Shown piece by piece: positions 1-31,849 of a DNA stretch of 31,849 nt. The DNA comes from an uncultured Candidatus Saccharibacteria bacterium. Its GTDB lineage: Bacteria; Patescibacteriota; Dojkabacteria; SC72. Where the stretch lies: NCBI GenBank assembly GCA_964648955.1, contig CAZYNJ010000003.1:1-31849 (forward strand), written 5' to 3'. How positions within the stretch are numbered: position 1 is the stretch's first letter; each line of letters opens with the position of its first letter. The translations under genes were made by a program, and so were the position numbers. Under the pieces are notes generated by a model. It was not told the origin of the DNA. It was given only the letters and a program-made list of their open reading frames with translations, and made no database searches.

Positions 1-20
1 TCTATGATACTCTAAATCAT

Positions 21-632
21 ATGATAGAGAAGAAAGATATACCTAAAAAGTTAAGGGATACGAAGAAATCATTTCTTTCAACACTTTCCAATGAGAACGG
101 TGATAAAGGTCTTTTAAGAGTATTTCCTAAAGACGTATCTTTTCACGGACAAGATAAAGATGAAGATATTATTCTTGTAGTTAGGGCCCATTGGATAACA
201 TGGATATCTCAAATATCATTCTCTCTACTCCTCGTTCTCATCCCTTTCCTGTTAATGTTTTCTTTCACTGGTTTAAGTTTATCTTTAACAGTAGGTCTAT
301 TATTACTAGGAATCGTCGTCTCTGTAACTAATACCTTGAATGCATTCTTTAAATGGTTTTACTCTGTAAATATAATTACAACACAGAGGATAATAGATGT
401 AGACTTTATTAATGCCTTTCAACATAGATTCTCAGAAGCACAACTAGAGAAGATAGAGGATATTTCTCATGAACATGTAGGTTTTCTAGGATCTCTTTTT
501 GATGTAGGTACAGTATATATACAAACTGCTGCTAGTAATGCAGAATTTGAATTTCAAAATATTCCTAGACCTAGGGATATTCAGGATACATTAAATGATT
601 TACTTGAAATGAAACAGGAGGGAGAAATCTAA
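21..632 (+). CDS. Membrane protein with a bacterial PH domain (bPH_2/DUF304-like), 203 aa
   Basis: Two hydrophobic helices followed by 'IITTQRIIDVD...LEKIEDIS...GSLFDVGTVYIQTA', the pattern of bacterial PH-domain membrane proteins common in CPR. Confidence 0.75.
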   Translation: MIEKKDIPKKLRDTKKSFLSTLSNENGDKGLLRVFPKDVSFHGQDKDEDIILVVRAHWITWISQISFSLLLVLIPFLLMFSFTGLSLSLTVGLLLLGIVVSVTNTLNAFFKWFYSVNIITTQRIIDVDFINAFQHRFSEAQLEKIEDISHEHVGFLGSLFDVGTVYIQTAASNAEFEFQNIPRPRDIQDTLNDLLEMKQEGEI

Positions 633-883
633 TGGATTATGGGGATATATTAGGAACAATGGCATTTGAATTTCCAGATTTTACATGGCTGTTAAAAGTG
701 CCTTTAGCAATATTGGTTGCTGGAATAATATTTTACAATATGATGATGTTACTAAGGATTAGGATATTAGCAGACACAGTAGATTCTAATGAAAACGTAG
801 GAATAAAAAGACTAGCATATATTCACACAATCTTGTCCATAGTGGGGTGTTTAGTGTCTTTAGTTTTAATTCTTCTGGGATGA
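632..883 (+). CDS. Small two-TM membrane protein, 83 aa (resembles CPR DUF5657-type proteins)
   Basis: Start overlaps the upstream stop (TAATG). Two hydrophobic segments. Family assignment is from memory only. Confidence 0.6.
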   Translation: MDYGDILGTMAFEFPDFTWLLKVPLAILVAGIIFYNMMMLLRIRILADTVDSNENVGIKRLAYIHTILSIVGCLVSLVLILLG

Positions 884-886
884 GAA

Positions 887-3124
887 ATGAAGATAAGGAC
901 TGCTCAATATATAGCAAAGAAACAAAATGGATCTTATGCTGTTTCTGCATATAGATATAAAGAATCTTTTGATAGTAGATCTTTTCAAAAGGGGGATCTT
1001 TACTGTCTTCTTTCTTTAGAGAGTGAGGAAGATATACAAGCTACTACTCTTGCTAAGTTTGTTTGGGATGGGGTATTAGATGCCTATACATATTCAGAGG
1101 CTAAGACAGCAAATGAAGCCATTACAGAGTCTCTTAAGATGGGGGAGAAAAAGGTAAGGGATTTGATAAAGAATGACAAGGAACTAGAAGAATCTGGTGT
1201 TAATCTAAACTTCGCATTGGTAGCAAACAAAAAGGAAGGTTTCTATGTTGGGGTTTATGGTGATATGGAGGTGTTTGTGTATAGAGAAGGTAGTTTTGTA
1301 TGTATATCAGAGGTTTTGAAGAAAAATAAGGCTAAAACAGCAGGTATTATACTTAAAAAAGGGGAATTTCTTGCAATATCAACACCCGAATTGTTTTCTG
1401 CTTTTGTAAATAGTTTTGATAATAGTGCTGGGGTGGATGCGATAGAAAACGCCTTGAGGAGTATAGAAGCTAGTCTAGAAGGATTAGAAGGGATCTTTAC
1501 ATTAAGAGTAGAGGAGGATTTAGAGGTTAAATTTGATGAAATAGAGACTAAAGAAGAAAAAAAAGGAGAGAAAGAGAGGATTGTAGCGGAGGAAAAAGTC
1601 CTTGAGGAAATTGATCCTCAGACTAGAAAGAAAAAGTTATTAAAAGAAATCACCTTAAATGGGAAAGCTGGGGATATTCTTTCTAAGATTAAGGAAATAT
1701 TGGGGATTGTAGGAGGATTTTTAAAGAATATTTCTAAAAAGATATCCTTTGCATTGTTGCCTTTGAGGGAAAAAGTAGGGGGAGAGCTTTCAAAGAAGAA
1801 AGTTTTTAAAAAAATTGGATCTAGAGTTTCCGAGATTAAATTCAAAAAGAGTAAGAGTAAAACTCAGGGATTTAGAATAGATGGATATAAGAGAAAGAGC
1901 CTTAAAAAACAAAGGATTCTAACCGTAGGTATAGCTTTTATAGCAATTATTTCAATCGCTTTGATTATTCAACTAATTATTACTAAAAAGCATGAAAAAG
2001 AAATACATGCAATAGGAACAGAACAGATGGATAATATAGGGAGTCACCTTTCTAGTGCTAGTGAAAATATTATAAAAGATAAGAATGAAGCAGAGGGTTC
2101 ATTGTACTTGGCGAAAGAGATATTGGACAGTTTATCGACAGAGATATCAGAAGAAGATTTAGTTAGAAAAGCAGAATTACTTTTAGAGTATCAAGAATTA
2201 GAGGATTTACTACTAAATAGAAAAGTCATTACGGATGAATCCCTAGTTAAATTCTTAGATACAAGATTAGCATTTGGAGAGGACTCTGCTACTACAGATA
2301 TAGCTTTTTACAAAGATACTTCTGAAAATGAATATCTTTATATTTCGGACAAAGGAGAGAAGGGAGTATATAGAGTTGCAATATATGACAAAGGAGTTGA
2401 AAAACTTCCTGATAATGAAGGATTATTGAAATCTCCAGAATATATAGATTATGGACACGAGGGAGTATATGTATATGATAGTACACAGGGTGTTTTAAAA
2501 TCATCATTTAGCAATGGTTTTAACAGTTCTTTTGAATCGTTAACTGGGGTTAAGGCAAGGGATTTGGATGATGACTCTATATCAGAGATGGCAATATTAA
2601 CAGAAACGGACAATATATATCTACTTAGTAGAAATGAGGGAGCAATACTTAAGTCTTCTAGAACAGGAAGTGGTTACGGTCTTACGTATGCATATATAGA
2701 GTCAGAGAGCTTCTCTCAAGCGAACGAGTTCTTCAGTGATTTTACAATCTATATTTTTCGTCCAGGATCTGATGGCTTAGAGACATATATATATAACTAT
2801 CTCACTTTTAAATATGAATATTCAGCCTCTACTTTGGTTGGTTTAAGGAATGAATTGGAGAATATTACAAAAGGGTATACTTCTGGTAGTTTAGATTTTG
2901 GTTTGTATGTATTTGATGCCAATCAAAAGAGATTTCTTGACTTCGAAAAGCCAAAGGAAGGGTTGGAGGAGTTACATCCAGGGGAGTTAATACTAAAACA
3001 GCAGTATATATATAGGGGAAAAGCAAAGGACATGTTTACAGATGTAAAGGATTTTGTAGTGGATGCAGAGGAGAAGTTTATGTATATATTAGATGGGAAG
3101 ACTATTTGGAAGGTTACTCTTTAG
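887..3124 (+). CDS. Large membrane-anchored hypothetical protein, 745 aa (putative degenerate PP2C-like N-domain, Lys-rich linker, one TM helix, C-terminal beta-propeller-like region)
   Basis: Long ORF with host-like codon usage. TM segment 'ILTVGIAFIAIISIALIIQLII'. Repeated 'LYISD/VYVYD/IYLL/LYVFD/MYILD' strands typical of NHL/propeller blades. Confidence 0.6.
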   Translation: MKIRTAQYIAKKQNGSYAVSAYRYKESFDSRSFQKGDLYCLLSLESEEDIQATTLAKFVWDGVLDAYTYSEAKTANEAITESLKMGEKKVRDLIKNDKELEESGVNLNFALVANKKEGFYVGVYGDMEVFVYREGSFVCISEVLKKNKAKTAGIILKKGEFLAISTPELFSAFVNSFDNSAGVDAIENALRSIEASLEGLEGIFTLRVEEDLEVKFDEIETKEEKKGEKERIVAEEKVLEEIDPQTRKKKLLKEITLNGKAGDILSKIKEILGIVGGFLKNISKKISFALLPLREKVGGELSKKKVFKKIGSRVSEIKFKKSKSKTQGFRIDGYKRKSLKKQRILTVGIAFIAIISIALIIQLIITKKHEKEIHAIGTEQMDNIGSHLSSASENIIKDKNEAEGSLYLAKEILDSLSTEISEEDLVRKAELLLEYQELEDLLLNRKVITDESLVKFLDTRLAFGEDSATTDIAFYKDTSENEYLYISDKGEKGVYRVAIYDKGVEKLPDNEGLLKSPEYIDYGHEGVYVYDSTQGVLKSSFSNGFNSSFESLTGVKARDLDDDSISEMAILTETDNIYLLSRNEGAILKSSRTGSGYGLTYAYIESESFSQANEFFSDFTIYIFRPGSDGLETYIYNYLTFKYEYSASTLVGLRNELENITKGYTSGSLDFGLYVFDANQKRFLDFEKPKEGLEELHPGELILKQQYIYRGKAKDMFTDVKDFVVDAEEKFMYILDGKTIWKVTL

Positions 3125-3139
3125 TGTATAATCCGGGGT

Positions 3140-3583
3140 ATGAGAATAAAGAATAAGAAGGCATTTTTTAACTATAAGATATTGGAATCCTTAGAAGTAG
3201 GGGTAGTTTTGACTGGAGCTGAGGTTAAATCTTTGAGAAATAATAGAGGAAACTTGGCAGATGCTTTTGTAAAGAAGATAAGGGGAGAATTTTGGTTAGT
3301 TAATATGGAAATTCCTAGGTATAAGTATGATGGGAATCCTGATTATGATGCTCATAGATCAAGAAAGTTACTTCTAAAGAGGAAGGAAATGGTCAAATTA
3401 GAGAGTAAGATGAAACAGGGAAGGCTTTCTTTAATCCCTATCAGTGTGTATTTGAAAGGAAGAAGAGTGAAGGTAGAGATAGCATTAGCAAAAGGAAAGA
3501 AGAAGTATGAGAAGAAGAATGCTCAGAAAGAGAAGGATTTAGAGAGAGAACTACATAGAGAGAAAAGAAAATATATGATATAA
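3140..3583 (+). CDS. smpB: SsrA-binding protein SmpB
   Basis: Motifs NKKAFFNY, GVVLTGAEVKSLR and RSRKLLL, plus the basic C-tail GKKKYEKK. Confidence 0.97.
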   Translation: MRIKNKKAFFNYKILESLEVGVVLTGAEVKSLRNNRGNLADAFVKKIRGEFWLVNMEIPRYKYDGNPDYDAHRSRKLLLKRKEMVKLESKMKQGRLSLIPISVYLKGRRVKVEIALAKGKKKYEKKNAQKEKDLERELHREKRKYMI

Positions 3584-3592
3584 TTACAGGAT

Positions 3593-3958
3593 ATGAATGG
3601 GATACCAGACATAGCTGAAACAATTGGAAGTGTTGGAGAAGTGAAGACTCCAGCTTTTGAGGGAGGGAATATCAATCCTACCAGAGCAGAGATTGTAGAA
3701 GAGGGGAATAATGGTACAGGTAGTTTCATTTCTTCTCTAAATGAAAAATTTTCAAGGACAGAAGGTGAATCTGAGAAAGATAATCAAAAAGTAACTGCTA
3801 CAGATAAGCTTCCTTTAAATCAAGGAACTATCCAAACAGAACAATTTGAAGGAGCTGGATACAATAGTTATGTTGTTAAGAGGAAGGTTGTCTCAGAAGG
3901 AAAAATAGATCTTCATAGTGGGGATGGTTGTAATGAAATAAGAAGAATAGGGTTGTAA
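3593..3958 (+). CDS. Hypothetical, probably disordered protein, 121 aa
   Basis: ORF fills the gap after smpB, with AGGA upstream of the ATG. Rich in Gly/Glu/Ser/Thr, no recognisable motif. Confidence 0.55.
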   Translation: MNGIPDIAETIGSVGEVKTPAFEGGNINPTRAEIVEEGNNGTGSFISSLNEKFSRTEGESEKDNQKVTATDKLPLNQGTIQTEQFEGAGYNSYVVKRKVVSEGKIDLHSGDGCNEIRRIGL

Positions 3959-4032
3959 ACAATTTTGATAGGATAGAAAATTAACTCTTTTCTCAAGAAA
4001 ATTTCCTTTTTTTATGATATTCTTTAGTTAAT

Positions 4033-6579
4033 ATGGTAGACATATCTTCTCAAGATACAGTTATATACTCTCAAGTATTCGGGCCTAGTATAGAGGTGGA
4101 AAGTAGTCCTGGAGAAACAGTCTCCTATACAGATAATACATATGGAGATTTAAGTAATCATTGGTACGATAATGTTCCTTGGGGATGGATATCTTTTAGT
4201 ATTCTGGTAATAAGTCTTACTGTTGGGGCTTTCCTTTGGCTTAAATCTAAACTTCTAAGGAAAGATAGCAATGAAAAGGTAAGAGATACCGTTACTTTTG
4301 AGGTTAAAGTATCTAGGCAGAATGAAATAGAGATAGGAGTAGCTGAACAAATGTTTGCTAACCTTGCAGGGATAGGGGGAAGGGGGAAAGGTCTTGCAAA
4401 ACTTTTTAGTGTAGAAAATGGGATTAGTTTTGAGGTTGTTGGATTACCAGGGGAGATAAGGTTTTTTGTTAATTGTCCTAGAAAGTTTGCAGATTTAGTA
4501 GAAAAGCAGATATTAGGGTCGTACCAAGATGCTGATGTAACAATAGTTCCTGATTATAATATATTTGCAGAAGGAAGTAGGGTTGATTTTGCTGCATTGA
4601 GATTAGATGAAGAGGAATATTGTCCGATTACGACATATGAAGATTTTACAGGAGATCCACTTTCTAACATTTTGAGTTGTTTAAGTAAAATATCAGAGGG
4701 GGAAGGTGTTTTGGTACAGGTAATAGTATCTCCTGCTGGTTCTGAATGGCAGAAAGCCGGAAGATCTTTTGTAAAGAATGTAGAAGAGAGTAAGTCTGAT
4801 CCTGAAAGAAAGAGTATGGGGGTCTCTCAAGAGAGGGTAGAAGCGATTAATAAGAAAATTGCAAAGCCCGGTTTCAGAACGGAGATTAGGATTGTTACTA
4901 GTGCTGCCAATGATGATTTAGCTAAAATGCATTTAGAAAATATTGTAGGAGCTTTTGATCAGTTTAATAATCCTCAGGTTAATAAGTTTAAGAAAGTAAA
5001 GCTTAATAAGTCTCGTGAGAAAGAATTTGTAAAAGATGTTCTATTCAGAAGAGCCCCATACAAATCAAGTATGATTTTAAATATGGAGGAGCTAGCCACA
5101 ATATTTCATTTTCCCAATAAGGATATTGATACTCCTAATATTCAATGGTTACTTTCTAAGGAGGCTCCTGCAGCTAATATGATAAGTACGGATATTGATT
5201 CTAAGGATACTATTTGGCTTGGGAATAACTATTTCAGAGGGCGGAGGAGACCTGTTTGTTTCAAGAAGGATGATAGGAGAAGGCATTCCTACATATTAGG
5301 ACAAACTGGTTCTGGTAAATCTTGGTTAATGATGAGAATGATCATTCAAGATATTTATAATGGCGATGGTGTTTGCTTTATAGATCCTCACGGAGAAACT
5401 GCAGAATTGATTTTAGATAGGATTCCTCCAGAGAGAGCAGAAGATGTTATATATTTCAATGCTGGAGATTTTGATAGACCGTTTGGTTTTAACCTTATGG
5501 AATTCTATAACGAGCAGGATATGCATAGGATTGTTAATAGCTTCATAGCTCTACTTATCAAGCTTTTTGATCCTAATCAACAAGGTTTTGTTGGTCCAAT
5601 CATGCAACAGGCAGTTCGAAATTCCATGCTTACCGCAATGTCAAAAGAAGGATCGACCTTAATAGAGGTTGTTAGGATACTACAAGATGAGAATTGGGTA
5701 AGAGAACATTGGTTACCTTTGATCAAAGACGAACAGGTGAAGAGATATTGGACAGAACAGATTGCAAAAACAGATCAGAAGACCAAATCAGAAACAATGG
5801 GTTACTTTTTAAGTAAATTTGACAAATTTACGACTAATCTTGCGATTAGAAATATCATAGGACAGTCTAAATCATCTTTTGATTTTAGGGATGTTATGGA
5901 TAATAGAAAGATATTGATAATTAATCTTTCTAAGGGTATTTTAGGTGATGAGAATATGTCCTTTTTAGGATTACTTATAGTTCAGAAACTTCTCTCTTCT
6001 GCTTTGAGTAGGGAGGATATACCAGAGGAACAGAGGAGTGATTTTTTCTTCTATGCTGACGAATTCCAAAATTTCACTACCGAAGAGTTTGCTACGATAT
6101 TGTCTGAAGCTAGGAAATATCGTTTAAATTTAACTTTGGCACACCAATATATTGGCCAATTACCAGAGAACATTAAGGGTGCTGTTTTTGGTAATGTTGG
6201 TACATTACTTATTGCTAGAACTAGTACTGAAGATGGAGAATTTTTAGCTCCCCAATTTGAACCTGTTTTAAAGAATACGGATATTATCAATCAGCCAAAC
6301 TTCCATTTTTATGCAAAGATGCTTGTGGATGGTATGTATCCTGCACCATTTTCCTTAGAAACAGGATATGGTTCTAAGTTTCCAGAATCTAAGTTCGATC
6401 TTCCTGTTAACAAGGAGGTTTCTGCCTTTATTAAAGAATTTTCTAGAACCAAATATGGTAGGGATGTTAACTTAGTTAACAAGGAGATAGGGGAGAGATC
6501 CAAGATAGAAAAGAGTTCTGCAAAGCCTAAAGTCCCTTCTGTTGGAGGTGTGGGGTCTACACTCAGGAGTGGTTTATAG
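4033..6579 (+). CDS. Membrane-anchored VirD4/TraD/HerA-like (DUF87-type) P-loop ATPase, 848 aa
   Basis: N-terminal TM helix, Walker A GQTGSGKS, 'FIDPHGE', Walker B 'FYADEFQNF' and 'LSEARKYRLNLTLAHQY', all typical of coupling-protein-like ATPases widespread in CPR. Confidence 0.85.
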   Translation: MVDISSQDTVIYSQVFGPSIEVESSPGETVSYTDNTYGDLSNHWYDNVPWGWISFSILVISLTVGAFLWLKSKLLRKDSNEKVRDTVTFEVKVSRQNEIEIGVAEQMFANLAGIGGRGKGLAKLFSVENGISFEVVGLPGEIRFFVNCPRKFADLVEKQILGSYQDADVTIVPDYNIFAEGSRVDFAALRLDEEEYCPITTYEDFTGDPLSNILSCLSKISEGEGVLVQVIVSPAGSEWQKAGRSFVKNVEESKSDPERKSMGVSQERVEAINKKIAKPGFRTEIRIVTSAANDDLAKMHLENIVGAFDQFNNPQVNKFKKVKLNKSREKEFVKDVLFRRAPYKSSMILNMEELATIFHFPNKDIDTPNIQWLLSKEAPAANMISTDIDSKDTIWLGNNYFRGRRRPVCFKKDDRRRHSYILGQTGSGKSWLMMRMIIQDIYNGDGVCFIDPHGETAELILDRIPPERAEDVIYFNAGDFDRPFGFNLMEFYNEQDMHRIVNSFIALLIKLFDPNQQGFVGPIMQQAVRNSMLTAMSKEGSTLIEVVRILQDENWVREHWLPLIKDEQVKRYWTEQIAKTDQKTKSETMGYFLSKFDKFTTNLAIRNIIGQSKSSFDFRDVMDNRKILIINLSKGILGDENMSFLGLLIVQKLLSSALSREDIPEEQRSDFFFYADEFQNFTTEEFATILSEARKYRLNLTLAHQYIGQLPENIKGAVFGNVGTLLIARTSTEDGEFLAPQFEPVLKNTDIINQPNFHFYAKMLVDGMYPAPFSLETGYGSKFPESKFDLPVNKEVSAFIKEFSRTKYGRDVNLVNKEIGERSKIEKSSAKPKVPSVGGVGSTLRSGL

Positions 6580-6598
6580 TGAAAAAATCCTTATTATC

Positions 6599-6607
6599 TG
6601 GTAAAAT
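6599..6607 (+). promoter_or_regulatory. Extended -10 promoter element for tRNA-Ile(UAU)
   Basis: TG-G-TAAAAT ending 11 nt before the tRNA 5' end. Confidence 0.6.
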
Positions 6608-6618
6608 CCATTTGTATT

Positions 6619-6695
6619 GGGAGTGTAGCTCAGGTGGTTAGAGCGCGGTTCTTATAAAGCCGTGGTCGGCAGTTCGAGTCTGCCCACTCCCACCA
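6619..6695 (+). tRNA. tRNA-Ile (anticodon UAU)
   Basis: Full cloverleaf: GGGAGTG/CACTCCC acceptor, A73, encoded CCA, D-stem GCTC/GAGC, anticodon stem CGGTT/AGCCG around loop CT-TAT-AA, T-arm GGCAG-TTCGAGT-CTGCC. Confidence 0.93.
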
Positions 6696-6726
6696 GTCGT
6701 TAACCTATAAATGTGAATTGAATTTT

Positions 6727-7617
6727 CTACAGTGCTTTGAGGTTTCTTTCCTTCTCGGGTTTAGATCCTTCTACTAGATTGAGATATTTCTCTGTTGTAG
6801 AAAGTCTCTTGTGTCCTACTAGCTTTGATACAGTTACTAGGCTTACTCCATTAGCTAAGTGATGTGCTATAAATGTATTTCTTAAATCATTAACCTTTGC
6901 ATTTTTAATACCTGCTTTTTCAAATGCCTTATCTATTGTTGTTCTAATATTTCTTACTAAAAGAGGTCTTCCATTCTTTGTAATGAAAAGAGTCTCATCC
7001 TCTGTTTCTGGTCTAATTTCTAAATAGTCTTGTACTGCTTTAAATGCAGAGTTATTTAGAGGAACTTTTCTTGAATCATGACTACCTGCAGCTTTTATAT
7101 AAAGATAGTTTAATTTCTTGTCTTTTGAAGTTCGTATATCTTCTAAGTTTAGATTGGCTAATTCACCAATTCTAATACCTGTTTGAAGTAAAAGCTCTAC
7201 GATAGAGTAGAGACGAGTATCAACTCTACTAACATCTCTAAGAGCTCTGTATTCCATCTCTGAGAGTACTCTAGGTGGTTTTATATCGAATTTAGGATGT
7301 GAGAGCTTTTCTGATGGATTATCAGGAATAATTCCTTGTTCCAAGAGGTACTTATAATAGGTCCTAGTGCTATTAGTCTTTCTAGAAATACTCTTTGGGG
7401 TATAGTTACTATCCTCTAAATGTTTTTTATACTTCTCTAAGTCTTCAATTGTTGTTTTTGCTAAGTTCGAAATACCATTTAAAGAGAAAAAATTAAGGAG
7501 TTGCTCAATGTCTTTAGAGTAGGCAATAATGGTAGCTTCAGATCTACCTTTTTCTCTGAGTTCGATTATGAATCCTTTATGTATCTCTGCGAATTTAGGA
7601 TTATTGATTTTAACCAT
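6727..7617 (-). CDS. XerC/XerD-like tyrosine recombinase, 296 aa
   Basis: N-terminal SAM-like domain (RSEATIIAYSKD), catalytic-domain motifs TGIRIGEL, NDLRNTF and LVGHKRLSTTEKY. Confidence 0.88.
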   Translation of the reverse strand: MVKINNPKFAEIHKGFIIELREKGRSEATIIAYSKDIEQLLNFFSLNGISNLAKTTIEDLEKYKKHLEDSNYTPKSISRKTNSTRTYYKYLLEQGIIPDNPSEKLSHPKFDIKPPRVLSEMEYRALRDVSRVDTRLYSIVELLLQTGIRIGELANLNLEDIRTSKDKKLNYLYIKAAGSHDSRKVPLNNSAFKAVQDYLEIRPETEDETLFITKNGRPLLVRNIRTTIDKAFEKAGIKNAKVNDLRNTFIAHHLANGVSLVTVSKLVGHKRLSTTEKYLNLVEGSKPEKERNLKAL

Positions 7618-7664
7618 ATGATTGATAGGATAGCTTATATACTTGTGTCTTTAAACCTTATGGG

Positions 7665-7693
7665 ATTATATCATCGCACGATATTGGGGTCAA
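7665..7693 (-). promoter_or_regulatory. Sigma70-type promoter of the Xer-like gene
   Basis: On the minus strand: TTGACC (7693-7688), 17 nt, TATAAT (7670-7665), with an extended -10 TG. Confidence 0.75.
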
Positions 7694-7750
7694 TAATATA
7701 ACTATAGTGTTGAATGCGAAAAGTCTGTTTTATGATAAGATATTGGTAGT

Positions 7751-8182
7751 ATGAAATTCGAAAGAAAGAGAGTGGAAAAAGACAATATAGATATTTTCCA
7801 ACGAATCACAGGGAGTAAAGTAGGAGGATCCCTCCTTATAATTCTCTCTGGGATTTTAATCTATAACATTGCAAAGTCCATGATTATAACCTCTGAAAAA
7901 GTCCAGATATTAAGTCAGGCAGAGAAGGAGGTTAGTAATTTGAGGTTAGATAATTTGGAGAATCTGTTACTGATAGAGTATATGACTTCTGATGAATATC
8001 TAGAGACGGAGGCCAGGAATAGATTGAATCTATCTAAGAAAGGAGAGGTGGCTTTCGTAATACCAGAAGAGATATTAGAGAAAGGTCTTTTACAGGTAGA
8101 AAGAATCCTCAATGAAGATGAGAGAGTTTCTGATATCGAGAACTGGAGGATATGGCAAGACTTTTTCATTGTAGGAATTTGA
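7751..8182 (+). CDS. ftsB: Septum formation initiator, FtsB/DivIC family
   Basis: Short basic N-terminus, one TM helix, a coiled coil, then 'DEYLETEARNRLNLSKKGE', matching the DivIC signature. Confidence 0.8.
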   Translation: MKFERKRVEKDNIDIFQRITGSKVGGSLLIILSGILIYNIAKSMIITSEKVQILSQAEKEVSNLRLDNLENLLLIEYMTSDEYLETEARNRLNLSKKGEVAFVIPEEILEKGLLQVERILNEDERVSDIENWRIWQDFFIVGI

Positions 8183-8207
8183 TGTTTAGAGTTAGTTAAT
8201 ATATAAT
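8179..8207 (+). promoter_or_regulatory. Sigma70-type promoter of tRNA-fMet
   Basis: TTGATG (8179-8184), 17 nt, TATAAT (8202-8207). Confidence 0.65.
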
Positions 8208-8226
8208 GGCTTTGCGATAAGGATAT

Positions 8227-8301
8227 CGCGGGGTAGAGCAGTGGAAGCTCGTCAGGCTCATAACCTGGAGGTCGTCGGTTCGAATCCGACCCCCGCAACC
8301 A
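8227..8301 (+). tRNA. Initiator tRNA-fMet (CAU)
   Basis: CGCGGGG/CCCCGCA acceptor with C1xA72 mismatch, A11-U24 pair, loop CT-CAT-AA, encoded CCA. Confidence 0.93.
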
Positions 8302-8304
8302 ATT

Positions 8305-8892
8305 CTACTTCTGTGGTTTCTTGAAACGGATATATGGGAATGTTCTGTGTTTCCCCTTTGTATCCATGCCGTATCCTTCTACCCAGTAATCTGGTATCTC
8401 GAATCCACAATAGTCAATCGGAACATCAATCTCTCTTCTGCTCTCTTTCGAGAGTAATGCACAGATCTTTAGAGATTTTGGTCTTCTAGCGCTCAGAATT
8501 TCAAGAAGTTTTTTCATAGAATATCCAGTATCTATCATATCCTCAATGATTAAAACATTTTTTCCTTCTAGATCAATACTGGTCTCTCGGGTGATTTTTG
8601 GGTTTCTAGAAGATTCTGTTTCACTACCGTAACTCCCAATTCCCATAAAGTCTATATATGTACCATAATTATTATAACCATTAAATTCATTAACTTTTGT
8701 TAACTCTCTTGATAAGTCAGCTCCAAAGAATACCGCTCCATTGAGAATTATTAACAAAACAAGATCTCTTTCTTCATCTTTGTAATCTTCTGCAATTTTC
8801 ACTCCAAGTTCTGTTACCTTTTCCTGTATTTGTTCTGATGTTAAGAGTATTTTATAATCTTTTGTTTTTACGAAATCTTTTTTTTGAGTCAT
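8305..8892 (-). CDS. hpt: Hypoxanthine(-guanine) phosphoribosyltransferase
   Basis: PRPP-binding motif VLIIEDMIDTGYS, plus 'LNGAVFFGADL' and 'GFEIPDYWVEGYGMD'. Confidence 0.9.
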   Translation of the reverse strand: MTQKKDFVKTKDYKILLTSEQIQEKVTELGVKIAEDYKDEERDLVLLIILNGAVFFGADLSRELTKVNEFNGYNNYGTYIDFMGIGSYGSETESSRNPKITRETSIDLEGKNVLIIEDMIDTGYSMKKLLEILSARRPKSLKICALLSKESRREIDVPIDYCGFEIPDYWVEGYGMDTKGKHRTFPYIRFKKPQK

Positions 8893-9009
8893 TTTTGGTG
8901 CTAGAAGAATTTAGATTCTTTATTCTAACACTGCCATGCTTGTTCTTGGAAGAGGATAGTTGTTGTGATAGAATATGGCTTACTAATAATATATTTAATA
9001 GATGAGGAT

Positions 9010-9567
9010 ATGCCACTAATAGACCAACCAGTAAAAGGGATGTATATAAGGATGGAGGGAAAGATATATTTTCTATTGGATAGAAAACTCAAAACACAGG
9101 GGAGACAGGGTGGCCTTATTATCATGAAGATGAAGTCCCTAAGTAGTGGGAAGGTTCTAAAAAGGACTATCAAAGCAGGTTTAAAGATAGAGCAAATTAT
9201 CCCGGAGACAAAAGAAGTTCAATTTTCATATATAGATGATAATAATGCATATTTTATGGATACTGAAACATATGAATTAATACCAATTTCTAAAGAAGTA
9301 CTTGGTAACTACATCAATTTCCTTAAAGAGGGAGAAAAAATTCTCATTCTGTTTAATGATGGGGAGGTTTTAACAATAAAAGAGAACGCTACAGTGAAAT
9401 TAAAGGTAATAGAAGCTACAGATAGTGTGAGAGGAAATACTGCTAATAATGCGACAAAGACAGTACAGTTGGAGACTGGTTACAAAGTAAATGTCCCACT
9501 ATTTATCAAAACCGGGGATATACTGATCATAAATACTGAGACTGGTCAATATACAAGCAGAGCATAG
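9010..9567 (+). CDS. efp: Translation elongation factor P (185 aa; start revised from the ORF track's 8965)
   Basis: GAGGA Shine-Dalgarno just upstream of ATG 9010. C-terminal signature LETGYKVNVPLFIKTGD...INTETGQYTSRA, and YFMDTETYE. Confidence 0.93.
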   Translation: MPLIDQPVKGMYIRMEGKIYFLLDRKLKTQGRQGGLIIMKMKSLSSGKVLKRTIKAGLKIEQIIPETKEVQFSYIDDNNAYFMDTETYELIPISKEVLGNYINFLKEGEKILILFNDGEVLTIKENATVKLKVIEATDSVRGNTANNATKTVQLETGYKVNVPLFIKTGDILIINTETGQYTSRA

Positions 9568-9589
9568 TAAATGATATAATCAGAAATAG

Positions 9590-9666
9590 GGTGGGATAGC
9601 TCAGTTGGTTAGAGCATGGGATTCATAAACCCAAGGTCGGCAGTTCGATTCTGCCTCCCACTACCA
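9590..9666 (+). tRNA. tRNA-Met (CAU), probably the elongator
   Basis: GGTGGGA/TCCCACT acceptor, loop TT-CAT-AA, encoded CCA. No C1xA72 mismatch. Preceded by TG-A-TATAAT (9572-9580). Confidence 0.88.
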
Positions 9667-9701
9667 TATTTCCAAGAGTTTAACTTTTCAGGAGCAGAAT
9701 A

Positions 9702-11564
9702 ATGAACAAGGGAAAAAATAGTCAGTCTAAGAAAAAGAAGATTGTAGATATAAGGAGGATTCCAATAAAGAAAAAAGGTGGAATAAAGGGTGGGGGAATT
9801 CTTCTGACGATAGGTATAGCTCTTCTTCTCTCATATAGCGTGTATATGTATCAAAGATTTCAGAATCAAGGAGAACAAATTTCCTTAAGTGAGGTGGTAT
9901 TAATGATTAGCGATGGGGAGTATGAAGGTATTACAATCAAGGAATCAGAAGTAATTTTAATAGGAGAGGCTGAGAAAGATACTGTTTTTGCATTAATCCC
10001 AGAGGGTACTGATTTCTATACTGTTCTTTCCGAGGCAGACATAGATATTAAAACTCTCGAGAATGATTTTTATGAACCTAATATACAGTTTACATTTGGT
10101 GATTTCATTTCCTTACTTTTCTTAGTCGCAGGGGTATTTCTTGTATATATGCTATTTAAGAATATGCAAGATTCCAGTGGCAAGATTATGGATTTTGGAA
10201 AGAGTAAAGCAAAGTTAATGCTGGGGAAGAAATCAGCTATGTCTTTTAAGGATGTTGCGGGAATAGAGGATGTTAAAGAAGAGTTAGTGGAGATTGTTGA
10301 TTTTCTCAAACATCCTAAGAAATATATTTTGGCAGGAGCTAGAATTCCAAAGGGGGTTCTTTTAGTAGGTGCTCCTGGTACGGGAAAGACACTGCTTGCT
10401 AAAGCAGTTGCTGGAGAAGCTAATGTTCCATTTTTCCATACATCTGGATCAGAATTTGAAGAAATGCTAGTTGGTGCAGGTGCTTCTAGGGTTAGAGACC
10501 TTTTTACTAAGGCGAGGAAGGTTGCTCCTTGTATCATCTTCATTGATGAAATCGATGCTGTTGCTAAGAAAAGAGGTCGTGCTTTGTATTCTGGAGCGGG
10601 AGAACAGACACTTAACCAGATTCTTGTAGAGATGGATGGTTTGGAAGAAAGAGCAAATGTCATTATCTTAGGTGCTACTAATAGACCGGATGTACTAGAT
10701 CCTGCAATTTTAAGACCTGGGAGATTTGATAGGGTTGTTACAGTACAGATGCCAGATTACAGTGAAAGAGAGAGTATATTGGGAGTTCACTCAAAGAACA
10801 AGAAGTTTAGTAAAAATGCTGATTTGAAGATAATCGCAAAGAAAACAATAGGATACTCTGGGGCTGATCTGGAGAATCTTTTGAATGAAGCAGCAATAAT
10901 GACAGCTAAAAGAGGGGAGAAAGAGATAACACAGGAAGATCTTCAAGAGGCTTTCTTAAAGGTAAAACTAGGAAGAAAGAAGAAAACAGGAAGGGAGGAA
11001 GAAGACATTAAAAAGATTGCATATCACGAAGCAGGACACGCAATTGCTTCTAAGTTTGTAAAGGGTTCTTCTCCTGTAGAACAGATATCGATAATTTCTA
11101 GAGGCATGACAGGAGGGGTAACAGTATATATTCCGGAGAAGGATACAATTCTTCATACCAAGACTCAGCTTTTAGCAAAACTAAGAACCGCTGTTGCAGG
11201 TCAAATATCGGAAGAAATATTCTTTGGGGAGATATCGACTGGTTCTTCCGCAGATATTCAAGATGCCACTAGGGTAGCTAAAGCTATGATAACCCAATAT
11301 GGAATGAGTGAAAAATTAGGATTTGTTCAATATGGGGATATGGAAGAGGCTAGTACAATTGGTTATTCATATGGAGGTGGAAGGGATTTTAGTGAGGATA
11401 CAGCCAAATCAATTGATCAAGAGGTTAAGAGATTTATGGATGAGGCGCAGGAAGATGTAAGGAAGATATTGAGAGAACATAAGGATTTAGTCGAGAAGTT
11501 GGTGGAAATGCTTTTAGAGAAAGAGGTTGTAGAAAGGAAAGAGTTTGAGAAGTTGTTTGAATAA
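9702..11564 (+). CDS. ftsH: ATP-dependent zinc metalloprotease FtsH
   Basis: Two TM helices, Walker A GAPGTGKT, Walker [12 protein letters not shown] '[20 protein letters not shown]' and HEAGH zinc motif. Confidence 0.97.
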
Positions 11565-11592
11565 AAAAAGATTGGTTGTTGTATAATTAAAC

Positions 11593-14280
11593 ATGGTACT
11601 AAAAGATACAGGTAGAGACGTTTTCCTTGCTATAGATGCCAATGCAATAGTTCATCGTGCTTTTCACGCTTACCCGAGTAATCTACAAACAGAAGATGGT
11701 ATACAAGTTAATGCTGTATACGGATTTACAGTAATGCTTTTAAAAGCGCTAGAGATTTTCGAACCAGAGTATGTTCTCTGTGCTTTTGATACAGCAAAAC
11801 CTACCTTCAGACATACTAAATTTCCTGATTACAAAGCTACAAGAAAACCTACAGATCAGTCATTAATAGATCAGTTTCCATTGGTAGAAGAGGTATTGAA
11901 ATCTTTTAATATACCAATTCTCAAAGTAGAGGGATTTGAAGCTGATGACATACTGGGAACAATCTCCGAACATGTATCAAATGGTAAATGGAAAGATTAC
12001 AATTTGGATACATACCTTCTTAGTGGGGATAAAGACCTCTTGCAGTTAATAGATGAGAATGTATGGGTATGCTTACCAGAAGGGAGTTTTAAGAATCTAA
12101 AGGTATATGACAAGGTAGGAACATTAAAGAAATATGGATACTTACCTACTCAAGTTACAGATTTTAAAGCTGTAGTAGGGGATCCCTCAGATAATATTCC
12201 TGGAGTAAAAGGAGTGGGAGAAAAGACGGTAGTAAAGCTACTACAACAGTACAAAACATTAGATAAGATATATGAGAGTCTTAATGAATTAAAACCTAGG
12301 GTTGCCAAATTGTTGACAGAAGGGATAGAGCAAGCAGAATTTAGTAAGGATTTAGCTACGATAGAGAGAGGAGTAGATGTATCAGTACAATTAAATGATT
12401 GTCTGTTGAGAGATTTTGATAGAAACAATCTAGTTAAAATCTTCAAAAGGTTTTCATTTAAGTCATTAATAGGTAGGTTGGACATCCTTTTTGGAGAGGA
12501 TGGAATATCTTCACAAGGATCTCAATTAGGAATGTTTGAGACAACCTCTCTCACAGAAATAGAATTCTCAGATCAGAAAGATTTTGAGAAAATATTGGAA
12601 ACTGCTAGAAAGGTACATTATGCTTACTTTAAAAATGAAGAATCTATCACGGAAGAGAGCTTTTCTGTAGCTAGAGTCTGGGGGAGAAAAGGAAAGAAAG
12701 AAGATTTTTTACTTAAACCGGAGATATTTGAAGTACCTTCATCATGCGAGGTTATTTTTTACAATTGGGAGGATTTCTCTGCTTATGTGATGGTTAAAGA
12801 CTCTTCTAAATATGGAGATATATTAGATGTTTGTTCTTTTGGACATTTGATTAAATCCAACTCCTCTGGTTTTCTCTTCAAAGACTTAGCTTTCTCATAT
12901 GCGACTAAAATACTCAAGGAAAAGATATCTCCAAGTCAAAAAGAAGAGATATTAGATTCTCTTGAAGAGATAGTAGAGGGAGAGATTTCTGAGGCCCAAG
13001 ATATTAAGCAGTATGAGTTTGTTAAGGAAAATGTTAAGAAGTATTTCAAGAGGGAAGAGAATGAGCAGATTGTAGTAGCAAAAGAGCTCGAGATACCGGT
13101 ATCTGTTTGTTTAGGGGAAATGGAAAGGAGAGGGATTCTTCTAGACAGAGCAGAATTAGAGAGCTTGGATAACAAAATGGATGAGGAAATAGCATTTCTT
13201 AAGAAAGAGGTTTTTGACTGTATTGGCCATGAGGTTAATATTAATTCTCCAAAACAGTTAGCAGATTTACTTTTTGAAGAGTTAAATTTGCCACACAGAG
13301 GGAAGAGGTCCACAAGAGAAGCTATATTACAGAAATTAGTGGGTATGCATCCAGTTGTAGAACATATATTGAAATACAGGGAGATCTCTAAATTAAGTGG
13401 CACATATGTAAAACCTCTATTAGAGATTGCAAAGAATGAGCCTGACGGATCTGTACATACTGATTTTAAACAAACAGGGACTACTTCTGGTAGATTTTCC
13501 TCTTCTGACCCTAACTTACAAAATATTCCGATCAAAGGGGATTGGGCAGAGAAGATCAGAGGGGCATTTATAGCTCGAGAGGGATTTAAATTAGTAGCTC
13601 TTGACTATTCACAGATGGAATTAAGGATAATGGCACATATTTCAAGAGATGGGCTTTTGATAAAAGACTTTATAGAAGGCCTGGATGTTCATTCTTCTAC
13701 TGCAGCGCGTATATTAGGTAGACAAATACGAGATATTTCTAAGGAGGAGAGGTCTATGGGGAAAACTGTTAATTTTGCTATACTTTTTGGTCAGACACAA
13801 TTCGGACTTGCTAGTATGTTGAAGATTGATAGAGATACTGCACAGAAATATATAGATGAGTATTTTGAACATTACAGAGGAGTCGATAGGTATGTGAAAG
13901 ATGCAGAGAAAGAAGCTAAAAGGAAAGGTTTTGTACAATCAATTTTTGGAACAACTAGACGTATTGGGGGGTTAACATCCAAGAATTTTATGATAAAGAA
14001 TGCAGCAATGAGAGAAGCTATCAATATGCCAATACAGGGAAGTGAGGCCGATATTATGAAGCTAGCGATGATAAAGATTAGGGATATAATCGAGAAGGAG
14101 TATAAAGAGAAAGCATACATTCTTTTACAAATTCATGATGAGTTAATCTTCGAAGTAGAGGAATCGGTAGCCAAAGAATTTTCCGAAAAAAGTGTAAGGA
14201 TTATGGAGAAGGTAGTAGAATTTTTAGTTCCTTTAGATGTTCATTCAAATATCGGACACTCATTAGCAGAATTGAAGTAG
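11593..14280 (+). CDS. polA: DNA polymerase I (intact 5' nuclease, vestigial 3'-5' exonuclease domain)
   Basis: 5'-nuclease motifs EADDILGT and GDPSDNIPGV. Polymerase motif A DYSQMELR, motif B KTVNF and motif C QIHDEL. Confidence 0.97.
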   Translation: MVLKDTGRDVFLAIDANAIVHRAFHAYPSNLQTEDGIQVNAVYGFTVMLLKALEIFEPEYVLCAFDTAKPTFRHTKFPDYKATRKPTDQSLIDQFPLVEEVLKSFNIPILKVEGFEADDILGTISEHVSNGKWKDYNLDTYLLSGDKDLLQLIDENVWVCLPEGSFKNLKVYDKVGTLKKYGYLPTQVTDFKAVVGDPSDNIPGVKGVGEKTVVKLLQQYKTLDKIYESLNELKPRVAKLLTEGIEQAEFSKDLATIERGVDVSVQLNDCLLRDFDRNNLVKIFKRFSFKSLIGRLDILFGEDGISSQGSQLGMFETTSLTEIEFSDQKDFEKILETARKVHYAYFKNEESITEESFSVARVWGRKGKKEDFLLKPEIFEVPSSCEVIFYNWEDFSAYVMVKDSSKYGDILDVCSFGHLIKSNSSGFLFKDLAFSYATKILKEKISPSQKEEILDSLEEIVEGEISEAQDIKQYEFVKENVKKYFKREENEQIVVAKELEIPVSVCLGEMERRGILLDRAELESLDNKMDEEIAFLKKEVFDCIGHEVNINSPKQLADLLFEELNLPHRGKRSTREAILQKLVGMHPVVEHILKYREISKLSGTYVKPLLEIAKNEPDGSVHTDFKQTGTTSGRFSSSDPNLQNIPIKGDWAEKIRGAFIAREGFKLVALDYSQMELRIMAHISRDGLLIKDFIEGLDVHSSTAARILGRQIRDISKEERSMGKTVNFAILFGQTQFGLASMLKIDRDTAQKYIDEYFEHYRGVDRYVKDAEKEAKRKGFVQSIFGTTRRIGGLTSKNFMIKNAAMREAINMPIQGSEADIMKLAMIKIRDIIEKEYKEKAYILLQIHDELIFEVEESVAKEFSEKSVRIMEKVVEFLVPLDVHSNIGHSLAELK

Positions 14281-14337
14281 ACAGAATGGTATAATTAATA
14301 GATAAGTTAAGAATTACTTTTGATGGAGGAGAAAAAT

Positions 14338-14694
14338 ATGGGAGATTTATCATTTTTATGGATATTTCTAATCATTGTTACCTGTGGTTTTGGTGCGATC
14401 CTTTATCTTCTCGTAACACATGATTCCGAAGAACTAGGGGAGAAGAAAATGGCTTCTAAACCTGTGGATACTACTTCTAAGGTAGTAATAGATAAAGGTT
14501 TAACTGAAAGACAAAGAAATATTCTTACATATGTGATTGAGAAGAAAATGGTTAAACCACCGGAACTAAGGAAGATTGCAGGAGATGTGTCTAACAGAAC
14601 AGTCAGGAGAGATATGAGTGTACTAATAGATAAGGGTTTAGTATCTCAAGAGGGTTCTACAAAATCTACATATTACAGGTATTTAGGGAAGTAA
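14338..14694 (+). CDS. Membrane-anchored winged-helix (DeoR-like HTH) protein (start revised from 14320)
   Basis: GGAGGA SD 7 nt before ATG 14338. N-terminal TM helix 'FLWIFLIIVTCGFGAILYLLV', then C-terminal 'LTERQRNIL...VSNRTVRRDMSVLIDKGLV...G'. Confidence 0.75.
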   Translation: MGDLSFLWIFLIIVTCGFGAILYLLVTHDSEELGEKKMASKPVDTTSKVVIDKGLTERQRNILTYVIEKKMVKPPELRKIAGDVSNRTVRRDMSVLIDKGLVSQEGSTKSTYYRYLGK

Positions 14695-14695
14695 T

Positions 14696-16549
14696 ATGAT
14701 TAAATTTTCCAAATTAGCGAAAACTTTTTCTAAAGTAGAAAGTATCCAGTCACGCAATGAAATGACAGAGATTCTTGCTAATCTCTATAAAACCCTTACA
14801 AAAGAGGAGGTTCAGATAGTGTCGTATTTGATTAATGGGAGAGTAGCTCCAATGTTTGTAAAAGCGGAATTTAACTATTCAGAAAAGAGCCTGGTTAATT
14901 TAGTGGAAGCACTGGTTAAAGTAAGTTCAGGGAAGTTTAATATTAAGAAAGAACTTTCTAAAACAGGGGATATTGGTGATGCCATAGCATCCTTTTCACA
15001 GAACGAAGGGTATAGGAGTAAAGGTTTTAGTACAAGTGAAATATATGATGAATTATGGGGGATTATTAATATAACTGGAACAGGATCTGTTGAGAAAAAG
15101 ACATCTATAATATCCAAGTTACTTAAAAGAATGTCTCCAGAGGAGGGTAAATACTTTGTAAGAATCATTTGTGGGTCTTTAAGGCTTGGAGTTAATGCTA
15201 AAACTCTCTTAGATGTATTTTCTTACTGTGTAGTAGGGGATAAGTCATTTAGGGATGAATTGGATAGGGCATATGGCGTTTCTGCAGATATTGGGTATAT
15301 TGCTTCAGAGAGTGTAGGTTTAAGCCCTCAGAGAGCCCAGAAAGGGATCTCTAAGGTTAAGGTAAATCCAGGGATACCAATTCTGGCCCGTTTAGTTGAA
15401 AGGGTAGGGTCGTTTGAGGAAGTTTTCGAAAGGATGGGGGAATCAGTATTGGTACAACCCAAATTCGATGGTTTAAGATGTCAAATACATAAGTTTTCGA
15501 AAAAGAAGCAATTTAAAAGTTTTAATGTAGTTTGGAAAGATAGATTACAAGGGCAGATTATTGAAAATTCTCTTTTCGAAGCAAAAAAAGAAGAAGATTG
15601 TACCATAGTACTATTTACAAGAAATTTGGAGGATGTCACGGAGATGTTTCCTGAGGTTGTAGAAGCAGGAAGGCAAATAAAGGAAAAGTCTTTTGTGCTG
15701 GATTCTGAGATACTAGGTTGGAATTATGAAAAAGACACATTCCTGTCATATCAGGAGACTATGCAGAGGAGAAGAAAGTATTCTGTGGGGACAAAGATGG
15801 AGGATATTCCAGTACAAGCTATGATTTTTGATGTTTTATATCAAAACGGAAAAGATTTAACACAAATGGATACATTACAAAGAATAAAGATTTTAAATAA
15901 GAAATACAAAAATACCCCCAGAGGTATTAAACTATCAAAGACAGAGGAAGTGTCTGATGAGGGAAATTTAGAAAGAGTTTTCGAGGAGTATGTATCTAAA
16001 GGGCTAGAAGGAATTATAGTTAAACAGAAAGAGGGGGAATATAAAGCAGGTTTTCGTAATTATGAATGGATCAAAATGAAGAAATCAATGAGAAAAGGAC
16101 TTGTAGACACAATAGACATGGTCATTGTTGGATACTTTACAGGAATGGGAAGGAGAGCGAATTTGGGTCTAGGTGCATTCCTAGGTGCTATTTATAACGA
16201 AGAAGAAGGGACTTTTGATATCGTATGTAAAGTTGGTACAGGTTTAACAGATGAAATGTTAAAAGATCTTTCGGAGAAACTTGAGAAGGAGAGAATAAAA
16301 GAGCGATATAGAGATGTTAGAGGAGATAATTTGTTAATTCCTGATGTCTGGGTAAAACCTTCCATCGTAGTTACTGTAGAAGCGGATGAGATTACTAGAA
16401 ATTTGAACAGATCCAAAGATTCTGTTGGTGCAGGGCTATCTTTGAGGTTCCCAAGGTTAATAGATATTAGGGAGGATAAGGGGGTAGAGGATATTACAAC
16501 CTTGAATGAGTTAGTAGATATGTTTAAGATGCAGAAGATACCTAAATAA
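14696..16549 (+). CDS. lig: ATP-dependent DNA ligase with N-terminal DNA-binding domain (archaeal/LigI-type architecture)
   Basis: Motif I QPKFDG (adenylated Lys), LDSE, EGIIVK, WIKMK, OB-fold KVGTG and LRFPRL. Confidence 0.93.
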   Translation: MIKFSKLAKTFSKVESIQSRNEMTEILANLYKTLTKEEVQIVSYLINGRVAPMFVKAEFNYSEKSLVNLVEALVKVSSGKFNIKKELSKTGDIGDAIASFSQNEGYRSKGFSTSEIYDELWGIINITGTGSVEKKTSIISKLLKRMSPEEGKYFVRIICGSLRLGVNAKTLLDVFSYCVVGDKSFRDELDRAYGVSADIGYIASESVGLSPQRAQKGISKVKVNPGIPILARLVERVGSFEEVFERMGESVLVQPKFDGLRCQIHKFSKKKQFKSFNVVWKDRLQGQIIENSLFEAKKEEDCTIVLFTRNLEDVTEMFPEVVEAGRQIKEKSFVLDSEILGWNYEKDTFLSYQETMQRRRKYSVGTKMEDIPVQAMIFDVLYQNGKDLTQMDTLQRIKILNKKYKNTPRGIKLSKTEEVSDEGNLERVFEEYVSKGLEGIIVKQKEGEYKAGFRNYEWIKMKKSMRKGLVDTIDMVIVGYFTGMGRRANLGLGAFLGAIYNEEEGTFDIVCKVGTGLTDEMLKDLSEKLEKERIKERYRDVRGDNLLIPDVWVKPSIVVTVEADEITRNLNRSKDSVGAGLSLRFPRLIDIREDKGVEDITTLNELVDMFKMQKIPK

Positions 16550-16553
16550 AGGC

Positions 16554-16582
16554 TTGCCAGGTCTATCTTTATGTGTTACAAT
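16554..16582 (+). promoter_or_regulatory. rRNA operon promoter
   Basis: TTGCCA (16554-16559), 17 nt, TACAAT (16577-16582), with an extended -10 TG. Confidence 0.8.
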
Positions 16583-16674
16583 CCTCTTCGAGTTTGGGAT
16601 AAACACATTTTTGTCAGGTTTCCTCTTAGAAGTTTTCTAATGAATACACGACTCTGTTGAACCCTCTCTCCGCT

Positions 16675-16701
16675 CCTTAAAAGTTGAAGAGTGGCAGGAA
16701 G
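16675..16701 (+). other. 5' arm of the 16S processing stem (pairs with 18392-18418)
   Basis: CCTTAAAAGTTGAAGAGTGGCAGGAAG is complementary, with G-U pairs, to CTTCCTGCCACTTTTTGACTTTTAAGG downstream of the 16S. Confidence 0.8.
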
Positions 16702-16825
16702 TCTTTTTAATAAGGCTTTCTATTTTTTTTGTGTGTTTGAACACACAATTCATTTGAAGTCTACATAAAATCCAACATAACAATGGTTGGTCTAATTACT
16801 TAGGTAATTAGTAAGTCAATTGTTT

Positions 16826-18375
<1,550 letters not shown>

Positions 18376-18454
18376 CAAGGAGTAACCAAATCTTCCTGCC
18401 ACTTTTTGACTTTTAAGGATCTTAGATCTTTAATTTTTCGGACATAGAAGCTAG

Positions 18455-18531
18455 GGGCGTATAGCTCAGTTGGCTAGAGCGCAGTCCTGATAAGACTGAG
18501 GTCCCAAGTTCGAACCTTGGTACGCCCACCA
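18455..18531 (+). tRNA. tRNA-Ile (GAU)
   Basis: GGGCGTA/TACGCCC acceptor, stem CAGTC/GACTG, loop CT-GAT-AA, CCA. Confidence 0.96.
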
Positions 18532-18539
18532 TTAGTCTT

Positions 18540-18616
18540 GGGCCTGTAGTTCAGTTGGTTAGAACGCTTCATTTGCAATGAAGAGGTCAGGAGTTCGACT
18601 CTCCTCAGGTCCACCA
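18540..18616 (+). tRNA. tRNA-Ala (UGC)
   Basis: GGGCCTG/CAGGTCC acceptor with G3.U70 identity pair, loop TT-TGC-AA, CCA. Confidence 0.96.
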
Positions 18617-18765
18617 GATAACAAGAAGAGAAGGTAAAACTTTGAATCTTGAGTGCAGAATGTTTGCATCTTTGTAACTGTTGGGGTAGGTCCAATATAT
18701 AAACAGTAAAAGACCAGAACATTTCAAGTTGTACATTTAAAACTGAATAGTAAGGCAATTTTCAA

Positions 18766-21904
<3,139 letters not shown>

Positions 21905-22037
21905 AATTGCCTTCTATTTGGTTTTGAGTGTGCAATGCACACTGACTTGCTCTTTAGAACTGAAAGTCCTGATGTCTTTGTTCGCATGAACAAAGATCGT
22001 CAGGCGATAGGGTAGTAGATATTACTAATACCTTTTC

Positions 22038-22155
22038 GTCTGGCGATGATAGCGGAGTGGAACTACCTGATTCCATCCCGAACTCAGAAGTAAAATGCTC
22101 CAGCGCCGAAAATACTTGATCTTTACAGATCCGGGAAGATAGGTCATTGCCAGTA
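22038..22155 (+). rRNA. rrf: 5S rRNA (ends approximate)
   Basis: Helix I CTGGCGATG/CATTGCCAG, CCATCCCGAACTCAGAAGTAAA, and GATAGG loop E. Confidence 0.95.
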
Positions 22156-22164
22156 TTTTCAGAG

Positions 22165-22188
22165 AACCCACCGTAAGGTGGGTTTTTT
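22165..22188 (+). terminator. Intrinsic terminator of the rRNA operon
   Basis: AACCCACC-GTAA-GGTGGGTT hairpin followed by a T run. Confidence 0.9.
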
Positions 22189-22522
22189 GTTTGTTCCTTT
22201 AAGTCTTATATTAATGACTACTGGGCTGTATAGTCCTGTCCAAATCAAGAATCAGAAGAAGAAGAGAGAAGTATTAGAAGTGATAATTGAATATTATAAT
22301 ACTAGTACTTCCAAGTGGAAAGGGGGAAGAATGTAACATGACCATATCTTATTACAACAAAAATAGTATAAAAATGTAAGTAAAAACTATTTATTACTTC
22401 CTCGACATCTTATACTCCAGAGAGGGCCGATAAATAGGTATAATTTCGGAGTAAAGAAGATATACATTAGAAATGATAGTCTAGACCCTGTATAATAAAT
22501 TATAGATAAAACACTTTAAAGT

Positions 22523-23572
22523 ATGTCTAAAATGCCTAAGAAGAACTATAGGGTTATATCATGTGAAGGGGGTGATCAGTTTGGAAAGGCAGATGCAATA
22601 TTAACATTCTCAAAGAAATTTCTAGAGCGAGGAGTATCTATTACCTTCTCTTCCTTTCCCATGTATGCTTCTCCCTTTGGAACTGTAATAAGAGAGTTCT
22701 TAAAGAATGGGATGGAGGACTTTAAATTTCCTCCATTAAAGGAATTGAGGATAAAGATGGCTCTCTATGCCCTAGATAGGCTCCAGTTTCTGGATGTCAT
22801 ATTATCTAATCCAGAATATAAGAAGACTTTGATCCTACTCGATCGTAGCTCTTTCAGTAATGCTGTGACTCTTGCATATGGAATTGTAAATATAAAAGAT
22901 TTTAGAAGGAAAGAAGATACAAATTCTTTTCTTAAATATGCATTCTGGGTAGATGGTTTAATGATTAGAAAATTAAAATTAAAGAATTGTGTTGTACAGA
23001 TGGTTTCTGCGAATAACTCTTGGAGCAATGTCAGAAATGAACAGCAGGATATAAATGAGAATGAGGATGTACAGAGAATTACAGAAAAAACATATAAGCT
23101 AAATCAAGAGAAGGTAGGTGATGGGTGGAAAAGAATTATTACAAAAGACAAAGGGGGCTGGGTAGATAGAGATAAGATTTTTAATAATATCTATGATTTT
23201 GCTGTAGAGAGGATGGGAGCATTCAATCTAGAGACTTTTCCTAAAAAATATACAGTAAACATTAGGGAGGTATTAGAGAATTCATATCCAGGGGCAGTAG
23301 TTAAGCAGAAGGATATAGATAAATACTTGGAAGCTCTCAATGAGAATGATAAAGATACAATGCATGAATATGGGATGAAAGTAGGAGAGCAGATAGGGAG
23401 ATCTTGTGAGAGATTTGTCTTGAAAAATGAAGATGTACAGCAAATGTTTTGCAAGATATTAAGAAGACAGTCAGAGAAATTGGAGATATTGAAAGTTTTG
23501 AGTAGATATATGGGAGAGGGATTTAAGGATAAGATATTAGATTCTATAGACGAATGGACAAAAGAGAATTAG
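22523..23572 (+). CDS. Thymidylate-kinase-like protein with a degenerate P-loop and C-terminal extension, 349 aa
   Basis: 'ISCEGGDQFGK', 'LYALDR' and 'LILLDRSSFSN' parallel the Tmk motifs FEGxDGxGK, LFxADR and VIxDRYxxS. Confidence 0.7.
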   Translation: MSKMPKKNYRVISCEGGDQFGKADAILTFSKKFLERGVSITFSSFPMYASPFGTVIREFLKNGMEDFKFPPLKELRIKMALYALDRLQFLDVILSNPEYKKTLILLDRSSFSNAVTLAYGIVNIKDFRRKEDTNSFLKYAFWVDGLMIRKLKLKNCVVQMVSANNSWSNVRNEQQDINENEDVQRITEKTYKLNQEKVGDGWKRIITKDKGGWVDRDKIFNNIYDFAVERMGAFNLETFPKKYTVNIREVLENSYPGAVVKQKDIDKYLEALNENDKDTMHEYGMKVGEQIGRSCERFVLKNEDVQQMFCKILRRQSEKLEILKVLSRYMGEGFKDKILDSIDEWTKEN

Positions 23573-24192
23573 CAGAAAAGCTTTTACAGGAGATAGAGGG
23601 AATCTTTCCAAAGGCTGAAACTGAGTTAAAGAATTGGGAGACACCCTTTCAATTTCTCATAACTATTCTTCTTTCTGCACAGACTACAGATAAGCAGGTT
23701 AACAAGGTAACAAAGGGACTCTTTGATAGATATCCAACAGCTAAGACACTAAGAAAGGTAGATACGAAAGAGATAGAAAAATATATCAGATCGGTTAATT
23801 ACTTTAGAACGAAGGCTAGACATATAAAAGAGACGGCCAATATTTTAGAAAGAGATTTCAATGGGAATCCCCCTAAAGATTTAAATAAGTTAATGATACT
23901 CCCCGGGGTAGGGTATAAGACGGCAAATGTATTCCTTAATGATTTGTATAAAGCTAATCAGGGGATAGCAGTAGATACTCATGTAGCTAGAGTAGCTAGA
24001 GCATATGGTTTAACCAAGGAGAAAGATTCTAATAAGATAGCGAAGGACTTAGAGAAATTATATCCCAGGAAGGATTGGTATAAGGTTAATAGTAGTTTTG
24101 TACTGTATGGGAGATATATATTAAAAGCAAAGAGACCAGAGATGAAGAAAGTTGTATTTAAAGAGTTTCTGATTAGAAAAGAGGGGAACTAA
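23554..24192 (+). CDS. nth: Endonuclease III (HhH-GPD glycosylase/lyase) lacking the Fe-S cysteines
   Basis: LLSAQTTD, HhH LPGVGYKTA (catalytic Lys) and AVDTHV (catalytic Asp). Confidence 0.92.
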   Translation: MDKRELAEKLLQEIEGIFPKAETELKNWETPFQFLITILLSAQTTDKQVNKVTKGLFDRYPTAKTLRKVDTKEIEKYIRSVNYFRTKARHIKETANILERDFNGNPPKDLNKLMILPGVGYKTANVFLNDLYKANQGIAVDTHVARVARAYGLTKEKDSNKIAKDLEKLYPRKDWYKVNSSFVLYGRYILKAKRPEMKKVVFKEFLIRKEGN

Positions 24193-24311
24193 GGTACGTA
24201 AAAGTCCTTTCCTTCAACAACCTTTTCTGGTACAATACCCTCTGTAGCGATTAATATTAGTTGTGTGTAAGTACTAGCTACTAAGTATTACACCACCATG
24301 GGGAAATCCAA

Positions 24312-25559
24312 ATGGAAGATAAAAAAATTAACGCCAAAGAGAAGGCATTGTATTCTCAAATGGACAAATTTCTTTCTGATAAAGCCAACAAGTTAAAGAC
24401 CCTTTCGAAGGGTGATATTGTCAAAGGTATAATTGTAGATATTAGGAGTGGAATAGTTGTTGTAGATGTAGGATATAAGTCTGAAGGTATTATTGCAGGG
24501 AGAGAATTGAAAAGTGATGCACTAGATTGGACAACATTGGTAGTAGGTGATGATATTTTAGTATATGTTGTTAAGCCAGAAGATGATAAAGGTCAATTAG
24601 TACTCTCTATTAGACGAACCCAACAAGCAAGTCTTTGGATTAAGCTTGAGAAGGCTAAGGTAGATAATGAAGTTGTTGAAGCAGTAGTAGTAGAGGCTAA
24701 TAATGGAGGATTAATCGTTGAATTGGGGAAGAATGTAAGAGGCTTTATACCTACTTCTCAATTAGATGCATCTAGGATATATTCTAGTGGTGTAAGACAG
24801 GTTGGTAAAGATATCTCCTCTGAAGTTCAAAAGAAACTTAACTCATTAATTGGAGAGGTAATTAAAACGAGGATTAGTGAGCTTAACAGAGAAAAGAATA
24901 GAATTATTCTTTCTGAAAAAATGGTAACACAAGAAAGGGATCTTGCACAAAGAGATGAAACATTGAAGAAACTAAAGGAAGGTGAGACATTAGAAGGAAC
25001 AGTCAGTGGTATTACTCCTTACGGAATATTTGTCAATGCACAAGGCCTAGAAGGGCTCGTACACCTCTCAGAACTATCATGGGACAAGGTTGAGGATATT
25101 GGAAAACTCTATGCTGTTGGAGATAAGGTGAATGTAATGGTGATTGGTGTTTCTGATGGTGGGAAGAGAGTAGCCTACAGTGTGAAGAGGTTACAAAACG
25201 ATCCATGGTCTGAAGCAATTGCCAAATTCAAGATGGGAGATGTTGTTGAGGGAGTTGTTCAAAAGGTAGTTCCTTACGGAGCATTTGTAAGAATAGGGAA
25301 GGGACTGAACGGATTAATCCATATATCTGAGCTTTCTAACAAGTTAGTAAAAGATCCAGCGGACATCGTAAAGGAAGGACAGGAAGTCAAAGTAAAGATA
25401 CTATCAATTTCTTCCACCGAAAGACATTTAGGATTAAGTCTCAAGGCTATGACCGCTTCTAAGAAAGTAGCTAAGAAAATAGAGAAAGAGCTAACTAAAG
25501 AAGAACTTAAAGAAGCTGTAGATGAAGCAGTAAGTGCGGAGATTTCAAAAGCAAGTTAA
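24312..25559 (+). CDS. rpsA: 30S ribosomal protein S1 (four S1 domains)
   Basis: VDVGYKSEG, GFIPTSQL, PYGIFV...EGLVHLSEL and PYGAFV...GLIHISEL repeats. Promoter TG-G-TACAAT at 24228-24236. Confidence 0.95.
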   Translation: MEDKKINAKEKALYSQMDKFLSDKANKLKTLSKGDIVKGIIVDIRSGIVVVDVGYKSEGIIAGRELKSDALDWTTLVVGDDILVYVVKPEDDKGQLVLSIRRTQQASLWIKLEKAKVDNEVVEAVVVEANNGGLIVELGKNVRGFIPTSQLDASRIYSSGVRQVGKDISSEVQKKLNSLIGEVIKTRISELNREKNRIILSEKMVTQERDLAQRDETLKKLKEGETLEGTVSGITPYGIFVNAQGLEGLVHLSELSWDKVEDIGKLYAVGDKVNVMVIGVSDGGKRVAYSVKRLQNDPWSEAIAKFKMGDVVEGVVQKVVPYGAFVRIGKGLNGLIHISELSNKLVKDPADIVKEGQEVKVKILSISSTERHLGLSLKAMTASKKVAKKIEKELTKEELKEAVDEAVSAEISKAS

Positions 25560-25619
25560 GAGAATCCTTTTTAGGAAAGCATTTTGGTATAATATACCAG
25601 TATATTTTGTTACAAAGAA

Positions 25620-28115
25620 ATGGCTAAAAGAATATTGATAAAGAATATAAGGACATGGAGGTTGAGTAATAACGCAAGGATATCTTTGAGATATGCTAGT
25701 GTCATTGCGGAATACTTGGGGGACAAATTAGTATCTCCTACTCATATATTCGTGGGGATATTACTTAATAGTGATAATCTTGTATCTCAAGTGATGGAAG
25801 AGATGGGGATTAATAAAAATGACCTAATAGAGAAAGTGGTAGGGAGAGATTCTTTGGATATAACGACAGATATTTCAAAGCCTCAAGAAGTAAAACTTTC
25901 CCCAGCTGCACAAGAGATTTTGAGAAAGGCATATGGTTGGTCTCAAAAGCTTTTTCATGTATATGTAGGAAGTGAGCATGTGATGATGGCATTGCTTTCT
26001 GATAAAGATATACTTAAAAAAGTTAAAGGTTTTAATTTAACAAAGACAAGCTTTGAAGAAACTTTAGGACAGGTGGCAACATATCCATTAGGGATACTTT
26101 CAAAGCCTAGACTTCCTCAAGAATTCGTTGGGGATTTCTCCTTAATTGATTCTCTTGGTGTGGATTTGGTTGAAAAAGCTAAGAAAGGAGAATTAGATCC
26201 ATTAATTGGGAGAGAGGAGGAGATCAAGGAGATGATAAATATCTTAAGTAGAAGAAAGAAGAATAATCCTTTGATAGTAGGGCCCTCCGGAGTGGGGAAG
26301 ACAGTTCTAGTAGAAGGTTTAGCACAGAGAATTTCTGAAGGGAGGGTTCCATCTTCTTTGGTTGGGTGTAGGGTTATATATTTGGATATCAATGGAATAA
26401 TGGCAGGGAGTAGAATGAGAGGTGATATTGAAGAAAAGGTCATGACAATTATTCGCGAAGTTATTGCTTCTAAAAGAATAATTCTTTTCATAGATGAAAT
26501 TCAGAATGTTCTTAACTCTGGAATGTCAGGAGGATCTTCTGAGATTGCATCTGTATTAAAACCAGCATTACTACAAGGGGGTTTTAGGTGTATAGGAGCA
26601 ACAACGAGGGAAGAATTTACAAGGAGTTTTAGTAGTGATAGTGCATTTTCTAGAAGATTTCAACCATTAAAATTGGAAGAACCTTCTATAGAAGATACTA
26701 TAGAAATATTAAGAAAGACGAAACCTTTTTTAGAATCACATCATAAGGTTAATATTAGTGAAGAGGCTATAAAGGTCTCTGTGGTTTTGTCCAACAGATA
26801 TGTTACGGATAGATATTTACCAGACAAGGCAATAGATTTAATAGATGAGGCATCTGCTTCAAAGAAGGTTGATGTGGAAGATGAGTATCAGAATTTACCG
26901 ATATTAATTAAGCAGTATAAAGAGGTGAGGAGAAGGAAAGAAGAAGAGGTTTTGAAAGAAAATATGAAGAAAGCAGAGGAATTAAGGAAGAAAGAGGAGG
27001 TGTTAAAAAAGAAAATAAAGGTATTGAGGACAGAGTGTAGTAGGAAGAAGAGAAGCAAGTCTAATGAAGTAAGTATAGATGATGTCCGAAAAGTATTATC
27101 TAAATGGACTGGAATACCGGTTAATACTTTGGGAGTTAATGAGAAATCAGAACTTCTTCGGTTAGAAGATTCTCTAAAGAAGAAGGTGATAGGGCAGGAC
27201 GAAGCAGTAGGGAATGTAAGTTCGGCTATAAAGAGGGCAAGGACAGGTATTTCAGATATGGATAGACCGTGGGCATCCTTCCTGTTTTTGGGACCTACTG
27301 GAGTAGGAAAAACAGAATTGGCGAAAGTTTTAACAAAGGAACTCTTTGGTGATGAGAAGAGGTTAGTCCAGGTTGATATGAGTGAGATGATGGAGAAGCA
27401 TAGTGTTTCCAAATTGATAGGATCTCCTCCAGGATATGTTGGATATCAAGAAGGTGGAAGGCTAACCGAAGCTATCAGAAGGCAACCTCACTCGATAATT
27501 CTCTTTGACGAGATAGAGAAGGCTCATCCGGATGTTTTAAATATTCTTTTACAGATATTGGAGTATGGTCATTTAACAGATGGAAAGGGGAAGTCTGTCA
27601 ACTTCAAGAATACCGTCATTATATTAACCTCTAACATTGGAGCAGAAGAGATAAGGGAGAATAAGGTGTTAGGTTTTGGTCAGTTGGGGAAGAATGAAAG
27701 AGTAGACAAGGAAATAGAGGGAGCATATGAATCTATGAAAAGAAAATTAGTATCAAAACTTAAGGATACTCTTAGGCCTGAGTTACTTAATCGTTTAGAT
27801 GATATTGTAATATTTAGAGCTTTGACTAGGAGGGATGCTAGAAGGATTGTTAGATTACTAGTAGCAGGATTGAATGAGAGGCTAGAAGATCAAGGATATA
27901 AAGTTTCCCTAGATAGCAAGGTTATTACTAAGATTGTGAAAGAAGGTTTTAGTGAAGAGTATGGTGCACGACCGTTAAGAAGAGCTATTCAGGATAGTAT
28001 TGAGAATGTAATAGCAGACTATATTCTAAAAAAAGGAGAGAGGATTGTTACTGAGAAATTAGAGAAGATATCTATCACAGTTGGGAAAAGTGGAAAGATT
28101 TTAATAAAAAAGTAA
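25620..28115 (+). CDS. clpC: ATP-dependent Clp protease ATP-binding subunit, ClpC type
   Basis: Clp-N repeats, two Walker A motifs (GPSGVGKT, GPTGVGKT), short coiled-coil M domain, GSPPGYVG and a ClpP-docking LGF loop. Confidence 0.92.
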   Translation: MAKRILIKNIRTWRLSNNARISLRYASVIAEYLGDKLVSPTHIFVGILLNSDNLVSQVMEEMGINKNDLIEKVVGRDSLDITTDISKPQEVKLSPAAQEILRKAYGWSQKLFHVYVGSEHVMMALLSDKDILKKVKGFNLTKTSFEETLGQVATYPLGILSKPRLPQEFVGDFSLIDSLGVDLVEKAKKGELDPLIGREEEIKEMINILSRRKKNNPLIVGPSGVGKTVLVEGLAQRISEGRVPSSLVGCRVIYLDINGIMAGSRMRGDIEEKVMTIIREVIASKRIILFIDEIQNVLNSGMSGGSSEIASVLKPALLQGGFRCIGATTREEFTRSFSSDSAFSRRFQPLKLEEPSIEDTIEILRKTKPFLESHHKVNISEEAIKVSVVLSNRYVTDRYLPDKAIDLIDEASASKKVDVEDEYQNLPILIKQYKEVRRRKEEEVLKENMKKAEELRKKEEVLKKKIKVLRTECSRKKRSKSNEVSIDDVRKVLSKWTGIPVNTLGVNEKSELLRLEDSLKKKVIGQDEAVGNVSSAIKRARTGISDMDRPWASFLFLGPTGVGKTELAKVLTKELFGDEKRLVQVDMSEMMEKHSVSKLIGSPPGYVGYQEGGRLTEAIRRQPHSIILFDEIEKAHPDVLNILLQILEYGHLTDGKGKSVNFKNTVIILTSNIGAEEIRENKVLGFGQLGKNERVDKEIEGAYESMKRKLVSKLKDTLRPELLNRLDDIVIFRALTRRDARRIVRLLVAGLNERLEDQGYKVSLDSKVITKIVKEGFSEEYGARPLRRAIQDSIENVIADYILKKGERIVTEKLEKISITVGKSGKILIKK

Positions 28116-28137
28116 TTACTTTGGGATATAATCAAAT

Positions 28138-29484
28138 ATGAAATATACATGTACAACATGTGGGGCAGAATCGTTGAAGTGGGCGGGGAAATGTCCTGCT
28201 TGTGGGGAATGGGGGACATTAGAGGAGTTAAAGGAGAGTGCTTCAAAGAAAGAGATTGTATCAAAGGTCGATCCAGCAGTGTATCAATATCTTTTAGATG
28301 AGAAACAGGCTCTTTCTTCAAGAATATCTCGTACAAGTACGAGTATTTCAGAGTTTGATAGAGTTCTTGGTGGTGGCATTATCCCTGGGGAAGTAATTCT
28401 TGTTTCAGGGGAGCCTGGGGTAGGGAAATCTACCTTGTTACTCCAGATAGCATTGAATATAGCGAAGGAGGAAAAGGTGCTCTACATCGCAGGGGAGGAG
28501 TCTCCAAGCCAATTATATTCAAGGGTTGATAGATTGTTACCTAAAAAGGATCAAAGGGATAAGTTAAAGAAGAATCTTCTAGTTACAGATGAAATTAATG
28601 TAGATAAATTAGAATCTTTAATTTCAGCAGAAGAGTTTGGTTTAGTAATAGCGGATTCTATACAGAGTTTAGTCTCTGATAAAGCAAGGGGATATTCTGG
28701 GAGTATCGGACAAGTGAGGGTTGCTGGTGCGGTCCTGACTAGAGTTGCTAAAGAGACTGCAATACCGATATTAATGGTAGGTCAAATCAACAAGGTAGGG
28801 AATATTGCAGGTCCTAAGGTTTTGGAACATATTGTTGATTGTGTCCTATATTTTGAAGGAGGAAAGTTTAATCAGTACAGGATATTAAGAGGGATGAAGA
28901 ACAGGTTTGGTTCTACTAATGAGATAGGAGTTTTTGAAATGACATCCTTCGGATTAAAAGAGGTTGGAAATCCATCATTAGTATTTCTAGATGATGCTAA
29001 CAAGTCATCTGGTAGTGCGATTGGTGCAATTTTACAAGGCTCTAGAGTTGTTTTCGTAGAAGTACAAGCCTTGGTTGTAGAAAGGGAATATGAGGGTGGG
29101 CCTTTGAGGAGGGTCGCCAATGGTATTAAGAAGCCACGATTAGATATGTTATGTGCTGTTCTTTCTAGGAAAGGTGGAGTATTTCTTGGAAATATGGATG
29201 TCTTTGTTAACGTAGTAGGTGGATTAACAGTTACTAATCCCTCTCTAGACCTAGCAATTTGTGCTGCTATTAAGTCTGCAGTTAAGGACAAAGTCCTTAA
29301 TAGGGAGTCTATATATTTTGGAGAAGTTGGGCTTACAGGAGAGGTTAGGGGGTCTTGGGGAATAGATTCTGTATTATCAGAGGCGTCCAGAGTTGGTTAC
29401 AAATCTGCAATTGTTGGAAGGTCTAGGGTTAAAAGAGTGGGAGAGTTGTTAGTAAAGAAGATTTCGAAGCTTCCTACACTCTGA
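28138..29484 (+). CDS. radA: DNA repair protein RadA/Sms
   Basis: C4 zinc finger CTTC...CPAC, Walker A GEPGVGKST, KNRFG motif and Lon-like C-terminal domain. Confidence 0.96.
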   Translation: MKYTCTTCGAESLKWAGKCPACGEWGTLEELKESASKKEIVSKVDPAVYQYLLDEKQALSSRISRTSTSISEFDRVLGGGIIPGEVILVSGEPGVGKSTLLLQIALNIAKEEKVLYIAGEESPSQLYSRVDRLLPKKDQRDKLKKNLLVTDEINVDKLESLISAEEFGLVIADSIQSLVSDKARGYSGSIGQVRVAGAVLTRVAKETAIPILMVGQINKVGNIAGPKVLEHIVDCVLYFEGGKFNQYRILRGMKNRFGSTNEIGVFEMTSFGLKEVGNPSLVFLDDANKSSGSAIGAILQGSRVVFVEVQALVVEREYEGGPLRRVANGIKKPRLDMLCAVLSRKGGVFLGNMDVFVNVVGGLTVTNPSLDLAICAAIKSAVKDKVLNRESIYFGEVGLTGEVRGSWGIDSVLSEASRVGYKSAIVGRSRVKRVGELLVKKISKLPTL

Positions 29485-29655
29485 CTTTTTATTTTCAAAC
29501 AACCTATCCACTAGAAATGTAACACCGATTTCTTATAAAAGACTTCCGTAACATTAGAAAAGATTAGAAAAAGGAGGAGAGGGAGGACTGTTGTTCTATA
29601 GAGGAATATTGCACCTCAGATCTTTCCTGGGGGTAGGTGGATAAGGTTTATAGGA

Positions 29656-29684
29656 TTGACAGGGAATAAACTCTAAGGTATACT
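29656..29684 (+). promoter_or_regulatory. Near-consensus sigma70 promoter of the putative ncRNA
   Basis: TTGACA (29656-29661), 17 nt, TATACT (29679-29684). Confidence 0.85.
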
Positions 29685-29690
29685 CTTTTA

Positions 29691-29963
29691 GCACTTTTAG
29701 AAATGATTGTGGATATCATGAACTATATCTTTTGTCTGGGGGCGAAACCATCTGGGCAAAAGCTAGAGTTCATGATTTCTAATTCTTAGATTGAAGTTGT
29801 CTTCTTCTCCCAGGGTTTGGTGTGGCGAAACCATTTACTGAGCCCTTGGAAAAGAAGATAGGGAAGCATCTAAGGATGTTCTTCAATTTCTTTTATCTAC
29901 ATAATTATGTAGAAAGAAGAGACTGGGGTCGGTTGGGGCAGTACCGATCCCTACTTCTTTTTT
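29691..29963 (+). ncRNA. Putative unannotated structured ncRNA (~270 nt)
   Basis: Bounded by a consensus promoter and a terminator-like hairpin. Folds into long hairpins 29715-29776 and 29799-29859, both capped by GG-CGAAA-CC-A. No ORF of 60 aa or more. Confidence 0.6.
29925..29963 (+). terminator. Probable intrinsic terminator of the putative ncRNA
   Basis: GGGGTCGGT/ACCGATCCC stem (29925-29951) followed by TACTTCTTTTTT. Confidence 0.7.
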
Positions 29964-29970
29964 ATAAAGT

Positions 29971-29999
29971 TTGACTTCATTGTTTTGTTTCCCTATACT
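29971..29999 (+). promoter_or_regulatory. Sigma70 promoter of rho
   Basis: TTGACT (29971-29976), 17 nt, TATACT (29994-29999). Confidence 0.8.
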
Positions 30000-30056
30000 G
30001 AGTCATAGGCTGATTTTAAAAGCCCTAGCCATTATCTTAATTCCCTTACTATCATT

Positions 30057-31316
30057 ATGAAAGGTCTTACCATTAAGGATGTAGAGCAGAAAACTCTAGC
30101 AGAACTACGTACACAAGCAAAAAATTTAGGAATGAAAGATTTCATGGAACTTACTAAGAGAAGTCTTATGATTGGAATCTTGAGAGCATCAACCGAAAAA
30201 GATGGATATATATTCATTGAAGGAATATTAGATGTATTTAAAGAAGGAACCCACGGATTATTAAGAACAGATGGGGTACTTCCAGGAGAAAATGATGTAT
30301 ATGTATCAGGATCTCAGATAAAGAAATTTAGTTTAAGGACAGGAGATGTTGTTGCTGGTCCTGCTAGATTACCTAAAGACAAAGAAAGATATTTGAGTCT
30401 GTTAAGGGTTGATACTGTATATGGTAAACCCGCAGCAGATGCAGCAAAAAGGCCTGCATTTAAAAAACTTACTCCAATATTTCCTGAAAGACATATTAGA
30501 TTAGAGACTACACAAGAGGTTGTATCCACTAGGATGATAGACCTTCTCAGTCCAATAGGTTTTGGTCAGAGAGCTATGATTGTTTCTCAACCTAAGGCTG
30601 GTAAAACTTGGTTACTGAAAGATATTGCAGCTGGTATTGCAGAGAATCATCCTAAGGCAAAATTAATGGTCGTTTTGGTTGCTGAAAGGCCGGAAGAGGT
30701 TACTGATATGCGAAGATTTGTTAAGGGAGAAGTATTTGCTTCTAACTTTGATGAATTACCTGAGCATAACTGTAGAGTAGCTGAGATGGCATTACAAAAA
30801 GCAAAGAGAATGGTGGAATGGGGGGAAGACGTCATTATCTTAATGGATAGTATCACTCGTCTTGCTAGGGCTTACAATATTACAATGCCTACATCCGGGA
30901 AAACACTTTCAGGTGGTTTTGATCCTGTCGCATTGTATCCTCCAAAGAGATTTTTCGGAGCAGCTAGAAATTTTGAAGAGCAAGGGAGTTTAACAATTGT
31001 TGCTACTGCTTTAGTTGAAACAGGGAGTAGGATGGATGACTTAGTATATGAAGAATTCAAAGGTACAGGGAATATGGAACTTCATTTAGATAGATCTTTA
31101 GCAAACAGAAGGGTATATCCTGCAATCGATGTTATCAAATCTAGTACTAGAAACGAAGAGAAACTATTATCCAAGGAAGTTCTAAATCAATCATGGAGAA
31201 TTAGAAGAATGCTTGAGGTTTTAAATTCCAATGAGAATCCAACGGAGGTTCTAATTCATCAGCTTAAAAAGACAAAGAACAATGAAGAATTTCTTGCTAC
31301 TTTACACGAAGCATAA
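30057..31316 (+). CDS. rho: Transcription termination factor Rho
   Basis: Rho N-terminal and RNA-binding domains ([18 protein letters not shown]), Walker [19 protein letters not shown] and [13 protein letters not shown]. Confidence 0.97.
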
Positions 31317-31367
31317 CAGGTTCCTATTTCTGATATAATTGTTGAGATAAAGTTAGGGATACTCTAA

Positions 31368-31849
31368 GTGTCTAAAAAGGACTTATCAGAACAAAAGAAT
31401 ATAGCAGGGCTAAGCTTTAGGGACTTAGATACAGGGAAGAATAATCCTGCTGGGGATTTTATATTTGTTGGAGAGGAGATAGGGGATAGTAGTGGTTGGA
31501 GTAAGCTTGTTAAATGGTTCAAAGAATACTTTTCATTTGATAGTAATAGAAAGGGCTTTCTTATATTTTTTCTAAGCTTTTTAAAATACACATTCTCTAG
31601 GCTTAGAGTTATATTCGTTTTGATGTCTGTTCTCGCAGATATCCTCTTTACTACCTTCGAGGAAGCAAAGAATTCTCTCGTAAAGAAGAGTTTCTGGGGG
31701 AGAGGTGGTTTCCTATTTTATGCATCTCAAGCAGTACTAGGTGTTATTCTTATCGTTGTTTTTGTTTCCTATGTTTATAGAAATCCTGCCATTACTAGTG
31801 CTAATGAAGGGAATTTGGACTATGTAGGAGTAGTAGAGGCTGATCTTTT
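31368..31849 (+). CDS. N-terminal part of a membrane protein running off the window end (absent from the ORF track)
   Basis: From GTG 31368 the frame stays open to the window end (MSKKDLSEQK...KKSFWGRGG...VGVVEADL), with hydrophobic helices. TG-A-TATAAT at 31331-31339. The FWGRG-plus-TM pattern recalls N-termini of CPR LysM/M23 proteins (tentative). Confidence 0.75.
   Translation, partial: MSKKDLSEQKNIAGLSFRDLDTGKNNPAGDFIFVGEEIGDSSGWSKLVKWFKEYFSFDSNRKGFLIFFLSFLKYTFSRLRVIFVLMSVLADILFTTFEEAKNSLVKKSFWGRGGFLFYASQAVLGVILIVVFVSYVYRNPAITSANEGNLDYVGVVEADL

Follow-up and report, generated by a model that had tools for sequence, protein, structure and literature searches.

A tRNA-Ile(UAU) as the probable sole reader of AUA in a Dojkabacteria lineage in which tilS was not detected

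We consider it very probable that the tRNA-Ile gene with a UAU anticodon at positions 6619 to 6695 (+ strand) of the DNA analyzed here, a stretch of 31,849 nucleotides referred to below as the window, encodes the sole AUA-decoding tRNA of a Dojkabacteria bacterium; that the gene is transcribed from its own promoter; that its product is charged with isoleucine by a type 2 isoleucyl-tRNA synthetase (IleRS) encoded on contig C12; and that the bacterium has neither TilS nor tRNA-Ile2(CAU). AUA would be read by a U34-A pair, which would make both TilS and tRNA-Ile2(CAU) unnecessary, and AUG would be rejected by the ribosome, as in Mycoplasma mobile, or by a modification of U34 or U36.

The window corresponds to contig 3 of an assembly of 640,632 bp in 72 contigs, with 33.6% G+C and 85.6% completeness, from an ultra-small bacterium of the Dojkabacteria (WS6), a lineage within the Patescibacteria/CPR. 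The assembly contains 35 tRNA genes, about 10 being missing from it; only two have a CAU anticodon, and both are located in the window. Because of this incompleteness, our claims of absence for the window's genome rest on its relatives. These include a closed genome of the same family (G001, hereafter the closed relative), a single contig of 724,554 bp that carries 45 tRNAs covering all 20 amino acids, together with a tmRNA.

The UAU tRNA gene and its surroundings

ARAGORN located five tRNAs in the window and called tRNA-Ile(tat) at exactly 6619-6695 (+), and the Rfam tRNA model matched the same interval at 66 bits, the gathering score being 29. The predicted RNA forms a canonical cloverleaf with a 7-bp acceptor stem, a GCUC/GAGC D-stem, a T-arm, and discriminator A. 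Its anticodon stem contains a U30-G40 wobble pair, the loop is CUUAUAA with the anticodon at 6653-6655, and the CCA end is encoded in the genome at 6693-6695. The intact cloverleaf, TAT anticodon, and encoded CCA that the earlier note had described were thus confirmed by ARAGORN, Rfam, and the sequence. The extended -10 element that the note had assigned to the gene was also recovered, as part of a promoter-like site at 6579-6607 (+) with a -35-like GTGAAA, a 17-nt spacer, and a TG-extended -10 TAAAAT, which ends at 6607, 11 nt 5' of the start of the tRNA. This site is a match to the consensus only; our scan found one such site versus 0.4 expected in shuffled sequences.

Covariation provided further evidence on the gene. 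In an alignment of 24 UAU orthologues from within the order, 99.4% of the stem cells were paired and compensatory changes were present in 8 of the 21 pairs; the anticodon arm, including the U30-G40 pair and the CUUAUAA loop, showed no variation. Judged from these sequences, the UAU tRNA is real, functional in appearance, and under selection with structural constraint. Its isoleucine identity is predicted from the anticodon, from the GGG...CCC-A acceptor end that it has in common with tRNA-Ile(GAU), and from the codon evolution described below. An exact 33-nt core of the tRNA occurred in 54 species genomes, which had been submitted as Candidatus Dojkabacteria or, in the case of automated third-party assemblies, as "uncultured Candidatus Saccharibacteria". 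Homologues of FtsH proved too conserved for such a taxonomic assignment. We compared the tRNA with the Ile1, Ile2, and Met classes as possible origins; the pairwise identities to all three were 58-77%, and none was favored.

The gene is flanked on its 5' side by a homologue of VirD4/TraG-like T4SS coupling ATPases (4033-6579) and on its 3' side by a gene for a XerC/D-like tyrosine recombinase of the phage-integrase family (6727-7617). The block from the bPH gene to ftsH, which includes the VirD4-like protein (65% identity), the tyrosine recombinase (77%), DivIC, EF-P, and FtsH, was collinear between the window's genome and the closed relative, and the latter contained exactly Ile(tat), two Met(cat), and Ile(gat), ordered as in the window. 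Since the gene order around the UAU tRNA is kept in the closed relative, we regard this tRNA as a core gene and not as mobile cargo. The VirD4-like and XerC/D-like genes, which are likewise kept in place, look core themselves rather than parts of an integrated element. Across the order, a pattern that combines the D-arm with the UAU anticodon gave a single match each in 32 of the 41 genomes; of the 27 genomes of high quality, 25 had it. An elongator CAU pattern was found in 38 of the 41, once each except in two fragmented assemblies, and the UAU and elongator CAU tRNA genes were always 2-5 kb apart.

tilS, CAU tRNAs, and the meaning of AUA

The earlier note had proposed that AUA is decoded independently of TilS, and this proposal was well supported by our searches of the window's genome, of 40 relatives including the closed one, and of the phylum. 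In the contigs of the window's genome, TIGR02432 and PF01171 matched only MnmA and one weak PP-loop protein (contig C52); the 370-aa match is MnmA, with 365 bits to the MnmA equivalog. Within the family and order, 41 genomes, three of them single-contig (G001, G021, and G027), had no tilS match above the cut-off. TIGR02432, which models the N-terminal part of TilS, is sensitive in this phylum: of 201 other Patescibacteria, 84 yielded a tilS match, with scores of 136-207 bits. A tblastn search of the window's genome and the closed relative with two Patescibacteria TilS proteins gave a best E value of 0.04.

The two CAU tRNAs of the window had been interpreted in the earlier note as fMet and elongator Met, and their features agree with this assignment. 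The tRNA at 8227-8301 (+) has the C1/A72 mismatch and occupies the same place in the closed relative; since this mark identifies one CAU tRNA as the initiator, the other must serve internal AUG codons. The latter tRNA, at 9590-9666 (+) directly upstream of ftsH, has no GGGCC acceptor stem of the Ile2 type and has an A31/A39 mismatch, as does the Met-elongator class of tilS-positive Patescibacteria, in which A31 stands opposite a non-complementary nucleotide 39. Two tilS-positive genomes (G062 and G080) have three CAU tRNAs each, clustered within a few kb of tilS, and their Ile2-type tRNAs combine a GGGCC-type acceptor stem with Watson-Crick pairing of 31 with 39. In the closed relative, CAU is found in two tRNAs only; a third, Ile2-type CAU tRNA is absent. 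To the extent that these sequences can tell, the canonical lysidine system, consisting of tilS and an Ile2-type CAU tRNA, appears to be lacking in the lineage. The reader of AUU and AUC, tRNA-Ile(GAU), is encoded in the rRNA spacer (18455-18531, +; ARAGORN and Rfam).

Several observations concern the neighborhood of these genes. All three CAU tRNAs of G062 lie within 1.5 kb of tilS (C1, about 510-512 kb; L117/L122), and the single CAU tRNA found in G100 lies about 100 nt from tilS (C1, about 734 kb; L120). The UAU lineage has a comparable small cluster adjoining ftsH (9702-11564, +; Pfam Peptidase_M41 and AAA), composed of the UAU tRNA and the initiator and elongator Met tRNAs. The window also encodes an hpt-like phosphoribosyltransferase (8305-8892, - strand; Pfam PF00156). 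As context, tilS, hpt, and ftsH form a cluster in Bacillus subtilis, and tilS of many bacteria lies in such a neighborhood; no tilS is present in the neighborhood of the hpt-like gene and ftsH in the window. SmpB is encoded at 3140-3583, and ARAGORN found no tmRNA in the 72 contigs of the window's genome; the closed relative has its tmRNA at 344076-344486, and that of the window's genome is probably unassembled. The 23S rRNA match at 18765-21903 spans 3139 nt versus the 2925 positions of the model, and the roughly 200 nt of insertions would be expansion segments or an intervening sequence.

The survey of the phylum that the earlier note had suggested was carried out on 201 Patescibacteria, of which 84 had only tilS, 85 had only the UAU pattern, none had both, and 32 had neither; the sample includes non-independent relatives, and a Fisher P value therefore overstates the evidence that tilS and the UAU pattern exclude each other. 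Accordingly, 58% of the sample was without tilS and 42% had the UAU pattern, and no family was seen in which the two were mixed. The UAU search demands a canonical D-arm, and many of the 32 genomes with neither are probably pattern misses; those that we checked belong to families whose other members have the UAU tRNA. Two genomes with the UAU pattern had TilS-like matches below the cut-off: G185, on short contigs (C120 and C105; 86.8 and 62.7 bits), and G169 (C3:37697-38206; 54.6 bits). These fragments could represent a decaying tilS, a transitional state, or contamination.

AUA is used heavily in the window's genome. Its frequency is 40.0 per 1000 codons; it represents 44% of the Ile codons, is present in 529 of 530 ORFs, and is the commonest codon of the Ile box. 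This places the genome at the upper end of the range that has been quoted for bacteria, with Borrelia burgdorferi at 39 per 1000 (PMC12514573). In the gene at 21-632, our recount gave 10 ATA, 7 ATT, and 3 ATC codons, so the earlier figure of 10 ATA among 20 Ile codons was correct. We then aligned the codons of 308 reciprocal-best orthologue pairs between the window's genome and the closed relative. ATA codons of the former were aligned with ATA (27.7%), ATT or ATC (26.4%), codons for Val (17.6%) or Leu (12.4%), and ATG (2.3%). The profile of ATT was the same, with ATG at 2.0%, and ATG itself was aligned with ATG at 54%. Since the substitution profile of ATA is that of ATT, AUA means isoleucine in this lineage.

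Charging of the tRNA and separation of AUA from AUG

The sole full-length IleRS of the window's genome is a protein of 986 aa encoded on contig C12 (L004:1474-4434). Its scores were 520-600 bits against IleRS2 structures (yeast cytoplasmic, Thermus, and P. megaterium) versus 230-316 bits against type 1 enzymes, and its best PDB matches were the yeast cytoplasmic enzymes. The DUF5915 C-terminus is present and the zinc-binding (zinc-finger) domain is absent; by these matches, the enzyme is classified as type 2, that is, eukaryote-like. The earlier note had inferred a probably adapted IleRS, to be inspected for the Arg of M. mobile, and in this form the inference was not supported: the zinc-binding domain is missing from the C12 enzyme, which makes a test for the Trp-to-Arg substitution (Arg865) inapplicable, and type 2 enzymes also occur in genomes with tilS. 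DUF5915, the type 2 C-terminus, was found in 198 of the 201 Patescibacteria, tilS-positive ones included. Type 2 IleRS therefore predates the switch as a pre-existing trait, and we rejected it as a UAU-specific adaptation.

The wobble pocket in ARD3 corresponds to Q961, R964, K965, and L969 of P. megaterium IleRS2, in which the Arg-Lys pair is critical (PMC13752280). We aligned this region from 12 tilS-positive and 13 UAU genomes. The Arg-Lys pair was retained in all 25 genomes. The Gln was retained in 12 of 12 tilS-positive versus 9 of 13 UAU genomes, with Arg in its place in the window's genome; the Gly before the Leu, in 11 of 12 versus 5 of 13; and a downstream D-R motif, in 10 of 12 versus 5 of 13. 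As a lead from a small, phylogenetically structured sample with no universal signature, this suggests a relaxed or altered wobble pocket in the UAU genomes.

Searches for MnmE and MnmG in the window's genome, and for MnmG in five near-complete relatives, were negative, which suggests that the usual xm5U34 pathway is lacking. The window's genome does encode the 2-thiouridine-34 synthase MnmA (contig C9, L001:979-2091, - strand), and s2U34 may be formed in this lineage with no xm5 side chain attached.

In helix 44 (h44) of the 16S rRNA encoded in the window (18231-18249 and 18320-18332), we observed compensated A1405-U1496, A1409-U1491, and G1410-C1490 pairs beside A1492/A1493, with E. coli numbering assigned by eye and a search pattern that matched 37 of the 201 genomes. 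Those relatives of the same family that matched have A1409/G1410 as in the window but keep G1405, and A1405 was found elsewhere in the sample only in G161. A1409 was present in 11 of 14 UAU versus 2 of 22 tilS-positive genomes; however, the corresponding counts by family were 4 of 7 versus 2 of 11, and we rejected the h44 variants as a ribosomal adaptation to the UAU tRNA, the link being weak and confounded once families are counted.

Three other accounts of the UAU tRNA would give it a lesser or a different role. The canonical tilS and tRNA-Ile2(CAU) could be located in the ~15% of the genome that was not assembled, with the UAU tRNA as a redundant extra; an assembly that is 85.6% complete, in 72 contigs, and short of about 10 tRNA genes leaves room for this, and Lactobacillus casei and Lactobacillus plantarum do have both systems (PMC3575796). 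We nevertheless judge it very unlikely, because tilS was found in 0 of the 41 genomes of the order, three of them single-contig, the closed relative has no third CAU tRNA, tilS and the UAU pattern coincided in 0 of the 201 genomes of the phylum sample, and the tblastn search was negative. The VirD4-like coupling protein and the phage-integrase-family gene on either side of the tRNA might instead mark it as cargo of a mobile element or prophage that only supplements the decoding of the host. This would be hard to reconcile with a collinear bPH-to-ftsH block with flanking proteins 65% and 77% identical, a single copy in each of 32 of the 41 genomes, a constant spacing of 2-5 kb from the Met tRNA, and a closed relative without any other AUA reader, and we give it almost no credence. 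Finally, pairing of U34 with G as well as A is possible in principle, and AUA might stand for another amino acid, such as Met, as it does in many mitochondria, or be read ambiguously; the exchange of ATA with ATT/ATC, Val, and Leu codons just as for ATT, and with ATG at 2.3% versus 2.0% for ATT and 54% for ATG itself, makes this exceedingly improbable.

A different question is how AUG is avoided by a UAU tRNA that is the sole AUA reader. It is a real possibility, if short of an even chance, that the decoding role is as we propose but that a modification of U34 (or U36), such as pseudouridine, restricts pairing to A, instead of the ribosome policing an unmodified U34. With 40 AUA per 1000 codons, misreading of AUG would be costly; the invariant anticodon arm of the 24 orthologues fits the recognition site of an enzyme; and in eukaryotes, tRNA-Ile with pseudouridine is charged by an IleRS of type 2. 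However, the negative searches for MnmE and MnmG in the window's genome and for MnmG in the five relatives count against a modification, and no candidate enzyme was found; MnmA is encoded, but the tRNAs on which it is known to act have U35. Moreover, unmodified U34 works in M. mobile (PMC3575796).

Known systems and implications

Decoding of AUA by a UAU tRNA without lysidine is already known from a few other bacteria; what stands out here is how widely it is distributed and how very heavily AUA is used. TilS is generally portrayed as an essential enzyme that nearly all bacteria possess; a literature search that joined lysidine or TilS with the names Patescibacteria or CPR found no relevant paper. 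In eukaryotes, the cytoplasmic tRNA-Ile(UAU) has pseudouridine at positions 34 and 36; it resembles the arrangement described here in combining a UAU anticodon with a type 2 IleRS. A 2026 paper refers to tRNA-Ile(UAU) as "rare cases" (PMC13752280).

Since the C12 enzyme is of type 2 and has no zinc-binding domain, the closest precedent is provided by Bifidobacterium and Neorickettsia rather than by M. mobile. Bifidobacterium and Neorickettsia are tilS-less and have a tRNA-Ile(UAU) and a eukaryote-type IleRS (Taniguchi et al. 2013, discussion, PMC3575796); they have in common with our lineage the lack of tilS, a genome-encoded UAU tRNA-Ile, and a type 2 IleRS without the zinc-binding domain. 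Our lineage differs in that it belongs to another phylum, uses AUA as its most frequent Ile codon (40 per 1000), and has a type 2 IleRS that is ancestral to the whole phylum and not a special acquisition, and in that about half of its very large phylum has the arrangement. In the type 1 IleRS of M. mobile, Arg865 of the zinc-binding domain, at the position of E. coli Trp905, confers recognition of UAU; U34 of the M. mobile tRNA is unmodified, and rejection of AUG by the ribosome of this species has been demonstrated (PMC3575796). M. mobile is similar to the window's genome in having a reduced, AT-rich genome without tilS and a UAU tRNA as the sole AUA reader; however, the domain that carries Arg865 in its type 1 enzyme is missing here. 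In B. subtilis, a GAU-to-UAU mutation of tRNA-Ile1 suppresses a deletion of tilS (PMC3919564), and a UAU tRNA-Ile can thus replace TilS and tRNA-Ile2 in a bacterium; that case is a laboratory mutation in a host with type 1 IleRS, whereas the gene described here is natural and conserved.

TilS appears to be gone from this lineage and from about half of the phylum as sampled, with a UAU tRNA in its stead, and in the lineage studied here AUA is the most frequent Ile codon. For annotation, this means that the CAU tRNAs of such genomes must not be named Ile2, and arguments for TilS as an antibacterial target presuppose its universality. The use of 40 AUA per 1000 codons without a known U34 pathway constitutes a demanding natural test of how a U34 tRNA and the ribosome avoid AUG. 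As a tentative and rather unlikely extension, the Patescibacteria may be cleanly split into a lysidine half and a UAU half, a split enabled by the phylum-wide type 2 IleRS, with the UAU half reading its top Ile codon without the MnmE/MnmG pathway. If this is true, these bacteria would separate AUA from AUG by an undescribed means, such as a new modification, a changed wobble pocket of IleRS, or a ribosomal adaptation, and the portion of bacterial diversity that can do without TilS would be far larger than is stated in the literature.

Follow-up and report, generated by a model that had tools for sequence, protein, structure and literature searches.

An uncatalogued structured RNA family upstream of rho in Candidatus Dojkabacteria, with a possible role in the control of transcription elongation

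Closest described systems and the locus upstream of rho

Antitermination at nut sites and in rrn leaders relies on a boxA sequence and a boxB hairpin together with NusB-S10, NusA and NusG, and in phage lambda the nut sites (nutL and nutR) and the early terminators adjoin the replication and recombination genes. Other regulatory RNAs act upstream of the termination factor gene itself: autogenous rho leaders mediate Rho-dependent attenuation in E. coli, B. subtilis and Caulobacter, and these known leaders consist of poorly structured, rut-type RNA located inside the rho transcript. Among RNA motifs bound by protein, the S15-type "G.U/G-C" recognition motif is known from rRNA and from rpsO mRNA. 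To our knowledge, almost nothing is known about gene regulation and non-coding RNA in the candidate phyla radiation (CPR), whose tiny genomes encode few regulators.

The locus analyzed here lies within a window (the whole stretch of DNA under analysis) of 31,849 nucleotides, from an organism that DNA sequencing runs place in marine and salt-lake samples. Its gene order, clpC-radA-RNA-rho, was found in 46 of the 48 homologous loci examined; in the other two, the available sequence stops short of rho or rho is not adjacent. The original prediction held that the region upstream of rho has no ORF of 60 aa or more and encodes an unrecognized structured RNA with its own promoter. The ORF check of the stretch confirmed the former, and the latter is supported by the lack of a matching Rfam family and by conservation in relatives. 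Specifically, analysis of the whole window with Rfam 15 at the gathering score retrieved rRNAs and tRNAs alone, with no family at the predicted RNA; analysis of positions 29480-30060 with E values up to 10 retrieved merely sub-threshold noise of the miRNA-hairpin type, and a homologous locus (L043) gave the same outcome, with no family match. A literature search on structured RNAs of CPR and Dojkabacteria, and on SRP in CPR, found nothing relevant. By means of BLAST, CM and pattern searches, the unit was recovered in 54 of 61 relatives, some pattern hits, such as those in the radA Zn finger and a phage lysozyme, being discarded as fortuitous matches inside coding sequence. Each of the 31 genomes in the order (Candidatus Dojkabacteria/WS6) carries the unit's hairpin module, once and solely at this locus. 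The RNA at positions 29691-29963 is this genome's member of a so far uncatalogued family in Candidatus Dojkabacteria (WS6), and our comparative analysis established the RNA itself together with its structure, distribution and alternative pairings (Table 1).

Several known RNAs and elements were considered and rejected. The RNase P RNA of this genome sits on another contig, and tmRNA is located elsewhere in five of five relatives (Aragorn found none in the 85%-complete source genome). The 6S family (RF00013) matches neither the genome nor the region, where tandem hairpins and a four-way junction are found and the 6S-type central bubble is absent. The small and large SRP RNA families (RF00169 and RF01854) are unmatched in the source genome and in near-complete relatives, and no Ffh/FtsY protein (PF02978, PF00448) was found in the source genome or the near-complete relatives searched. 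Mimicry of rRNA by the module was also rejected, the window's rRNAs having just chance 8-10-mers in common with it. A repeat or mobile element is excluded by the single copy present here and by the confinement of the modules to one locus in the 31 genomes. Finally, the distance between the locus and dnaA is fairly constant at 70-120 kb in four near-complete relatives, which rules out a replication origin beside dnaA.

Table 1. Positions of the predicted RNA, its parts and its neighbors in the window.
Feature	Position	Strand	Remarks
radA (RadA/Sms type)	28138..29484	+	Pfam: Zn ribbon, KaiC/AAA_25, ChlI; upstream neighbor of the predicted RNA
DnaA-box-like site 1 (TTATCCACC)	29636..29644	-	1 mismatch to TTATCCACA; 12 nt upstream of the P1 -35
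Promoter P1 (TATAGG element, then TTGACA-17-TATACT)	29649..29684	+	11/12 consensus positions matched
Predicted RNA, ~273 nt	29691..29963	+	Ends inferred: 5' from the -10 box, 3' from the tail
DnaA-box-like site 2 (TGTGGATAT on the + strand)	29708..29716	-	1 mismatch to consensus; ~+18 of the RNA
Hairpin 1, diverged "type II" module (CCCUUUGUCUGGGG...CUGGGCAAAAGG = family consensus)	29712..29779	+	Inverted repeat I1
GGCGAAACCA tip of hairpin 1	29741..29750	+	Only this genome
Hairpin 2, "type I" module (CCC-N4-UYUGG...CUGRK-N4'-NGG)	29801..29857	+	Model R2, 63.4 bits
GGCGAAACCA tip of hairpin 2	29824..29833	+	Only this genome
Purine tract GGAAAAGAAGAUAGGGA	29848..29864	+	3' strand of module basal stem, alternatively 5' strand of helix A
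hp3, small junction hairpin	29865..29880	+	5/5 pairs change on both sides; 94% of cells pair
Helix B (CUUCAAU/ACUGGGG), continuing into hp4	29881..29928	+	18/21 pairs change on both sides
hp5 (GGGGUCGGU-UGGGGCAGU-ACCGAUCCC)	29925..29951	+	(Near-)invariant across the class
Pyrimidine tail UCCCUACUUCUUUUUU	29948..29963	+	Terminator U-tract and/or 3' strand of helix A
Promoter P2 for rho (TTGACT-17-TATACT)	29971..29999	+	Motif match
rho	30057..31316	+	Pfam: Rho_N, Rho_RNA_bind, ATP-synt_ab

Structure and covariation of the RNA

The 273-nt stretch has a predicted folding energy of -105.2 kcal/mol (z = -6.9), a value reached by none of 200 shuffles, and in 24/24, 65/66 and 49/52 homologous segments the sense strand has a more stable fold than its antisense counterpart. 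Comparison with homologues, which the original prediction had named as a check on itself, recovered the unit in relatives with strongly covarying stems. Covariation backs three parts of the RNA, namely a "tandem G.U" hairpin module, a four-way junction and the hairpin hp5. The number of modules per RNA ranges from one to three in relatives and that of hp5 copies from one to two, the source genome having two modules, one of them diverged; this supports the earlier view of a modular RNA with repeated hairpins.

Both promoters that had been predicted are present. The near-perfect P1 (TTGACA-17-TATACT at 29656-29684) is kept in nearly all homologous loci, and its combination of TATRRG with TTGACA occurs only once in the source genome. 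The second promoter, ahead of rho at 29971-29999, is also conserved: TTGACW-17-TATACT is found 10-35 nt past the tail at most Dojkabacteria loci, chiefly in members of the same family. Taking into account that this near-consensus P2 follows straight after the tail in most Dojkabacteria loci, rho can dispense with P1. As for the DnaA-box-like sites, a TGTGGATA box occupies the position of site 1 throughout the family alignment and TGTGGATATC is almost invariant at the position of site 2, with perfect TTATCCACA boxes upstream of P1 in distant lineages.

Hairpins 1 (29712-29779) and 2 (29799-29859) proved to be as originally described. The module that they represent has an invariant U.G/G.U/G-C core within its stem. 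Across 66 instances, 93.9% of the cells are paired, both sides change in 14 of 20 pairs, and covariation scores 0.557 vs 0.164 in shuffles. In type II modules, the family alignment shows covariation in the outer stem and conservation of the inner one; hairpin 1 of the window has lost its CCC/GG base and, with model R2, falls below E 0.01. The identical GGCGAAACCA noted at 29741 and 29824 was confirmed at both places. Two copies of this 10-mer, with one mismatch allowed, were also found in 13 of 100 window shuffles, and no homologous locus of the relatives has such tips (0/48); the tips of relatives read UGG-N4/5-CCA with other loops and are the variable part of the structure. Since the twin CGAAA loops are restricted to one genome, they are not the conserved functional feature that they had been taken for. 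The suggested loop-loop docking of the guanidine-II type is likewise unsupported, GGCGAAACC tips being found in 0/48 relatives and tip loops varying freely.

Downstream of the modules, helix A, hp3, helix B with hp4, and hp5 form a perfectly paired four-way junction. The three-way junction proposed earlier, closed by TTGAAG/CTTCAA, has no counterpart in relatives; its CTTCAA does pair, with ACTGGGG, in the covarying helix B. Helices A and B extend, with compensatory changes, from the GGGG/UCCC nucleotides of the terminator stem: the top of hp5 (29929-29947) is constant, and the GGGG/UCCC base is able to pair into helices B and A instead. The purine tract also has two pairings, in the basal stem of the module and in helix A, and both covary. 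Its duplex with the 3' tail amounts to -18.7 kcal/mol, and its position is consistent in most relatives, whose tails covary with it. These tails range from U8 to ACCCUUUAA, and several are poor U-tracts yet complementary to the purine tract. In the window RNA, the two states are 5-7 kcal/mol apart (-105.2 vs -98.1 and -100.3).

The GC-rich hairpin and U-tract said to end the region correspond to a terminator-like hairpin at 29925-29951 and a U-rich tail, and the 9-bp stem followed by UACUUCUUUUUU has the makeup of an intrinsic terminator. A terminator sequence would be free to vary, whereas all 27 nt of hp5 are identical between families whose RadA proteins share just 36-60% identity, and GGGGCAG recurs in classes and phages. 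In other classes the hp5 stem covaries and the GGGGCAG loop is retained, and the arms preserve G.U positions, not true palindromy. This sequence conservation across families, classes and phages indicates that the hairpin is more than a terminator.

Distant lineages, viruses and likeness to known systems

Among Dojkabacteria, hp5 precedes rho even in families where Rho identity falls to ~63%. Other Patescibacteria classes and families have it ahead of rho too, and for at least one of these families (L161) a gene different from radA lies upstream. Minimal forms are composed of the promoter and a ~45-nt hairpin only. In family f37, the 3' arm of hp5 pairs instead with a downstream segment overlapping P2, and this pairing covaries in three genomes. 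In genome G050, a single promoter is followed by two module-plus-junction units, the first of which has an hp5 without a U-tract, and therefore read-through must happen at least there. G050 and family f37 are the only cases that imply read-through, and the conserved P2 stands between the element and rho. Genome G060 is rearranged: the intact RNA fronts rplJ-rplL, and rho lies behind rplA without the RNA. Two further lineages have modules upstream of rho and no hp5. In addition, three viral contigs bear hp5 in early-type regions, with or without a module or helix B, where it precedes or separates replication-initiator, RecE/RecT-type and HNH genes.

As in the nut and rrn leaders, this is a promoter-proximal RNA that has a hairpin with a sequence-conserved loop and is common to host and phages, and phage hp5 lies ahead of replication and recombination genes as nutL and nutR do in lambda. 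The pyrimidine-rich (G)CUCUUCGAU located 5' of the hairpin also resembles the first half of boxA, and the window's own rrn leader contains CCUCUUCGAG and CCUCUUAGAAG. However, boxA (~GCUCUUUAACAA) is a single-stranded protein site, whereas CUUCRAU takes part in helix B, its pairs showing compensatory changes (GC 39, AU 8; UA 41, CG 5); because the string pairs and covaries, a boxA reading of CUUCGAU is unsupported, and the boxA-like string is absent from the minimal forms. Moreover, hp5 has a 9-nt GGGGCAG loop instead of the GNRA-like pentaloop of boxB and, unlike nut, carries its own U/C-rich tail, being terminator-like itself. We know of no N-like protein for the hp5 system.

Like the rho leaders, the RNA is an extended non-coding region immediately ahead of rho and is conserved along with rho over a large evolutionary distance; the tail after hp5 is C/U-rich and G-poor. 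In contrast to the known leaders, the RNA has extensive structure and a G-rich composition, a promoter of its own and a separate rho promoter behind it, and can persist apart from rho. A rut region is C-rich, G-poor and unstructured, whereas here z is -6.9, the conserved parts are G-rich, and the short tail alone is C/U-rich. Mutually exclusive pairings of a terminator stem near a strong promoter, present also in phages, recall attenuators, put of HK022 and EAR of Bacillus, but the competing structure in our case is a perfectly paired four-way junction, and the Rfam search gave no match to put or EAR in sequence or structure. The strong promoter and terminator, the variable number of hairpin units and the invariant motifs within them are reminiscent of CsrB/RsmZ and 6S RNA; unlike CsrB/RsmZ, the units have no GGA loops, their conserved motif (U.G/G.U/G-C) being placed in the stem and their loops being variable. 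The invariant G.U beside a G-C in a regular helix bears a resemblance, and a resemblance only, to the S15 motif, with the difference that neither a three-way junction partner nor any link to rpsO or similarity to rRNA was detected.

Possible functions

The reading that we consider best, with a probability of about 0.4, is that of a cis-acting element controlling transcription elongation. According to this model, P1, a consensus promoter of its own flanked by DnaA-box-like sites, would transcribe an RNA able to adopt two states. In state 1, GGGG would pair with UCCC, giving a 9-bp hairpin that would act with the U/C-rich tail as a terminator. In state 2, the same bases would go partly to helix B (CUUCRAU/AUYGGGG) and partly to helix A (GGGA/UCCC, and purine tract with tail), which would leave hp5 with only 5 bp and bury the tail. 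The winning state would set whether the RNA polymerase from P1 halts just before P2 or continues into rho, and in viruses the equivalent choice would control whether transcription reads through into the early genes for replication and recombination. The GGGGCAG loop and the U.G/G.U/G-C core are probably recognition sites for a host factor biasing this choice. We infer three components of the model: termination control by the switch, a factor reading the loop, and rho as the target.

The synteny with rho over distant classes and the alternative pairings of the hairpin base favor a role in cis, and the conserved P2 and the one genome with the RNA apart from rho favor an independent RNA. Several observations count against elongation control: rho can dispense with P1; hp5 with its tail looks like a competent intrinsic terminator in the window and in most relatives; the copy number of modules and hp5 varies, as in protein-sponge RNAs; and the RNA is intact away from rho in G060, with hp5 missing in two lineages. 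It is possible, and nearly as likely as elongation control, that the RNA is instead a stand-alone, protein-binding sRNA, abundant and acting in trans, which would be terminated by hp5 and the tail, the tail then refolding and being buried in helix A, and whose modules and hp5 would titrate a protein or act as its scaffold, this protein being perhaps a transcription or termination factor. Its own consensus promoter, terminator-like end and conserved P2 right behind would suit such an RNA, as would its single copy in all 31 genomes of the order, its one to three modules and one to two hp5 copies, its integrity in G060 despite parting from rho, a 3' tail held in a long helix like that of stable RNAs, and the sequence-invariant G.U pairs and invariant loop, which suggest protein recognition. 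Less expected of it are the location upstream of rho in very distant lineages, even with a different upstream neighbor, the minimal forms of just a promoter and a ~45-nt hairpin, the selection on alternative pairings of the hp5 base, and the viral copies between co-directional genes, where a sponge in trans makes less sense; nor is a partner protein known to us. An RNA of this kind would stay by rho through inherited synteny or joint regulation.

Other explanations have considerably lower probability. Tandem, homologous and highly conserved hairpins in front of a terminator with a competing structure could form a ligand-sensing riboswitch regulating rho, with the modules as aptamers and hp5 as expression platform, and tandem U.G/G.U motifs are known metal-binding sites. 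This is improbable, as the modules are near-perfect rods (93.9% of cells pair) with no conserved internal loop or junction for a pocket, hp5 stands alone in some lineages and modules stand alone in others, Rfam riboswitches are unmatched, rho is atypical as a riboswitch-controlled gene, and the element occurs in phages too. An even smaller chance attaches to an element acting at the DNA level, in which the RNA would be incidental and a DnaA-box cluster with an imperfect palindrome would serve as a replication-control or recombinase site or in DnaA titration. DnaA-box-like sites do flank P1 here and in relatives, with perfect boxes in distant lineages, the distance to dnaA is fairly constant (70-120 kb), and phage copies adjoin replication initiator genes; however, G.U-dependent pairing favors the sense-strand fold (24/24, 65/66, 49/52), the module stems and the long-range helices (A and B) show RNA-type covariation, dnaA is not adjacent, and the hp5 arms keep G.U positions instead of palindromy. 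Lastly, a hairpin with a U-tract downstream of radA and an ATG ORF might suggest nothing beyond the terminator of radA, a promoter for rho and fortuitous hairpins, or else a small leader peptide, the latter encoded by the 28-codon ORF (29703-29789) that the original prediction offered as an alternative. The family alignment, covariation far above controls and the ORF comparison refute this explanation for practical purposes: a conserved P1 separates radA from the hairpins, the 27-nt hp5 is identical across families with RadA 36-60% identical, and the ORF is not conserved, those of relatives being unlike it in frame, length and sequence.

A further proposal, which we regard as somewhat unlikely, is that hp5 and the accessory tandem-G.U modules constitute the nut-like RNA signal of a Patescibacteria-specific, factor-dependent termination or antitermination system, in which the reader would be encoded by the host, the host would use the signal to tune rho, and phages would have adopted it for the timing of their early operons of replication and recombination.

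Whatever its function, this is a well-supported new RNA family, suited to Rfam, and one of the few elements beyond rRNA, tRNA, RNase P RNA and tmRNA that are kept by every genome of the order. It sits, flanked by DnaA boxes, at the gene for the termination factor Rho, and is common to host and viruses. If the RNA does gate transcription into rho, it would represent a new means of setting the termination capacity of the cell, and it would provide an experimental handle on transcription control in CPR and, since hp5 could be a host-assignment marker, on the links between CPR phages and their hosts.

Conservation and genomic setting of the RNA

That the radA-rho spacer encodes an authentic structured RNA, conserved and belonging to a family not yet catalogued, is well supported by our analysis. 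Both promoters of the original prediction, its terminator-like hairpin with a U-rich tail, and the absence of any ORF of at least 60 aa (ORF scan of the gap between radA and rho) were all confirmed. The 273-nt RNA (29691-29963) is present as a single copy in the 640-kb genome, and its predicted fold reaches -105.2 kcal/mol vs -69.6 ± 5.1 in dinucleotide shuffles (z = -6.9). The antisense strand folds worse (-76.9), and the sense fold was the more stable one in 24/24, 65/66 and 49/52 segments. This bias fits RNA helices containing G.U pairs and would not be shown by DNA palindromes; that the stretch is a DNA-level DnaA or replication element is less likely, as is the reading that it is nothing special.

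Features of the radA-rho region (forward-strand coordinates unless noted)
Feature	Position	Description
radA	28138-29484	Upstream neighbour of the RNA
DnaA-box-like site TTATCCACC	29636-29644	Minus strand; flanks P1
P1, first promoter	29656-29684	TTGACA-17-TATACT; 11/12 consensus positions matched
DnaA-box-like site ATATCCACA	29708-29716	Minus strand; flanks P1
Hairpin 1	29712-29779	Diverged second subtype of the hairpin 2 module
Hairpin 2	29801-29857	Module copy, form CCC-N4-UYUGG...CUGRK-N4'-NGG
Helix A	29848-29864 with 29948-29963	Purine tract with tail
hp3	29865-29880	
Helix B with hp4	29881-29928	
Terminator-like hairpin	29925-29951	Followed by U-rich tail
hp5, top	29929-29947	
P2, second promoter	29971-29999	TTGACT-17-TATACT
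rho	30057-31316	Downstream neighbour of the RNA

BLAST recovered the stretch in 54/61 related genomes. We examined 48 loci from relatives at family, order and class level, and in 46 of them the element is immediately upstream of rho, usually in the order clpC-radA-element-rho. This conservation, together with covariation in three parts of the RNA (see below), and the lack of any Rfam 15 family at gathering score (only sub-threshold hairpin noise appeared at E up to 10) agree with the proposal of a new class. RNase P RNA and tmRNA were rejected as identities, both being located elsewhere, as were 6S and SRP RNA, whose models gave no match and whose folds differ from this one; no rRNA mimicry was detected. 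On a separate point, neither SRP RNA (RF00169, RF01854) nor the Ffh M domain (PF02978) and SRP54-type GTPase (PF00448; Ffh and FtsY) was found in this genome or its near-complete relatives (G001, G012, G021, G039 and G057), and across 121 Patescibacteria genomes PF00448 gave only weak matches confined to the P-loop; the phylum may lack the SRP system or have a very divergent one, or such searches may fail to see it.

In nearly all loci the unit is headed by a consensus promoter with an upstream TATRRG element and a DnaA-box-like TGTGGATA motif, an architecture that occurs only once in this genome, and in most Dojkabacteria loci P2 (TTGACW-17-TATACT) follows 10-35 nt past the tail. Relatives keep TGTGGATA at both DnaA-box-like positions around P1, and distant lineages carry perfect TTATCCACA boxes upstream of it (L067/L069/L157; in L043 the sites lie at 2030-2080), against a genome background of 0.31 DnaA-box-like sites per kb. 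These sites point to control of the RNA's promoter by DnaA, or to a cluster of DnaA boxes. Upstream of these boxes, a repeated (C/T)GTAACA motif (29518-29524 and 29547-29553), also present in the spacers of many relatives (upstream regions of L049, L050, L053, L054, L044 and L051), may be a transcription-factor site.

In the window (at 30039-30045) and in relatives, the rho 5' UTR starting from P2 is short and has a small GGG...CCC hairpin; it also contains a AAUUUCCC motif, conserved 10-25 nt ahead of the start codon, and a Shine-Dalgarno sequence is not obvious there. Few genes of the window have one, although the 3' end of 16S has the usual CCUCCU, and TATAAT-like boxes lie only 7-25 nt before many start codons (e.g., 3140, 3593, 25620, 28138 and 31368). 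The organism, which comes from marine and salt-lake metagenomes, may often use mRNAs with short leaders or none.

Hairpin modules, four-way junction and alternative pairings

Hairpins 1 and 2 belong to a module present in one to three copies per lineage. In 66 instances drawn from 44 genomes, pairing holds in 93.9% of cells (72.8% after shuffling), covariation scores 0.557 (0.164 for shuffles; 0.08-0.24 with slid partners), and 14/20 pairs show changes on both sides, while five are essentially invariant (C-G, C-G, U.G in 66/66, G.U in 65/66, and G-C). With the module covariance model, every genome of the order (31/31) gave one or two matches, always at this locus.

The features that had first drawn attention to the hairpins did not hold up. 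The identical GGCGAAACCA tips occur in 0/48 homologous loci, and a 10-mer tip appears twice, with one mismatch allowed, in 13/100 window shuffles. Since relatives' tips vary (UGG-N4/5-CCA or GUG...CAC with varied loops) and none of the 48 loci shares the 10-mer, the identity is lineage-specific, perhaps arising by conversion between the two hairpins. The proposed TTGAAG/CTTCAA helix has no counterpart among relatives, and the alternative of a 28-codon ORF fares no better, as ORFs inside the unit vary in frame, length and sequence from one relative to another.

The 3' half of the RNA instead forms a perfectly paired four-way junction. When 52 sequences were fitted to a model built on this fold, and thus with a bias towards it, 85.9% of cells pair (70.6% shuffled) with a covariation score of 0.414 (0.18 shuffled; 0.11-0.13 slid); compensations were already visible in the MAFFT alignment. 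The hairpin hp5, GGGGUCGGU-YGGGGCAGU-RCCGAUCCC, shows no variation within the class. In other Patescibacteria its stem is compensated (UCGGU/RCCGA to UUGGU/GCCAA or GUGGU/GCCAC) or wholly different, with the loop GGGGCAG or UGGGCAG retained. The core string GGTNGGGGCAGTRCC also occurs by chance in coding DNA, namely in radA of G200 (L193; W-x-G-Q-C of the RadA zinc finger) and in a phage lysozyme-like ORF (L197; I-G-W-G-S-T), so matches to the hp5 pattern require a check of context.

The junction competes with other pairings. At the hp5 base, GGGG and UCCC can pair mutually to give a 9-bp terminator-like stem, or GGGG can pair with CUUC in helix B and UCCC with GGGA in helix A. Both helices extend from these nucleotides through compensated pairs, for instance AGGGA/UCCCU, CGGGA/UCCCG and AUCGGGA/UCCCGAU in helix A, and CGAU/AUCG, CAAU/AUUG and CGAC/GUCG in helix B. 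The purine tract has as partners the last module's 5' strand or the 3' tail, with covariation for both. For the window RNA, the predicted energy of -105.2 kcal/mol for the closed module with the 9-bp hairpin is close to those of the junction states (-98.1 and -100.3). One family-level lineage, f37, has neither modules nor junction; there, the hp5 3' arm and the next 7 nt can pair with a segment overlapping the rho promoter, as compensated in three genomes.

Minimal, rearranged and viral copies

Several other Patescibacteria families have a minimal form ahead of rho, consisting of the consensus promoter, about 10 nt and hp5 (with a U-tract in some); in one family at least (L161), the preceding gene is not radA. 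In G040 and G172, hp5 was not recognisable, and promoter and modules are retained upstream of rho. In G050 (L045 2360-1715, minus strand; same region as L092) the unit of module, junction and hp5 is tandemly duplicated behind one promoter, none being found between the copies; the first hp5 has no U-tract and the second has U7 and a compensated stem (UUGGU/ACCAA). Two units behind one promoter imply that hp5 alone is insufficient to stop transcription there. In G060 (L043, L188), clpC and rplJ-rplL flank the RNA (module, hp5 and U9), and rho, directly behind rplA, lacks it. The layout suggests a rearrangement that broke just past the RNA, in which the usual rplA-rplJ and RNA-rho junctions appear swapped.

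An exact-pattern scan of IMG/VR for hp5 returned four contigs. Covariance models confirm three of them, the junction/hp5 model scoring 57.7, 35.6 and 26.3 bits and one module scoring 35.7 bits; the fourth is a chance match within a lysozyme-like ORF. Each confirmed copy lies outside coding sequence, either preceding or separating genes that encode replication initiators, RecE- and RecT-like proteins and an HNH endonuclease. The relative G032 has a second hp5, on a contig similar to one from this viral set.

Possible functions

We tentatively favor a cis-acting element for elongation control (probability about 0.4). Almost equally likely is a stand-alone sRNA that binds protein; in its favor are the conservation of P2, the fact that most loci have a competent terminator, the variation in the number of units and the retention of the RNA apart from rho in G060. 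A riboswitch is less likely. Among known antitermination-type systems, the phage context of the RNA fits the nut/rrn boxA system, but boxA itself fails: the RNA's similar string is a strand of a covarying helix and is absent from the minimal forms. As a side observation, the rrn leader (16554-16640) has two boxA-like strings just past its promoter, CCUCUUCGAG and CCUCUUAGAAG, of which the former resembles the helix B strand CUCUUCGAU.

Under elongation control, the base of hp5 would toggle between the terminator stem and the four-way junction (in f37, a downstream hairpin), and this toggle would set the share of transcription from the strong, DnaA-box-flanked P1 that reaches P2 and rho. A putative host factor would recognise the invariant hp5 loop and the core of the module, and phages may employ the same signal in their early operons.
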